Origin: Marispirochaeta sp.
Lineage (GTDB): Bacteria; Spirochaetota; Spirochaetia; JC444; Marispirochaetaceae
NCBI GenBank assembly: GCA_963676835.2
Contig: CAXXFF010000004.1
Coordinates: 480,001-544,000 of the forward strand
DNA: 64,000 nt
Reading direction: 5' to 3'
Positions 1 through 64,000 of the stretch are shown one piece after another. Position 1 is the stretch's first letter; every line of letters begins with the position of its first letter. Under the pieces are notes generated by a model. That model was given only the letters and a program-made list of their open reading frames with translations. It did no database searches and had not been told where the DNA came from. A program made the translations under genes and the position numbers.

Positions 1-1
1 A

Positions 2-520
2 GGTGTCAGCATGATGCCCGTTCGCGAAGCCCTTTGGCAGCTTGAATCTGAAAAAATAATTGTCATTGAAAGTAACAAAAGAATGTATATAAAAGTTTTG
101 ACCGCAGATGAGATTCAGGAGATTTTTAAAATTCGACTGCATCATGAAGCAATACTCTTGGAGACCAGTTGCAGGAACTTCTCGGAAAACCTGGGGAATA
201 AACTTGATCGTATCATCAATAAAATGAGACAAACAGGACAAAACAAAAAGAGCCGCTTCTTTTATTGGAACAAAGAATTCCATTTCTCTTTATATGAAAA
301 TGCCGAAATGCCCGTAACTCTTTCTATAGTAGAAAATCTCTGGCTCAGACTTGCCCCGTACTTTTCAATTCATGGAGATGATTTACCTATTTTTACTGAC
401 CTTGAACCGCATATCGAAATGATTGAAGGCTTTAAGACCAGCAACACACAGCAGTGCGTAACTGGTCTTAAACGAGACATCAATGAAGCCCAGGAACATA
501 TACTTTCGTTCTACAAATAA
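2..520 (+). CDS. GntR family transcriptional regulator with FCD domain (5' end outside window)
   Basis: Frame open from window edge; GVSMMPVREALWQLESE resembles the GntR wHTH (GVSRTPVREAL); NKEFHFSLY resembles the FCD domain. Confidence 0.85.
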   Translation, partial: GVSMMPVREALWQLESEKIIVIESNKRMYIKVLTADEIQEIFKIRLHHEAILLETSCRNFSENLGNKLDRIINKMRQTGQNKKSRFFYWNKEFHFSLYENAEMPVTLSIVENLWLRLAPYFSIHGDDLPIFTDLEPHIEMIEGFKTSNTQQCVTGLKRDINEAQEHILSFYK

Positions 521-537
521 AAGTCAACAGGCAGGCC

Positions 538-1560
538 TTACAGCCCGCTGCTTTTTTTCAGCTGCTGCCGGAAATCCCTTGCAGCAGCAGTAAGGGTATC
601 TTCCAGCAAATCCTTTTCTGCATCCACAACGGCACCGGCCTTTTCCCACGAGTCTATAACCAGTTCCATCCCCTTTCTCAAGCCCATGGAAGGTGATGCA
701 GATTCTCCGCCAAGGGCTGTCCTTCGGCTGTTATCAAAACAGCCGGCATAGGATTTTTCAAAATAGAGGTGGGCACAGAGGTCCGGATAGGCATAATAGA
801 GAACCGAAGGTGAGATTGCTTCGAATACCGGCTCTCTGCCTACAATATTGCCGATCTCTGTATAAAGATCCCGCCAGATTGTCCGCTCTTCGCTGCAGAC
901 GTGGAATGCTTTCCCGTAGGCTGCCGGGTTACCAGCCAGAGATGCAATCCAGCGTCCCACATCCGGAGCAAAGGAGAAGCTCCAGGGGTGATGTCCATCT
1001 CCAAAAAGGAGAACAGGTTTACCAAGTTTTATACGGTTAACAAGATTATAGTTCTGACGCAGGGTACCCACATTCACCGCGCCGGCGCCGAAAGTGAGGG
1101 AAGGTCTGAATATGGTGAGATGTAAATTTCTGGATTCTGCTTCCGAAACCAGATAGCGTTCCATCTCCGCTTTATCAAAAGAGTAAGGAAACACCGGATC
1201 GGTGGTGAGTATCTCTTTATCTTCCAAAGTGGGCATAGTTACATAAGGCCGCTGATAGGCAGCGACGGAAGAACAGACAAGCAGATGCTCTGTCATTGGG
1301 GCAAACAGATTCAGTGTCTGTTCCGCATCTTTGCGGTTGAAACAGATCATATCTATAATAGCACCGAAGGTTCTGCCTGAAAGAAGTGCTCTAACAGCAG
1401 CTTCATCGCTTCTGTCTGCAGTCAGCTGCTCAACCTCTCCCGGGCGTACCGGATTTCGACTTCCCCGGTTGAGAACTGCTACCGTATCACCCTTTGCAAG
1501 ATGAGCATCCACAATGGCTCTGCTGATAAGCCCGGTACCGCCGAGAACTAAAACATTCAT
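538..1560 (-). CDS. NAD-dependent epimerase/dehydratase family protein
   Basis: VLVLGGTGLIS Rossmann motif, YSFDK (YxxxK), GGAGG SD upstream. Confidence 0.85.
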   Translation of the reverse strand: MNVLVLGGTGLISRAIVDAHLAKGDTVAVLNRGSRNPVRPGEVEQLTADRSDEAAVRALLSGRTFGAIIDMICFNRKDAEQTLNLFAPMTEHLLVCSSVAAYQRPYVTMPTLEDKEILTTDPVFPYSFDKAEMERYLVSEAESRNLHLTIFRPSLTFGAGAVNVGTLRQNYNLVNRIKLGKPVLLFGDGHHPWSFSFAPDVGRWIASLAGNPAAYGKAFHVCSEERTIWRDLYTEIGNIVGREPVFEAISPSVLYYAYPDLCAHLYFEKSYAGCFDNSRRTALGGESASPSMGLRKGMELVIDSWEKAGAVVDAEKDLLEDTLTAAARDFRQQLKKSSGL

Positions 1561-1710
1561 ACGAACCTCCCTCTCTTACCACAGTATACAGGCAATAGCA
1601 GCGGCGCTGTTAAACATTTTGTTTATCCACCCTTAAACTCCCGGTTATGGGATTCAGCAGACTCCTCGGATATCTTCTGTATAACAAAACGAATAAACAG
1701 AGGAGACCCT

Positions 1711-3027
1711 ATGAGATATACCATTTCTGCAGTTCTGATACTTACCCTGCTGGCAGGTGCAGCACTTTCTGTCAGCGCAGAAGAGCAGTTGCTCACCCTT
1801 GAGGATGCCCTTGCCACAGCAAAGGAGAACTCCCTGACCCTCTATACCGCTGATATGGCTCTGGATACAGCGGAATCCAGCTACAAGGCCCGCTTTAATG
1901 CCCTGTATCCGAGCATAAGCGGTACCGGCAGCTTAAGCAGAAGTATCGTATCCCTTACTGATTCGGATACGGTAACCTTAAGCGCCGGATTAAGCGCTTC
2001 CCTTACTCTGAACCCGGCACTCAAAGACGGTATAACGTATCTCAAACAGGCTTATGCAAGTGCAGGACTTGATCGGGAAGAGGCAGAAAAGGCACTGGAA
2101 CGGGATGTAAAGGTGAGCTTTTACAATCTTCTGTACACAGAGAAAGCCATTGAGCTCAACAGACAGAGCATGGAAACACTGAAAGCGGAATATGAACTTG
2201 CCCTCACAGACTACCGCAACGGCAGGATCTCCGAACTGGAACTGCTTACAACCCAGGTTGCGTGGAAAAATATGGAGCCCACCATCGCATCTCTTGAAAC
2301 CAGCTACCGGGAATTGAGGAGCACATTCTTTCTTCTTTTAGGTATTGAGAACAGCAGTGAGATTCAACTGAAAGGCAGCATCGAGCTTCCTGAAAATGCA
2401 GATGCCATTGTACGCCGATCAGCCGATATGAGCAGTAATTTTGATGTTGCGGCCCTGGACAACAGCCTGGCAGAAGCGGAAATAAGCCTGGACAGTACTG
2501 TTCATCAGGGTTTTTACCCCTCCATCGTACTCAGCGCAGGCTATACAGAATCCGCCTATGATCCTCTGGAAGGAAGCACCTGGGAAAACGGATTCAGTGA
2601 TCCATGGTCAGACACCACCAGCCTGAGTCTTGCCGTAAGCATTCCCATCGACAGCTGGCTTCCCGGATCTTCCGTCAAAACAAGTATTACAGAGCAGAAG
2701 AATACTCTTTCGGTACTGGAAAAACAGCGGAGCCAGACTGTACAGAGTGCCGCGGCAGAAACAGCACTGCTTTATGACAACCTTGAAAATTCTCTGCTGA
2801 ATCTTGAATCCCTGGAACTGAGCCTCAAGGTAGCCGAACGTGCCTACGAACTGACCGAAGAAGGCTACCGCAGGGGAACCCAGGAATTCCTGGCCCTCCA
2901 GGAAGCCGAGGACGATCTGAACAGTGCGCGGCAGAACCTTCTGGCAGAAAAGCTCACCTACCTGACCGCACTTTTCGATCTTGAATATGCACTGAACACC
3001 GATGCAGCCGAGCTGCTTGAACAATAA
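1711..3027 (+). CDS. TolC family outer-membrane efflux protein
   Basis: Signal peptide, LTLEDALATA start, two OEP-like helical repeats; first gene of an RND operon; AGGAG SD. Confidence 0.85.
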   Translation: MRYTISAVLILTLLAGAALSVSAEEQLLTLEDALATAKENSLTLYTADMALDTAESSYKARFNALYPSISGTGSLSRSIVSLTDSDTVTLSAGLSASLTLNPALKDGITYLKQAYASAGLDREEAEKALERDVKVSFYNLLYTEKAIELNRQSMETLKAEYELALTDYRNGRISELELLTTQVAWKNMEPTIASLETSYRELRSTFFLLLGIENSSEIQLKGSIELPENADAIVRRSADMSSNFDVAALDNSLAEAEISLDSTVHQGFYPSIVLSAGYTESAYDPLEGSTWENGFSDPWSDTTSLSLAVSIPIDSWLPGSSVKTSITEQKNTLSVLEKQRSQTVQSAAAETALLYDNLENSLLNLESLELSLKVAERAYELTEEGYRRGTQEFLALQEAEDDLNSARQNLLAEKLTYLTALFDLEYALNTDAAELLEQ

Positions 3028-3050
3028 AAAGAACAACCAAGGAGTTATAT

Positions 3051-4019
3051 ATGAAGAACCATAAAGGACTTGTTATTTTAATCGCCCTGCTTGCAGTAGC
3101 CGGAGGGTTTTTTCTTTTCGCATCCTCGGGAAAATCACTCCCCGGATTTCCCGGACAGCAGGGAGGCTTAAGCCTCGAAGACCAGATTGAAACAGTTCCG
3201 GTAAAAACCATGCCGGTAACCGCAGGAACCCTTGAAGACTACATCCGCATCTCCGGCGACGTGAAAGCGGCTTCCTCTATTGAAGTATATCCCGATGTTG
3301 CGGGTACCCTTTCATCAATCACCGTACACACCGGTGAGTTTGTACAGGCAGGCAGCAGTCTTGCCCTGGTCGACCCCAGCCGCCCGGGAGCGGATTACAG
3401 TAAAAGCCCGGTGGAAGCTCCAATATCCGGTACAGTAACGGAAATTTTCACCGATGAAGGGGAAACAGTTTCCACCTCTGTCCCGGTACTGAAAATCGGC
3501 AGGCTCGACAGCCTGGAGGTAAAAACCTGGGTTTCCGAGAAATATGTAAACCGGGTGGAAACAGGACAGACTGCATGGATCACCACCGACGCAATTCCCG
3601 GCCGCAGTATAAAAGCCCGGGTAAGTATGGTATACCCCGTTGTAGATACAACATCCCGGACCATGGAAATACGATTGGCCCTGACCGGCAATACCAGCGG
3701 TCTTAAAGCGGGTATGCTTGCGGATATTACCCTGGTACTCGAGACAAAGGAAAACAGCCTCAAGGTACCCGAATCTGCTGTTATCGAGCGCTCCGGCGGC
3801 ACTTATGTATTTGTTGTATCCGGCTCCAGCGTCTCCATGACCGAAGTTGAGACAGGTCTGACTGTGGACGGTATAAGCGAAATTACCAGCGGACTGAACG
3901 AAGGCGACACCATTGTCTTTTCCGGCATGAGCATGCTCACCGACGGTACGGCAATACGGGTAATCAGCGAATCCGAAGGTCTGTCCGTCTCAGGCAACGT
4001 GGAGGCAGACAATGCTTAA
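3051..4019 (+). CDS. RND efflux periplasmic adaptor (membrane fusion protein)
   Basis: N-terminal membrane anchor, lipoyl-like APISGTV, YPVVDTTSRT, LKAGM, VPESAV motifs. Confidence 0.9.
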   Translation: MKNHKGLVILIALLAVAGGFFLFASSGKSLPGFPGQQGGLSLEDQIETVPVKTMPVTAGTLEDYIRISGDVKAASSIEVYPDVAGTLSSITVHTGEFVQAGSSLALVDPSRPGADYSKSPVEAPISGTVTEIFTDEGETVSTSVPVLKIGRLDSLEVKTWVSEKYVNRVETGQTAWITTDAIPGRSIKARVSMVYPVVDTTSRTMEIRLALTGNTSGLKAGMLADITLVLETKENSLKVPESAVIERSGGTYVFVVSGSSVSMTEVETGLTVDGISEITSGLNEGDTIVFSGMSMLTDGTAIRVISESEGLSVSGNVEADNA

Positions 4020-7000
4020 AAACCTTATCCAGAGGCCCCTGACGGTTCTTACCGTCTTTGTCCTGCTGACCCTTCTGGGGCTCTTTATGGTCTCCACCCT
4101 GCCGGTGGACCTTTTTCCCGACACAGATATGCCCGTTGTGTTTACCCGGACCAGCTACTCCGGCGCCGGAGCCGAAGAGGTGGAAAGCGAACTCACGGAT
4201 GTACTTGAAGCGCAGTTCTTTACCCTTGAAGGGCTGGAATCCATGACTTCCACCTCAACCGAAGGAAGCTCCTCTATTCTTCTGGAATTTGAATACGGAA
4301 CGGACCTCGAGGCGATCAAGAATGACATGCGGGACAAGATTGACCGCATAGCAAACTCCCTCCCCGATGATGCGGATGAACCGATAATGATGGAGTTTGA
4401 CCCGAACTCCCAGCCTATTCTCAGTATATCCGTGCAGGGCGACCGCACCATAGAAGAGATCTATGACATTGCCGAAGAGGTAATTCAGCCGAAGCTTGAG
4501 CAGGTTCCCAATGTATCAAACGTGGAGATCACCGGCGGAAGGGACCGCATTATCAGCGTTTCCATAGCTAAAAACCGGCTGGACGCTTTCGGTCTTTCAA
4601 TGACATCCGTAGGCTCCGCCCTGAGTACCCAGAATCTTACCCTCGGTGCAGGAAGCGCCGAAACCGGCGGCATCGAATATCAGATCCGTGCATCCGGAAC
4701 CTACGATTCGATCGAGCAGATAGGCGATACCCTGATAACAAGCGTCACCTCCGACGGCGAGAAACACAAGGTGTACCTCCGGGACATTGCGGACATCAGC
4801 TTTGCCAGTGAGGACGAAAGCAGCCGGGTCTACCTGGACGGTCTTCCTTCTATTCAGGTGCAGGCCTATAAAAAGACCGGAACAAACACCGTAGAGGTAG
4901 CTTCCGACCTTAAGGCCGCCCTGGAAGAGATTGCAACCGAGCTTCCAGACGGTGTATCAACCCTGATAACTTCCGATGAATCCTCCACCATCAGTGACAG
5001 CCTGAGTTCTGTAATGAGCTCCGCCATGCTGGGAATCCTGTCTGCGGTCTTTATTCTGCTCATTTTTCTGCGACAGATAAAAAGTACCCTCATAATCGCC
5101 ATTACCATTCCTGTATCTATTCTGATTACTGTTATGGGAATGAGCCTGGGCGGACTCACATTCAACCTGGTTGCCCTTACCGGACTAACCCTTGGTGTGG
5201 GAATGATCGTGGATAACTCGATTGTAATAATCGAAAACATATTCTCCCACCGGGAGCGGGGAGAACGGCTGCTGGCTGCCGGACTTTTCGGCACCAAGGA
5301 GATGATTACCGCCATTACCGCCTCTACCCTTACCACAATCTCGGTATTTCTTCCCATAGTTCTCTTCAAGAATGATCTGGGTTTTATGGGCACAATCTTC
5401 GGCAGTATGGCCTTTACGGTTATTATGTCCCTTACCTCTTCTCTTTTTGTTGCGGTTCTGCTGGTGCCCGTCCTGGCCACCCACTATCTGAGTATTCATA
5501 TCCGTTCGGAAAAACCGGTACGCAACGGCTTTCTCAAGGTTCTGGACGGTGCCATTGAGGCTGTACTCAGCCGGATCACCCGACAGTACCGCGGCATCCT
5601 CTCCTGGACACTGAAAAACCGTCTGGTAACTGCCGGTGCATTTCTTGTTCTGCTGACCCTGGCACTGCTGCAGATTCCCAACCTGGGACTCAGCCTGCAG
5701 CCCTCCGGTATGAGTGAGAGTATCAGTCTGAATGTGGAACTCCCCCTGGGATCATCCCTGGATTCCACCGAAGAGGTACTGGATGAAATTCTGGCCATGG
5801 CGGAAAAGGATATTGACGGGTATGCCGGCATAAGTATTACTTCAGGATCCAACAGTACTTCATATCAGGGTAAACTGACGGTAATTCTTCCTTCCGTTGC
5901 AGATCGCACCATGAGCACCGAAGATATCAAGACCGTATTGCGGGGCTACTTCAGCCTCTATCCCGACGCAAGCTTCAGCTTCGGCGGCCGTATGGGTCCC
6001 ATGGCTTCAGGAGATATCAATATTCTGGTTCAGGGCGATAACCTGGACGAGCTGATGGCCTACGCAGAATCTGCAAAGGAGCTGATCGAAGAGAAGGTTC
6101 CCAACCTGACAGAAGTGTCTCTGGACATGAGCGACGGTCTTCCCCAGTGGGAAATTGTTATGGACCGGGACAAGATTTACGACCTCGGTCTGAACATCAA
6201 CTCCGTTGCCCAGGAGATCTACTACCAGATAAGCGGCTATACCGCCACAACCCTGACCGACGAAAACGAGGATACCTACGATGTAGTACTCCGGCTGAAC
6301 GAAGATGACCGTAGTACCCTTAAAGACCTGGAAAGCCTCTTTGTCCTGAACAGTTCCGGAAGCAAGATTCCCGTATCGAGCTTTGCCTCGCTGGTTCAGA
6401 ACACCGGGCCCACCAAGATTTCCCATACCGACAAGGAACGGACAATTACCCTTTCGGGAGACCTGGCCCAGGGAGCAAAAGCGAACTTTGTAGAATCTGA
6501 AATCCGCGATCTCCTTGATTCAGAACTTCCCCCGGACCCGGGCATATCTCTGGTCTACAAGGGAGAAATGCAGGATGTAAACGAAACCGGCGGTGTACTG
6601 CTGAAGGTTCTTGCCATCGCAATACTGCTTGTATTCGGAGTAATGGTGAGCCAGTTTGAATCCCTCAGGGCTCCCTTTATTATAGTTCTGGCCATGCCCA
6701 TGCTTGCCATCGGTGTAATCGGGATATTCCTGATTACCGGCCTGAGTTTCGACATGATTGCTCTCATCGGCGTGGTAATGCTCTCGGGAATGGTTGTAAA
6801 CAACGGAATCGTTCTGGTTGACTATATCAACCTGCTGAGAAAGCGGGGCAGCTCCCTCTACGATGCCTGTCTTGAGGGTGGAGTCAGCAGGCTGCGGCCC
6901 ATACTGATGACTACCATGACAACCATTGCCACCATGGTTCCCCTGGCATTCTTTGCCGGAGAAGAGGGAATGCAGATGCAGGGCCTCGCCATGACTGTAG

Positions 7001-7113
7001 TCGGCGGACTTTCGGTAAACACATTGATAACCCTGGTATTTGTACCGGTACTCTACAGCCTTTTCTACCGTAAAGACCAGGTAAAAAGCACTGCCCTGGA
7101 GGCAAAGATATGA
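4012..7113 (+). CDS. RND efflux permease (AcrB/AcrD/AcrF family)
   Basis: 1033 aa; LPVDLFP, GMIVDNSIVIIEN, SRLRPILMTT motifs. Confidence 0.95.
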   Translation: MLKNLIQRPLTVLTVFVLLTLLGLFMVSTLPVDLFPDTDMPVVFTRTSYSGAGAEEVESELTDVLEAQFFTLEGLESMTSTSTEGSSSILLEFEYGTDLEAIKNDMRDKIDRIANSLPDDADEPIMMEFDPNSQPILSISVQGDRTIEEIYDIAEEVIQPKLEQVPNVSNVEITGGRDRIISVSIAKNRLDAFGLSMTSVGSALSTQNLTLGAGSAETGGIEYQIRASGTYDSIEQIGDTLITSVTSDGEKHKVYLRDIADISFASEDESSRVYLDGLPSIQVQAYKKTGTNTVEVASDLKAALEEIATELPDGVSTLITSDESSTISDSLSSVMSSAMLGILSAVFILLIFLRQIKSTLIIAITIPVSILITVMGMSLGGLTFNLVALTGLTLGVGMIVDNSIVIIENIFSHRERGERLLAAGLFGTKEMITAITASTLTTISVFLPIVLFKNDLGFMGTIFGSMAFTVIMSLTSSLFVAVLLVPVLATHYLSIHIRSEKPVRNGFLKVLDGAIEAVLSRITRQYRGILSWTLKNRLVTAGAFLVLLTLALLQIPNLGLSLQPSGMSESISLNVELPLGSSLDSTEEVLDEILAMAEKDIDGYAGISITSGSNSTSYQGKLTVILPSVADRTMSTEDIKTVLRGYFSLYPDASFSFGGRMGPMASGDINILVQGDNLDELMAYAESAKELIEEKVPNLTEVSLDMSDGLPQWEIVMDRDKIYDLGLNINSVAQEIYYQISGYTATTLTDENEDTYDVVLRLNEDDRSTLKDLESLFVLNSSGSKIPVSSFASLVQNTGPTKISHTDKERTITLSGDLAQGAKANFVESEIRDLLDSELPPDPGISLVYKGEMQDVNETGGVLLKVLAIAILLVFGVMVSQFESLRAPFIIVLAMPMLAIGVIGIFLITGLSFDMIALIGVVMLSGMVVNNGIVLVDYINLLRKRGSSLYDACLEGGVSRLRPILMTTMTTIATMVPLAFFAGEEGMQMQGLAMTVVGGLSVNTLITLVFVPVLYSLFYRKDQVKSTALEAKI

Positions 7114-7409
7114 ACCGTATAGACATTATGCTTGATCAGACCATTGAAGATATCTTTATCGAACGGCTGTACACACAGCTGCCGGACCGCCCCTTTACCC
7201 TGATGCGGGGCGTCCTTGGAAACGGGGCCTCCGGGCCCCGCATGGGTACCGCCGTATGGCCGGAGGAAAACTCCCTGTTTATTCTGTACACAGGAGAGGA
7301 AGAGACGGCTGTTATAAAGTCCATTCTCACAGAGATGCGGCAGGTTCACCCGAACAACGGAATCAGCGCTTTCGTGACCCCCGAGGCGTATGAGCTGATG
7401 CCGGAGTAG
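7110..7409 (+). CDS. Small RND-associated protein (PG0541-like, P-II-like)
   Basis: ATGA overlap with the permease stop; GNGASGPRMGTAVWPEEN motif typical of small proteins after RND permeases. Confidence 0.65.
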   Translation: MNRIDIMLDQTIEDIFIERLYTQLPDRPFTLMRGVLGNGASGPRMGTAVWPEENSLFILYTGEEETAVIKSILTEMRQVHPNNGISAFVTPEAYELMPE

Positions 7410-7532
7410 GAGAGATACCTCTTACCCGGGTGAGGGTCGGATTCACAGGATTGAGGTTAATATTAGTAACGATCCGATTAGGAACACTCCACGAGAGAAT
7501 TCCCCCGGATTTCATGCTATAGTGAGCAGGAT

Positions 7533-8237
7533 ATGCAGGCCAAGGTACTGGTAATAGAAGACGAACCGGAAATTGCTGAAATAATCTCCCTTTATCTTAC
7601 AAAGGAAGGAATTAATACAGTTTCCGCCGGTTCCGGAGAAGAAGGTCTCAGGTTGATTGCCGGAGGCGATATCGATCTGGTGATCCTCGATATAAATCTC
7701 CCGGGAATGGACGGCTACGAGGTGCTTCAGGCCCTGCGCAGGGATTATACCTTTCCTGTAATCATTGTATCCGCCCGGACAGACGATGCGGATATGATCC
7801 TGGGCTTCGGTTTCGGTGCCGACGACTTTGTACCGAAACCCTTCTCTCCCAAGGTACTTTCTGCCCGGGTGCGGGCCCATCTGCGCCGGCGCAATGTTTA
7901 CACCTCTGACCGTGAAGAGATTCGCATCGGAGAATACCGTCTGGATGCGGAAGCACGGATGCTGCGGAGAGTACGCAGCGAAGGTGCACCGGAAACCATG
8001 GCCTTGAGCCCCAAGGAGATTGAACTGCTCATCGACCTGGCAAAACACCGGGGAAGGGCCCGCAGCTCCGAAGAGCTCTATGAAACAGTCTGGGGAAACG
8101 AATTCGGCGATATTGCCACAGTTGCAGTACATATCCAGCGTCTCAGGCGCAAGATTGAAGAAGACCCCGCCAGCCCCAGGCTGGTACTCACATTGAAAGG
8201 CTTCGGCTATATGCTGGCACCGGAGGAAGGCGAATGA
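7533..8237 (+). CDS. OmpR/PhoB family response regulator
   Basis: VIEDE, LDINLPGMDG, KPFSP receiver motifs; wHTH VAVHIQRLRRKIE...GFGY. Confidence 0.95.
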   Translation: MQAKVLVIEDEPEIAEIISLYLTKEGINTVSAGSGEEGLRLIAGGDIDLVILDINLPGMDGYEVLQALRRDYTFPVIIVSARTDDADMILGFGFGADDFVPKPFSPKVLSARVRAHLRRRNVYTSDREEIRIGEYRLDAEARMLRRVRSEGAPETMALSPKEIELLIDLAKHRGRARSSEELYETVWGNEFGDIATVAVHIQRLRRKIEEDPASPRLVLTLKGFGYMLAPEEGE

Positions 8238-9595
8238 CCCTGCGCAGCCGCTTCAACCTTCTCTTTCTTTTTGTTGCGCTGGTACCCCTTACCCTGCCGG
8301 TAATGGGTTATTTCTATTTCAAACTGTCAGCAGAAGAATCAGTGGTCCAGGAAATAACCGCCGCTCCCCCTTTTGTAACAAAAGACCTGCACCGGATTAT
8401 AGACGGCACCATCGCCCCGAAAGAGATTGAAGAACGGGTGCTGATTGTAATATACGGAAAGGACAATCCCGTATATGTGAGCCCCCGGGTCCAGCAGTTT
8501 ATGGAAAAGAACAACCTGGACAACTCCGAAATGGAGTTCCGCCACGGGGGGCTTGAGATACTTGAAGCCCTGAACCGCGACCAGAGACACATAACCATCG
8601 GCAATGCCCTGTTTACCTACAGAGGTACACCGGGACTCGTTTTTTTCAGCTTTGAACGGGAAAAACCACTGCTCTATATTCTGGGTGACCCCCTGACCAC
8701 CCTTACGGTAGTTTTTATATTTATTATTCTGATTCCCCTTCTGATAAGCGGCCGTTTTCTAATCTCACTGCGGCGCAGTTTGAGCAGTCTTGAAAAAGGA
8801 GCAGCAGAAATCAGCATGGGAAATCTGTCCAGGGAAGTGCCGGTTCCCAATGATCCGGAGCTGAAGCCGGTATTTGAAGCCTTTGAAGGGATGAGAAAAC
8901 GGCTCAAGGAAGACCAGCTCCAGCAGTCCAGGTTTATTATGTCCGTCTCCCACGACCTGAAAACACCCCTTACATCCATCCGGGGCTTTGTGGAAGCCAT
9001 GGAGGACGGTCTGGTAGACGATGCAGAACAGAGAAAACGTTACTACAGGGTTATCCGTGAAAAAACCGATCTTCTGGAAGAACGGATTACCGAGCTTATA
9101 GAGGTGACAAAAATATCCACCGAAGGCTGGCAGCGGGGCTTTACCTCCATCGGGGTAAAGGAGTTTCTTGAAGAACTGTTACAGCGCTACAGTCTGGAAG
9201 CGGAATCTCGCAAGGTTATGTTTAATTCTGCAATAGAACTATCAGACGAAATCTCCATAAAGGGAGACCGGAAAATGCTTACCCGGGCAGTGGAGAACCT
9301 GCTGGATAACGCCGTCCGCTACAGCGGAGAATCACCTGCAATCCGTGCCTATTCGGATATGCAGGAAGGAAAGCTCTGTATCCGTATCGAAGATTCCGGC
9401 CCCGGCATAAACCCGAATGATGCCCCCAACCTCTTCAAACCCTTTTACCGGGGAGACAAAGGCAGAAACAGCCGGGGCATCGGACTTGGCTTGAGCTCGG
9501 TAAAGGAGATTGCCGAGGCCCACGGCGGAACAGTAGGAATTGTGGAGAGCTCTCTGGGCGGAGCCGGAATAGAAATTATTCTGCCGGTGGAATAG
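8234..9595 (+). CDS. HAMP-domain sensor histidine kinase
   Basis: Two TM segments; SHDLKTPLT H-box, NLLDNA, DSGPG, GIGLGL; ATGA overlap with the regulator. Confidence 0.95.
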   Translation: MTLRSRFNLLFLFVALVPLTLPVMGYFYFKLSAEESVVQEITAAPPFVTKDLHRIIDGTIAPKEIEERVLIVIYGKDNPVYVSPRVQQFMEKNNLDNSEMEFRHGGLEILEALNRDQRHITIGNALFTYRGTPGLVFFSFEREKPLLYILGDPLTTLTVVFIFIILIPLLISGRFLISLRRSLSSLEKGAAEISMGNLSREVPVPNDPELKPVFEAFEGMRKRLKEDQLQQSRFIMSVSHDLKTPLTSIRGFVEAMEDGLVDDAEQRKRYYRVIREKTDLLEERITELIEVTKISTEGWQRGFTSIGVKEFLEELLQRYSLEAESRKVMFNSAIELSDEISIKGDRKMLTRAVENLLDNAVRYSGESPAIRAYSDMQEGKLCIRIEDSGPGINPNDAPNLFKPFYRGDKGRNSRGIGLGLSSVKEIAEAHGGTVGIVESSLGGAGIEIILPVE

Positions 9596-9669
9596 AAGAG
9601 CGGGTTCTATTTCCTTTCTGATGCCGCTTATCCTCTCTGCACCTGCTGCAATGGATAGACCGCCGATGT

Positions 9670-10584
9670 TCAGTTGCGGCTGAACCGGTAAATAGTTTCA
9701 TTCCCCCCGTTATAGTCCGCAACCCACAGTGAGTCACCGTAAACCGCCAGGCCAAGGGCGGATGAGAAACTGCCGAAGGACCCCTTGTAATTTCCGGATG
9801 TATCAAAGACTGAGATACAGGTATAGCCGTCTATAACCAGGATTTCATCATGGGAGTTAATTGCCAGATCATGTGGCGATGACAGGATACTGCCTCCGAA
9901 AGAAACTCCCACTGCGGACAGGGAAGAATACTTTCGTACGTCACCATCCCAGGAATAGGCGACATATAAATTGCCAGAAGAATCCAGTGCCAATGCATTG
10001 CCGCAGTCATTGGAAACGGGAAAGGTACGGGAATCGTAGGGCGATCCATCCAGATCGGTCTTTTCCAGCCGATGGCTGGCGGTTGAACCAAACCAGAGAA
10101 AATAGTGGGAACTCGAATTCGAAGCCAGAGCATACGCCAGGAGAGGATCCGAACTGCGGGACTCAATTACAGTTTCAGCACTTACATATGAGACAACATT
10201 TTTCCTTACAAAACGGTGGTTGTTTTTATCTGCAATATAGAGATCACCACCTACCAGGGTAACAGCTGTCGGCTGATCCGGTTTGGTAACGAACCAGTTA
10301 GTGAAATCCGCGATACTGGTTCCGTCATGAGCATAACGATAGATCGGGTCCGGATCGAGACCCGTCGAAATTCCGGCGAAGACAACATAGCTGCTGTCAG
10401 CAGCCAAAGACATACCCCCGGAGTAATCATAGGAGGCGGCATTGTTGACAGTCCAATCGCCAACAAGGGAGTACAGATTGTTTGTGTAGTGGGATGAAGA
10501 ACTCCCTGCACCGCCGCCTCCGCAGGACACAGCTAAAAGTACTGTTAGCAAAAACAGAATAAACAGGTGAGGTTTGTGTTTCAT
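9670..10584 (-). CDS. Lipoprotein with NHL-like beta-propeller repeats
   Basis: Lipobox LAVSC; repeats LYIADKNNHR, LALDSSGNLYVA, PHDLAINSHDEILVID, LWVAD; AAGGAG SD. Confidence 0.7.
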   Translation of the reverse strand: MKHKPHLFILFLLTVLLAVSCGGGGAGSSSSHYTNNLYSLVGDWTVNNAASYDYSGGMSLAADSSYVVFAGISTGLDPDPIYRYAHDGTSIADFTNWFVTKPDQPTAVTLVGGDLYIADKNNHRFVRKNVVSYVSAETVIESRSSDPLLAYALASNSSSHYFLWFGSTASHRLEKTDLDGSPYDSRTFPVSNDCGNALALDSSGNLYVAYSWDGDVRKYSSLSAVGVSFGGSILSSPHDLAINSHDEILVIDGYTCISVFDTSGNYKGSFGSFSSALGLAVYGDSLWVADYNGGNETIYRFSRN

Positions 10585-10808
10585 GTTTTTCTCCTTATGG
10601 AATCCCGGAAGGAAGCATAATCAGGAGACAGGGTTTTCCGGTTTTTTATTAAACTTGGATGCAAATATATCCCCGGGAAAATCAAATTTCAGGATTTCGG
10701 ATAGGAAATCTACCTGCCGAACGGGAGTATACAGAAAAATCGGAAGGTACCTGCTGGAAACCGTCTGAAGCTATGGTAGTAGTCCCCCGCTATTATTCAG
10801 CTGCATCT

Positions 10809-10856
10809 CCCCCTCACCCCGGACTTCTCCATTTTTATACAAGAGGGGAGAGGGAG
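10809..10856. repeat. REP-like element, left half (CCCCTCACCCCGG...GGGGAGAGGGAG)
   Basis: Matches 26289-26323 but with a longer loop. Confidence 0.7.
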
Positions 10857-10903
10857 ATAGACAGTTCGAGCTTTCCACGTCGATGCGCCAGGGGCACGGA
10901 GGG

Positions 10904-11011
10904 CCCTGCACCAATCCAGTACCCGGGATTGGTGCAGGGGTGCGGAGCACGGAACCCCGGAGTCGACCCGGCCCGGCACCTATTTTACCCAAGAGTAAAA
11001 TAGGTGCCGGG
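10904..11011. repeat. Double-hairpin element (perfect 14-bp and 17-bp inverted repeats)
   Basis: CCCTGCACCAATCC/GGATTGGTGCAGGG (10904-10939) and CCCGGCACCTATTTTAC/GTAAAATAGGTGCCGGG (10972-11011). Confidence 0.8.
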
Positions 11012-11078
11012 GGCGCCCGAAATATGAGAAAACAGTAAGAAATTATCGACTTTTTGGTCTTACCAATCTGGCTTAGCC

Positions 11079-11107
11079 TTGAAGATAAAAGGTCTTTCCT
11101 CTATAAT
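11079..11107 (+). promoter_or_regulatory. Sigma70-type promoter of nifJ
   Basis: TTGAAG-17-TATAAT. Confidence 0.65.
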
Positions 11108-11146
11108 CGTTGCTGTTACAAATCCCACATATAAAGGATAGCTATA

Positions 11147-14100
11147 ATGCCTGAGAAGAAAATGGTTACCATTGACGGTAATGCGGCAGCAGCCCATGTT
11201 GCCTACGCCTTCAGTGAAGTAGCTGCAATTTTCCCCATAACTCCCTCATCACCCATGGGTGAGTATGCTGACGCCTGGGCCAGCCAGAACAGAGAAAACG
11301 TATTCGGCAAGAAAGTCGATGTACTGGAAATGCAGTCTGAGGCCGGTGCTGCCGGTGCCGTTCACGGTGCTCTTTCCGGTGGTGCTCTGACCACAACTTT
11401 TACCGCATCCCAGGGACTCCTTCTGATGGTCCCCAACATGTTCAAGATTGCCGGAGAAATGATTCCGACAGTTTTCCATGTTTCCGCACGGTCTCTTGCG
11501 GCTCAGTCCCTGTCAATTTTCGGTGACCACTCAGACGTTATGTCCTGTCTGAACACCGGTTTTGCCATGACCGCTGCTTCCTCCATTCAGGAAACCATGG
11601 ACATGGCCGTTGTTGCCCACCTGGCAACCCTGAAGACCCAGGTTCCTTTCCTGGCTTTCTTCGACGGTTTCAGAACTTCTCACGAAATCCAGAAGGTTGA
11701 AGAGATCTCTTACGATACCATCAAAGAGATGATCGACCCCAAATACATCGAGCGCTTCCGCGACCGGGGTATGCGTCCTGAAAAACCTGTTGTCAAGGTT
11801 GCTGCACAGAACCCGGATGTTTACTTCCAGGGCCGTGAAACCACCAACAACATTTACGATTCCATTCCTGAAGTTGTTCAGGAGTACATGGACCTCCTTG
11901 CTTCCAAGGTCGGCCGCCAGTACCACCTGTTTGACTATGTCGGTGCACCCGATGCAGAGAAGGTAATCATCATCATGGGTTCTGCCTGTGACACCACTGA
12001 GCAGACTGTAAACTACCTCGTCGGCAAGGGCGAAAAAGTCGGTGTGATCAAGGTTCGTCTCTACAGACCTTTCTCTGCCAAGGCTTTTGTTGATGCACTT
12101 CCTGCAAGTGTTAAAAAGATTGCCGTTATGGACAGAACCAAAGAGCCCGGATCACTCGGTGAGCCCCTCTACAAAGACGTTGTTACTGTTCTTAACGGAA
12201 AGGGAATTGAAATCATCGGCGGCCGCTACGGTCTCTCCTCCAAAGAGTTCAACCCCTCACACGTAAAAGCAATCTTCGATCACCTCGACGGTGCTGCCTT
12301 CCACGGCTTTACCGTAGGTATCAACGACGATGTTTCCAAGAAATCCATCGAAGTAAAAGAGATCATTGACGTTTCTGCTTCTGATATTTTCAGCGGTATG
12401 TTCTGGGGTCTCGGTTCTGACGGTACTGTAGGTGCCAACAAGAACTCCATCAAGATCATCGGTGACAACACCGACATGAACGCTCAGGCATACTTTGTAT
12501 ACGACTCAAAGAAGTCCGGCGGTGTTACCACTTCTCACCTGCGTTTCGGTAAGTCCTCGGTAAACATGCCCTGGCTTATTGATCAGGCTGACTTCGTTGC
12601 ATGTTCAAACCCTGCCTACATCGGCCGTTATGACATGCTCGGACCTATCAAAGAAGGCGGAGTATTCCTGCTGAACACCGAAGTTCCCGAGGATGAGATC
12701 TTCAACAGCCTTACCAAGGAAGAGCAGCAGATTATCATCGACCGCAAGGTAAAGTTCTACGCCATGAACGCCTACAAGGTGGCTGAAGATGTTGGTCTCG
12801 GCAACAGAACCAACACTGTTATGCAGGCTGCTTTCTTCAAGATTTCCGGTGTTCTCCCCGAGGCACAGGCAATTGAGCTCCTTAAAGGCGCTATCAAGAA
12901 AACCTTCAGCAGAAAGGGTGAAGACATTGTTAAGATGAACTGGGAAGCTGTAGACAAGTCTGCCGCTGCACTGATCGAGGTTAAGGTTCCCTCCTCCATC
13001 ACCAAGTCCTATGTTCCCGAGTCTCTTATTCCTGCTGATGCAGATGATTTCACCAAAAACATCATTGAGAAATCAATGCTGATGAAGGGTGACGATATCC
13101 CCGTTTCTCACATGAGCTTCGACGGTGTGCTTCCCACCGGAACCACCAAGCTGGAAAAACGCGGTGTTGCACCCCGTGTACCCCAGTGGCAGCCCGACAA
13201 CTGTATTCAGTGTAACCAGTGTGTACAGTCCTGTCCCCACGCTGCTATCCGGGCAAAACAGATTAAACCCGAAGATCTTTCCGGTGCACCCGAAACCTTC
13301 AAGACCGTTAAGTACAAGGCATCCAAGACCATGGAGCTCGAGTACAAGGTTCAGGTTTACACTGACGACTGTCAGGGATGTGGAGTTTGTATCGAAACCT
13401 GTCCTGCAAAGGATAAGGCCCTTGTATTCTCCACCCTTGATAAAGAAAGAGCCCTTGGCGAGCACGAGAACGAGAAGTTCTTCGAGCCCCTCCCCTACGG
13501 TGCTCTCGACGGTTCTTCCGAAGAGAACATGAAGGGAATGCAGTTCAGACGGCCTCTGTTTGAGTTCTCCGGTGCTTGTGCCGGTTGTGGTGAAACTCCC
13601 TACGTTAAGCTGGTAACCCAGATCTGCGGACAGAACATTCTTGCAGCAAATGCAACCGGTTGTTCTTCCATCTACGGCGGAACATTCCCCACAATTCCCT
13701 ACACCAAGAACGAGCAGGGACGCGGACCCGCATGGGGTAACTCACTCTTCGAAGACAATGCCGAGTACGGTTTCGGTATGAGACTTGCTGTTGATTCCAA
13801 CAGAACTCTTCTGAAGAACAAGGTAGACACTCTTCTGTCTGCGGGAACTACTCCCGAACTGACCAGCGCCCTTAAAGCCGCTCTTGAGCTGTGGGACGAC
13901 AAGAGTCAGAAAGCAATCGACGCTCAGGATGCTGTTAAGGCTGCTCTTCCCAAAGACGCTGCAGGCAACGAAACCCTGGCCAAGATTATTGAGCTTCAGG
14001 ACTACTTTGTAGACAAGTCTGTATGGATCATCGGTGGTGACGGATGGGCATATGACATCGGCTTCGGCGGTGTTGACCACGTACTTGCTGCCGGCAAGAA

Positions 14101-14653
14101 CGTCAACATCCTGGTTCTCGACACCGAGGTTTACTCAAACACCGGTGGACAGGCATCAAAAGCTACACCTATCGGTGCGGTTGCCAAGTTTGCCAATGCC
14201 GGTATGAGACTGGGTAAAAAGAACATGAGCCTCATGGCCATGAGCTACGGTTACGTTTATGTTGCATCCATTGCACTTGGTTCCAACAGAAACCACGCTC
14301 AGAAAGCCATTATGGAAGCTGAAGCATACGATGGACCTTCCATCATCTTCGCTTACGCTCCCTGTATTGCCCACGGTATCGATATGATGAAAACCCAGGT
14401 TGAGCAGAAAAGAGCCGTTGACTGCGGTTACTGGCCTCTGTACCGCTACAACCCCACAATGGAAGAAGGTTCCAAGTTCAGCTGGGACTGCAAAGAACCC
14501 ACAGAAAGCTACCAGGACTTCATCCGGAGTGAGAGACGCTACACTGCACTGCTCAAGACTGCACCGGACGAAGCGGAAGCACTCTTTGCACAGGCGGAAG
14601 AAGACGCCAAGCACCGGTGGAGTTTCTTCAAGAAGATGGGCGATATCATGTAA
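11147..14653 (+). CDS. nifJ: Pyruvate:ferredoxin (flavodoxin) oxidoreductase
   Basis: 1168 aa; FPITPS, EMQSEAGAAG, two CxxCxxCxxxCP motifs, GACAGCGE, GGDGWAYDIG TPP motif. Confidence 0.97.
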   Translation: MPEKKMVTIDGNAAAAHVAYAFSEVAAIFPITPSSPMGEYADAWASQNRENVFGKKVDVLEMQSEAGAAGAVHGALSGGALTTTFTASQGLLLMVPNMFKIAGEMIPTVFHVSARSLAAQSLSIFGDHSDVMSCLNTGFAMTAASSIQETMDMAVVAHLATLKTQVPFLAFFDGFRTSHEIQKVEEISYDTIKEMIDPKYIERFRDRGMRPEKPVVKVAAQNPDVYFQGRETTNNIYDSIPEVVQEYMDLLASKVGRQYHLFDYVGAPDAEKVIIIMGSACDTTEQTVNYLVGKGEKVGVIKVRLYRPFSAKAFVDALPASVKKIAVMDRTKEPGSLGEPLYKDVVTVLNGKGIEIIGGRYGLSSKEFNPSHVKAIFDHLDGAAFHGFTVGINDDVSKKSIEVKEIIDVSASDIFSGMFWGLGSDGTVGANKNSIKIIGDNTDMNAQAYFVYDSKKSGGVTTSHLRFGKSSVNMPWLIDQADFVACSNPAYIGRYDMLGPIKEGGVFLLNTEVPEDEIFNSLTKEEQQIIIDRKVKFYAMNAYKVAEDVGLGNRTNTVMQAAFFKISGVLPEAQAIELLKGAIKKTFSRKGEDIVKMNWEAVDKSAAALIEVKVPSSITKSYVPESLIPADADDFTKNIIEKSMLMKGDDIPVSHMSFDGVLPTGTTKLEKRGVAPRVPQWQPDNCIQCNQCVQSCPHAAIRAKQIKPEDLSGAPETFKTVKYKASKTMELEYKVQVYTDDCQGCGVCIETCPAKDKALVFSTLDKERALGEHENEKFFEPLPYGALDGSSEENMKGMQFRRPLFEFSGACAGCGETPYVKLVTQICGQNILAANATGCSSIYGGTFPTIPYTKNEQGRGPAWGNSLFEDNAEYGFGMRLAVDSNRTLLKNKVDTLLSAGTTPELTSALKAALELWDDKSQKAIDAQDAVKAALPKDAAGNETLAKIIELQDYFVDKSVWIIGGDGWAYDIGFGGVDHVLAAGKNVNILVLDTEVYSNTGGQASKATPIGAVAKFANAGMRLGKKNMSLMAMSYGYVYVASIALGSNRNHAQKAIMEAEAYDGPSIIFAYAPCIAHGIDMMKTQVEQKRAVDCGYWPLYRYNPTMEEGSKFSWDCKEPTESYQDFIRSERRYTALLKTAPDEAEALFAQAEEDAKHRWSFFKKMGDIM

Positions 14654-14689
14654 TCACCTGCCCTGCGGCAGTTTTTATGTACCATTTAC

Positions 14690-14720
14690 GGCCCCCCGCT
14701 TTTGCGGGGGGTCTTTTTTA
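14690..14720 (+). terminator. Rho-independent terminator of nifJ
   Basis: GGCCCCCCGC-TTTT-GCGGGGGGTC followed by a T run. Confidence 0.85.
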
Positions 14721-14730
14721 TTGTCTTTTC

Positions 14731-14806
14731 TGCGACCACTGCCCCCTCGCCTTCTCCTGTCATAAAGAAAGAAGAGGGGGCTTGGGGGTGAGGGTTGGAA
14801 GAGAAG
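14731..14806. repeat. REP-like element, right half (TGCGACCACTGCCCCCTCGCC...GGGGGTGAGGG)
   Basis: Matches 26340-26401 but with a longer loop. Confidence 0.7.
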
Positions 14807-14870
14807 ACATAGCACCGCACCACAACACCTTACCATTGACATCAAAGCATCAAACTACTAAATTTGAAAC

Positions 14871-15116
14871 ATGAGAACCACCTTGACCATCGAAAACGAC
14901 GTTGCCGTCCGCATCGAAAACCTTATACGGGAACGCAGACAGCCCAGGAAAGAGCTGATCAACGATCTGCTTCGTCTCGGGCTGGATCAGATTGCCCGGA
15001 AACCGGAGAAAAGGCTTTTCACAACTGAGGGACAGGCCCTGGGAAAATGCCGATACGACAGAATCGATGATATTTCTGAGGTTCTCGCGGTTGCCGAAGG
15101 TGATGACTTCAAATGA
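14871..15116 (+). CDS. vapB: VapB-type ribbon-helix-helix antitoxin
   Basis: MRTTLTIENDVA...LINDLLRLGL; overlaps a PIN toxin gene (ATGA); TTGACA-17-TAAATT just upstream. Confidence 0.8.
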   Translation: MRTTLTIENDVAVRIENLIRERRQPRKELINDLLRLGLDQIARKPEKRLFTTEGQALGKCRYDRIDDISEVLAVAEGDDFK

Positions 15117-15547
15117 GGCTTTGTGATGCCAATATACTCATTTACGCTTTCGATACAAGCTCACCACACCATAAAAGATGCAAGATGTGGCTGGATGGAC
15201 ACCTGAACGGAATGCAGAAGATTGGATTTCCCTGGCCAAGCCTGTTAGCCTTTGTAAGAATTGTAACCAATCCCCGGATTTACGAGTTCCCGGCTTCGAT
15301 ACCTGAGGCCTGGAACCAGGTTGAAGCATGGCTTGGAAACGAAACCGCTTTTATTCCCCAGCCATCAAGAAATCATTCCGGTTTTATGAAGAAAATACTT
15401 CAGGCTACTCAGTTAAAATCCAACGACCTTCCCGATGCCCATCTTGCAGCACTGGCAATTGAACACGGGCTGATTCTCTGCTCAACGGACTCGGACTTTT
15501 CGCGGTATAAGGATATCAAGTGGGAGAATCCGCTGGACCAGGTCTAA
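15113..15547 (+). CDS. vapC: VapC PIN-domain toxin
   Basis: DANILIYA, DAHLAALAIEHG, STDSDFSRY, WENPL. Confidence 0.9.
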   Translation: MRLCDANILIYAFDTSSPHHKRCKMWLDGHLNGMQKIGFPWPSLLAFVRIVTNPRIYEFPASIPEAWNQVEAWLGNETAFIPQPSRNHSGFMKKILQATQLKSNDLPDAHLAALAIEHGLILCSTDSDFSRYKDIKWENPLDQV

Positions 15548-15720
15548 CAGCTAATATACCCTAGCAACGGGGTACACTGAGCAGCCCAGGCAACTGAACA
15601 ACTCCGCACCTCTCAGAACTCTGCAGTCTCCGTGAGAGATTTTCCGACATTTCCACCAGAAACAAGCACTAAAAAAACTATACTCTCCTATTCCGTACTT
15701 TCATGATATTCTGTTAGCCT

Positions 15721-17634
15721 ATGCCGGCTTTCGAGATATTCGGAAACATACTGGTCCCGGCGCTGTCCGGGATTATCCTCTTTATCTATTTCCTCTACTT
15801 TTCCCTTATAGAGGAATCGAAAACCAGCTCCATCCGGTACTTCACCATTTTTCTTATTTCCTTCGGGCTGTTTCTGTTCGGCAGACCCGTTCAGATACTC
15901 TCCGGCGGGTATCCGGTTCCCCTTGTTATCAATAACATCAGAACATTCCTGTACTGCACCATAACAATCCCCATGGTTATTCTGGCGGATTTCGCCCGCC
16001 CCGAAAGAAACCGGAGACCCCGGGTCTGGCCGCTGTTTTTGACCGGCACCGTGGTGGGTGTTATCTACGGAATATTCAACTCCCTGACAACCACCGGTGC
16101 AGAGGTGATATTCACCATCGGCAGCCTGGAAGTTTTTGACTCCGTAACGCCAAGCTTTACCCCCCCCTTCTACGGCAGAGAGGTTACTACCGGTATCTAT
16201 ATGATGCTGGCAGTTATTCTTTTGATAGACTCCATCAGCAAGATTGTACGTGCAAGAAGGTACCGGGGAGACGGGAATGTAAACCTGAAAATGGTGTATT
16301 TGTACAACACGGGAAAACTGGTCTTTGCCTTTACCTTTTTCTGCGGTGCACTGGTACATATGTGGTGGATCTATTATGTAGGTGCCCTTGTGAGCGTTAC
16401 ATTTCTCGGCTACGGCGTAGCCCTGGATATCCGGGAAAACCGAAAAAGAATGCAGCAGGTTGTCGCCTATATCCGGGAGGATCTTATACAGGACCTCTCT
16501 CTGGATGTGCAGATACATCAGCAGGTAGCCGATATGCTGAAGCTCCTCCATATACCGGAAGAAATAAACACCTTTATTGTACTGAGAGAAAATTTCTCCG
16601 GTAAAAAGTTCGATCTGAACTCCCAGGGCATTAACGATCTCCTCCTGCGGGAGACCTCCGGTGTTCTGGATAGAATCCTCGGGGTAAATCAGTACATCCT
16701 GATGCATATAGGCACCGACATGCTCGGGATATGCCTCTATATTAATACCGGAGGGGACACCTCCCGAAGTGAAACTATCCGCATCTGTGAAACCCTGAAA
16801 AATTCGGTGAATGTGCTTAAGAACTTTGACTTTGGAATCGGCCGGACCTGCGCCGGACTGGAGGATCTTAAAAGCTCCTACCATGAAGCGGTCACCGCAG
16901 TGGAGTACGCCAACCGTATTGAGGGCGGGCAGGTTATCCATATTACCGATATTCAGGACGAAGAGCCCCGCCGGGAGTATCCTCAGAAAGAAAAGAACGC
17001 GTTTCTCACAGCAATCCGCATGGGAGACGGATCAAAAGCACAGGAGCAGCTGAAGCAGCTTATAAGCCGCCTTTTCAATTACGGGAGTGAAACAGATAAA
17101 CTGCAGAAAGTCCGTACCTATGAACTGCTGGGTACCATGATTGAATCTGCCATTGCCGGGGGCGGCGACGTGGACGACCTGCTGGAGCTCAGCGAAAAGC
17201 TGTTTTTTGAGTCGGCGATTGTCCGCAGCCAGGGACAGCTTCTGGAGTGGCTGAAATCCAGAACGGAAGATATTATCCATATAGTTTCCCGTTCCCACTC
17301 AAATCGATCAAAAAATCTGGTAGTAAAGGCAAAAGAGTATATGAACGAACACTTTGCAGAAGCCATTTCGGTGAGCGATGTTGCCGAGGCCGTCTGTATA
17401 AGCGAATCCTATTTTAAGACGATATTTAAAAAAAGCAGCGGGTACTCCTATTCGGAATATCTGACAACAGTGCGTATAAATCAGGCCAAAAACCTTCTGA
17501 ACAGAACGGAAAAATCAGTAACCGAGATAGCCCTGGATGTGGGATATCAAACCCCTAACTCCTTCAGCTCACTGTTTAAAAGAGAAACCGGAATGACCCC
17601 TACCCAGTGGAAAAACAGCCAGAAACCGGTGTAA
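15721..17634 (+). CDS. AraC family regulator with multi-TM N-terminal domain
   Basis: About 7 hydrophobic segments in the first ~235 aa; GIGRTCAGLEDLKSSYHEA central domain; C-terminal AraC HTH (EIALDVGYQTPNSFSSLFKRETGMTP). Confidence 0.85.
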   Translation: MPAFEIFGNILVPALSGIILFIYFLYFSLIEESKTSSIRYFTIFLISFGLFLFGRPVQILSGGYPVPLVINNIRTFLYCTITIPMVILADFARPERNRRPRVWPLFLTGTVVGVIYGIFNSLTTTGAEVIFTIGSLEVFDSVTPSFTPPFYGREVTTGIYMMLAVILLIDSISKIVRARRYRGDGNVNLKMVYLYNTGKLVFAFTFFCGALVHMWWIYYVGALVSVTFLGYGVALDIRENRKRMQQVVAYIREDLIQDLSLDVQIHQQVADMLKLLHIPEEINTFIVLRENFSGKKFDLNSQGINDLLLRETSGVLDRILGVNQYILMHIGTDMLGICLYINTGGDTSRSETIRICETLKNSVNVLKNFDFGIGRTCAGLEDLKSSYHEAVTAVEYANRIEGGQVIHITDIQDEEPRREYPQKEKNAFLTAIRMGDGSKAQEQLKQLISRLFNYGSETDKLQKVRTYELLGTMIESAIAGGGDVDDLLELSEKLFFESAIVRSQGQLLEWLKSRTEDIIHIVSRSHSNRSKNLVVKAKEYMNEHFAEAISVSDVAEAVCISESYFKTIFKKSSGYSYSEYLTTVRINQAKNLLNRTEKSVTEIALDVGYQTPNSFSSLFKRETGMTPTQWKNSQKPV

Positions 17635-17648
17635 AAAGCCTCCCATTC

Positions 17649-17723
17649 ATACAATTGCATATGTTTAAAGCACAACCGCATAGCAGATAAATACAATTCC
17701 GTACATTTTCAGGATCTTCCATA
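17649..17723 (+). promoter_or_regulatory. Putative AraC-type binding sites (direct repeats, ~21-bp period)
   Basis: ATACAATTGCATA 17649, GCACAACCGCATA 17670, ATACAATTCCGTA 17691, AGGATCTTCCATA 17711; candidate -10 TACCAT at 17747. Confidence 0.55.
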
Positions 17724-17807
17724 GAGCGTGTTCACCGGACCCATCCTACCATTTTACCTGTCAATTGATATGAAATTATCATGCGGCAAAATTAAAGGAG
17801 GATTCCT

Positions 17808-18833
17808 GTGAAAAAAAGAATCGTATTACTTTCTGTTGTTTTCCTGATGATCGCGGCCTTTGCCTGGTCCAACGGCCAGAGTGACAGCGGAGCAGCTGCT
17901 GAGGGAGGAAAAAAGAGCTATACCTTCAAGTTTGCTGAGCTTAATCCCAAAGACCATATTATGGAGCAGGTGGATTCCAAGTTTGCAGAACTGGTGTATG
18001 AGAAAACCGATGGACGTATAAAAATTGAGGTTTTCCCTGCCGGTCAGTTAGGCGACGAAAAGACCATGTATCAGTCTCTTCAGATGGGCGGCGGTGCAAT
18101 CGATATGTGCCGGGGAAATACCAACTCCCTCGGTGATTTCGGTGTAAAAAAGCTGAACCTCTTCGGTCTTCCCTTTATTTTCAGGGACCGGGCGCACCTG
18201 TGGAATGTACTGAACAGTGAAATCGGTGCTGAATTCCTGAAAGAACCCCAGGAAGCCGGTACCGGCATGGTCGGCCTCTTCTACCTCGATGAAGGTGCCC
18301 GTCATATTTTTACCAAACCCGGGATTGAGGTTAAAAGCGTTGCCGACCTTAAAGGTCTGAAACTGAGGGTACCCACCACCCAGCTGATGAGCGAGACCTT
18401 TCAGGCCCTCGGCGTACAGCCCACCCCCATCAGTTTTGGTGAGCTTTATTCCGCCCTTCAGGCAGGAACAGTAGACGGCGCGGAACAGCCCTACTCCGGT
18501 TATTATTCCAATAACTTTTATGAAGTTGCTCCTAACTATGTTCTTTCGGGACATACCTACAGCCCCTCCATTGTTCTTATGAGCGAAGCAGTATTCAGCA
18601 AGCTGGATGCGGAAGACCAGGCCATTATTATGCAGGCAGGAAAAGAAGCCGAGCAGTATAACCGCGCATCCATTGAGAAACTGGATGGTGAACTGATCGA
18701 CAAGATCCGGGCTGCGGGAGCAAAGGTTTCCGAAGTTCCCGACAAGGCAGCCTACGTGGAACTGGCAAAACCGGTTGTCCTGAAATACATCAAGGGGCTT
18801 GAAAGTTACTACGAAGCAATCCTTGCCAAGTAA
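17808..18833 (+). CDS. dctP: TRAP transporter substrate-binding protein (DctP family)
   Basis: Signal peptide, FPAGQLG, DLKGLKLRVP, ELYSALQAGTVDGAE; GTG start with GGAGG SD. Confidence 0.92.
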   Translation: MKKRIVLLSVVFLMIAAFAWSNGQSDSGAAAEGGKKSYTFKFAELNPKDHIMEQVDSKFAELVYEKTDGRIKIEVFPAGQLGDEKTMYQSLQMGGGAIDMCRGNTNSLGDFGVKKLNLFGLPFIFRDRAHLWNVLNSEIGAEFLKEPQEAGTGMVGLFYLDEGARHIFTKPGIEVKSVADLKGLKLRVPTTQLMSETFQALGVQPTPISFGELYSALQAGTVDGAEQPYSGYYSNNFYEVAPNYVLSGHTYSPSIVLMSEAVFSKLDAEDQAIIMQAGKEAEQYNRASIEKLDGELIDKIRAAGAKVSEVPDKAAYVELAKPVVLKYIKGLESYYEAILAK

Positions 18834-18863
18834 GCAGGAAAAGCTTGCGAATGCTTTTCTTAA

Positions 18864-18891
18864 GGAGCCGAAGCTTAACTGCTTCGGCTCC
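18864..18891 (+). terminator. Intercistronic hairpin between dctP and dctQ (stabiliser/attenuator)
   Basis: Perfect 11-bp stem GGAGCCGAAGC/GCTTCGGCTCC with a weak T tail. Confidence 0.6.
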
Positions 18892-18908
18892 GTTCTTGAG
18901 GAGTTGAA

Positions 18909-19484
18909 ATGAAAGCAGTCAAGAAGTTTTTCGATATTGTTTACTGGATTCTGCTTACCATAGGAAAGATTGGATTTATCGGGATGGTTGCAATAACATC
19001 CTGGGTTATTATAAACCGCTACTTCATTAAATCACCGATGTCCTGGGGCGAGCCGGTGGTGCTCATGTTTATGGTGTACATGTCGCTGATCAGCGCTGCG
19101 CTGGCAATACGCAAGGATGCTCATATCCGCATGCAGATCATAGATTTTCTTGTACCCGACAAGGTGATGCCGGTTATTCGGGCATTCGGACAGATTCTCA
19201 TATTCGGATTCGGTCTGTTTCTGCTTATTTACGGCATAAAATTTACCCATATCGCAGCACGGAACATTATTACCGGTATGACCATAAAATCCAGCTGGCT
19301 GTTTATGGCCGGCCCGATCTCCGGAGGAGCAATAGTTTTGATGGAACTGGAGCGTTTTATCAATTTCTGGCATCGGATTTACACGGGAGAACGGCTGCAT
19401 GTGGGTAAAGGTCTGGAAGAAGAGGCGGAAGCCCTTATAGAAGAGGCAACCGGCACCATAAAACGAAGTGAGGATGTGCAGTAA
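18909..19484 (+). CDS. dctQ: TRAP transporter small permease
   Basis: 4 TM segments, WGEP, HIRMQII; lies between dctP and dctM. Confidence 0.88.
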   Translation: MKAVKKFFDIVYWILLTIGKIGFIGMVAITSWVIINRYFIKSPMSWGEPVVLMFMVYMSLISAALAIRKDAHIRMQIIDFLVPDKVMPVIRAFGQILIFGFGLFLLIYGIKFTHIAARNIITGMTIKSSWLFMAGPISGGAIVLMELERFINFWHRIYTGERLHVGKGLEEEAEALIEEATGTIKRSEDVQ

Positions 19485-20794
19485 TGGATCAGAATACAAC
19501 AGCCACAGCGATCCTGGTGGGATCTTTTTTTGTGTTTCTTATATTACGTGTACCTATCGCATTCGCCATAGGGGTATCGAGTATTATTACCGTACTCTTT
19601 TTGGGGCTTCCGATAATGCAGATAGCCCAGCTTATGGTCAAAGGGGTTAATGTCTACACCCTTATGGCTGTACCGTTTTTTATTATTGCCGGCGAGCTCA
19701 TGGGTGCCGGGGGGATTTCCAACCGGCTGATAAAACTCTCCAATGCCATTATCGGATGGATGCGCGGCGGTCTGGCAACAGTTAATGTTATGGCATCCAT
19801 GTTTTTCGGCGGCATCTCCGGATCATCCACAGCAGATACCGCCTCCCTTGGAACAATTCTTATTCCCATGATGGCAGAAGAAGGGTACGACAAGGAGTTT
19901 GCCACCAATATTACCATGGCAAGTTCTGTTCAGGGTTTGCTGATTCCCCCCAGTCATAACATGGTTATGTATGCCATGGTGGCAGGAGGAGTTTCCGTTG
20001 GCCGCCTCTTTCTTGGCGGTATAATTCCGGGGGTATTTCTGGGCATTGCCCTTATGATTTTCAGCTACGTACAGGCGGTTATTCACAAATACCCCAAAGG
20101 CGATGCATTCAATTTTGCTAATCTGTTCAGAACCCTTGCAGACTCAATCTGGGGTCTGATAACCGTTATGATTGTTGTAGTGGGAGTAGTAAGCGGGATC
20201 TTCACCGCCACCGAATCTGCCGCCATTGCCGTGGTATGGGCAATCCTTGTGGGGATAATAGTATACCGGGAACTGACGCCGAAGAAAATCTGGCAGCTCA
20301 TGGAACGGTCCCTCAATACCCTGGCCATAGTCATGATCTTAATCTCCACCTCCCAGGTTTTCGGCTGGTTATTAACTTATCTGCATATGCCGGAACTGGT
20401 TGCCAAGGGGATTCTCAGCCTGACCCAGAATAAAATTGTTATAATGATTATTCTCAACGGCATTATGCTTGTATTAGGTACTATCATGGATATGTCTGCA
20501 ATCATCCTGGTTGCAACCCCCATACTTCTGCCCATTGCAGTTACCATAGGCATGGATCCGGTCCACTTCGGTGTGGTTATGATTCTGAACCTTGGAATCG
20601 GCCTTATTACCCCGCCTGTGGGAGGAACCCTGTTTGTCGGGTCTGCCGTGTCGGGTGTACCCATTGAGAAACTGGTGCGCAAACTGCTTCCGTTTTTCAT
20701 GATCATGATTGCCGTACTGCTGATTATTTCCTACGTACCGGGAATTGTAATGTATCTTCCCAACAAGCTTATGCCCCTGGTTACAGGAAGCTGA
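19484..20794 (+). CDS. dctM: TRAP transporter large permease
   Basis: AVPFFIIAGELM, FGGISGSSTAD, LIPPS, GMDPVHFG, ITPPVG. Confidence 0.93.
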   Translation: MDQNTTATAILVGSFFVFLILRVPIAFAIGVSSIITVLFLGLPIMQIAQLMVKGVNVYTLMAVPFFIIAGELMGAGGISNRLIKLSNAIIGWMRGGLATVNVMASMFFGGISGSSTADTASLGTILIPMMAEEGYDKEFATNITMASSVQGLLIPPSHNMVMYAMVAGGVSVGRLFLGGIIPGVFLGIALMIFSYVQAVIHKYPKGDAFNFANLFRTLADSIWGLITVMIVVVGVVSGIFTATESAAIAVVWAILVGIIVYRELTPKKIWQLMERSLNTLAIVMILISTSQVFGWLLTYLHMPELVAKGILSLTQNKIVIMIILNGIMLVLGTIMDMSAIILVATPILLPIAVTIGMDPVHFGVVMILNLGIGLITPPVGGTLFVGSAVSGVPIEKLVRKLLPFFMIMIAVLLIISYVPGIVMYLPNKLMPLVTGS

Positions 20795-20865
20795 TTCCCC
20801 ATTACGGATACGGAAGTGGAATGGAGTGGAGTGGCGTGGAGAAGAGTGAAAAGGTTGAGTGCCGG

Positions 20866-21663
20866 ATGAATACCAATAAGAGTTATCCGGATTTTCTTAA
20901 GACTTTTCCGGATGTTCCGGATGCAAAAGGCAACGTAATTATCTGTCCCGGCGGCGGATATCAGATACTTTCACCAAGGGAGTCTGATCCTGTGGCGGCG
21001 GCTTTTGCAGCCCGCGGGTGGCAGCCTTTTGTGCTCCATTATCCGGTGAAAGATAAGCACCGGTCCACTCCTCTCTTTTCCGAGCCCCTGCTGGCGCTGG
21101 GGAAAGCCGTTTCCGAACTGAGGGCTTGCAGTTCTGCCCGTCTAACGGTCTGCGGATTTTCCGCCGGAGGGCATCTGGCCGCCTCTCTCGGAGTACACTG
21201 GCGGGACCTGGACAGCCAGTTCGGTGCAAATGTACACCTGCATCCCCGGCATACCTCCTGCCGTCCGGATGGGGTAATTCTCTCATATCCGGTAATCTCC
21301 ATGATAACCAAATTCCATAATGGATCCATGGAGAATCTTACCGGGGGAAGTGGCCCTATGCGTGAGTATTTCTCCCTGGAAAATCAGGTCAGCTCCGACA
21401 CAGTACCGGTGTTCCTCTGGCATACCGCAGAAGACAGCGAGGTATCTGTAGAAAACTCCCTGATGTTTTTTTCCGCCCTTGATAAACTGGGGATCAGCGT
21501 GGAAATGCATATTTTTCCCAGGGGAGTTCACGGCTTATCCCTGGCAACACCGGAGGTAGACCAGCCTGAAAAAAACCGCTTTTCCAACCCTCATGTGGCA
21601 CAGTGGTTCAGCCTTGCCCTTGAGTGGCTCGATGAAATTCCTGAAAATTCTTTAAAAGGTTAG
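20866..21663 (+). CDS. Alpha/beta hydrolase (carbohydrate esterase-like)
   Basis: CPGGGY, GFSAGG nucleophile elbow, HTAEDSEV, GVHG; start could be 20821. Confidence 0.85.
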   Translation: MNTNKSYPDFLKTFPDVPDAKGNVIICPGGGYQILSPRESDPVAAAFAARGWQPFVLHYPVKDKHRSTPLFSEPLLALGKAVSELRACSSARLTVCGFSAGGHLAASLGVHWRDLDSQFGANVHLHPRHTSCRPDGVILSYPVISMITKFHNGSMENLTGGSGPMREYFSLENQVSSDTVPVFLWHTAEDSEVSVENSLMFFSALDKLGISVEMHIFPRGVHGLSLATPEVDQPEKNRFSNPHVAQWFSLALEWLDEIPENSLKG

Positions 21664-21667
21664 TTCT

Positions 21668-22804
21668 ATGAAAGATGAATTCAACACATCACTTGCTGAT
21701 TCCCAGGGTACAACAGTCAGCCCTTTGTCCGCAGCGGATTTTGATATTGAAGCGTATGCCGATTATGAGGCATCCCTTCTTGAAGGCTGCAGAAAATTCT
21801 GGCAGTCCAGGGAGGGAATTGCCGTATACCGCCGCTTCAGGGTTCCGGAAGTGTTCTCCTGGGCCAGCCGCGACATGAAACTCTCCCTGGAACTCCAGCT
21901 GGCGGGATTACAGAAAAGCATGGCTTATGCCGCTGATATTCCCAATTTTCTGGAGCCATGGTACGGCATAGGCGCTGTTGCCGGTGCATTCGGAGTTCCC
22001 TACATCTGGAAAGAGGGGCAGGCCCCGGCAGTGGAAGGGCCATTTATGTCTGCAAAAGATGCCCTGGAAAACGAGGTCTCCACAGTGGCGGAGAGTCCGG
22101 AAGGAAGACATACCCTTGAGATGATAGAGTATTTTCTTGACCGGACAAAAGGAAGAATTCCCCTCAGTCCGGCAGACATTCAGTCACCCTTAAATATAAC
22201 CTCCTCCTATCTTTTAAACTCCACAGCCTTTATGTATGAGCTTTTTGACCATCCGGAAGATCTTATGAGTCTGATTAACAGGGTGGCAGAACTGGAAAGG
22301 GAATTTCTTGATGAGCAGCTTAAACTTATAGGTGATGCACTGGTAAAGCCAGGGCACGGCTTTGCATCTGCCCGAGCTTTCGATGGAATCGGATTCAGTG
22401 ATGACAACATCCTGATGTTCAGCGATAGGGAATACAGCAGCTACGGCATAACATCAATGCAGAGTGCAGCACAATCCTTTGAAGGCCCTGTGTTTCATTC
22501 CTGCGGCGACTGGTCCGGACGCTCGGAGCTGGTAAAATCAATCCCTGCCCTGATTATGGCCGATGGGGCTGTGGGAAAGCAGACAGACCCTTCTCCAAAC
22601 AATCCGGAGCTTCTGGGAAAGGCATTTGCCGGAACAGGAATTGTACTGCATGTGAGAATTGTCGGCTCGTCGGATACGGTTCTTCAGTATTATGATCTGC
22701 TTAAACAGGAAGAGCTGAAGTGCATAATTACCACCTATTGTGACACTCCGGAAGATCAGGCAATTGTATATCGTGGAATTCATGAAAGAGCCGCAGCCGG
22801 CTGA
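21668..22804 (+). CDS. Uroporphyrinogen decarboxylase / MtaA-CmuA methyltransferase superfamily protein
   Basis: DIQSPL, ELFDHPE, FSDD, FHSCG (HxC) motifs. Confidence 0.7.
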   Translation: MKDEFNTSLADSQGTTVSPLSAADFDIEAYADYEASLLEGCRKFWQSREGIAVYRRFRVPEVFSWASRDMKLSLELQLAGLQKSMAYAADIPNFLEPWYGIGAVAGAFGVPYIWKEGQAPAVEGPFMSAKDALENEVSTVAESPEGRHTLEMIEYFLDRTKGRIPLSPADIQSPLNITSSYLLNSTAFMYELFDHPEDLMSLINRVAELEREFLDEQLKLIGDALVKPGHGFASARAFDGIGFSDDNILMFSDREYSSYGITSMQSAAQSFEGPVFHSCGDWSGRSELVKSIPALIMADGAVGKQTDPSPNNPELLGKAFAGTGIVLHVRIVGSSDTVLQYYDLLKQEELKCIITTYCDTPEDQAIVYRGIHERAAAG

Positions 22805-22872
22805 TGCCGGAGTGGAGAACCTTGAACCTGAAGAGTGCATGACAATTCCCGCATACATTATGCCCTCATACT

Positions 22873-22906
22873 AAAATGAAAGAGGCTGCCTGTTAATAGA
22901 CAGCCC
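22873..22906 (-). terminator. Probable terminator of the 22963-23952 gene
   Basis: Minus strand GGGCTGTCTAT-TA-ACAGGCAGCC-TCTTTCATTTT. Confidence 0.5.
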
Positions 22907-22962
22907 TTCAACCTATATCAGTAGTTATAGAATTGTTTCACCATAAGAACCTGTTAAACACA

Positions 22963-23952
22963 TCAATACAGAAGATAGTCGATTCCATAGCCGCGGTAAA
23001 CAACATCATAAATTGTACGGTCGGGTCCGGAAATATCGCCACTGAGGCTGCTGGCATTGGAATATATTCTCACATACGTTGCACTGTCAGGCCAGGCATA
23101 AAGATTGTCAAAACAGTCAACCATCAGCGAAATAGATTCCGCATCTATTCTTGCTATGGAATCTGTATCAACAGTATATGCTCCGTCCATAGTGGATGCA
23201 TTTTCATAGATAAAAAGATAGTTTCCTGCTGCACTATCGCCGTGATCGCAAGTATATAGCCTGTCGGAATTCGGATCGACCCAAATCGCTGTAGGATCAA
23301 AGTCGTCAGAAAATGTCATGGTCCTGTCTGCTGAAGCAGCTGTAACAAGAGCACTTGCTGAATCAAATACATATATTGCATTTCCTTTTGAAAAATCAGC
23401 ACCCGCATAAAGTCTGTCATTTGTCTCATCAATAAACAGCGACATAACTTCGTATGACAATTCTGCGGACGGAGTTACCCAACCATCAAGGGAGCTTGCA
23501 TCCTTTAATATCCAGATATAATTCATGGCGTCGGAAACGTAGATAATATCTCTTTCAGAATCTACAGCAATGCCCCCTGCAATATTTTCGCCACTAATAC
23601 GGATAGTTCTGTCCGGTGCAATATTGCCCTGAGCGGATTTGATATTCTCAAAAACACTGATTTTTCCGGAATTCCTCAGATACACAACAGCCCTTTTTTT
23701 GTCCACCGCAACAGAATCAATACCCCCGCTGTCTATTGTGGTCTGGTCACCAATTACAGCACGGATTGCTGCACTATCTCCGTCTGTATAGCCCAGGATA
23801 TCGTCGGTAAAAATAAGAGAGTCATCGCCCCAATTACTTGAAACAAGCATTATTTTATCGTTTCCGCCAGAATCTGATGTAGCACCGCCGGTGCATGCGG
23901 TTAAGAAAGTACAGGCACAAAAAATCATTAGCATAAAAATTCGGTACATCAT
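22963..23952 (-). CDS. Hypothetical lipoprotein, probable beta-propeller
   Basis: Lipobox FLTAC; repeated units (VAVDKKR, IAVDSERDIIYVSD, IDETNDRLY, VDPNSDRLY; F/Y-x-NASSL-x-G..PDRTI). Confidence 0.7.
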   Translation of the reverse strand: MMYRIFMLMIFCACTFLTACTGGATSDSGGNDKIMLVSSNWGDDSLIFTDDILGYTDGDSAAIRAVIGDQTTIDSGGIDSVAVDKKRAVVYLRNSGKISVFENIKSAQGNIAPDRTIRISGENIAGGIAVDSERDIIYVSDAMNYIWILKDASSLDGWVTPSAELSYEVMSLFIDETNDRLYAGADFSKGNAIYVFDSASALVTAASADRTMTFSDDFDPTAIWVDPNSDRLYTCDHGDSAAGNYLFIYENASTMDGAYTVDTDSIARIDAESISLMVDCFDNLYAWPDSATYVRIYSNASSLSGDISGPDRTIYDVVYRGYGIDYLLY

Positions 23953-24142
23953 AGAAGCTCCAATTTCTCATATACTTGGTGTGCAACAGTACACTATTTT
24001 AATTTTTATTTCAAATTACATTAAAAGACTGCATACATACCGGACACTACTATAATCCGCTCACTCCCGGAACATCACACTTTACACAGTTGGAATTATA
24101 TATAGGTAAGTGGATCTAATAGAATGTAGCGGATCAAAAATC

Positions 24143-25120
24143 TTACTCAGAAAACACATTATCCCTTATCTGGGGTTCAACCTCGAAGGCATTTTCCCGG
24201 GTAACCAGTATGGTAGGCACTTCAATTTCAGTTTCAACATCTTCTCCAGCAAGATGCTTTACCATGGTTTCAAGGGCTATCCGTCCCATCCTGACCGGCT
24301 GCTGCATGGAGACTGCCGCCAGAGATCCTTCTTTAAGCAGTCTATACTCTTCCGGGCTGCCGTCAAAACCGACAATTAGGACATCCTCTGTTTTACCCGC
24401 CTGCCTGAGAACCTCAACTGCTGCGATGGAAGCTCCGGTGTATTCCGCGAAAATACCGGTGAGATCGGGATATTTCTGAACCGACTGCCTGACCAGTCTC
24501 AGGGCCTCTTCCACTGAATAATACTGACATTCGACAATATTCTGGATAATCAGACCGCTTCCCTGCAGGGCATCCTGAAACCCGGCGGTTCGCTGCTGGC
24601 CGTTATACCTGTCCTGTGAAATGGCAATTATAACAACAGAGTTTCCGGCCCGCTTTTCAGAGTACAGTACTGATGACATATAGCCGCCTACAGCATTGGC
24701 GCCGCCAAGATTGTTGGACGAGATATACGAAACATACTCCCCGGTTTCAGTACCTATATCGCAGATTACCACCGGAATACCGGCTGCCTCTGCAATAGTA
24801 AGAACATCAGAGCAGGAAACAGTATCGACGGGAGAAAGGATTATGCCGTCTATCTTCTTTTCTACTGCAGTGCGGGCATGTTCGAGCTGTTTGGCCGTAT
24901 TTATACCGGAGTCAAAAACTTCCAGAGAAACTCCTCCGGTACTTTCAGCCGTACTCTGCATACCTTTTAATGCAGCTCTCCAGAACCCTTCTTCGAGGGA
25001 GGGTGTTATATAGACAAGCCGGCGTCTATCCGGTTCCTGTAATGCACTTAAATGATAGAACAGGAGCCCCGCTGCCAGGAGAAGAGCTGAGATTGATATA
25101 CCAATCATTGTTTTCCGCAT
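24143..25120 (-). CDS. Periplasmic sugar-binding-type protein (RbsB/LacI fold), orphan
   Basis: DGIILSP, GIPVV, RTAGF, VGFDG, QQPVRMG. Confidence 0.85.
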   Translation of the reverse strand: MRKTMIGISISALLLAAGLLFYHLSALQEPDRRRLVYITPSLEEGFWRAALKGMQSTAESTGGVSLEVFDSGINTAKQLEHARTAVEKKIDGIILSPVDTVSCSDVLTIAEAAGIPVVICDIGTETGEYVSYISSNNLGGANAVGGYMSSVLYSEKRAGNSVVIIAISQDRYNGQQRTAGFQDALQGSGLIIQNIVECQYYSVEEALRLVRQSVQKYPDLTGIFAEYTGASIAAVEVLRQAGKTEDVLIVGFDGSPEEYRLLKEGSLAAVSMQQPVRMGRIALETMVKHLAGEDVETEIEVPTILVTRENAFEVEPQIRDNVFSE

Positions 25121-25274
25121 CTGTAGTTTCGTTCTTTTGTTCCGATAGAAACAGGATGGTCCTTCAGTGGATGAAAATCAACTGGTTTGAAAATAATACA
25201 GCAGATTCGAGAATACTACAAATTATTTCCCCTAATCAGAGCAGGTGGGGCACTCCTTGCAGGAAATCTCCCGC

Positions 25275-26102
25275 CTACCCGGCAAAAGTATTAGGATCGA
25301 AGCCGAAATGCCTGCCGCTCTCCAGGGCATCGATCTGCGCCATGTCTTCATCGCTTAAGACAAAATCAAATAACTGACTGTTTGCTGCAATGCGGCCCTG
25401 ATTGGATGATTTGGGAATAACAACATTCTCTTTCTGGAGATGCCAGCGCAGGGTAACCTGAACCGGACTTTTCCCATACTTTTTACCAAGTTCATCCATT
25501 AAGGGAACTTCAGAAAAATGGCCCCGGAAGATCGGCCCCCAGGCAGTTACCGCCATGCCCTGTTCCCGACAATAAACAGAAAGGTCCCGCTGCTGATTCC
25601 ACGGATGAAGTTCCACCTGATTAACCGCTGGAGCCTCACCAAACTCCCGGATAAGTCCTTCAAGGTGCGCGACCGTAAAGTTGGAAACGCCTGCAGCACG
25701 AATACGGCCCTTTTCACGGTATTCAAGCAGTGCTTCCCAGGCTTTGTAGCGTGCCTTTTCATCCGTCCCCGGCCAGTGAAGCAGATAGAGGTCGATATAC
25801 TCAGTATCCATTTCTTTCAGGCTGAATTCGATCCCTTTTTGAGGGTTGGAATACGAAGTCGGCCACATTTTACTGACCACAAACAACTCTTCCCGGGATA
25901 CACCGCTTTCACGGACTCCCCGGCCGACATCTTTTTCATTGTCGTAGAATGTGGCGGTATCGACCATGCGGTAGCCCGCATCCACAGCCCAGCGAACAGC
26001 CTGATAAATTTCATCACCCAGAGCCTTGAAACATCCCAGGCCGAAGCCGGGCATTTCTATAGCGTTATTGAGTGTTATGGTATCTGCAACTGAATTAATC
26101 AT
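25275..26102 (-). CDS. Aldo/keto reductase (2,5-diketogluconate reductase-like)
   Basis: DTATFYDNE, DLYLLHWP, GVSNF, NQVELHP, IPKS. Confidence 0.93.
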   Translation of the reverse strand: MINSVADTITLNNAIEMPGFGLGCFKALGDEIYQAVRWAVDAGYRMVDTATFYDNEKDVGRGVRESGVSREELFVVSKMWPTSYSNPQKGIEFSLKEMDTEYIDLYLLHWPGTDEKARYKAWEALLEYREKGRIRAAGVSNFTVAHLEGLIREFGEAPAVNQVELHPWNQQRDLSVYCREQGMAVTAWGPIFRGHFSEVPLMDELGKKYGKSPVQVTLRWHLQKENVVIPKSSNQGRIAANSQLFDFVLSDEDMAQIDALESGRHFGFDPNTFAG

Positions 26103-26288
26103 AAATTCAGGCTACGACAGGAAGTGCGGGATGTCAATCTGAAATGGCTTACAAGGGGTCTTAAGTCATAGAGATGCATCCCTTATTCCAGCAATCCCTT
26201 CGTATCGCCTTCACTCACCCCGGCCCTCTTTCTAACCGTCCCTATGTCCCGATCCGAGTTTTCCCTACCTTCAAGCCGGCTTAATCCG

Positions 26289-26401
26289 CCCCTCACCCCG
26301 GCCCTCTCCCAGGGGGAGAGGGAGGAGGATAGAATCCAATGCGACTACTGCCCCCTCGCCCTTTGGGAGAGGGGGTTGGGGGTGAGGGTCGGAGAGAGAA
26401 G
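26289..26401. repeat. Complete bipartite REP-like element (two hairpin units in inverted orientation)
   Basis: CCCCTCACCCCGGCCCTCTCCC-AGG-GGGAGAGGG, spacer, CCCCCTCGCCCTTTGGGAGAGGGGGTTGGGGGTGAGGG; partial copies at 26214-26229 and 7428-7441. Confidence 0.8.
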
Positions 26402-26409
26402 GTCGCTGA

Positions 26410-26604
26410 TCAGTCCAGAATTTCCTTGACCCGCCCCACCTGTCCGTCACTAAGACGGACCTTTATTCCATGGGGGTGAAAAGCCGATTTCGTCAGGAGA
26501 TCAGCAACGGTTCCCTCCGTAAGGGTTCCGGATCTCTGATCTTTTTTCAAAACAATAGCCACTTTCATTCCGGGTTTTATTTCGTCACGGTTCTGTCCTG
26601 CCAC
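26410..26604 (-). CDS. YwbE / DUF2196 family protein
   Basis: IVLKKDQRSGTLTEG...HPHGIKVRLSDGQVGRV signature. Confidence 0.85.
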   Translation of the reverse strand: MAGQNRDEIKPGMKVAIVLKKDQRSGTLTEGTVADLLTKSAFHPHGIKVRLSDGQVGRVKEILD

Positions 26605-26609
26605 TGCGC

Positions 26610-26669
26610 TTATCCTTTCTTTTACCCTTGCTTCTATCTTTGCTTCTATCTTTGCTTCTATCCTTGCTT
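26610..26669. repeat. 12-bp tandem repeat x5 (consensus CTATCTTTGCTT)
   Basis: Units at 26610, 26622, 26634, 26646, 26658. Confidence 0.85.
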
Positions 26670-26924
26670 CCAGCGTTCAAGTTTTGGAATACCCGAGGTA
26701 AAAATCCCAGCAAGGAACTTCGGAAATTTCATCTTTACAAGCTGCTCTTTTACCAGGGTCTTCATATCTTCCATGGTCATATCCGGCTGAGCAAAAGTAC
26801 CATTGGAATAGCAGTAACTGCAGTACATACTGCTCCTGCCTCCATCAGCTTCTGTGCCTCCGCCGGCTGGATCCTGTTTTAACGGCATACCGCAGCTTTG
26901 ACAATTCTTATACGTTTTACCCAT
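26658..26924 (-). CDS. Zinc-ribbon domain protein
   Basis: CQSCGMPL...GGTEADG..YCSYCY..G.F...IPKLERWK. Confidence 0.85.
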   Translation of the reverse strand: MGKTYKNCQSCGMPLKQDPAGGGTEADGGRSSMYCSYCYSNGTFAQPDMTMEDMKTLVKEQLVKMKFPKFLAGIFTSGIPKLERWKQG

Positions 26925-27059
26925 TACCCGCTCCCTGAAGCTTTACATATGTTAAGCATTATAATCGATAAGTACAGGCAAAACAAGGGAGTTCAATTGT
27001 GCAAACCTTTTTTTTACCTCAGAGAAAGCTGTGATTTCTCTGAGACCTATCTCCGCAGG

Positions 27060-27383
27060 TTAACCCGCATCCCGGGTCCAGCAGCCTTCACAGGAATCCA
27101 TAAGCGCATAGGCTGAGCGGTATGCCTCTAAAAGACCCGGTTCTGTGCCGGTATAGAATACAACCACCGGCATGCGCTTTGTATGGAGCCTCCGCGCTGC
27201 CAGTGTGCGGATTCCCGCCTCCTTAAGGCGTTCTTCAAGTTCATGGAAATAGATATGATAATCGATAAAGGCAATACATTCCGCGTGAATACCATGGGTA
27301 ATCAGATTTTCAGCCGCCTGATAAACATCAAGTTCACAGTGCCGTACGGCGGCAGGCGGTATCAATGCTGTAGATCCTCTCAT
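27060..27383 (-). CDS. Hypothetical protein
   Basis: 107-aa ORF filling an intergenic gap; no motif recognised. Confidence 0.5.
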   Translation of the reverse strand: MRGSTALIPPAAVRHCELDVYQAAENLITHGIHAECIAFIDYHIYFHELEERLKEAGIRTLAARRLHTKRMPVVVFYTGTEPGLLEAYRSAYALMDSCEGCWTRDAG

Positions 27384-27498
27384 GCATAAAAATTATCACC
27401 CTTTATTGGATTTTCACCCTCTTTTCTCTTTTTTTGATTCCTGTTTCTGAATTTGACGGACCATAAAATCTAAATATAATTAGTATCAGGATGAATCA

Positions 27499-29727
27499 AT
27501 GAGTGACGACGATCTTTATATATTTACCGAGGAAGAAGAATCGCTAATACATTCAAACTCCCGGCATGACAGCTGGGTTATTCTGATTGTGGATGATGAA
27601 CCTGATGTTCACCAGGTAACCGAATTTGCCCTTCGCGACATTCTGGTATTTAACCGGCCCATCACTTTTCTGCATGCATACTCAGCAAAAGAGGGCATCT
27701 CCATTCTGAACGCCAACCCTGACATCTGTGTGATCCTGCTCGATGTGGTTATGGAAAGCTCTGATGCCGGACTCAATATGGTGAAGGTTATCCGCCAGGA
27801 TCTTGGATTACACGCCCTACGGATTATTCTCCGTACCGGGCAGCCGGGACAAGTCCCTGAAGTTGATACCATTACGCAATACGATATTAACGACTATAAA
27901 ACAAAGAATGAGCTGACCAGAGACAGGCTGCTTACCGCCATCATCACATCCATCCGCTCCTGGAATCAGATTAAACAGATAGAAGCGGGACAGGTGGGGC
28001 TGGAAAAGATAATTCAGGCCAGTAATCAGCTGATCATGGAAGACGGTATTGAAGATTTTGCCGAAGGGGTCATTATTCAGCTGGCGGGGTTTCTCTCCCT
28101 TGATCCCGAAGGAATTATCTGCATAGAAGAGCATGAAGATGAATCTATCGGTAATTTTGATGATTTGCGCATTATTGCCGCGGCTGGAGAATACCGTCAT
28201 CTTATCAATCACAAAATAGGTGAACTGGATAATCCGGAGGCAGCGAAAGAGATTCAGCTTGCATTCTCTACCCAGGGAACCCATATAAGCCAGAACAGCC
28301 TGTCCCTCTATTTCAACGAACCTTCCCGGGGCAGAAACTTTGTTACCTGGCTGAGCAACGGGAACACCATGGAGGAGATAAATCATCACCTGCTGGAAAT
28401 ATTCTGTAAAAATATAAGTCTCTGTGCCCAGAATGTTGGGCTTATTGAGCTTTTAAAGGATCAGGCCTACCGGGATCCGCTGCTTGAAATTCCCAATCTG
28501 GCCATGCTTCATCAATACCTCCAGGATCTTTCTCACTGTGATGAATACAGTTCGTGTCGGGTTGCGCTTATCGATATTGACCGGTTTGGACAGCTGAATG
28601 ATTTCTTCGGCCACAGCTATGGCGATACGGTGCTCAAGGCACTGAACAAAACCCTCAGAGAACGGTTTGACCCCCGTATTTTTATTGCCAGAGCAGGGGC
28701 GGATATATTTACCCTGGTCGGTCCGGAGAAGATGTTTGACGATGGAAAACTGGAAACTCTGACTGAAGTTACCCTTGATGTGGAGAATACCGAACGAACC
28801 CTTACCTGTTCTATTGGAATCGCCCCCCTTCAGCCGGGAGAAAGCAGCACTATTTCCATGAACAACGCCGAAATAAGCCTTAAGCGTGCAAAAAGTATTG
28901 GAATAGCACAACTGGTCCGCTACAGCGATGAGATTGGCGCGGCAGTTCGCAGACATAACAACCTTCTCACCAAGCTGCAGCAGGCTATTCCCAGGAACCA
29001 GCTGAGATTGATGTATCAGCCCCAGTTCTCCATGCCCGACGGCAATCTCCAGGGCTTTGAAGCCCTGCTGCGCTGGAAGGACGATGAAGGGAACGAAATA
29101 TCTCCTGTTGAGTTTATTCCTATAGCTGAACAGGGAGGAATTATCGCTGCCATCGGGGAATGGGTTTTGTACACCGCACTTACCAGACTGAAACAGCTCC
29201 TGGACAGCGGATCCCGAGAGTTCATTATGGCCGTAAATGTTTCTGCAGAGCAGCTGAGCACTCCCGACTTTGTTGGAACCGTAAAGAAGGCCCTTGAGAC
29301 AACAGGAGTCCCCCCGCGGCTGCTTGAACTGGAGATTACCGAGTCCGTCTCTGCAATCGGCCTTAAGGAACTTATTTCAATACTCACTGCATTCCGCGAG
29401 ATGGGAATCAGTATTGCTATCGATGATTTCGGCACCGGCTACTCATCCCTCTCTTCCATTGACCAGTGGCCTGTGAACAAAATCAAAATCGATAAGTCTT
29501 TTATTCAGAAACTTCAGGAAGAAGAGAACAAAGGCCGCATAGTGGATCTTATTATTCCTCTCTCCAAAAACCTGGCCCTGCAGACCATCGCCGAAGGAGT
29601 TGAGACTGCAGAGCAGCATACAACCCTGACCAATATGGGCTGCGACATGGTCCAGGGCTATCTTACCGGCCGTCCCATGGAGGCAGATATATTACAAACA
29701 TGGATTAAAGACCGGACTGGTAAATGA
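27499..29727 (+). CDS. REC-DUF3369-GGDEF(degenerate)-EAL c-di-GMP phosphodiesterase response regulator
   Basis: IVDDE/LLDVVME/ILRTGQPG receiver; RAGADIF in place of GGDEF; EALLRW, ELEITES, DDFGTGYSS; promoter TTGACG-16-TATAAT at 27453-27480. Confidence 0.9.
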   Translation: MSDDDLYIFTEEEESLIHSNSRHDSWVILIVDDEPDVHQVTEFALRDILVFNRPITFLHAYSAKEGISILNANPDICVILLDVVMESSDAGLNMVKVIRQDLGLHALRIILRTGQPGQVPEVDTITQYDINDYKTKNELTRDRLLTAIITSIRSWNQIKQIEAGQVGLEKIIQASNQLIMEDGIEDFAEGVIIQLAGFLSLDPEGIICIEEHEDESIGNFDDLRIIAAAGEYRHLINHKIGELDNPEAAKEIQLAFSTQGTHISQNSLSLYFNEPSRGRNFVTWLSNGNTMEEINHHLLEIFCKNISLCAQNVGLIELLKDQAYRDPLLEIPNLAMLHQYLQDLSHCDEYSSCRVALIDIDRFGQLNDFFGHSYGDTVLKALNKTLRERFDPRIFIARAGADIFTLVGPEKMFDDGKLETLTEVTLDVENTERTLTCSIGIAPLQPGESSTISMNNAEISLKRAKSIGIAQLVRYSDEIGAAVRRHNNLLTKLQQAIPRNQLRLMYQPQFSMPDGNLQGFEALLRWKDDEGNEISPVEFIPIAEQGGIIAAIGEWVLYTALTRLKQLLDSGSREFIMAVNVSAEQLSTPDFVGTVKKALETTGVPPRLLELEITESVSAIGLKELISILTAFREMGISIAIDDFGTGYSSLSSIDQWPVNKIKIDKSFIQKLQEEENKGRIVDLIIPLSKNLALQTIAEGVETAEQHTTLTNMGCDMVQGYLTGRPMEADILQTWIKDRTGK

Positions 29728-31664
29728 AACAACGAACCTTCTATCTGCAGGTTCTTTTAGGTCTGCTTCTGGCGCTGGTCAGTAATTTTATTATAACCGG
29801 CGGAGCAATTATAACAGCCCGGGTATTTCAGATATCCGGGGTAATTTCCCATTCTTTAAATACCATTAGTAACAAGGGTATTCTGTACACTGAACGAATT
29901 CTTAATTCTGTGGAGAAACAGATCCGTATCTTATCCTTCGCTGCTATTGATGCCGACCAGAAACAGAGAATCTTCCTTATGCGCCAGGCGCTCTACGATA
30001 ACCATCTGGCCGATGCAATCTATTACCTGGAGCCGGAAGGACATGTAGTTGAGATTGCCCAGATAGTCACCAGCTTCATTCACGAGCAGGAGGTTAAAGG
30101 AAATGATTTTTCCAACCTGCCATTTTATCAGTCAGCGAAAGATTCCGAGCTGATAGTCTGGAGTGAAAAGTTCATTTCTCCCCTTACAGGAGAAGCCACC
30201 ATTGGAGTAGCATTTCAGCACAGCGGGTATGTGACAATAGCAGAGATCTCGATCCCGCGATTAATAGAAGACCTCCGGGACCTGGTTACCGATACCTATA
30301 CGGAGGCATGGATTTTCGACCGGCAGGGAAACCTTCTGGCCGATACGGAAGAAGATTCCGGAGGGATCATCGATACTGCCGGGAAAATGCTGCTTACCTC
30401 CGATGCCAGAACATGGAAGAGCGCGATTCCCGGCTTCTACACCTGGCATAACCAGCGGCTTCAGCTGGGGTCTGCAGTATCAGAGAAGCTCGGCTGGCGT
30501 ATAGTCGCGAGAAGCCCCTCATTTCTGAACAATCCCCTGATAACAACCACCATTAAAGATGTACTTCTCCTAATCAGCATATCACTGATTGTAGCCGCTA
30601 TTTTTACCATGCTTACGCTCCGGCGTCAAAGTTCAGCCATAAAAGGGCTGATTGATCTTTCCCGTAAGGTGGTTAAAGGTGATCAGAATCTGGTTTGGCC
30701 GGTTTCAAATATCCGTGAATATAATGAACTCTCTCTTGCCTTGAAAACAATGCTGGATAAGGTGCGGGACAGGGAAAGAACTCTTATAAACCTTAATGAA
30801 CAACTGGAAGAACGGGTAGAAAGAAGAACCGGCGAGCTGGCAAGCCGCAACGCGGAACTTTCACAAATGCTGCAGACCCTGCGTAAAACCCAGGAAGAGC
30901 TGATTCAATCCGAAAAGATGGCCTCCCTGGGACGGCTGGTGGCGGGAGTGGCCCATGAACTGAATACCCCACTGGGTAACAGTATTATGGCAATCAGCAC
31001 CGTAAGCCACAAAACCGGGGATTTCAGCAAATCCATTGAAGCGGGGATCACAAAAGGCGAACTTTCCTCGTATCTTGAAGATACGCAAAAGGGCCTGCAG
31101 ATTGCACAGCGAAACCTTGAACGGACAGCGGAATTGCTCACCAGCTTCAAGCAGGTTGCCAATGATCAGTCCAGTAACCTCAGACGAAGATTCCTGCTTG
31201 ATCAGATGCTGACAGAACTTCTTCAGACCCTCCACCCCACCCTTAAACGTATGCCCCATGCTCTGGAAACCGATCTTAATGAGGGAATCTATATGGACAG
31301 CTATCCGGGAGTACTGGGCCAGATAATGACCAATTTAATTAATAATGCTATTACCCATGCCTGGAAGGAAGGAGAAAAAGGCACCCTCCGCCTGGAAACA
31401 AAACGACGTGAAGACCAGGTGATAATAAAGGTGATCGACAACGGAAGCGGCATTGATGACAGCATAAAAAGAAGAGTGTTTGATCCATTTTTTACCACCA
31501 ACAGGGATGCCGGAGGTACAGGCCTGGGCTTAAGAATCGCAAGAAACGGCGCGGAAAATATACTGGGCGGTTCCCTCAGTTTTACCAGCAGTACCGGGGG
31601 AACCACCTTTACCCTCTCTATCCCGGTTAACGCACCGGTTATCGAGATAGAGAGAGACTACTGA
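29724..31664 (+). CDS. Sensor histidine kinase with Cache-like periplasmic domain
   Basis: Two TM segments; SEKMASLGRLVAGVAHELNTPLG, NLINNA, DNGSG, FDPFFTT, GTGLGL; ATGA overlap. Confidence 0.92.
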   Translation: MKQRTFYLQVLLGLLLALVSNFIITGGAIITARVFQISGVISHSLNTISNKGILYTERILNSVEKQIRILSFAAIDADQKQRIFLMRQALYDNHLADAIYYLEPEGHVVEIAQIVTSFIHEQEVKGNDFSNLPFYQSAKDSELIVWSEKFISPLTGEATIGVAFQHSGYVTIAEISIPRLIEDLRDLVTDTYTEAWIFDRQGNLLADTEEDSGGIIDTAGKMLLTSDARTWKSAIPGFYTWHNQRLQLGSAVSEKLGWRIVARSPSFLNNPLITTTIKDVLLLISISLIVAAIFTMLTLRRQSSAIKGLIDLSRKVVKGDQNLVWPVSNIREYNELSLALKTMLDKVRDRERTLINLNEQLEERVERRTGELASRNAELSQMLQTLRKTQEELIQSEKMASLGRLVAGVAHELNTPLGNSIMAISTVSHKTGDFSKSIEAGITKGELSSYLEDTQKGLQIAQRNLERTAELLTSFKQVANDQSSNLRRRFLLDQMLTELLQTLHPTLKRMPHALETDLNEGIYMDSYPGVLGQIMTNLINNAITHAWKEGEKGTLRLETKRREDQVIIKVIDNGSGIDDSIKRRVFDPFFTTNRDAGGTGLGLRIARNGAENILGGSLSFTSSTGGTTFTLSIPVNAPVIEIERDY

Positions 31665-31669
31665 TATCC

Positions 31670-32650
31670 TTACCGGCCAGTATCCGGATACACTTTGTCT
31701 TTTAACTGCCGTTCAATTTCATATACGTTTTCTCTGGTCACCAGAATGGTAGGAACAGTAATTTCCTTTTGTCCATTCCCGCCGGAAAAATACCGCACAA
31801 GCGAATAAAAAGCTTCCCGTCCCATTAAAACCGGCTGCTGCATGGAAACAGCAACCATTCGACCATCCTTGATGGCTTGAACATCTTCGGGACTGCCGTC
31901 AAATCCGACATGTAGAATCTCCCGGGAGCTGTGACTCAATACACTTCCGACAGCAATATTGGCGCCATAGTACTGGGTAAAAACCGCGGTCAAGTCCGGG
32001 TATTTTTCCAGAAGTTCTCTTATTATGGATTCTGCTTCCGACACAGAGTAATCCTCTGCTTCCACTACTTCCGCAATCGTCAAACCGGCTCCTTCAAGGG
32101 CGGATATAAAACCCTCAGTTCTGGCACGCCCGTTACGCCTTTCCTGTGATATGGCAATAACAGCTACCTGCCCATTCAGTCTGTTCTGATCGGCCAGCAT
32201 GGTAACCAGATACAAACCCACAGCAGCGGCGCCTCCACTGTTATTGGAGTCAATAAAACTGAGATACTCCCCCGAATCGGTACCGATATCACAAATAACC
32301 ACAGGGATACCTGCTTCTGCCGCAGCATTCTGCACCTGAACACAGGAAGAGGTTGAGACAGGGGAAATAATAATAGCGTCCACATTCTGATTAATAGCGT
32401 CCCCGGCCCGTTGAAGCTGAATCTCGGAGGTATTTTCTGAATCCATGGAAAGAATCTCCGCAGGCCCATACTCTTCAGCAGCTCGCTCTATTCCCTGCTG
32501 TACGACTGCCCAGAATTGAATAGACAGAGAAGGTGCAATATAGGCTATTCGCAGAGTTCTACCCTGCTCCGGAGAGGTGTCAGCTATCCCACCGGCAAAT
32601 GCCGGATATATCGACCCCAGTAATACAATGGCGATAATTTTTTTCCACAT
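31670..32650 (-). CDS. Periplasmic sugar-binding-type protein, paralog of 24143-25120
   Basis: Signal MWKKIIAIVLLGSIYPAFAGG; shares GIPVVICDIGT, VGFDGSPE, SMQQPV, VPTILVTREN with the paralog. Confidence 0.85.
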   Translation of the reverse strand: MWKKIIAIVLLGSIYPAFAGGIADTSPEQGRTLRIAYIAPSLSIQFWAVVQQGIERAAEEYGPAEILSMDSENTSEIQLQRAGDAINQNVDAIIISPVSTSSCVQVQNAAAEAGIPVVICDIGTDSGEYLSFIDSNNSGGAAAVGLYLVTMLADQNRLNGQVAVIAISQERRNGRARTEGFISALEGAGLTIAEVVEAEDYSVSEAESIIRELLEKYPDLTAVFTQYYGANIAVGSVLSHSSREILHVGFDGSPEDVQAIKDGRMVAVSMQQPVLMGREAFYSLVRYFSGGNGQKEITVPTILVTRENVYEIERQLKDKVYPDTGR

Positions 32651-32787
32651 TATGGCTCTTTCCTCATCCAGAATAGTAGTGAATGGATAACATTTTTGCA
32701 AAAACGGGCTGCCCGATTCATGGAATTTACCCGTCCGAGTATTTCTTCTATACTTGGATGCAGATTACTAAAACGGAAAGATTAATG

Positions 32788-32820
32788 AAGAAAAAGGCAG
32801 CCGTTGCCGACTGCCTTTTC
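32788..32820 (-). terminator. Rho-independent terminator of the AKR gene
   Basis: Minus strand AAAAGGCAGTCG-GCAA-CGGCTGCCTTTTT. Confidence 0.75.
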
Positions 32821-32843
32821 TGAATAACTTCAGGAATAAACTA

Positions 32844-33830
32844 TCAGGAAAATGCCTCCACATCCCTGCGCATAGAGGCCAGATCGGAAGCTTCGATGGT
32901 AAGTGCACCACCAGGGGCATTCTCCTCTATCTGGGAGATTTTTCTTGCCCCGCCAAGCACATGAACATTGCTTCCGGTTCCCTGGGAAGCGGTCCATGCA
33001 ATAACCAGCTGGGTCATGGTGCAGCTGTACTTGTCGCACAGAGATTTCCATTTCTCCGTGAGCTCAACAATTTTGACCAGATTCTCTTTCTCAAACCATT
33101 TAATCTTGCTCTTGGCAAGACCCATATTTACCGGTGTATCAAGACCATACTTACCGGTAAGAATACCCCGCTCCAGGGGAGAATAGGCCTGGAAGGTTAC
33201 ATTATGTTCCTTACACAGATCAAAGAATTCCGACTCCACCCGGCGGTCGAGCATACTGTACTTTTCCTGAATAAGATCAAGCTCCCCGTTGTTTACATAT
33301 TCCATAAACTGTTCTCTGTTGAGATTGGAAGCCCCGATGGCACGGATCTTTCCCTGTTTCTTTAAATCCATCAGGTAGCCCATGGTATCGCTGATAGGGA
33401 TGGGATACTCTTCAATTGCCTGCCAGTGAACAATATAGAGATCGAGGTAATCGGTTTGAAGCCTTTTCAGGCTCATTTCTATCTCCTCAGCAAGATGCTT
33501 CGGGCTTGCATTCCGGACAATCCGTACCCCGTCCCGTTCCATCAGCAGTCCGCCTTCTTTTACATCCCAGCGGATTCCGCATTTTGTAGCCAGAACATAA
33601 TCATCTCTCCGGCCTTTTAAGGCCTTACCGACAACCTCTTCACTATGGCCAAGTCCATATGCCGGCGCTGTATCCAGAAGAGAAATACCCAGCTCCCGGG
33701 CGCGGTGTATTGTCTTTATCGATTCATTATCATCACTTGGCCCCCAGTTACTGTCACCGCCGATTGCCCATGCGCCGATACCAACGACAGAGGCTTCAAT
33801 ACCCGATTTCCCGATTGTCATCTGTTTCAT
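32844..33830 (-). CDS. Aldo/keto reductase (AKR11/YdjG-like)
   Basis: GIGAWAIGG, DTAPAYGLGHSE, LATKCG, DLYIVHW, YSPLERGILTGK. Confidence 0.92.
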   Translation of the reverse strand: MKQMTIGKSGIEASVVGIGAWAIGGDSNWGPSDDNESIKTIHRARELGISLLDTAPAYGLGHSEEVVGKALKGRRDDYVLATKCGIRWDVKEGGLLMERDGVRIVRNASPKHLAEEIEMSLKRLQTDYLDLYIVHWQAIEEYPIPISDTMGYLMDLKKQGKIRAIGASNLNREQFMEYVNNGELDLIQEKYSMLDRRVESEFFDLCKEHNVTFQAYSPLERGILTGKYGLDTPVNMGLAKSKIKWFEKENLVKIVELTEKWKSLCDKYSCTMTQLVIAWTASQGTGSNVHVLGGARKISQIEENAPGGALTIEASDLASMRRDVEAFS

Positions 33831-33903
33831 GATGCTGCTCCTTATAGAAAATTATCCAATAGACTCTACAGTGCTTTGTAAGCCCTTACAAGTATACACT
33901 CTA

Positions 33904-33975
33904 TTGGATCGATACAAAAGCCCCTTATTGCGTACAAAATAGATATCAGCTATTCTGATATCTGATACACCTGAT
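33904..33975. promoter_or_regulatory. Divergent control region: LacI-like palindrome, promoter and second inverted repeat
   Basis: TTGGATCGATACAA (33904-33917); TTGCGT-17-TATTCT (33928-33956); AGATATCAG-5-CTGATATCT (33941-33963). Confidence 0.6.
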
Positions 33976-33993
33976 CAAACAACGGAGGATTTC

Positions 33994-34734
33994 ATGGGAA
34001 ATAAAGACATGCTGGTTATCAGTGCACATGCGGCAGATTATTGCACCAGAGCAGGGGGCACTATCGCTAAATATATAAAACAGGGATGGAAGGTTCACAT
34101 TATTGCCCTTACCCTGGGAGCTAAAGGAGAATCCGGAAGCTACTGGATAAACAATCCGGATGGCACTGTAGAAGAGTGTGAAGCAATCAGACAGAAAGAA
34201 TCCCAGGCTGCCGCGGATTTTCTCGGAGCCGAAATTGAATTTCTTAAATATAACGACTATCCTCTGACTATTGACGAAGAACGGCTTCGTCAGCTTACCA
34301 GAAGGATTCTCGATATACGGCCGGAAATAGTCCTTACTCATTACGAACAGGACCCGACAAATGTGGATCACCAGGTAACCTCCAAAGCGGTTATCCGGGC
34401 AGTAACCAACGCAGCCCAGATCGGGTCCTTTCCCAATACCCCGGCCCACCCTTTTCCCAACCTCTACTTCTTTGAGAGCACTGTTCCAATGTCGGAGTTC
34501 AACAACTTCAGTCCCGATACCTATATCGATATTGATGATGTGTTTGAAACCAAAATGGAAGCTATTAAACGCTTTGAGTGTCAGCCGCAGTTAGGCTTTT
34601 ACTACGGCCATTTCGCGGTTCACCGGGGTTTTCAGGCAACAAACTGGGTAAAGCGGAAGATTACCCACGCCGAAGGGTTCGTCCGCTATATTCCTCTTAT
34701 AACTGATGAATTTCCGTTGATAGAGAGAAAATAA
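33994..34734 (+). CDS. PIG-L/LmbE family protein, GalB (4-oxalomesaconate hydratase)-like
   Basis: VISAHAADYCTRAGGTIA, LGAKGES, DYPL, DPTNVDH, HRGFQA, HAEGF resemble the GalB subfamily as recalled. Confidence 0.75.
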   Translation: MGNKDMLVISAHAADYCTRAGGTIAKYIKQGWKVHIIALTLGAKGESGSYWINNPDGTVEECEAIRQKESQAAADFLGAEIEFLKYNDYPLTIDEERLRQLTRRILDIRPEIVLTHYEQDPTNVDHQVTSKAVIRAVTNAAQIGSFPNTPAHPFPNLYFFESTVPMSEFNNFSPDTYIDIDDVFETKMEAIKRFECQPQLGFYYGHFAVHRGFQATNWVKRKITHAEGFVRYIPLITDEFPLIERK

Positions 34735-34799
34735 GGAGAAGGGCCGGGGATGAGGGTCCTCTTCTGAATCAATGCTGCATTCTCCATGCGAAATCTGAC

Positions 34800-35600
34800 C
34801 TAGCCGTCGGCAAGCTGCTTCAAATAAGCACAGGTCTCACTGACTTCGGCCTGAAAGTTATCGGTAAACGCTTCAAGGCTTATACCCCCGGTGTAGCCGA
34901 TACCGCGAAGCTGATCAAAGAAACTGCGATAGTCCTGTCCATCTTCAGGCTTTGGAAAGACCCTCGCTTCAGGATTGGCAATATGGCAGTGAAGAAGCCC
35001 GTCTCCCGCCTGATTGATAATCTGCGGGGATTCATTTTCCAGAGCAAGATGATAGTAGTCAGCCAGAACCTTAACCGCCGGATGATCTGCTTCGCGGCTG
35101 AGACGAATACCCTCTGCCACACTGTTAACAATATTGCTCTCACCACGGTTCAGATGCTCGATAACGATGGTTATACCCCGCCGGGCTGCAGCCTCACCGG
35201 CAATACACAGAAAAGAGACGAGCTGCGTCCAGGCTTCATCCAGGGAGAATCCGGGCGGAACATTCCGGGCACCGGAACTGCCGAAACAGAGCAGCCCGCT
35301 TTCCAGTGCCGCTACCCGGTCCAGGGAACGTTCGAGGTAGTCCCGTATCTGCGCATCAGGAGTCTGCACACCGGTAAGCCGCATATCTGCGGGAATAAAA
35401 TTATTGCAGCACCGGCAGGGCAATCCGGAAGCCGTAACTTCCCTCCGCAGCGTCTGGAAATCAGCGTCGCCCAGCTCCATCATCTGTGCAACAGGAAGAT
35501 CAAGATAATCAAAACCCGCTTCTGCAATAAAGGGAACAGCCCAACGACCGACAGCATCGTTCTCATGGGCAAGCATATTGGTACAGCAACCTATCTTCAT
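34800..35600 (-). CDS. Sugar phosphate isomerase/epimerase (xylose isomerase-like TIM barrel)
   Basis: FGSSGAR, IEHLNRGE, DYYH, HCHIA, GYTGGISLE. Confidence 0.88.
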   Translation of the reverse strand: MKIGCCTNMLAHENDAVGRWAVPFIAEAGFDYLDLPVAQMMELGDADFQTLRREVTASGLPCRCCNNFIPADMRLTGVQTPDAQIRDYLERSLDRVAALESGLLCFGSSGARNVPPGFSLDEAWTQLVSFLCIAGEAAARRGITIVIEHLNRGESNIVNSVAEGIRLSREADHPAVKVLADYYHLALENESPQIINQAGDGLLHCHIANPEARVFPKPEDGQDYRSFFDQLRGIGYTGGISLEAFTDNFQAEVSETCAYLKQLADG

Positions 35601-35649
35601 TTTTAACTCCCGTAATCTTAAATCTTAAGAGACCTAACCCACCCCTGAA

Positions 35650-36777
35650 CTACCTGGTAATTGCCATTACTTCCTGCACCTCTCCTTTATCATCAAGAAG
35701 GGGAACATAGACAACATTGAGCTCAACCATGCCGTCAACACCGGGAAAATCCACCGTTGTTGATTCGACAGTACCGAATTCCATGGTGCGGCTTAAATAG
35801 GGATCCCAGGATTTATACAGATCCGGCCAAAGCTCCGAGTCCATACGGTCACGGTAAAAATCGGAGTCATGTCCGGAGATGCGGCAGGCAGCTTTATTCA
35901 CAAACTGAATTCTCCGGTCTTTGTTGTAGATAACCACCACATGCGGCAGGTTATCCAGAGCCGCCTGATACCGCTGCTCGTTCGATTGAAGAGCTTCCTC
36001 GTATTTACGACGGGAAGTAATATCCCGGCCGATACCCAAAACGCCTATTAACGCCCCTTCAGCGTCATGAATTGCAGTTTTTTTGGTCTCAAGCAGAACT
36101 TTCGAGCCGTCAGACCTGAAGGTTACCCATTCTTCATTGACCACCGGCTTATCCGCCTCCATGGCGATCTGATCATGGACACGGAAAAAATCAGCCTGAT
36201 CCTTTTCCACAAAATCGAAGTCTGTCCGGCCTACAATATCGGCTTCCCTTGCTCCGAAAAAATCTTCAAATCTGCGGTTACAGGAAAGATATACACCCTC
36301 AGTATCCTTCACCCAGACAAGATCCGGAATATTCTTAACCAGAGTGCGCATTAAGGCTTCACTATTCTGATGCCTCTTATACATCTCGAAAAGCTGAAAT
36401 GCCATTTCGATTGATGACTGCAGGACAAAATCCCCGGAATTTTTAATGATATAGCCGTAGCGGGTAATTCCCCGCACCCGGTCCACCATCTCTTTTTCCG
36501 AGTGAGCAGTAAGAAAGACAATGGGACAATCATACTTTTCCAGGATAATTCTGGCCGCTTCAGTTCCATCAATCCCGGTGCCCAGATCAATATCCATAAG
36601 AATGAGATCTACCTTGGTGCCGCTGAAAACTGTCTCAACCGCTTTCTCCCCGGAAATTGCGGTAAGTACATTATAGCCAATTGCTTTAAGCTTCATCTCT
36701 TCCGCAAGGGAAATGATTACCTGATCCTCAACAAGAAGAATTGTACGAGAATGTTGCGCCTCTTTCAGATCAGCCAT
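35650..36777 (-). CDS. REC-PAS-PAS signalling protein without output domain (possibly truncated)
   Basis: LLVEDQ, LMDIDLG, FLTAH receiver; two PAS domains; GGAGGTG SD before ATG 36777; ends abruptly at MAITR*. Confidence 0.8.
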   Translation of the reverse strand: MADLKEAQHSRTILLVEDQVIISLAEEMKLKAIGYNVLTAISGEKAVETVFSGTKVDLILMDIDLGTGIDGTEAARIILEKYDCPIVFLTAHSEKEMVDRVRGITRYGYIIKNSGDFVLQSSIEMAFQLFEMYKRHQNSEALMRTLVKNIPDLVWVKDTEGVYLSCNRRFEDFFGAREADIVGRTDFDFVEKDQADFFRVHDQIAMEADKPVVNEEWVTFRSDGSKVLLETKKTAIHDAEGALIGVLGIGRDITSRRKYEEALQSNEQRYQAALDNLPHVVVIYNKDRRIQFVNKAACRISGHDSDFYRDRMDSELWPDLYKSWDPYLSRTMEFGTVESTTVDFPGVDGMVELNVVYVPLLDDKGEVQEVMAITR

Positions 36778-37996
36778 TAGTATCACCTCCATGCTGAAAC
36801 TCCCTGCTGACGATCCGGTTCTTGCCCTCTCTTTTGGCCGTATACAAGGCTTCATCAGCGTCCTGTATCAGCAACGCAGTATCCGGCATTTGTGCAACCC
36901 AGCCGCAGGCAAGACCGCCGCTCAGTGTTACTTTTTCCGATTGAACCCCTTTGCTATGAGTGATTCCCAGGGAAAATATATGCCGGCGGATACGCTCGGA
37001 TATATGCGCAGCCTCTTCGGGGTCAACTCCGGGAAGAAAAACGATAAACTCCTCTCCGCCGTAGCGGGCAATAAAGTCCCGTGAGCTTCGGAGGGTTTCA
37101 TTGATTCCTGCTGCCACCTTTTTCAGACAGTCATCACCTTCCTGATGTCCATATATATCATTATATTGTTTAAAGTTATCAATATCAAAGAGAATCACTC
37201 CCAGGAACTCTTTTCCAACCCCACCGGTCAGCCGCTCAAGGAAACTGTCCATGGAACGCCGATTTGGCACGCCCGTCAGAGGATCAATACTGGAAAGTTC
37301 CGCAAGTTCAATATTCTGGTCATGAAGGCGCATGGCATGGATACGTTCCCGCAGTGCCATCAGATAATTTGTGCGTATCTCTTTTTCTATTCGATAGTTG
37401 CCGACCAGAGAAATAATCACCGTAGAGCAGAAGTAGACAAGGTTGTTGATTTCAATTGTCCAGGAGCTGATATAAAAAAAGGGCAGCAGAAGAAGATAGA
37501 TAATAAAAATCCCCATGGAAACAAAAACTGCATGCCAGAAACGCACACGAACCACAATATTGGAAAAAATCAGCACCAGGGCAATGCCGGGATGATAGGA
37601 TGTGGTGAAAGGTGACCTGCTGAAAACCAACAAAAAGATCAGACTCAAGCCGGTCAGAAAGATCGCGATCGATTCAACCAGCTCCCGTACAAAAGGACGA
37701 GGATTCCGGTACTGAATGACCATTCCGATCATCATAACCGGAGAAATTACCAGCAGACGAACCAACAGTGCTGCTTTGAAAACATCATGGATCATGAAAT
37801 AATCTGAAAAAAGAAACAGATTATAGATAAGCAGGGCAAAAAAGCCGGCTATAAAAAGATGCCATGACCGTTCTTTGCGGGTATCTTCGTTAAAATACTC
37901 TTCAAGCCGCTGGGGAAAGATCAGCTTACGGGGAAACCTATGGAGAGTGTTGTCGACAACCGAGGCGAGGCTTTCGTTAACTGCGGAAGTATCCAT
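36770..37996 (-). CDS. Membrane-bound diguanylate cyclase
   Basis: About 6 TM segments; DPLTGVPNRR, DIDNFKQYNDIYGHQEGD, RYGGEEF, ADEALY.AK..GKN; start assigned at MDTSA. Confidence 0.9.
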   Translation of the reverse strand: MDTSAVNESLASVVDNTLHRFPRKLIFPQRLEEYFNEDTRKERSWHLFIAGFFALLIYNLFLFSDYFMIHDVFKAALLVRLLVISPVMMIGMVIQYRNPRPFVRELVESIAIFLTGLSLIFLLVFSRSPFTTSYHPGIALVLIFSNIVVRVRFWHAVFVSMGIFIIYLLLLPFFYISSWTIEINNLVYFCSTVIISLVGNYRIEKEIRTNYLMALRERIHAMRLHDQNIELAELSSIDPLTGVPNRRSMDSFLERLTGGVGKEFLGVILFDIDNFKQYNDIYGHQEGDDCLKKVAAGINETLRSSRDFIARYGGEEFIVFLPGVDPEEAAHISERIRRHIFSLGITHSKGVQSEKVTLSGGLACGWVAQMPDTALLIQDADEALYTAKREGKNRIVSREFQHGGDTNG

Positions 37997-38191
37997 GGTA
38001 CGCTTATAATTATACTGAAAAAAAACGGGTTCCGCCGAGTAATAAGAGAGAAAATTGGTTGAAAATATCTGTGATTGTATATCAGAGAGTCCCCATTCCA
38101 ATAGACGGGACCCTGTGATAAGTCCCGTTTCCGCATAAGAAAGTGTGACTTTTCTTCACCAAGGTTTTGGAACGGTTTTGTGTAATATCCG

Positions 38192-38221
38192 AAAAAAAGG
38201 CCGGGAGACTCATTCCCGGCC
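38192..38221 (-). terminator. Rho-independent terminator of the activase gene
   Basis: Minus strand GGCCGGGA-ATGAGTC-TCCCGGCC-TTTTTTT. Confidence 0.8.
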
Positions 38222-38248
38222 CTATTATGATTTAACCTGTAGAAGAGA

Positions 38249-41200
38249 TCAGCCCTTAAGTACCGGCTCCCGCTCTTCTTCCGCTGAGTTATCAGCTTCT
38301 TTAAGCGTGGAAGGATCATCCTTGATAATTACCCGGGAGAGCTTCTTCTCTTCAACTCCTTCATGCTCAATCATGGAATCCCCGGCCTCTTTATTACGGA
38401 ACCGGAGAACATTCAGCATGAATATTTCAAGCTTGCCCAGAGTTGACGGCGGCAGCAGGTTGCCGTCAATCTCCACGGACATTACCGGGAAGTTTCGTTC
38501 CCGCGCCCATGGGGTGTAGATGCCTTCAATTACGCGGCCGATAAGACAGGCAAAGGGAGAGATGTTCACAATTCCGGAGTAATCATCTTCCATGGCCGTA
38601 GCAGCTGCTGCAGTGGAAATGGTAATTTCCGATTTAAGCTCGTGGCTTACAAAGTGCTTTGATGCATTCTTCATAATCTTATACATGTCATGGGGAGTAT
38701 GGGGCACAAGACCGGTTTTGTTGAGAATTCCCATAATCCGGCTTTCAACCCACAGCTTGTAGCGCCGCTCAATGTGGAAGCGGATAAACCTGGCGAATAC
38801 AGGACTGAAATACCGCCGGTAGAAAGGAATAAGACTGAGACGTTTCTTGAGATCGTACTCTTTTACGAAATCAAGATACCAGATCCACTCGGTAATACCC
38901 GCAACCTTGGCCATAATTCCGTGGCTGGCAAACTCTCCAACCAGTTCGTCCACGGCGAAATCATCCCGGCGTACATATATTTCCCCGACAATCAGCACCT
39001 TGGGTACATCGTGAAGGTTCTTTTTCAGGGGGATCTTTGCAATTTCCTGAGCAATACCTGTCAGTGTGGGCAGCATTTTTGTTGCCCCCTGCCGTTCTGT
39101 AACCTCGATCAGCCGGGTCCAGATATGATCAAAGGTTTTCAGGGCTGCGGACGGGTCTTCCGCACAGGTTCTGAGGGCGGTTTCCACATCTTTCATATAG
39201 TCCGATGCAACAAAGGACCACCAGACCTGTTTGGTCAGTCCCGGACCGAGTTCATTATAGGAGTTGTCCGCATCCAGGGTAAAGACCACCACGTTTTCAA
39301 GCTGGAGATCCTTGAAGAGGTTCTGATAGAAGACAAAATACTGACCGGTACGGCAGGGCCCCCTGGTTGTGGGGACAAAGAGCATGTAGATCTCGTCCTT
39401 GCGGTACTGTTCGGAGTTGAAAAACTTCAGAGCACTTCCCAGAACAAGGTGACTGGGCACGCACTCTTTTCCGGATGCGTGGTTTCTGGCCATCTGCAGG
39501 GTAAGGTGATCCGCCACGGGCATGGCCATGGCGTTCCATCCGGCACCCCGCATGGCGGCGGCGGTCAACTCAACCCCGATACGGCCCATGTTGGAAAGCA
39601 GGACTTTTACCCTGGGGTTGTTTTTAATCTCTATCCGCTCTCCGGTCTGTTCGTTACGCACGTAAATATCGTCGCCGTTCTCGTTCATAAAGCGAAGGCC
39701 GTTATCGTAGCGCTGATCCCGCAGATCTTTAATCTTGGAACGGTAGCCTTCAATAATATCCAGGAAGGCTTCCACCCGGGTATCAACTCCCGCATCGGCG
39801 CTGTGGCTGTCCAGCTCGAGAATGAGGAAGGGCTTGATGCCCATAATCCACTTGAGGTAATGGAGCATAAAGCTGTCCGGTGCACAGCTGAAGTTGGTTA
39901 TCCAGGTCACATAGATATTGGGCTCGTCCTTCAGCAGCTCCGCAGCCTTCATATCGAGCTGACCGTAATACCAGTACATGTTGGGGAAGATTTCCCGGTC
40001 TTTCATTACCAGAATATCGAAGGGAACAACCGTAAATCCCCGGGAGGTAAACTTGCGGGGAATTCCCATATTGGCGTCCTGGGTAAAGGCGTTGTAGGGA
40101 CGGCCCAGGATTGCAATAACCGGTTCTTTCTGTTTGCGGGACCATTCCAGGGCTTCCTGTCCAAGGTCTTCGCACTGTTTAAAGTAGTTATTCTGCTTTG
40201 CCAGGGCTTTATCAAAAGCAGCCTGACCTTCCGCAGCGGTAAATCCAAGATCCTCCGCCAGGGTCTGAAAGTACTCTCCGGCCTTTTTCAAACCGTACAT
40301 CAGGCTGACCACGGGGCTGAGAATGCGTTTTTCCTCAATTTCGGGGAAAGCTTTCTTTATATAGTACGGCAGGGTCTGGGTTATGGGGCAGAAGTTTCCG
40401 GGCATTCCCTCTTCCATGGTTTCGAGATCACGGAAGTGAGGAAGAAAGAGGTAGTCTGCTCCCTTGTCGATCATATCCTGTACCGCGCCATGGGCTATTT
40501 CCGCGGGGAAACAGTAGGCGGACTCCGTTCGCGCAGAACCCTCGGCGCTGATCTCTTCGCTGAGGACAGTTTCAACTCCCAGCTCGTGGAAATACCAGCT
40601 GTAGAGAGGCCAGAGGGTGTAGACGGAAAAGGCTTTGGGAACGCCTACTATGTAATCCCGGCGCTTGTTGAGAGATGCCTTATCGGGAACACAGGTTTCA
40701 AAAAGCAGCTTGTTCCGCTCGGCAACCCAGTCGCGGACCGAATCTTCTTCTACAACCTTCTTTCTGCGCATATTGGCATACTTGTTACAGCGGCCGCCGA
40801 ACATATATTTGTGTCCGTTTACATTCAGAACCTTGACGGGGCAGTAGTTATCACAGCTGCCGCACTTGAATTCCCGTTCGTAAACAATCTCTGAATCAAG
40901 AATTGCATCCAGATCAAAGCTGCCCTCTTCAAGGAGGCCGTCATTGAACTTCTGCTGGGCCAGCAGGGCAACGCCGAAACATCCCATTAGTTCCGGGTCC
41001 GGGGGAACAAGAATATCCTTGTTCAAAAGCATGGCAAAGGCCATGGGAACCGCCCGGTTTTTGGCAACGCCCCCCTGGAGAACTATCCGCTGACCAATGG
41101 TTCTGTTTCCAACAACCCGGTTCAGATAGTTTGAGACAATAGAGGTAATAAGCCCGGCGGTAATATCTTCTCTGCCGGCACCCTGCTGGATAGCATTACG

Positions 41201-42634
41201 GATGTCGGAGTTGATAAAGGCGGAACAGTGTTCACCGAATTTAAGAGGCTCCGCTGCAGCAATGGCTATGTCCGCAATGTCCTCAACATGTTTGATATTG
41301 AGGTCTCCCGCGGCAGACTCTTCAAGAAAACTTCCGGTACCGGCGGAACAGGCCTCGTTCATGGCATAGTCGATGGGCACCTTGTTCTGAAGATGCACAT
41401 ATTTGGCATCCTGCCCGCCTATTTCGAAGATGGTATCGATATTGTCATCGTAGAATGTGGTTCCCACCGCATGGGCGATAATCTCATTATAAATACCCGG
41501 AGTTTCAAGGAAAACTCCCAGAATTTCCCGGGAGGATCCGGTAGTCGCAGCAAGACGGATTTTAACGGTCTCATCCCCTATGGACTCTTTAATCTGTTTC
41601 TTGAGCTCGACAATACAGCCTTTGAGGGCTTTGACCGGATCTCCGTGAGTACGGCCGTAAAAGCTGGCGGCAACCTCATGGGTTTCCGCATCGATAAGGC
41701 AGGCTTTGGTGGTGGTCGATCCGCCGTCAACACCGAGAATATACTCTCTGCCGGATTTTACCGTACCTTTCCGGCTGGGAATAAAGGTTACCTTGTCTTC
41801 GGCAGTTTTAAGACTTTTGAAACGGCTGAAGGCTATCCTGGATTCTTTGACCAGTTCTTCCATGGAGGGAAGTACGGAACCGCTCTCTTCCGCAATTATT
41901 GCCGCACCAAAGGCTTCAAAATAACCTGCTTCGTCGGGAACGATAAACTCCACTTCCGGCAGTTTTTTGCGAATAAACTCAATTATATGGCTGTTGAGGG
42001 TAATACCACCGGTTAAAAGGACCCGGCCGGAGCTGATACGGGCTTTTTTGAGAAAGTCCATTACCTTGGTTGCCATAACATCGGAAAGGGAGAGAACAAT
42101 GTCCCCCTTGGTGGCTTCGCCCTTGTTCAAACGGTGGGTACAGTCGGATTTCATAAAAACAGAACAGCGGCTGGAGAGCTTACAGACCTTACTTTCTTCG
42201 GGGATTGAGTTAATATCCCCGATCTTCATATCCATACGTCCCAGCTGCTGCTGAAAGAACTCACCGGTTCCGCTGAAACACTTGTTCCCGGTGAAACTTG
42301 TTATAATGCGGTTCTCACTATCAATGGTGTAGACCACCAGGTTCTCACCACCCATGGCAACCACAGCCTGAACATCCTTCTCTCCAAGATGATTGAGGGC
42401 GGCCTCTATGCAGAGGGGTTCGATTGCAGTATTTACATTAACCAGATGACGGCCTTCAGTCCCGGTTGCCAGGGCCATAACCTTATCAGGGAGATCCCTG
42501 GACTGAAGAATTTTGCGCAGTGTATCGATAAAATTCCCCTCATGGGGCTCGACTACATTCCAGACAACCTTTCCCCCATCCATCATGGTAACCTTGACGG
42601 AGGTAGAACCTATATTAATCCCGAGACTGTTCAT
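38249..42634 (-). CDS. Acyl-CoA dehydratase activase-like multidomain protein (2x BadF/BadG/BcrA/BcrD ATPase + DUF2229)
   Basis: GINIGSTSVK and GVDGGSTTTK ASKHA motifs; CFSGTG/CSAGTG and RCSVF/HCSAF Fe-S cysteines; YCFPAEIAHG, GRPYN, NFSCAPDS, GKECVP, GPCRTGQY. Confidence 0.88.
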   Translation of the reverse strand: MNSLGINIGSTSVKVTMMDGGKVVWNVVEPHEGNFIDTLRKILQSRDLPDKVMALATGTEGRHLVNVNTAIEPLCIEAALNHLGEKDVQAVVAMGGENLVVYTIDSENRIITSFTGNKCFSGTGEFFQQQLGRMDMKIGDINSIPEESKVCKLSSRCSVFMKSDCTHRLNKGEATKGDIVLSLSDVMATKVMDFLKKARISSGRVLLTGGITLNSHIIEFIRKKLPEVEFIVPDEAGYFEAFGAAIIAEESGSVLPSMEELVKESRIAFSRFKSLKTAEDKVTFIPSRKGTVKSGREYILGVDGGSTTTKACLIDAETHEVAASFYGRTHGDPVKALKGCIVELKKQIKESIGDETVKIRLAATTGSSREILGVFLETPGIYNEIIAHAVGTTFYDDNIDTIFEIGGQDAKYVHLQNKVPIDYAMNEACSAGTGSFLEESAAGDLNIKHVEDIADIAIAAAEPLKFGEHCSAFINSDIRNAIQQGAGREDITAGLITSIVSNYLNRVVGNRTIGQRIVLQGGVAKNRAVPMAFAMLLNKDILVPPDPELMGCFGVALLAQQKFNDGLLEEGSFDLDAILDSEIVYEREFKCGSCDNYCPVKVLNVNGHKYMFGGRCNKYANMRRKKVVEEDSVRDWVAERNKLLFETCVPDKASLNKRRDYIVGVPKAFSVYTLWPLYSWYFHELGVETVLSEEISAEGSARTESAYCFPAEIAHGAVQDMIDKGADYLFLPHFRDLETMEEGMPGNFCPITQTLPYYIKKAFPEIEEKRILSPVVSLMYGLKKAGEYFQTLAEDLGFTAAEGQAAFDKALAKQNNYFKQCEDLGQEALEWSRKQKEPVIAILGRPYNAFTQDANMGIPRKFTSRGFTVVPFDILVMKDREIFPNMYWYYGQLDMKAAELLKDEPNIYVTWITNFSCAPDSFMLHYLKWIMGIKPFLILELDSHSADAGVDTRVEAFLDIIEGYRSKIKDLRDQRYDNGLRFMNENGDDIYVRNEQTGERIEIKNNPRVKVLLSNMGRIGVELTAAAMRGAGWNAMAMPVADHLTLQMARNHASGKECVPSHLVLGSALKFFNSEQYRKDEIYMLFVPTTRGPCRTGQYFVFYQNLFKDLQLENVVVFTLDADNSYNELGPGLTKQVWWSFVASDYMKDVETALRTCAEDPSAALKTFDHIWTRLIEVTERQGATKMLPTLTGIAQEIAKIPLKKNLHDVPKVLIVGEIYVRRDDFAVDELVGEFASHGIMAKVAGITEWIWYLDFVKEYDLKKRLSLIPFYRRYFSPVFARFIRFHIERRYKLWVESRIMGILNKTGLVPHTPHDMYKIMKNASKHFVSHELKSEITISTAAAATAMEDDYSGIVNISPFACLIGRVIEGIYTPWARERNFPVMSVEIDGNLLPPSTLGKLEIFMLNVLRFRNKEAGDSMIEHEGVEEKKLSRVIIKDDPSTLKEADNSAEEEREPVLKG

Positions 42635-42754
42635 GGCTGTTTTTCCTATTGCATTTCAAGAACCGTTACCGGCAGCATATTTAAGAATCATTCTTAACGC
42701 GCTACGCACGATAAAATATAATCTCACATACATCTGGGCTGTGCAAGTAGCTGT

Positions 42755-44503
42755 TTACAGTGCACTCCGTTTTTCCAGATAAGAAGATATTATCATATTC
42801 CGGGTAATATATCCCGTAATTTCTCCTTTTTCCCTGGCAACAAGAATACTGCAGTGAAGCTGTTTCATGCGGTCCAGGGCCTCCACCAGATTCCGCTCTG
42901 CAGAAATTGAGATGTTCCTTCTGGTATACAGGCCGTCAATGGTTTCCGACGGTTCGACACAGGCTTTATACAGCTCTTCGTAGCTGATCGTTCCCAGAAG
43001 TCGGCCGTCTTCAAGTACCGGAAGAATCCCCAGAGACTTGCTGTGCATAATCTCAAGGACTTTCTCAATGGTCTGATTCGGAGAGCAAAACAGCAGCTCA
43101 TTGCGCAGAATATCAGCAACCTGCATGGTTTTGAAAATGGGGATCTTTTTATCCAGCTGAATCATAATGCCCCGGCGGGTCAGTTTCTTGGTATAGATAG
43201 TCTCACCGTAAAACCGGGCGCTTATAAAATGTGCAACCACAACACTGAGCATGAGGGGCAGCATAATGTTATAGTTTCTGGTCATCTCAAAGATCATAAT
43301 TATTGCGGTAAGGCTGGCTCCGGTTACTCCGGAAACCATGGCAGCCATTCCCACAATTGCATAGGCGGATGGCCGGGCGGTAACATCCGGAAAAAACTCA
43401 TTTACAAGAAGCCCCAAAGCCGCACCCGTAGCGGCTCCCAGAAAAAGGGAGGGTGCAAAGATACCGCCGCTGCCCCCGGATGCGAGCGTTAGAGAGGCTG
43501 CAAGAATTTTAAGGACAATCAGTCCCAGAACCACCAGCAGATGAGGATGGGCATTGGAGAGAATCTCAGAAAGAAAAGCATAGCCCACACCGAAAACATA
43601 GTACTGTCCAAGCACCTTCAGACAGAAGAGTCCGATACTGCCGACAAGTATGCCCCCGGCAACTGCCTTGACGGTTGCATGTACACGAATACGGTCAAAA
43701 AGATCTTCAACGGCATAAAGAGAGCGAATAAACCCGATCGCAATAAAACCGGCTGCAAGACCCAGAACAAGATAGAAGATAAGCTCCCAGGATGAGACAA
43801 AGGAGTACATGGGCAAAATAAACGCAGGGCTTGCCCCGAGAATGAGAATGGAAATATGAGTGGCAATTATGGAAGAGATGACCAGAGGCATAATAGTCAT
43901 AATGCTGTATTCAGGCAGAACCAGTTCAAGGGCAAACATAATACCCCCGATAGGAGCGTTAAAGGTACCGCCGATACTGCCTGCCACACCGGCTCCCACA
44001 AGAATGATCACCTCCCGGGGAGCAAGCTTCAACATCTGCCCCAGAGAAGAACCGAAGCTTGCGCCTATCTGCACAATTGGCCCTTCCCTCCCCACGGAAC
44101 CTCCGGAGCCGATGGTAATGGCAGAAGCCAGAGATTTAACCAGGGCAACTACAGGACGAATCTTTCCCCGGTTCTCCATAACAGCCGCCATCACCTCCGG
44201 AACACCATGCCCTTTTGCCTCCGGGGCAAAGCGCCGGGTAAGCCAGTCCGCCAGGGCAATACCCACGGCGGGAACCAGAACGACAAGCCAGCCCCAGCGG
44301 CTTATAAAAGGTTCTTCAGAATTATAGCAGACACAGAAAGTTCCATGAAAAAACAGGTTATGAAAAAAACCGATAAGGTAGCGGAACAGTACAGCACCGA
44401 ATCCGGAGATTATCCCCACCAGCACTGCGAGAAAACTGATAACAAAGGTACGGTGCAGCCGTTCAAAATCTTCATCTTTCTGGTACAGATCATTGGTATT
44501 CAT
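42755..44503 (-). CDS. CLC chloride channel/antiporter with C-terminal CBS domains
   Basis: GHGVPE, GSVGREGP, FNAPIGG, FALE, GGIFAP motifs; CBS pair at C-terminus. Confidence 0.93.
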   Translation of the reverse strand: MNTNDLYQKDEDFERLHRTFVISFLAVLVGIISGFGAVLFRYLIGFFHNLFFHGTFCVCYNSEEPFISRWGWLVVLVPAVGIALADWLTRRFAPEAKGHGVPEVMAAVMENRGKIRPVVALVKSLASAITIGSGGSVGREGPIVQIGASFGSSLGQMLKLAPREVIILVGAGVAGSIGGTFNAPIGGIMFALELVLPEYSIMTIMPLVISSIIATHISILILGASPAFILPMYSFVSSWELIFYLVLGLAAGFIAIGFIRSLYAVEDLFDRIRVHATVKAVAGGILVGSIGLFCLKVLGQYYVFGVGYAFLSEILSNAHPHLLVVLGLIVLKILAASLTLASGGSGGIFAPSLFLGAATGAALGLLVNEFFPDVTARPSAYAIVGMAAMVSGVTGASLTAIIMIFEMTRNYNIMLPLMLSVVVAHFISARFYGETIYTKKLTRRGIMIQLDKKIPIFKTMQVADILRNELLFCSPNQTIEKVLEIMHSKSLGILPVLEDGRLLGTISYEELYKACVEPSETIDGLYTRRNISISAERNLVEALDRMKQLHCSILVAREKGEITGYITRNMIISSYLEKRSAL

Positions 44504-44811
44504 TAAAGAGTCTCACTTTTCTCACCATATAAAGGATGCGGTGCATACTATTACGGGCAAGCTAATTTTCCAGCTACTGGATTTTCAAATACCGGAGGGA
44601 ATTACTGGAAGCCAGAAATCCGCGGTTCGGAATTGCGGTGCCGCCTGGATACTGTTCGAATAGACCGGAGAATCACGGAAAACCGGGACACCGATAAACC
44701 TGAACAAAAGGAGAACGCCGGAAGAACCCCGGCGTAGGACCCCATTACAGGTGGTCAGACCACTTCTTTACTGTACCATGGATTCTGTGAGGAGAAAAGG
44801 ATTTTTTAGTA

Positions 44812-45663
44812 TCAGTGCTGATCGGGACTTTTCAGACGGGAGAGTACTTTCTCAAAGGAAGGCAGCTCGGTTTCGCCCTTGAAAGAAGCAATTCTATCAT
44901 AGACATCGCGGGCGGCAAGGTGGAAGCCTCCGGGCAGACCGGCAGCAGAGAAGGTAGCAGAAATCTCCTCCATTTCGCCGGAAAAGCGCCATGCCTTGGC
45001 GGTAACCTTGCGTACTTTTTCAACAACCTCATTATAATAGGCGGAACCGTTCCGGCTCCACTGCCGCTTGAGATCATCCATAACCCCCAGAGATTCCGCT
45101 GCAGCGCTGACAGCACAGAGCAGGGCAATGGTTCCCTTGGTATTGGCGGCAAAACAGATCTTGAGAGCTGAAGCCTTGCCCGGTTCATCCCCGATGACCT
45201 CTGTTTCCAGGGGGCCGTCACGAAAACAGTCGGCAACAGTCGCGGCCTCTTTACCGGACAGATAGAGCCAGGTGGAATTACTTGTCCATGCGGGCAGGCC
45301 GATAATACCGCCATCGACATAGCGGGCGCCGGCGGCAGTGACAATCTCTCCCACTTCAAGAGAATGTTCTGGAGACACGGCGTTTACATCGGCATAAATA
45401 CCGGGAAACCCCAGGGATGCAACCTGCCGGGCAAGGTCGAGTGCCGCATGCGGCGGGCAGACACTTACAATAATTTCACAATATTCACAGAACTCTTTAA
45501 GGGATGCAAAGGCTTTGAGGCCGTACTTTTCGGCCCGCATTCTGGTTTCACTGCTGCGGCCTTCGCTGACCCAGCAGGAAATGCAGCCGGTTTCCACCGC
45601 AGAAGAGGCGAGAGAAATACCCATGGCTCCGGGATGCAGAAAACCGATCCGAACCTGCTTCAT
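44812..45663 (-). CDS. NAD(P)-dependent oxidoreductase (6PGDH/3-hydroxyisobutyrate DH-like, DUF1932)
   Basis: GFLHPGAMG, SVCPP, DVNAVSP, VDGGIIG, ASALK, KAWRFSGEMEEI; AAGGAG SD. Confidence 0.85.
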   Translation of the reverse strand: MKQVRIGFLHPGAMGISLASSAVETGCISCWVSEGRSSETRMRAEKYGLKAFASLKEFCEYCEIIVSVCPPHAALDLARQVASLGFPGIYADVNAVSPEHSLEVGEIVTAAGARYVDGGIIGLPAWTSNSTWLYLSGKEAATVADCFRDGPLETEVIGDEPGKASALKICFAANTKGTIALLCAVSAAAESLGVMDDLKRQWSRNGSAYYNEVVEKVRKVTAKAWRFSGEMEEISATFSAAGLPGGFHLAARDVYDRIASFKGETELPSFEKVLSRLKSPDQH

Positions 45664-45705
45664 ACCTTTACTCCTTCTGCTCTTCGGCAGTGTCAACAAA
45701 GACTA

Positions 45706-47328
45706 TCAGCTTTCAGTCAGCTGCTGCATTGTAGATTTGAGACTGCCTACATACTCATTGTTTTCATTGCCGATTTTTCTTACCCCTTCCGCCTCGGCAA
45801 CAATACCGTCGGCAATCATGGTAAGCTTGAGAAGATCATCGGACAAAAGCCTGATTATCCGGTGTATCTGTTCCTGACTTTTCAGCCCCTTCTCAAGCTT
45901 CACCTCCATATTCTGGAGAGAGTCGATTACCTCATCATTCATGGAGGAGAGGTTTTCAGTAGATCTGGTTATGGCATCCGATTCGCTTACAAGAGCCCGT
46001 ACCCGGCCGCTGATCTGTCCGATAGCATCCTTAATGGTGCCAACTTTATTTGCCACGTCGGTATAGGTAGCTTTCAAGCCGGCACTCTGGGCAACGGTTG
46101 CATCAATCTGATCTTTGGTACCTTCCAGGGTTTTTCGTACGGCCTCTGAGTTCTGATTGGTCTCTTCAGAGAGCTTGCGGATCTCTTCGGCTACTACCGC
46201 AAAGCCCTTACCCGCCTCACCGGCATGGGCAGCTTCGATGGCGGCGTTCATGGCAAGCATATTTGTTCTGCCTGCAATTCCGTCGATAACATCAATTATT
46301 TCGAGGATTTCCGATGTATACCGGCCGATCTCCTCTACCTTGTTTGAAGTCTCTTCCGCCTGACTCACACTCTCATCCGCGGTGTTAATGAGATCATCCA
46401 CAACAGAGTTTTTCTCTTCAATCTCTTTCCGAATCCGTTCAGCATGAGAGAGTATAGCCCGGGTTGCATCTACCGTTGAATTAATGGCGGAAGACTGATT
46501 CTCGATGCTTCCCCGCACCTTATCCCGGGCATCGGCTACACCGGTATTCACATCCGCTGCGGTTTCTGAACTTTCCGTCAGCTCCCCGATTCTGACCTCC
46601 ATGGAGCCCACACTGGAGCGCATTTCATTGGAGGTTTCAACGGTATTGTGGGCTGAAGTAGAAAGAGCTTCCCCGATATTCAGGGCATCCGAAACGGTAT
46701 CCACCGCATTCTGCAGCCGGTCCAGCCTCTCCAGCGATTCAAGTCTGTCCTTTTCCATGATTTTGAAACTTCGCTGCTGCATACAGAAAAGCTGAATTAC
46801 AAAAATTCCGGAAAAAACACTTAAAAGAAATGCGGCGCCCATTTCCTGAAAAACAACCGCTTGTTCGACAGTACTGATAATGGGCACCACTTTAACTGTA
46901 AAGAGAGCTCCCTCTGTAAGCAGGATCAGACCTACGATGGTATATATCTGCCAGGTGGCATAGGCAAACAGGGACGAACTGAGCATAACCGGGATAAAAT
47001 AGGTGGGCAAAGCGAAAAGCTCCAGCTCCGAGACAATATCGCGAATAAAAAAGAGGCCCGCCGCGGCTGAATAAAACAGAAAGATATTAACCACCGAAAC
47101 TATTTTAAACCTGCCCTTAAAAAGGAAAAAAATACCGAGACCAAGAACAGCACTTACCCCGAGTTCCCCGAGTCCCATGGCAACATGCCCGCCGGAAAGC
47201 CGCAGAATTGCCAGGATCAGAAATCCCCAGAAAATAAACGCGTTTACAAGAAACAGGGCAACAGCCTTTTCCTGTATAACTATCCCCGAATGAGAGTAAA
47301 CACTGCGAAGCTTCTTCAGGATATTCAT
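45706..47328 (-). CDS. Methyl-accepting chemotaxis protein with multi-TM sensor
   Basis: [38 protein letters not shown]; about 6 TM segments; GGAGG SD before ATG 47328. Confidence 0.93.
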
Positions 47329-47399
47329 GCAACCTCCGGAAAATACCTGTTTTGGATTTAAATACACATATTGATTATATCATCGGAACAAATAATCGG

Positions 47400-47426
47400 A
47401 AAAAAGAACCCGTTACGAGCTCTTCT
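47400..47426 (-). terminator. Probable terminator
   Basis: Minus strand AAGAGCTCG-TAA-CGGGTTCTT-TTTT. Confidence 0.6.
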
Positions 47427-47440
47427 CATCATTTAATAAT

Positions 47441-48268
47441 CTAAAAATAGAGACTTACTCCTGTATCATAGCACATGAGTTCAGCCGTTTCGGAAGCCAG
47501 ATAATTTACTCCCCCGAATATTGTGAAGTTTTTCATATGAACATTGAGCCTGCTTTCAATATGTCCAAAGCTGATATTCTCAAAACCATAGCCCCCGGCC
47601 CGAAAGAAAAGGGAAACAGGCTTAAAGGGCCAGGACCGCAGAACAATTCCCCCGGCTCCTCCGGTTCTGTCGAGCATGCCCCCGAAGAAAGCCCCCTGGG
47701 CATAGAAAGACATGGAAAACAGATTGGCCTGAACCAGGGGAATATCCAGACCTGCAGTGGTTATATGCAGGGTGCTGGTCCCGTCGGAGATTACCCTGTA
47801 GTTGATATCGGGGCCGAAATACTGATTAAAGCGTCCCTGAAGCGACACCATAGCCCCCGGTTCCATATCTTCCGTAAGACTGCCGGCAGAAGAGAACTCC
47901 AGATAGTGATGTTTACGGGGGATTATGCGGGAATGCCGCCTGCCGTCATCAGCAATATCCAGGCTTTCCCAGTCGTGATTTATAAAGTTATTATCCTGCG
48001 GCTCCAGAGGCAGATAAGGCGCCGGATTGTAGTAAACAGTTCCGTTGTGGGCTACCCAGACCCAGACAGTAATCTGGAAGAGAAAATCAACAAAAGGATT
48101 GCTTCCTCCCCCGGATTGAGAATCATCAGAGCTGCCACCGGAGGATGCATTATCCTGCTCTTCTTTTTTCACGTCATCGCCGAAGCCCTGAAGGTCGGCC
48201 CAGAGTACTCCCGATGCACCAACAAACAGAATAAGCAGTACGATAAAGACTTTTTCCATTCTCCCCAT
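47441..48268 (-). CDS. Hypothetical exported protein, possible outer-membrane beta-barrel
   Basis: Signal peptide, amphipathic beta-strand pattern, C-terminal GVSLYF. Confidence 0.6.
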   Translation of the reverse strand: MGRMEKVFIVLLILFVGASGVLWADLQGFGDDVKKEEQDNASSGGSSDDSQSGGGSNPFVDFLFQITVWVWVAHNGTVYYNPAPYLPLEPQDNNFINHDWESLDIADDGRRHSRIIPRKHHYLEFSSAGSLTEDMEPGAMVSLQGRFNQYFGPDINYRVISDGTSTLHITTAGLDIPLVQANLFSMSFYAQGAFFGGMLDRTGGAGGIVLRSWPFKPVSLFFRAGGYGFENISFGHIESRLNVHMKNFTIFGGVNYLASETAELMCYDTGVSLYF

Positions 48269-48340
48269 ACCTTAAACCTAACCCATGAAATCAGCAATTG
48301 CAAGAATCATTCTTGCCTGTCTTCTTATATTCATAAAACA

Positions 48341-49306
48341 TTACTGCCCTTTACGGACAGAACTGATCCAGTCAGGAGGAGGAGCTTCAAACACTTCAGC
48401 AAAAGAACTCTGACTGTCCGGAAGTACAAAGGATAGCCTGCTGCTCTGCAGAGCCTGATGGTCCAGAACAAGGGTTTGCAAGTCCCCTGGCGTCATTTTC
48501 CCTGAAGCAAAGCGAAGAAAAAGAGTCTCATCCCTTCCATAGATTTTATCTCCCACCATGGGAAAGCCCAGGGAGCAAAGGGTAGCCCGAATCTGGTGAG
48601 TTTTTCCGGTGTATAAGGTACAGCGAAGCAGGGAAAAACCAGCCCCCCCTTCGAGGCGGGAAAACCCGGTTCTACAGTAGCTCCTTGACCCTGCCCCGGC
48701 ATCGCCGGGATCACGGGCATCGGAATCCTCAATATAGCGGCGCTTTTTACGGATTACACTGTCAGGGTCTTTTTCAAGCCATCCAGTGGCATCGAGACTC
48801 TCGGGAAAATCCCCATGAACCAGGGCCAGATACTCCTTTACTACCTGCCGGTTTTTAAGAATATCAAACATATAGGTTGCAGCTGCCTTATTCCTGGCGG
48901 CGACCATGAGCCCGGAGGTTTCCCGGTCCAGACGGTTTGCCAGGTATATCTCTCCGTAGCGCTCTTTCAGCATGGTTACCAGGGTGTTATGCAGATAAAT
49001 ACCGCCGGAATGACAGGGAAGATCGGGAGGCTTGTTAATTACCAGGATGTTTGGATCTTCATACACTATGGTGTAATTTCTGTTAACCTCCGGCTCGGGT
49101 ACCGGGGGAGGATCATAGCTGACCTGCATGCCCCGCTTAAGCAGGAGATCCGGCGGGACAAGCTCTCCATCCACAAGGATCCGTTTATCCCGGATCTCCT
49201 CCTCCCAGGCCTCCCTGCTGCGGTAGGTATAACGCCTGGAGAGCCAGAGAGAAAGGAATAGCCCCTCTTCCTGAGGGGCTATGGTCATATGACGTCGGTT
49301 ACGCAT
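48341..49306 (-). CDS. RluA family pseudouridine synthase
   Basis: S4-like N-terminus, INKPPDLPCH, NRLDRETSG, TGKTHQIR, VGDKIYG. Confidence 0.93.
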   Translation of the reverse strand: MRNRRHMTIAPQEEGLFLSLWLSRRYTYRSREAWEEEIRDKRILVDGELVPPDLLLKRGMQVSYDPPPVPEPEVNRNYTIVYEDPNILVINKPPDLPCHSGGIYLHNTLVTMLKERYGEIYLANRLDRETSGLMVAARNKAAATYMFDILKNRQVVKEYLALVHGDFPESLDATGWLEKDPDSVIRKKRRYIEDSDARDPGDAGAGSRSYCRTGFSRLEGGAGFSLLRCTLYTGKTHQIRATLCSLGFPMVGDKIYGRDETLFLRFASGKMTPGDLQTLVLDHQALQSSRLSFVLPDSQSSFAEVFEAPPPDWISSVRKGQ

Positions 49307-49324
49307 GTTTTCTGTGACTTGAAA

Positions 49325-50752
49325 TCAGATTGTTTCAATCTTCAGCATATTTGTACTGGGGCTTTCGATAAGGGGAATACCGGCAACATAGACCACCTTG
49401 TCTCCCCGGCTGACAAATCCCAGATCAAGAGCCTGCTTACGGGCCTTCTGAATAGTGGCGTCAGTTTCTCCTACATTATCCATAAGAAGACCTTCCACTC
49501 CCCAGAGAATTGAAAGTGACCGGATAACATCCTCATTCTCGGCAAAAGCAAGGATAGGCATGGAAACCCGGTACTTTGAGAGCATCCGGGCAGTACGGCC
49601 CCGCTTGGTAATAACAATAATTGCTGCGGCTTCGGCCTCTTCCGCCATACGGCAGGCAGCATGACAGATACTTTCGGAATCTGTGAGGGAACCATGGTTT
49701 TTAAGATACCCCCCTTTACGAACCAGGGCAGGCTTGCCTTCCGCAGCGGAGACCACCTGATCCATTATCCGGACTGCATTTGCAGGCCCCACCCCAACGG
49801 AAGTTTCCGCAGAAAGCATTACCGCATCGGTGCCGTCAAATACAGCATTGGCCACATCACTGGCCTCCGCTCTGGTGGGCCTCGGATTGGTAATCATGGA
49901 CTCAAGCATCTGGGTTGCTGTAATAACCGGAGTATTCGCCTGGTTGCACTTTTCGATGATCATCTTCTGCAGAATAGGCACTTCCTGGGTAGGCATCTCT
50001 ACCCCCAGATCGCCCCGGGCAACCATTACAATGTCCGCCTCGGCAATAATGCCGTCCAGATCGGCAATGGCTTCAGGCTTTTCAATCTTGGCAATAATAG
50101 GCAGGGTTTTTCCCCGGTCTTTCATGAGCCAGCGGAGCTCCTTGATATCGTCCCGGTTGCGGACAAAGGAGAGGGCAACAAAATCTATGGGGTGAGAGAT
50201 AATAAACTCCAGATCCTGCTTGTCCTTTTCAGAAATAGACGAAGCGCTCACCTTTACTCCGGGAAGGTTCAGTCCCTTACGGCTTTTAAGCACTCCGTCG
50301 TTCATTACTTTACAGCTTACCTTTACCTGATCGGTGGCGAGCACCTCCAGGCGGATAAGTCCGTCATCAATAAGAATGGTATCGCCCGGGGTAACATCCT
50401 CGGCCAGTTTTTTATAAGCAGTGGGAACGCACTCACGGGTGCCTTTGCATTTTTCTGTAGTAATTATCAGCTCTTCCCCTTCGGCAACGGGGATTTCATT
50501 TTCCAGATCTCCCAGACGGATTTTCGGACCGCAGAGGTCGGCAAGAATTGCGATGGGCCTGCCGGTTCTTGCCGCCGCTTCTTTAACATTGGCTACAGCC
50601 TGTCCGTGAAATTCATAGTCTCCGTGGGAAAAATTCAGCCGGACTATATCCAGTCCTGCATGAATCATCTTTTCGAGCATAGCCGTCTCTATGGAGGCGG
50701 GTCCGACGGTTCCTATGATCTTAGTCTTGGTAAATATCTTATCTCTGTTCAT
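49325..50752 (-). CDS. pyk: Pyruvate kinase
   Basis: TKIIGTVGPAS, RLNFSHG, IAKIEKPEA, MVARGDLGVE, TATQMLESM, PTRAEASDVANAVFDGTDAVMLS. Confidence 0.97.
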   Translation of the reverse strand: MNRDKIFTKTKIIGTVGPASIETAMLEKMIHAGLDIVRLNFSHGDYEFHGQAVANVKEAAARTGRPIAILADLCGPKIRLGDLENEIPVAEGEELIITTEKCKGTRECVPTAYKKLAEDVTPGDTILIDDGLIRLEVLATDQVKVSCKVMNDGVLKSRKGLNLPGVKVSASSISEKDKQDLEFIISHPIDFVALSFVRNRDDIKELRWLMKDRGKTLPIIAKIEKPEAIADLDGIIAEADIVMVARGDLGVEMPTQEVPILQKMIIEKCNQANTPVITATQMLESMITNPRPTRAEASDVANAVFDGTDAVMLSAETSVGVGPANAVRIMDQVVSAAEGKPALVRKGGYLKNHGSLTDSESICHAACRMAEEAEAAAIIVITKRGRTARMLSKYRVSMPILAFAENEDVIRSLSILWGVEGLLMDNVGETDATIQKARKQALDLGFVSRGDKVVYVAGIPLIESPSTNMLKIETI

Positions 50753-50857
50753 ATCTATAATGGTACAATTCCGTTGCCGCTATAGCAAGTAGATTGAAAT
50801 TTATACATGGAGGATTAATCCCTTTTTAACCTTCTCTTTACAGGCTACACTGTAACC

Positions 50858-51541
50858 ATGACAGATAAGAGACAGCAAACCCGAACCTGGATTGAATCAC
50901 ATATTCCCCTGAAAGCAGAACTTCCAAAAGCAGAAGAGCGGATCAACAGCCTTACCCATGCAGCGGGCCTGCTGCTTGCTTTGGGAGGAACAGTCCCGCT
51001 TATACTGCGGGCACAGGAGGGCGGACTCCCCTGGATGACCTTCTCTGCCATGGCCTTCTCCCTCTCCATGATACTCCTCTATGGAGCCTCGGCGGTCTAT
51101 CACATCCTGAACCACGGATTCAGCAAACGAATAGGACGGATATTTGACCATCTTGCTATCTACCTGCTCATTGCCGGAACCTATACTCCCATTGCCTTTC
51201 GAATCTGGGAACCTGAAGGCCCGGTGATTCTGGCTATTCTCTGGGCCCTGGTTGCTGCAGGAATCCTCCTGAAAATTTTCTTCTGGCAAAGAATGCGGGC
51301 ACTGCATACCGCAGTCTACCTGGCCATGGGATGGCTGATTGTATTTTTCTGGAAACCCGTAACCGAAAGAATCCCCGGGGAATTTCTTCCCTGGGCCCTT
51401 GCCGGGGGACTGTCATATACAATTGGTGTAGTTTTCTACGCCTGGAAAAAACTGCCCTGGTCCCACGCCATCTGGCATCTTTTTGTACTGGCAGGATCCG
51501 TCGCTTTTTATCTGGGGATTTACCGGCATATTCTGGTCTGA
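50858..51541 (+). CDS. Hemolysin III / PAQR family membrane protein
   Basis: EERINSLTH, SAVYH, DHLAIYLLIAGTYTP, HAIWHLFV. Confidence 0.93.
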   Translation: MTDKRQQTRTWIESHIPLKAELPKAEERINSLTHAAGLLLALGGTVPLILRAQEGGLPWMTFSAMAFSLSMILLYGASAVYHILNHGFSKRIGRIFDHLAIYLLIAGTYTPIAFRIWEPEGPVILAILWALVAAGILLKIFFWQRMRALHTAVYLAMGWLIVFFWKPVTERIPGEFLPWALAGGLSYTIGVVFYAWKKLPWSHAIWHLFVLAGSVAFYLGIYRHILV

Positions 51542-51749
51542 TACCGTTGACACTTCTATCCCTTCTTACACTTCTTCTCCTCCCGCGAGTACGCGGAGTA
51601 TTCAGGCAAAACCGGGTTTATGGTTATCTGAATAGAACCATTTCACGTTACACTTTCTCATGAAAGAGTTGAATTTATGAATGCTGAGTAAGTTCCCGGA
51701 TTTTACACAAAATATATTTAGAGTTTGACAAAATATACTTTACGATACT

Positions 51750-51781
51750 AAAGTAAAATAAGTAAAAATGTATTTTACTTT
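51750..51781. promoter_or_regulatory. Inverted repeat (putative operator) upstream of the Fic gene
   Basis: AAAGTAAAATA-10-TATTTTACTTT, overlapping TTGACA(51725)-18-TAAAGT. Confidence 0.55.
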
Positions 51782-51792
51782 TGAGGGCATAA

Positions 51793-52929
51793 ATGGACAT
51801 AAAAGATTTTGTTTCCGGGACTTTCAAAGCGGGATATCAATATAAGTACTTTCTCCCTGAAGCAATAAACCACGAATGGATCTGGACTGATGCGACAATA
51901 AATTCTCTCCTAGAACGGGCATCACTCCGGCTGGGAGAACTTAATTCATTTTCCCGACTGGTTCCTGATACAGATATGTTTATCATTATGCACGTATTCA
52001 AGGAAGCAGTAGTCTCAAGCAGAATAGAGGGAACACAAACAAATATTGAAGAAGCACTTACTGATGAAAAGGAAATAGATCCGGAGAGAAGGAATGACTG
52101 GCTTGAGGTTCATAATTATGTGGAAGCCCTGAATAATGCTATCTCCGAGTTGCAGCGTCTTCCTCTTTCATGCCGTCTTATAAAAAATACTCATCGGATA
52201 CTGCTTTCTCATGGCAGGGGTGACACAAAAACCCCTGGGGAGTTTCGTGTATCACAGAACTGGATAGGCGGTGCGACTCTTGCTGATGCCGTGTTTATAC
52301 CTCCCGGTCATGAAGAACTGCCGGATTTACTGTCTGATTTTGAAACATTTCTTAATAATTCTGAACTTTCCATCCCTCACCTGATCCGGATTGCTATTGC
52401 CCATTATCAGTTTGAAACAATACACCCATTTCTTGACGGTAACGGGAGGATCGGAAGATTACTTATAACCCTTTATCTTGTCTCTTCAGGAATACTTCAT
52501 CAACCGCTCCTTTATCTTTCAGATTTTTTTGAGAAAAACAAAACCCTCTATTATGAGAACCTGACTTTTGTGCGCACAAAGAATGACCTTGTCCAATGGA
52601 TCCGTTTCTTTCTGACCGGGGTGGCAGAAACAGCTGCCCGGTCCTGTGAAACCCTTCAGCACATACTGACACTGAAAGACCGAATAGAAAAAGAGACAAT
52701 TGTCAGCATGGGGAAACGTTCGCCCCAGGGATTGGCGCTGTTTCAGAAGCTGTTTTCCAAACCAGTATTGACAGTACGGGATGCCCGGGAAATGAGCGGA
52801 TTGTCACTGAAAGCGGCAAATAATCTGGTACAGTTATTTGTTGAAAAAGGTATTTTGCATGAGGTCACAGGCTATAAGAGAAACCGTATTTTTATGTTTT
52901 CTGAATATATAAGGCTGTTCAGCGTTTGA
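51793..52929 (+). CDS. Fic family protein (class II-like) with C-terminal HTH
   Basis: Canonical HPFLDGNGRIGR; N-terminal SSRIEG inhibitory motif; C-terminal EVTGYKRNRIF. Confidence 0.92.
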   Translation: MDIKDFVSGTFKAGYQYKYFLPEAINHEWIWTDATINSLLERASLRLGELNSFSRLVPDTDMFIIMHVFKEAVVSSRIEGTQTNIEEALTDEKEIDPERRNDWLEVHNYVEALNNAISELQRLPLSCRLIKNTHRILLSHGRGDTKTPGEFRVSQNWIGGATLADAVFIPPGHEELPDLLSDFETFLNNSELSIPHLIRIAIAHYQFETIHPFLDGNGRIGRLLITLYLVSSGILHQPLLYLSDFFEKNKTLYYENLTFVRTKNDLVQWIRFFLTGVAETAARSCETLQHILTLKDRIEKETIVSMGKRSPQGLALFQKLFSKPVLTVRDAREMSGLSLKAANNLVQLFVEKGILHEVTGYKRNRIFMFSEYIRLFSV

Positions 52930-53029
52930 CAGTAAAAAGGAGATTCCTGATAGGGTTAGATTGTCTTTGTCTCCTGCTCAGCATGGAAAATTTCCTCTGC
53001 AACTATAATATTTCGTATATTTTAACCAC

Positions 53030-53518
53030 ATGAACTATTCACTTTTTATCGATCTTGACGGTGTTCTGGTTGATTTTGACCAGGGAGTGCTTCAAAGCAC
53101 CGGGAAATATCCCGGGGAGCAGAGCCCGGGCCGGATGTGGTCAATTCTGGCCCGAACCGAGGACTTTTATAACATTCTCGACTGGACACAGGACGGCCGC
53201 AGCCTGTGGGATTATGTACAGAACTTCTCCCCGCGGATTCTTACCGGCCTGCCCCGGGGAAAATGGGCGGAACCCCAGAAACGAAACTGGTGCAGCCGGG
53301 AACTTGGGCCGGACGTTCCGGTAACCACCTGCATGTCCAGGGAAAAAGCCTTAAAAGCAAAAGAGCTCACTCCCGAAGGGCAGATACCGGTACTGGTTGA
53401 CGACCGTATTCGCCTGAAAGAGGCCTGGGAAGAGATGGGAGGCATTTTTATCCATCATACCTCCGCCGTATCCAGTATCGCTGCATTGAGGAACGTTGGC
53501 TTGGCCAATTTATCTTAA
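53030..53518 (+). CDS. HAD-superfamily hydrolase, 5'(3')-nucleotidase-like
   Basis: FIDLDGVLVDF, ILTG, K..W, LVDDR, W..MGG.FI.H. Confidence 0.75.
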   Translation: MNYSLFIDLDGVLVDFDQGVLQSTGKYPGEQSPGRMWSILARTEDFYNILDWTQDGRSLWDYVQNFSPRILTGLPRGKWAEPQKRNWCSRELGPDVPVTTCMSREKALKAKELTPEGQIPVLVDDRIRLKEAWEEMGGIFIHHTSAVSSIAALRNVGLANLS

Positions 53519-53593
53519 TTTTCTCTATTATTGTATGTTTTTTCTTGTCAAAACACTTGTAATAGATAAAAAAGTACTGTAATATGCACCCAT

Positions 53594-53701
53594 TGTCAGA
53601 GAGCTTGCCGGACCAGTTGATCATCAGAAGGCAAGCAGCCGGGGTGCATTCTTATACTTCTAAGCCTGACAAAGCACCTCGTTCCGGCGGGCTCTATGAC
53701 A
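53594..53701 (+). ncRNA. Candidate structured non-coding RNA, family not recognised
   Basis: Promoter TTGTAA-17-TAATAT (53557-53585); closing stem TGTCA.AGAGCTTGCCGGA / TCCGGCGGGCTCT.TGACA; inner stem CGGGGTGC/GCACCTCG; G-U pairs favour the + strand. Confidence 0.6.
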
Positions 53702-53793
53702 TACTTTCCTTAATCTTCCTCACAAACTCCCTTGCCAAGAACAGCTAAACTGCCTATTTTAGTCTCTGTAGATTCTCAAAACAGGGAGTATCC

Positions 53794-55125
53794 ATGGCTG
53801 TAACCAATACTGCAATTCTTATACTCGGGGCGTCCGGAGACCTTGCCAAGCGCAAACTTATCCCCGCCCTTGAACGTCTGTACAGCAAAGAAGAGATAGA
53901 CAACAGCTGCAGGATTATAGGCTCCGGCCGGACGGCCTTTACTGACGAAGAGTTCCGAAATCATTTTGAAATTCCTGAAGACTTCGCGGGGATGCTCCAT
54001 TACCATCAGGGACTGGCTGGAATTCGGGACTACGTATACAGCCTGAAGCAGTTTGACCGGGTAATTATCTTCTTCTCCCTGCCCCCCAGAGTATACGGCA
54101 GTACAGCGGCAGAACTGAGTGTCGAAGGATTCGGCAAAGAGACTACCCTGATTATAGAAAAGCCCTTCGGCTACGATGCAGAAAGTGCCCGGGTACTGAA
54201 CAGAGAACTCCAGAGCTACTTTGATGAACTGCAGATTTTCCGGATCGACCATTACCTTGCCAAGGAAGCGGTACAGAACATTCTGGTATTCCGCTTTGCA
54301 AATGCCCTTTTTCACCCCTTGTGGAACTCAAAATACATCGAGTCAATTCAGATAAATGCCCTGGAAGATATCGGCGTGGAAGACCGGGGAGCCTATTTCG
54401 ATGGTGCCGGCATAATCCGGGATATGATTCAGAATCATCTTATGCAGCTTCTCTGCCTGCTTACTATGGAAGCCCCGGTAACTCTGGAAGCTGAGGAAAT
54501 CCGTAACCAGAAAATGCAGGTACTGAAGGCCCTGGAGGTAAAACGCTGGGCAAAAATGCAGTACCAGGGCTACCACGACGAAAAAGGTGTGCCGGCGGGC
54601 TCCAAAACAGAAACCTATGCTGAAATAGAACTGACCATCAACAACTTCCGCTGGACGGGGATTCCCATCTATGTCCGTACAGGAAAAGCCGTCGGCCGAA
54701 AAGGGACCGAAATAGGCATCCGCTTTAAACAGGGACCGAAACTGCTCTACAACAGCGACGGCGGGGTTCCTCCCAACCAGATTATCTTCAATATTCAGCC
54801 CGACGCGGGGATTCTCATGGACTTTATGACCAAGGAACCGGGAGCTGACGGCAAGCTCAGCTCCACCAGTATGACCTTCTGCTACTCCGACAGCTTCCGC
54901 GATGCGGACATACCCGAAGCCTACCAGAAACTGCTTTTAGATGCCCTGAAGGGCGACCGAACCCTCTTTGTCAGCGCGAAGGAGACGGAACTCTCCTGGG
55001 AGAAGTTTGCTGAGGCCCTGAAAGAGGAGATGCCCGGAAGTTATCAGCCGGGGCAGCTGCCTGAATCAGCCCTGGGCATCGACTGGATAGAGTTTGAGAA
55101 CTACGGGTCTGCCTGCAGATACTAG
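53794..55125 (+). CDS. zwf: Glucose-6-phosphate 1-dehydrogenase
   Basis: GASGDLAKRKL, IEKPFG, RIDHYLAKE, RDMIQNHLMQ, RWTGIPIYVRTGK; candidate own promoter TTGCCA-17-TATTTT (53732-53760). Confidence 0.93.
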   Translation: MAVTNTAILILGASGDLAKRKLIPALERLYSKEEIDNSCRIIGSGRTAFTDEEFRNHFEIPEDFAGMLHYHQGLAGIRDYVYSLKQFDRVIIFFSLPPRVYGSTAAELSVEGFGKETTLIIEKPFGYDAESARVLNRELQSYFDELQIFRIDHYLAKEAVQNILVFRFANALFHPLWNSKYIESIQINALEDIGVEDRGAYFDGAGIIRDMIQNHLMQLLCLLTMEAPVTLEAEEIRNQKMQVLKALEVKRWAKMQYQGYHDEKGVPAGSKTETYAEIELTINNFRWTGIPIYVRTGKAVGRKGTEIGIRFKQGPKLLYNSDGGVPPNQIIFNIQPDAGILMDFMTKEPGADGKLSSTSMTFCYSDSFRDADIPEAYQKLLLDALKGDRTLFVSAKETELSWEKFAEALKEEMPGSYQPGQLPESALGIDWIEFENYGSACRY

Positions 55126-55275
55126 GATTTTCTCCATTTTAAAGCCAATTACCGCCAAGCTCTGCCCCTGTTATTTTTTCGAACATTCATCTATTATTGA
55201 TTTCTGCTATAGAATTCTGCAATATATAGCATTCAATAATAGACACCGTTTTACAGGGAAGGAGTTTACAGGTCC

Positions 55276-57909
55276 ATGTCTGAAACCGCACAGAACCTTA
55301 CAGTACAGGGAAAAGAGTACCGTATTTTTAATGTATCAAAGCTGAATATCCCCGGGGGAATCAAATCTCTCCCCTACTCAATAAGAATCCTGCTGGAAAA
55401 CGTACTGCGGAAAAGCAGCCTCGGCCAGGCAGCGGAAGCTGATATTCAGAAGGTACTGGCATATGCCGAAAAACCGGGTCAGGATATATCCTACTACCCC
55501 GCCAGAGTTCTGATGCAGGACTTTACCGGAGTAGCCGCGGTTGTGGACCTTGCGGCCATGCGGAATGCCATGGTGGCAAAAGGCGGAGACCCCAAAAAAA
55601 TCAATCCCCTTATTCCGGTGGACCTGATTATCGACCACTCGGTACAGATCGACTACTGGCAGGGTGGAGATTCTCTGGCAAAGAACGTCGACATGGAATA
55701 CACCCGTAACACCGAACGCTACCGGCTCCTCAAATGGGCCTCGGAAAGCATGGATAACTTCCGGGTGGTTCCTCCCAATTCAGGAATCTGCCACCAGATA
55801 AACTTTGAAAACCTCGGACAGATTGTCCGGGAAAACAGCGAAGGCGGCATATCAACCCTGCTGCCTGATTCGGTAATCGGCACCGACTCCCACACCACCA
55901 TGATCGACGGACTGGGTATAATGGGCTGGGGTGTAGGCGGAATTGAAGCAGAAGCAGTTCTTCTGGGACAGGCCTATGTAATGCCCGTTCCGGAAGTAAT
56001 CGGTGTAAAGCTTACCGGCAGTCTTCCCGACGGCGTAACCGCCACCGATGCAGTACTGACCCTTACCCAGATGCTGCGGAAAGAGGGCGTTGTGGGCAAG
56101 TTCGTAGAGTACTTCGGCCCCGGCATGAGTGCCCTGCCCCTTCCCGACCGGGCAACCATTGCCAACATGAGCCCGGAGTACGGCGCCACCATGGGATTTT
56201 TCCCGGTGGATGATAAGACTATCGCCTATCTTAAAGAGACGGGCCGCGAAAAAGAGGCGGCCATCAGTGAAGCATATCTGAAAGAGACGGGGATGTTCTT
56301 CTCAGCCGACTCAGAACCTGTCTACAACAAGGTCTTAAGCCTGGATCTTTCCACTGTTCAGCCCTCCCTTGCAGGCCCCTACCGGCCCCAGGACAGAATC
56401 AACCTGTCCGATGTTCCCGCAGCCTTTGCAGCGGAACTGGAAAAGGTGAGCCCCGAAACAAAAAGCGCCACCTTCCCCATGACCATAGACGGAGAAGAAG
56501 TACAGGTTCCCCACGGAGCCATTGCCATCGCCTCCATTACCAGCTGTACCAATACCTCCAATCCCTTTGTAATGATCGGAGCAGGGCTGCTGGCCAAAAA
56601 CGCCAGGGCAAAGGGGCTGAAGCCGCCCAAATGGGTAAAACCCTCGGTTGCTCCGGGCTCCCAGGTTGTACTGGACTACCTTGACCGCGCGGGCCTCACA
56701 GATGAGCTTGAAGGCATCGGCTTTGCGGTTACCGCCCTGGGCTGCGCCACCTGTATTGGAAACTCAGGCCCTCTTCCCGACTACGTTACCGAAAGTATCG
56801 ACAAGCACGGCCTTTTAACCGCTTCTGTAGGCTCGGGAAACCGTAACTTTGAAGCCAGGATTCACCAGAAGGTACGCTTCAACTACCTGATGAGCCCCAT
56901 CTACGTTGTGGCCTATGCCCTGGCGGGCCGGATGAACCTGGACATGATCAATGAGCCCCTGGGCAAAGATTCCGCCGGCAACGATGTATTCCTGAAAGAT
57001 ATCCTGCCCTCTTCCGACGAGATTAATGCTGCAATGGCTAAAGCAGTTAAGTCCGAGGACTTCGTAAACCGCTACAGCAAGATCTACGACGGTGACGAGA
57101 AATGGCGGTCCTTGAAGGTAGACAAGAGCGAGCTCTTCCCCTGGGACCCGGATTCCACCTACATCCGCCAGCCGGAATTCTTTGACGCACCCGAGGGCGA
57201 CCCAAGCGTGCTGGAAGGCGCCCGGGCCCTTGGTGTCTTCGGGGATTCCATAACCACCGACCACATAAGCCCCGCCGGAACCATTGCAGCGGACTACCCT
57301 GCAGGCAAGTACCTGCTGGAGAAAGGGGTCAAGAAGAACGACTTCAACAGCTACGGCTCCCGCCGGGGGAACCACGAAGTAATGATGCGGGGAACCTTTG
57401 CCAATATCCGTATAAAAAATCAGCTGGTACCGGAAAAAACCGGCGGCTACACCCGCAGGACAGAAAGCGGCGAGGTTGAATACATATGGGATGCGGCGGA
57501 AAAATACATGGCCGAAAAAACACCCCTTATCGTACTGGCCGGCACCGAGTACGGTACCGGATCCTCCAGGGACTGGGCCGCAAAAGGCCCGCGCCTGCAG
57601 GGAGTACGGGCGGCAATTGCCATGAGCTTTGAGAGAATCCACCGGAGTAACCTGGTAGGCATGGGAATTGTACCGTTGAAATTTGCAGAAGGTGAGTCCG
57701 CAGAAAGTCTGGGACTGACCGGCTTTGAAACCTACTCCATCAAAGGCCTGGGAGATCTGCTGCCGGGGACCGTTGCGGAGGTAACAGCCACCGATGCTGA
57801 CGGCAAGACAACCACCTTCAAGGCGGAGCTGATGGTTTATTCAGGAGTCGAGGCTGAGTTTATTAAAAGCGGCGGGGTGCTGCCCTATGTAATTGAGCAG
57901 CTGAAGTAG
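55276..57909 (+). CDS. acnA: Aconitate hydratase A
   Basis: RVLMQDFTGV, DHSVQ, GTDSHT, SCTNTSNP, GCATCIGNSG, TTDHISPAG, YGTGSSRDWAAKG. Confidence 0.96.
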   Translation: MSETAQNLTVQGKEYRIFNVSKLNIPGGIKSLPYSIRILLENVLRKSSLGQAAEADIQKVLAYAEKPGQDISYYPARVLMQDFTGVAAVVDLAAMRNAMVAKGGDPKKINPLIPVDLIIDHSVQIDYWQGGDSLAKNVDMEYTRNTERYRLLKWASESMDNFRVVPPNSGICHQINFENLGQIVRENSEGGISTLLPDSVIGTDSHTTMIDGLGIMGWGVGGIEAEAVLLGQAYVMPVPEVIGVKLTGSLPDGVTATDAVLTLTQMLRKEGVVGKFVEYFGPGMSALPLPDRATIANMSPEYGATMGFFPVDDKTIAYLKETGREKEAAISEAYLKETGMFFSADSEPVYNKVLSLDLSTVQPSLAGPYRPQDRINLSDVPAAFAAELEKVSPETKSATFPMTIDGEEVQVPHGAIAIASITSCTNTSNPFVMIGAGLLAKNARAKGLKPPKWVKPSVAPGSQVVLDYLDRAGLTDELEGIGFAVTALGCATCIGNSGPLPDYVTESIDKHGLLTASVGSGNRNFEARIHQKVRFNYLMSPIYVVAYALAGRMNLDMINEPLGKDSAGNDVFLKDILPSSDEINAAMAKAVKSEDFVNRYSKIYDGDEKWRSLKVDKSELFPWDPDSTYIRQPEFFDAPEGDPSVLEGARALGVFGDSITTDHISPAGTIAADYPAGKYLLEKGVKKNDFNSYGSRRGNHEVMMRGTFANIRIKNQLVPEKTGGYTRRTESGEVEYIWDAAEKYMAEKTPLIVLAGTEYGTGSSRDWAAKGPRLQGVRAAIAMSFERIHRSNLVGMGIVPLKFAEGESAESLGLTGFETYSIKGLGDLLPGTVAEVTATDADGKTTTFKAELMVYSGVEAEFIKSGGVLPYVIEQLK

Positions 57910-57930
57910 GTTAATCTTAAATTACACGTT

Positions 57931-57960
57931 GCAGGCCGGGATTCCCGGCCTGTTTTTTTA
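57931..57960 (+). terminator. Rho-independent terminator of acnA
   Basis: GCAGGCCGGG-ATT-CCCGGCCTGT-TTTTTT. Confidence 0.88.
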
Positions 57961-57963
57961 TGT

Positions 57964-58108
57964 GGTGGTTTCGACATTTCGACCGCTTCGGCTTCGCTCA
58001 GCACCAGTCCGCTCAGTGCGGGCATTTCGACGTTGCTCAATACGAGCTTCGCTCAATATGGTGATAATCTGCCTGATAGGTGGTTTCGACTTCGCTCAAC
58101 CACCGCAT
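57964..58108. repeat. Direct repeat copy 1 (nested TTCGAC..GCTCA units)
   Basis: Near-identical to 60406-60533; degenerate inverted unit follows at ~58121-58151. Confidence 0.88.
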
Positions 58109-58228
58109 TAATAAAGTGTTATGCTGAGCTAAGAGGAAATGGTCGAAACCACTATTTCCTAAACATATGTAACAGTGTAATGATCTACCAAAATGTTGTA
58201 TTATAGAAGGAAATACCAAGGAGGACAC

Positions 58229-58429
58229 ATGCAGACACTAGTTGAGACCATGGTAAAGAAACTGGATCATATGTCTCCTGAACGACTTGCAGAAGTTGAC
58301 GACTTTATTGATTTCCTCATTCAGAGGGACAGGGATACTCAATTATATAAAGATTTTGCTCAAGCCTCGGAATCAGTATTCGAAAAAGTTTGGGACAATG
58401 ATGATGACGCCGTCTACGATTCATTATAG
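58229..58429 (+). CDS. Antitoxin (DUF2281-like)
   Basis: LAEVDDFIDFL...WDNDDDAVYDSL; AGGAGG SD; overlaps the toxin start. Confidence 0.78.
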   Translation: MQTLVETMVKKLDHMSPERLAEVDDFIDFLIQRDRDTQLYKDFAQASESVFEKVWDNDDDAVYDSL

Positions 58430-58769
58430 TTTTGGCGACATAGTGCTGGTAAAATTCCCTTTTACCAACCTTCAGGCTACAAAGCAGCGTCCGGCAGTTA
58501 TTATCAGCAGCCAACTTTATAATATAAACAGACCTGATATTATTCTTATGGCTGTGACCAGCCGTATCCCAACTCCCTTATCTCCGGATGAGGCAAAAAT
58601 TCAAAAATGGAAAGAAGCCGGATTAGTTAAGCCTTCTGTTTTTAAACCACTTATTGCAACAATTGAGAAAAATCAGATTATTAGAACCCTTGGAAATATC
58701 ACATCTGAAGACAAGTCGCGATTAACTGAAATACTTGATACCATTCTCGGAAAAGGTAAAGAGGAATAG
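58404..58769 (+). CDS. PemK/MazF family toxin
   Basis: GDIVLVKFPFTNLQATKQRPAVIIS, MAVTS, GLVKPS; start among ATGs at 58398/58401/58404. Confidence 0.88.
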   Translation: MTPSTIHYSFGDIVLVKFPFTNLQATKQRPAVIISSQLYNINRPDIILMAVTSRIPTPLSPDEAKIQKWKEAGLVKPSVFKPLIATIEKNQIIRTLGNITSEDKSRLTEILDTILGKGKEE

Positions 58770-58794
58770 TATCCCCAGCAATCTCAATACTCCT

Positions 58795-58911
58795 CATTCA
58801 CGTACATGAATATTCACACAACTCCTCTCGATCAAAGACCATAATATTCACGAACACGAATATTCTTGATTTATTCAATATATAAACATATAATATTCAT
58901 GTACACGAATA
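58795..58911 (+). promoter_or_regulatory. hipBA promoter with three palindromic operators (TATTC-N8-GAATA)
   Basis: Sites at 58795 (CATTC variant), 58845 and 58894; TTGATT-17-TATAAT at 58866-58894. Confidence 0.78.
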
Positions 58912-58938
58912 TATTTTTATATTCAGGAGAACAGGATA

Positions 58939-59175
58939 ATGCCCTTGCCGGTACAGTCAGCTGCACAAATAGGAGAACTCATTCGTTTAGAACGGAAGCG
59001 GCAGAAAATTCTGCAGCAAGATCTGGCAGATCTTAGCGGTGTAAGTCTTCATTTTTTGTCTAATCTTGAAAACGGTAAGGAAACAGTTGAGTTTCAGAAG
59101 ATGCTGCTGGTTTTGAACACCCTTGGTATAGAAATGGAATTGAAAACCCGGGTTTCCAATGGCGGCAATATATGA
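58939..59175 (+). CDS. hipB: HipB-like XRE HTH antitoxin
   Basis: QQDLADLSGVSLHFLSNLENGK; ATGA overlap with hipA. Confidence 0.85.
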   Translation: MPLPVQSAAQIGELIRLERKRQKILQQDLADLSGVSLHFLSNLENGKETVEFQKMLLVLNTLGIEMELKTRVSNGGNI

Positions 59176-60404
59176 AGCTTAAAGTACTGTATGAAAGCTA
59201 CCTGGTCGGCATTCTTCATCAGGATACTGGCGGCAGAATCAATTTTGACTACAGCACTGAATGGAAAAACTCACATGAATCCTTTCCCGTTTCACACAGC
59301 CTGCCGCTGTCAGGTAATTTTGAAAAGGGCATAATCGATCATCAATTTTTTGCCAATCTGTTACCAGAAGCGGCTGCCAGAGAAACAATCTGCCGGGGAC
59401 TCGGAATTTCAAGAGATAATGATTTTGAGCTGTTAGCAGCAATAGGCGGGGAATGCGCTGGTGCACTTCAGATTATGCCGGAAGAAACTGATCAGCCGCA
59501 TGATTGCGATTATGAACCTATCAGTGATACTGACCTAAAGAAAGCCCTGGAAACACGCATTCCCTACACCAGACTCTCACCCGGAGGAAAACTCAGACTG
59601 TCTCTCGCCGGGGCACAGGATAAATGGCCGGTTTATGTTGAAGATGGAAAACTCTACTGGCCGATCGGCAGTGCCCCAAGTTCCCATATTCTCAAGTTTA
59701 CAAACCGGGACTTTAAAGGACTTCACTGGAATGAAGCGTACACAAGCTTTTTAGCGCGGAAAACAAGCCTTCCGGTGGTGGATGTAACAATCGGAGACGG
59801 GTATTCCCTGACCAGACGATATGATCGTCTGCCGGATAATACCGGGACAATTTCACGGCTTCATCAGGAAGATTTTTGTCAGGCCCTTGGGTATCCATAC
59901 TATAAGAAATACGAGAGCGACGGAGGTCCGGTTTTCAGCGACTGTATAAATCTTGTCAGAAACATTAGCGTTTCTCCTGCGAAAGACCAACTCAATCTGC
60001 TTCAATGGCAGATACTCAATATTCTTCTGGGCAACGCCGACGGGCATGCAAAAAATCTTTCCATACTCTACAGCAAAACAGGACCCGTTCTTTCACCTTT
60101 TTATGATTTTGTTTGTACAGCGGTTTATCCGGGAATCAGCAGGGATCTTGCTCTATCTGTAGGCGGAAATGCAGATCCGGGACAAATTCGTATTCAGGAT
60201 TGGAACAAACTGGCTGATGAACTTGGAATACGCCCCAGAGTAATTCTGAACAGTTTTGATACTCTCAGTCAGTTGCTGCAGGATTCTCTTACTGCCTATT
60301 ATAATGAATTCGTCGAGATGAACGGCTCACATCCTGTACTTGAGTGGATAAATCAGGTAATTAATAAACGGATCAGGCGGGTGCGAACTCTATTGAAAGA
60401 GTAA
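59172..60404 (+). CDS. hipA: HipA family Ser/Thr kinase toxin
   Basis: FFANLLPE, SLAGAQDK, HILK, RYDR, HQEDFCQALG, GNADGHAKN, LSPFYD. Confidence 0.93.
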   Translation: MKLKVLYESYLVGILHQDTGGRINFDYSTEWKNSHESFPVSHSLPLSGNFEKGIIDHQFFANLLPEAAARETICRGLGISRDNDFELLAAIGGECAGALQIMPEETDQPHDCDYEPISDTDLKKALETRIPYTRLSPGGKLRLSLAGAQDKWPVYVEDGKLYWPIGSAPSSHILKFTNRDFKGLHWNEAYTSFLARKTSLPVVDVTIGDGYSLTRRYDRLPDNTGTISRLHQEDFCQALGYPYYKKYESDGGPVFSDCINLVRNISVSPAKDQLNLLQWQILNILLGNADGHAKNLSILYSKTGPVLSPFYDFVCTAVYPGISRDLALSVGGNADPGQIRIQDWNKLADELGIRPRVILNSFDTLSQLLQDSLTAYYNEFVEMNGSHPVLEWINQVINKRIRRVRTLLKE

Positions 60405-60405
60405 A

Positions 60406-60533
60406 GGTGGTTTCGACACTTCGACCGCTACGGCTTCGCTCAGCACCAGTCCGCTCAGTGCGGGCATTTCGACCAGCTCAATACGGTGATAATCTGCCTG
60501 ACAGGTGGTTTCGACTTCGCTCAACCACCGCAT
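60406..60533. repeat. Direct repeat copy 2 (nested TTCGAC..GCTCA units)
   Basis: Near-identical to 57964-58108 but 17 nt shorter (one internal GCTCAATA unit missing). Confidence 0.88.
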
Positions 60534-60570
60534 CTATGTTGCAGGATGCTGAGAGGTGACCAGAATATGA

Positions 60571-60831
60571 TCATCCATTCTTTAGCTTTCGCAGCGTATT
60601 CTCTGCAGTCTTCTTTGCATGTTCTATAAGACTGGCTGTATTTTCGCCAGAGATATAATCTCCTCTTTCGATCCCTTCTATCAAATCCCGTTCTTCCTCA
60701 TCCAGAGGTTCAAAATGTTTTGCTTCAAGCTTACCTTTCAGTTTTGTTTTGTATGTTTCCGAGAGATCAGTATCCGATGAGTACTTTCCAAAAATCTGTT
60801 TTCCAAGCTCAAAGGGTGTCTTTTTGTTCAT
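60571..60831 (-). CDS. Small protein, apparent chimera of two antitoxin fragments
   Basis: KTPFELGKQIFGKYSS..DLS.TYK..LK.KL.AKH joined to LDEEERDLIEGIERG...AKKTAENTLRK. Confidence 0.5.
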   Translation of the reverse strand: MNKKTPFELGKQIFGKYSSDTDLSETYKTKLKGKLEAKHFEPLDEEERDLIEGIERGDYISGENTASLIEHAKKTAENTLRKLKNG

Positions 60832-60837
60832 AAATTC

Positions 60838-61098
60838 CTACTCATAATGCGTCCACATCCTTAAGATTTTCACTGCCTTTTCTTCTTCCACCACCTGATA
60901 GACAATCCTGTGCTGGATATTAATACGGCGGGAAAAAGCTCCGGTTAAATCTCCCAGAAGCTTTTCATAGGGTGGGTACTCTATAAAAGGATCGTTTTCC
61001 AGGATTTCAAGGATCTCCTCAGCCTTTTTTTTAAGGTTGGACGAAGTTAGTTTCTTTGCATCTTTCTGAGCCTGTTTTGTGAAAAAAAGCCTATACAC
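60838..61098 (-). CDS. yoeB: Txe/YoeB family toxin
   Basis: PPYEKLLGDLTGAFSRRINIQHRIVY...MWTHYE. Confidence 0.92.
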   Translation of the reverse strand: MYRLFFTKQAQKDAKKLTSSNLKKKAEEILEILENDPFIEYPPYEKLLGDLTGAFSRRINIQHRIVYQVVEEEKAVKILRMWTHYE

Positions 61099-61340
61099 TA
61101 CCAGTCCAGATTTTCATCAAGTTCTGACGTCGGAGTATTGATTCCTTCCAAAATCGATTCTCTCATCCCCGGAATGGAGGTGAGAAACAGGGTCGCCTGG
61201 ATACTGCGCCAATCCTCTTCTCCTACCAGAACAGCAGAAGAATCTTTTCCAGTAATTTCAACCGGTTCGTGGGTTTCGTTAACCCGCTGCAGGATTTTGT
61301 ATAGATCCTTTCTCGCATTGGTTACATTGATACTGCTCAT
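61098..61340 (-). CDS. yefM: Phd/YefM family antitoxin
   Basis: NARKDLYKI..VNETHEPV.ITGK..AVLV.EEDWRSIQATLFL.SIPGMRESI. Confidence 0.92.
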   Translation of the reverse strand: MSSINVTNARKDLYKILQRVNETHEPVEITGKDSSAVLVGEEDWRSIQATLFLTSIPGMRESILEGINTPTSELDENLDW

Positions 61341-61348
61341 GGCACCTC

Positions 61349-61366
61349 CGTACGGTATAGCGTACG
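61349..61366. promoter_or_regulatory. Putative YefM-YoeB operator
   Basis: Two CGTACG palindromes 12 bp apart (61349, 61361), like the paired TGTACA cores of E. coli yefM-yoeB. Confidence 0.65.
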
Positions 61367-61420
61367 TAACAATACATCTTCATGGCATATAAGTCCAGTC
61401 TGCTGGAAGGTGGTTTCTGG

Positions 61421-61444
61421 TTATTCTTCAGCCTGCTTTTTCAT
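61421..61444 (-). pseudogene. Possible 5' stub of a HEPN gene (MKKQAEE*)
   Basis: ATG overlaps the MNT 3' end as in MNT-HEPN operons; stop after 7 codons. Confidence 0.35.
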
Positions 61445-61787
61445 ATAAGACTTTGCCGGTTTCGTGAATTTCCCTTTGAAATGAATTCATATTGTTCTTA
61501 ACTTTTTCATACTGCGGGATTGTGTATACTAACAAATCGATTGCGAACTTATTGTTTATCTCTCTTAGAACCCGCCGGACAATGAGTTTCTTTTGCTGCC
61601 ACTCATCATAGGTTCCGGGATCATCATAGTCTTCCAACACAACCAGAAGATCTATGTCACTATCCGGTGTGACCTGTCCTTTTGCATATGAACCAAAAAG
61701 CAAAACTTTACGAATTGGTAAAGATAAGAGACTGGAGACAATACTATTTAAAACAGATTCTATTTTCCGCTCTTCTTCAGTTACCAT
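61428..61787 (-). CDS. Minimal nucleotidyltransferase (MNT) domain protein
   Basis: LFGSYAKG...DSDIDLLVV, IDLLVYT, GKVLYE; start assigned at MVTEE. Confidence 0.88.
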   Translation of the reverse strand: MVTEEERKIESVLNSIVSSLLSLPIRKVLLFGSYAKGQVTPDSDIDLLVVLEDYDDPGTYDEWQQKKLIVRRVLREINNKFAIDLLVYTIPQYEKVKNNMNSFQREIHETGKVLYEKAG

Positions 61788-61835
61788 AGCTAAATAGTAG
61801 TCCACCTCAGGCAATATGTCGAGAGTATTACTTCC

Positions 61836-63215
61836 CTACACCATCTTCTCAGGCTTCACCCAGGCGTCAAACTCATCGGAGGTAAGGAATCCCAGACTGA
61901 CGCCGGCTTCCTTCAGGGTTACGTCCTCTTTAAAGGCCTTCTTGGCAATTTGAGCAGATTTATCGTAGCCGATATGGGGATTCAGTGCTGTTACAACCAT
62001 GAGAGTGCGGTCGAGATATTCGCCGATTTTCTCTTCGTTAGGCGTAAGCCCCTCGAGGCATCGGATACGGAAGCTATCCATGCCGTCGGCAAGGAGACGG
62101 ATGGACTGGAGAATGTTATAGATAATTACGGGTTTGTAGACGTTGAGCTCGAAGTTTCCCTGGGAGCAGGCGAAGGAAACTGCTGCGTTATTGCCGAGAA
62201 CCTGAACACAGAGCATGGTGAGGGCTTCGGACTGGGTGGGGTTTACTTTGCCGGGCATGATGGAGCTGCCGGGTTCGTTCTCCGGCAGGTTGAGCTCACC
62301 GATGCCGCAGCGGGGGCCGGAACCGAGCCAGCGGACGTCGTTGGCTATTTTTGTGAGAGCCGCTGCCAGTGTGGTGAGTGATCCGGATAAGGCTGCCATA
62401 CCGTCGTGGGCAGCCAGGAGGGCGAACTTGTTGGCATTGCAGGCGTACTTGTCGGAAGTAAGGCCTTCAAGTTCCGTACATACGGCCTCGGCAAAGCCCT
62501 CAGGGGCGTTAAGGCCGGTTCCGACGGCAGTGCCGCCGATGGGGAGTTCCAGCAGTTCTTCTGTGGATGTTTCAATACGTGAGAGAGCCTGGCGGACCTG
62601 TGCGGCATAGCCGGAAAATTCCTGACCGAGGCTGATGGGGACTGCATCCTGCAGGTGGGTTCGGCCTACTTTGATAATACCTGCGTATGCAGCAGCTTTG
62701 CTTTCAAGCTCTTCGGCGAAAGCATTTCCAGCCGTAAGCAGCCGCCGGCGTACCATGGTAACCGCGGCAATGTGCATGGCCGTGGGAAAGGAGTCGTTGG
62801 AGGATTGGGAACGGTTTACATCGTCGTTGGGATGGACCAAAGATTTATCGCCCGGACTGCCGCCGAGGATCTCCGCGGCCCTGTTGGCGATAACCTCATT
62901 GAGGTTCATGTTGGTCTGGGTACCGCTGCCGGTCTGCCAGACTACCAGGGGGAAATGTTCGGATAGACTACCGTTGATTACCTCGTCACAGGCGGAGATA
63001 AGGGCGTTGAGTTTGGATTGTTCCCAGGTTGCGGATGGGGCATTGGCAAGAACGCAGGCTTTTTTAAGAACACCGTAGGCGGTTATCAGCTCCGGCTGAA
63101 AACGTTCACCGCCGATGGGGAAATTCTCCACCGAGCGCTGGGTCTGGGAACCCCAGTAGCGGCAGGATTCGACCTGGACTTCGCCCATTGTGTCGCGTTC
63201 TGTTCTGTATGTCAT
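61836..63215 (-). CDS. fumC: Fumarate hydratase class II
   Basis: RTERDTMG, WQTGSGTQTNMN, HPNDDVN.SQSSND, GRTHLQDA, GSSIMPGKVNPTQ. Confidence 0.97.
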   Translation of the reverse strand: MTYRTERDTMGEVQVESCRYWGSQTQRSVENFPIGGERFQPELITAYGVLKKACVLANAPSATWEQSKLNALISACDEVINGSLSEHFPLVVWQTGSGTQTNMNLNEVIANRAAEILGGSPGDKSLVHPNDDVNRSQSSNDSFPTAMHIAAVTMVRRRLLTAGNAFAEELESKAAAYAGIIKVGRTHLQDAVPISLGQEFSGYAAQVRQALSRIETSTEELLELPIGGTAVGTGLNAPEGFAEAVCTELEGLTSDKYACNANKFALLAAHDGMAALSGSLTTLAAALTKIANDVRWLGSGPRCGIGELNLPENEPGSSIMPGKVNPTQSEALTMLCVQVLGNNAAVSFACSQGNFELNVYKPVIIYNILQSIRLLADGMDSFRIRCLEGLTPNEEKIGEYLDRTLMVVTALNPHIGYDKSAQIAKKAFKEDVTLKEAGVSLGFLTSDEFDAWVKPEKMV

Positions 63216-63337
63216 GAGTATGCTCCTCCGTGGGGGGTGTAGGAGGAGTGTAGCAGAAAAGGGGGGTATGGGGGAGAGGGGAGAGGGAAAAGAGAAGCTA
63301 CCTATGAAAGCAGGGAATTTCCTGATAAGATAGACTC

Positions 63338-63538
63338 ATGAAGAAAGGTAAAAGCAGGACAAAGAATCCCCCTCCAGACCAATCATCATTTAACCCATCG
63401 AAAAGAAACAATCAGACAACTATGCCTGAAAGACTAAACACAACGATAAAATTCCGTGGGGAAAGAGGCAATCTGGATAAATTCATGGCAGTTCTAGATA
63501 AGGTTAAAGATGTACCGCCTGATGAATACGATGCATAG
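63338..63538 (+). CDS. Hypothetical small protein with an antitoxin-like C-terminus (possible remnant)
   Basis: RGERGNLDKFMAVLDKVKDVPPDEYD resembles the tail of HicB-like RHH antitoxins; TGnTAAGAT 6 nt before ATG. Confidence 0.4.
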   Translation: MKKGKSRTKNPPPDQSSFNPSKRNNQTTMPERLNTTIKFRGERGNLDKFMAVLDKVKDVPPDEYDA

Positions 63539-63563
63539 ACAGGTTCCTGTTGCCTCGACATGC

Positions 63564-63998
63564 TCAGGTGTTTCGGCAATATACCTTCCAGGAAGTTTCA
63601 ATCAATGACTCAGCACTGCTGAACCGTGCTTCCCAGCCTAACAGCTCCTTTGCCAGTGCGGATGAAGCCACCAGCTTTTCCGGGTCCCCCACCCGCCTGG
63701 GGGCAATTTCCGCGGGAATCGCTTTTCCGGTAACTCGACGAGCGGTTTCCAGCATCTCCGTAACGCTTAATCCGTTTTCACTTCCCAGATTCACTGTAAG
63801 AGAACTGTTGTTCTGAACAAGATACTGAAATGCTTTGTAATGGGCTGCGGCCAGGTCACTTACATGGACATAATCGCGGATGCAGGTGCCGTCGGGGGTG
63901 TTGTAATCATTTCCGAAGATCTGCAGTTTCTCACGGGTTCCCGCGGCAACTTCCATAATAATTGGAAGAAGGTTGGCGGGGTTCATTTCGAGGCCTGA
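63564..63998 (-). CDS. galE: UDP-glucose 4-epimerase (5' part outside window)
   Basis: NLLP, IFGNDYNTPDGTCIRDYVHVSDLA.AH, NLGS..G.SV, RRVGDP. Confidence 0.92.
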   Translation of the reverse strand, partial: SGLEMNPANLLPIIMEVAAGTREKLQIFGNDYNTPDGTCIRDYVHVSDLAAAHYKAFQYLVQNNSSLTVNLGSENGLSVTEMLETARRVTGKAIPAEIAPRRVGDPEKLVASSALAKELLGWEARFSSAESLIETSWKVYCRNT

Positions 63999-64000
63999 AA

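Follow-up and report, generated by a model that had tools for sequence, protein, structure and literature searches.

Directly upstream of zwf, the gene for glucose-6-phosphate dehydrogenase, lies a non-coding element of 106 nt with a stem-bubble-stem architecture, located at positions 53595-53700 on the forward strand of the 64,000-nucleotide stretch of Marispirochaeta sp. DNA that was analysed (hereafter, the window). The sequence comparisons support the interpretation of this element as a novel structured unit of about 106 nt, on the forward strand, with its own conserved predicted promoter and without a match in Rfam. The initial annotation had described a structured RNA with two mutually exclusive folds at this place. 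We found that the element is real and that the two-state switch is not.

Distribution and genomic setting

The candidate proved to have conserved homologs. In a DNA search of 41 genomes, convincing matches were obtained in the genome that carries the window (G000) and in all five congeners, and the other matches were short, with E values above 0.002. The element is present as a single copy per genome, and in all six genomes of the genus zwf, in the same orientation, is the gene immediately downstream. When a covariance model of the element (R1) was applied to 151 genomes of the class, it returned the six genus members and three weak matches, all three inside coding sequence, and no element was found with a covariance model upstream of zwf at 24 other loci. 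R1 also gave 0 of 151 matches in a sample of the phylum, where 24 candidates were scored per genome in a set without a positive control. A metagenome scan yielded two matches, one identical to the copy of the congener G005 and one that receives no score from the model. A viral scan gave two pattern matches, both inside one reading frame, and blastn against plasmid and phage collections gave no match to the element.

Pattern searches were also carried out. An exact 18-base scan of genome contigs returned at least 118 stretches, and those listed included one true homolog (L049) and three short Nocardia hairpins; the exact 18-base pattern is too unspecific for a homolog search. A loose two-arm pattern matched 96 of 401 genomes, and the best of the 30 loci scored by the model reached 13.8 bits (E 0.25). 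Within what was searched, these results indicate that the element is restricted to the genus. In G006, the only other member of the family, it is absent both at zwf and genome-wide, in an assembly that is 81% complete and also without RNase P RNA. No description of the element was found in the literature, although it may be listed in the supplement of PMC11109978, and the main text of PMC8632094 has no mention of zwf.

The genes upstream of the element vary by inspection (hlyIII, a HAD-like ORF or a response-regulator-like gene), and the element stays together with an A/T-rich box. On the other side, zwf (53794-55125, forward strand; Pfam G6PD_N and G6PD_C) adjoins the element in all six homologous loci. 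The upstream neighbor in the window is a 162-codon ORF (53030-53518) that has no Pfam match at E 0.01 and occurs in three of the six genomes; it contains a DLDGV motif of the kind typical of HAD phosphatases. Of the six genomes, only G000 has a Fic-domain gene (51793-52929) that separates hlyIII from the HAD-like ORF. Downstream of zwf, a cluster at 58193-61814 consists of short paired genes that look, on visual inspection, like toxin-antitoxin modules (PemK/MazF-like, HipBA-like and Txe/YefM-like), together with a nucleotidyltransferase.

Fold, conservation and strand

The structural examination confirmed that the two ends of the element pair with each other, forming a closing stem of 18 pairs with one G·A mismatch (53594-53612 with 53683-53701). 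Within the 106 nt, its 5' strand (53595-53612) comprises 4 bp, the mismatch and 13 bp with tandem U-G pairs, and its 3' strand (53683-53700) is followed by a pyrimidine-rich tail. The 5' bubble strand of about 28 nt (53613-53639) keeps its length and is mostly free in sequence apart from an invariant AG near its start. It is followed by an apical arm (53640-53681) that consists of the inner 8-bp stem of the initial annotation, found as described at 53640-53647 and 53674-53681, and a variable loop of 25-26 nt. The CTTA/TAAG hairpin that had been placed with this stem exists in G000 and is not found in the other homologs. Folding of the 5' bubble gave only weak, non-conserved hairpins, and a pairing of 4-5 bp between bubble and loop is possible in four or five of the six homologs, by an uncontrolled count that we leave out of the argument.

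Comparison of the six homologs, which are 105-107 nt in length and differ by one-base indels in the alignment, revealed that conservation is very unevenly distributed. In the closing stem, 33 of 36 columns are invariant, and in the inner stem 10 of 16, compared with 7 of 28 in the 5' bubble and none of 26 in the apical loop, the length of which is kept. As a comparison for drift, 12 of 122 four-fold sites of zwf are invariant. This distribution indicates that purifying selection is confined to the helices and that the loops drift freely in sequence while keeping their length. Given what is generally expected of mRNA-pairing and ligand-binding RNAs, the retention of helices and lengths together with drifting loop sequence suggests an RNA that is read by its shape rather than one that pairs with targets or forms a ligand pocket.

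The same comparison bears on the possibility that the RNA acts in trans by base pairing with mRNAs through its bubble or loop. The element has the size of an sRNA, a promoter-like site and long accessible single strands, all of which would suit such a role. However, the accessible strands are precisely the least conserved parts, so that the homologs share no seed, and none of the zwf, pyk, acnA and hlyIII start regions showed consistent pairing with the RNA. The hint of pairing with hlyIII falls at different places in different genomes and ranks 988th of 3476 in G000. We consider a trans-acting, base-pairing RNA quite unlikely.

All 17 pairs of the closing stem are kept in all six sequences, 16 of them without any variation and one changing from A-U to G-U; an invariant closing stem is by itself no argument for structure. 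In the inner stem, two pairs are changed on both sides and one on one side, with a single broken cell among 48. When both stems are taken together as a 25-pair structure, 149 of 150 cells pair, compared with 33-44% in slid controls. The covariation score was reached by 5 of 500 shuffles, and the count of double-changed pairs by 90 of 500. The set consists of six related sequences that by alignment represent about three lineages, and the covariation evidence for the predicted fold is modest.

The G-U pairs had been said to work only on the forward strand, and the pattern of change agrees with this: the closing stem varies only at its mismatch position and by a change from A-U to G-U, the latter being neutral only in an RNA read from the forward strand. 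Folding energy does not fix the strand. The fold of this part of the window on the forward strand had z values of -3.2 and -4.1, with none of 200 shuffles as good, against -1.1 for the minus strand. For the bare elements of 105-107 nt, the z values were -2.8 to -5.0 on the sense strand and -1.8 to -5.3 on the minus strand, and in G005 the minus strand is the lower of the two in folding energy. Since the minus strand folds too, our assignment of the strand rests on the promoter and the G-U pattern and not on energy.

The foldable minus strand, the near-perfect 18-bp inverted arms and their constant spacing are also what would be seen if the element functioned as DNA, as two inverted protein sites at a fixed distance, or were what is left, in fixed form, of a mobile element bounded by terminal inverted repeats; its presence upstream of zwf in one genus only points in the same direction. 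Against this, the asymmetry of the arms is kept exactly as G-U pairs on the forward strand, the inner stem covaries, and in the alignment the arms vary at their outermost bases. The single copy per genome, the lack of a plasmid or phage match and the location of the viral pattern matches inside a reading frame likewise argue against a mobile origin. A function at the DNA level or a mobile remnant is, in our judgement, decidedly improbable.

Predicted promoters, predicted transcript ends and the relation to zwf

The predicted sigma70-type promoter P1 (53557-53585, forward strand) has the sequence that the initial annotation had given, with TTGTAA at 53557-53562, a 17-nt spacer and TAATAT at 53580-53585, and a transcription start near 53592 is plausible; the 5' end of the RNA may accordingly lie at about 53592. 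In the window, P1 matches 8 of 12 consensus bases and is unlisted by our promoter scan, the cut-off of which was 9 of 12. Its pattern, TTG and TA..T separated by 17 nt, ends 7-9 nt before the stem in all six homologs, with 8-9 of 12 consensus matches. A second predicted promoter, P2 (53732-53760, forward strand), had been proposed to serve zwf separately. It is listed by the scan, and in all six homologs it is conserved with a 17-nt spacer, 19-31 nt after the stem.

Further upstream, an A/T-rich box of 11 bp (53519-53529, forward strand) is invariant in the six homologs despite the differing upstream gene. A 13-bp form of this box has one exact copy in G000 and 15 sites with one mismatch. We suggest that it is likely an UP-like element or an activator site.

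Two differences in length were noticed in this region. G000 and G002 share a 24-bp insertion in the P1 region (window 53550-53590; L002) that looks like a degenerate duplication, and in the alignment the -10 position of the relatives is now the -35 of the predicted promoter. G002 alone has some 150 additional bases that separate the zwf promoter-like site from the start codon (L002:1720-1880), possibly as a mobile-element remnant.

In the tail after the closing stem, 3-5 of the first 8 nt are T, and there is no conserved U-run among the six homologs. Since they also have no conserved terminator at this position, transcripts from P1 may run into zwf. The main rival to a stand-alone RNA is a structured 5' leader of a long zwf transcript that starts at P1. 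Such a leader fits the lack of a clear terminator and of a conserved U-run, the constant position of the element just before a co-oriented zwf in the six genomes, and a transcription start at the foot of the stem, as in a 5'-protecting hairpin. On the contrary, zwf has its own promoter-like site in all six genomes, and its orthologs at 24 other loci are without the element. A simple stabiliser would need neither an inner covarying stem nor fixed loop lengths. In addition, the RNA does not pair with the zwf ribosome-binding region (0.00-0.02 expected pairs in the six homologs), and the distance from the element to the zwf start codon varies from 79 to 243 nt. We regard a zwf leader as possible but somewhat unlikely. 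In such a leader, the terminal helix would either make the mRNA more stable or serve as the cleavage site of a double-strand RNase, and the zwf mRNAs from P1 and P2 would then differ in stability.

The two-fold switch of the initial annotation relied on an alternative helix between GCTTGCC and GGCAAGC. The two words can indeed pair in G000, with GGCAAGC at 53630-53636 and GCTTGCC at 53603-53609, one base off its earlier position. Only for nascent chains no longer than about 95 nt does this helix give the best fold; its presence in G000 and this preference speak for a riboswitch or two-state switch controlling zwf. However, the full 7 bp are complete in G000 only, one of the six homologs, and 4 bp are left in the closest relative, G002. 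In the full RNA, the alternative helix has a pair probability of about 6e-9 and is 12 kcal/mol worse than the main fold. A conserved expression platform is absent, and there is no Rfam riboswitch match. In a riboswitch, the junction nucleotides that form the ligand pocket are expected to be conserved, and here the junction and loop nucleotides are the variable part. A conserved switch was thus rejected on the grounds of the single complete helix, its cost of 12 kcal/mol, the missing pairing with the ribosome-binding region and the variable distance to the start codon, and any control of zwf through the alternative helix is most improbable.

Known RNA classes and comparison with 6S RNA

The novelty claimed for the element held up in Rfam: in E-value mode, neither the region around the element nor the six homologous loci gave a match over it. 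A resemblance to SRP RNA had been pointed out and doubted. The element is similar in length to the bacterial small SRP RNA (RF00169) and carries a few similar words, which exist in G000 and are not conserved in the other homologs. It lacks the conserved helix 8 of SRP RNA. RF00169 has no match at the element, and the true SRP RNA was found elsewhere in all five genomes tested (in G000 at G000:C2:600810-600908). RNase P RNA lies elsewhere in four of five genomes and tmRNA elsewhere in G000; we rejected a fragment of SRP RNA, RNase P RNA, tmRNA or tRNA, since those genes lie elsewhere. A Y RNA was rejected as well, because the Ro60/Rsr (TROVE) family PF05731 was found in none of five genomes, with two control genomes positive.

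Retron msr-msd regions have terminal inverted repeats, an invariant AG after the 5' arm and a hairpin against the 3' arm, and the element resembles them in its paired ends, the invariant AG past the 5' arm and the hairpin abutting the 3' arm. In contrast, its hairpin has only 8 bp, and a reverse transcriptase is neither adjacent nor common to the genus: RVT_1 occurs in four of five genomes and not in G005. The reverse transcriptases that could be read out (five of six tried) showed none of the expected retron motifs, and four were of the YADD type. A retron was rejected on these grounds. Apart from this, G003 has 24 reverse-transcriptase matches, many of them in identical copies, and the one that was read out is of the YADD type; this suggests a group II intron expansion. 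A small protein gene was also rejected, since the 54-codon frame of G000 has no counterpart and the other homologs give unrelated short frames. Finally, an attC site was rejected, because the attC-like repeats of G000 look different and are multi-copy. These imperfect inverted repeats are intergenic, 100-110 bp long and present in at least seven copies (G000:C3:7680-25853 and G000:C4:336323-339948), and they resemble the attC sites of integron cassette arrays.

We then compared the element with 6S RNA. With a model built from 23 spirochaete 6S RNAs (R2), 6S RNA was detected in 72 of the 151 class genomes, and with RF00013 in 61 of the 151 (E cut-offs 0.05 and 0.1); neither detected any in the seven family genomes. 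The Rfam model misses some spirochaete 6S RNAs, as seen from 61 versus 72 genomes. For 6S RNA in G000, nhmmer with --max gave no match better than E 0.14. A shape-only search, the filter of which kept 25 of 30 known 6S RNAs, produced 54 candidates in G000, and those listed were mostly coding or repeat sequence.

Among the 30 6S loci that were fetched, about 22 have a zapA-like gene ahead of the 6S RNA and about 14 a PilZN3-type gene behind it, as judged by eye from the N-termini. Both genes were confirmed by Pfam in G000. In all six family genomes inspected (G005 left out), the gap between zapA and PilZN3 is only about 40-105 nt, which leaves no room for a 180-nt 6S RNA. Based on these comparisons, the canonical 6S gene appears to have been lost family-wide. 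The shrunken gap carries a promoter-like site (G000:C3:352202-352550, L183; L216-L220).

The initial annotation had called the element short and asymmetric for 6S RNA, and it does not score as such: RF00013 gave 0 of 5 genomes at E<=1 and no match on the loci, and R2 with filters off gave no match above 7 bits (E 1.7) over the element. Nevertheless, it resembles the spirochaete form of 6S RNA (loci L184-L213) in several respects. Both are single-copy and non-coding, in both the 5' and 3' ends form a closing stem, beyond which come unpaired nucleotides and then an inner stem, and both have adjacent U-G pairs in the closing stem and then a pyrimidine tail. Judged by its closing stem, with 17 pairs in all six homologs, the element is 6S-like. 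The differences are equally clear. First, the element is about 70 nt shorter, with 106 nt compared with about 175-190 nt in spirochaete 6S RNA. Second, its bubble is one-sided: about 28 unpaired nt lie on the 5' side compared with 1 nt on the 3' side, and neither a 3' bubble strand nor a hairpin is present there; thus the 3' bubble strand with the -10-like element of 6S RNA is missing. Third, the apical arm has only 8 bp, whereas 6S RNA has a long apical arm and forms a rod of about 160-200 nt. Finally, the conserved blocks of spirochaete 6S RNA are lacking, and the element sits at zwf instead of zapA. When a product RNA was simulated from an assumed 14-nt block and a guessed start site, a collapse-type helix formed in one of the six homologs. 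Among the 79 of 151 class genomes without detectable 6S RNA, only the six genus members have the element. A missing 6S RNA therefore does not call for an element of this kind, since the other class genomes without 6S showed none.

Short or lineage-specific RNAs that bind RNA polymerase have been described. According to PMC8876501, truncations of B. subtilis 6S-1 RNA to 78 and 82 nt are still bound by sigmaA-RNA polymerase, although about tenfold less tightly, and serve as templates for product RNAs. PMC11077062 describes CoRP, a genus-restricted and syntenic RNA-polymerase-binding RNA of corynebacteria, where no 6S RNA was found, as well as scr0792, an RNA of about 85 nt associated with RNA polymerase in Streptomyces, and names the Aquifex 6S RNA of about 160 nt as one of the shortest known. 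The element shares with CoRP its restriction to one genus, its synteny and its occurrence in a lineage with no 6S RNA detected, and with scr0792 its small size. The comparison covers distribution and size; CoRP has 516 nt, and binding to RNA polymerase was shown for CoRP and scr0792 and is only proposed for the element.

Taken together, we tentatively favor a stable, stand-alone small RNA that would act by its shape through binding of a protein. With P1 at the foot of the terminal helix and a separate predicted P2 serving zwf, the arrangement agrees with an independent, stable RNA. Transcription from the predicted P1 would begin at the base of the stem, and the two ends of the transcript would then zip into a helix of 17-18 bp that protects both of them. 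Since there is no good U-run, the 3' end would arise either from weak termination or from trimming as far as the stem. The bubble and loop, fixed in length and free in sequence, may serve as spacers; as only their length is kept, the partner would read the geometry and the invariant helix and not the loop sequence. The leading candidate for this partner is RNA polymerase, with the element as a stand-in for the undetected 6S RNA, an identification that we offer as speculative. A fuller scenario, in which the family deleted 6S RNA from the zapA slot and the genus uses the 106-nt RNA as a natural minimal promoter mimic, whose closing stem, one-sided bubble and short inner stem would bind RNA polymerase in the absence of a -35-like arm, is unlikely in its entirety.

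As an RNA candidate, the element is well delimited and absent from the catalogued families; its structure is clearly under selection, and its ends and promoter are predicted. Its range of one genus limits its general weight. About half of the sampled spirochaete genomes are without detectable 6S RNA. If the zwf leader were true, it would represent a new kind of control on the entry to the pentose-phosphate pathway. If binding to RNA polymerase were true, the element would show a minimal natural promoter mimic, and lineages could replace 6S RNA. Such a minimal mimic would be far shorter than the Aquifex 6S RNA and would mean that the function of 6S RNA was re-evolved or radically cut down in this genus.
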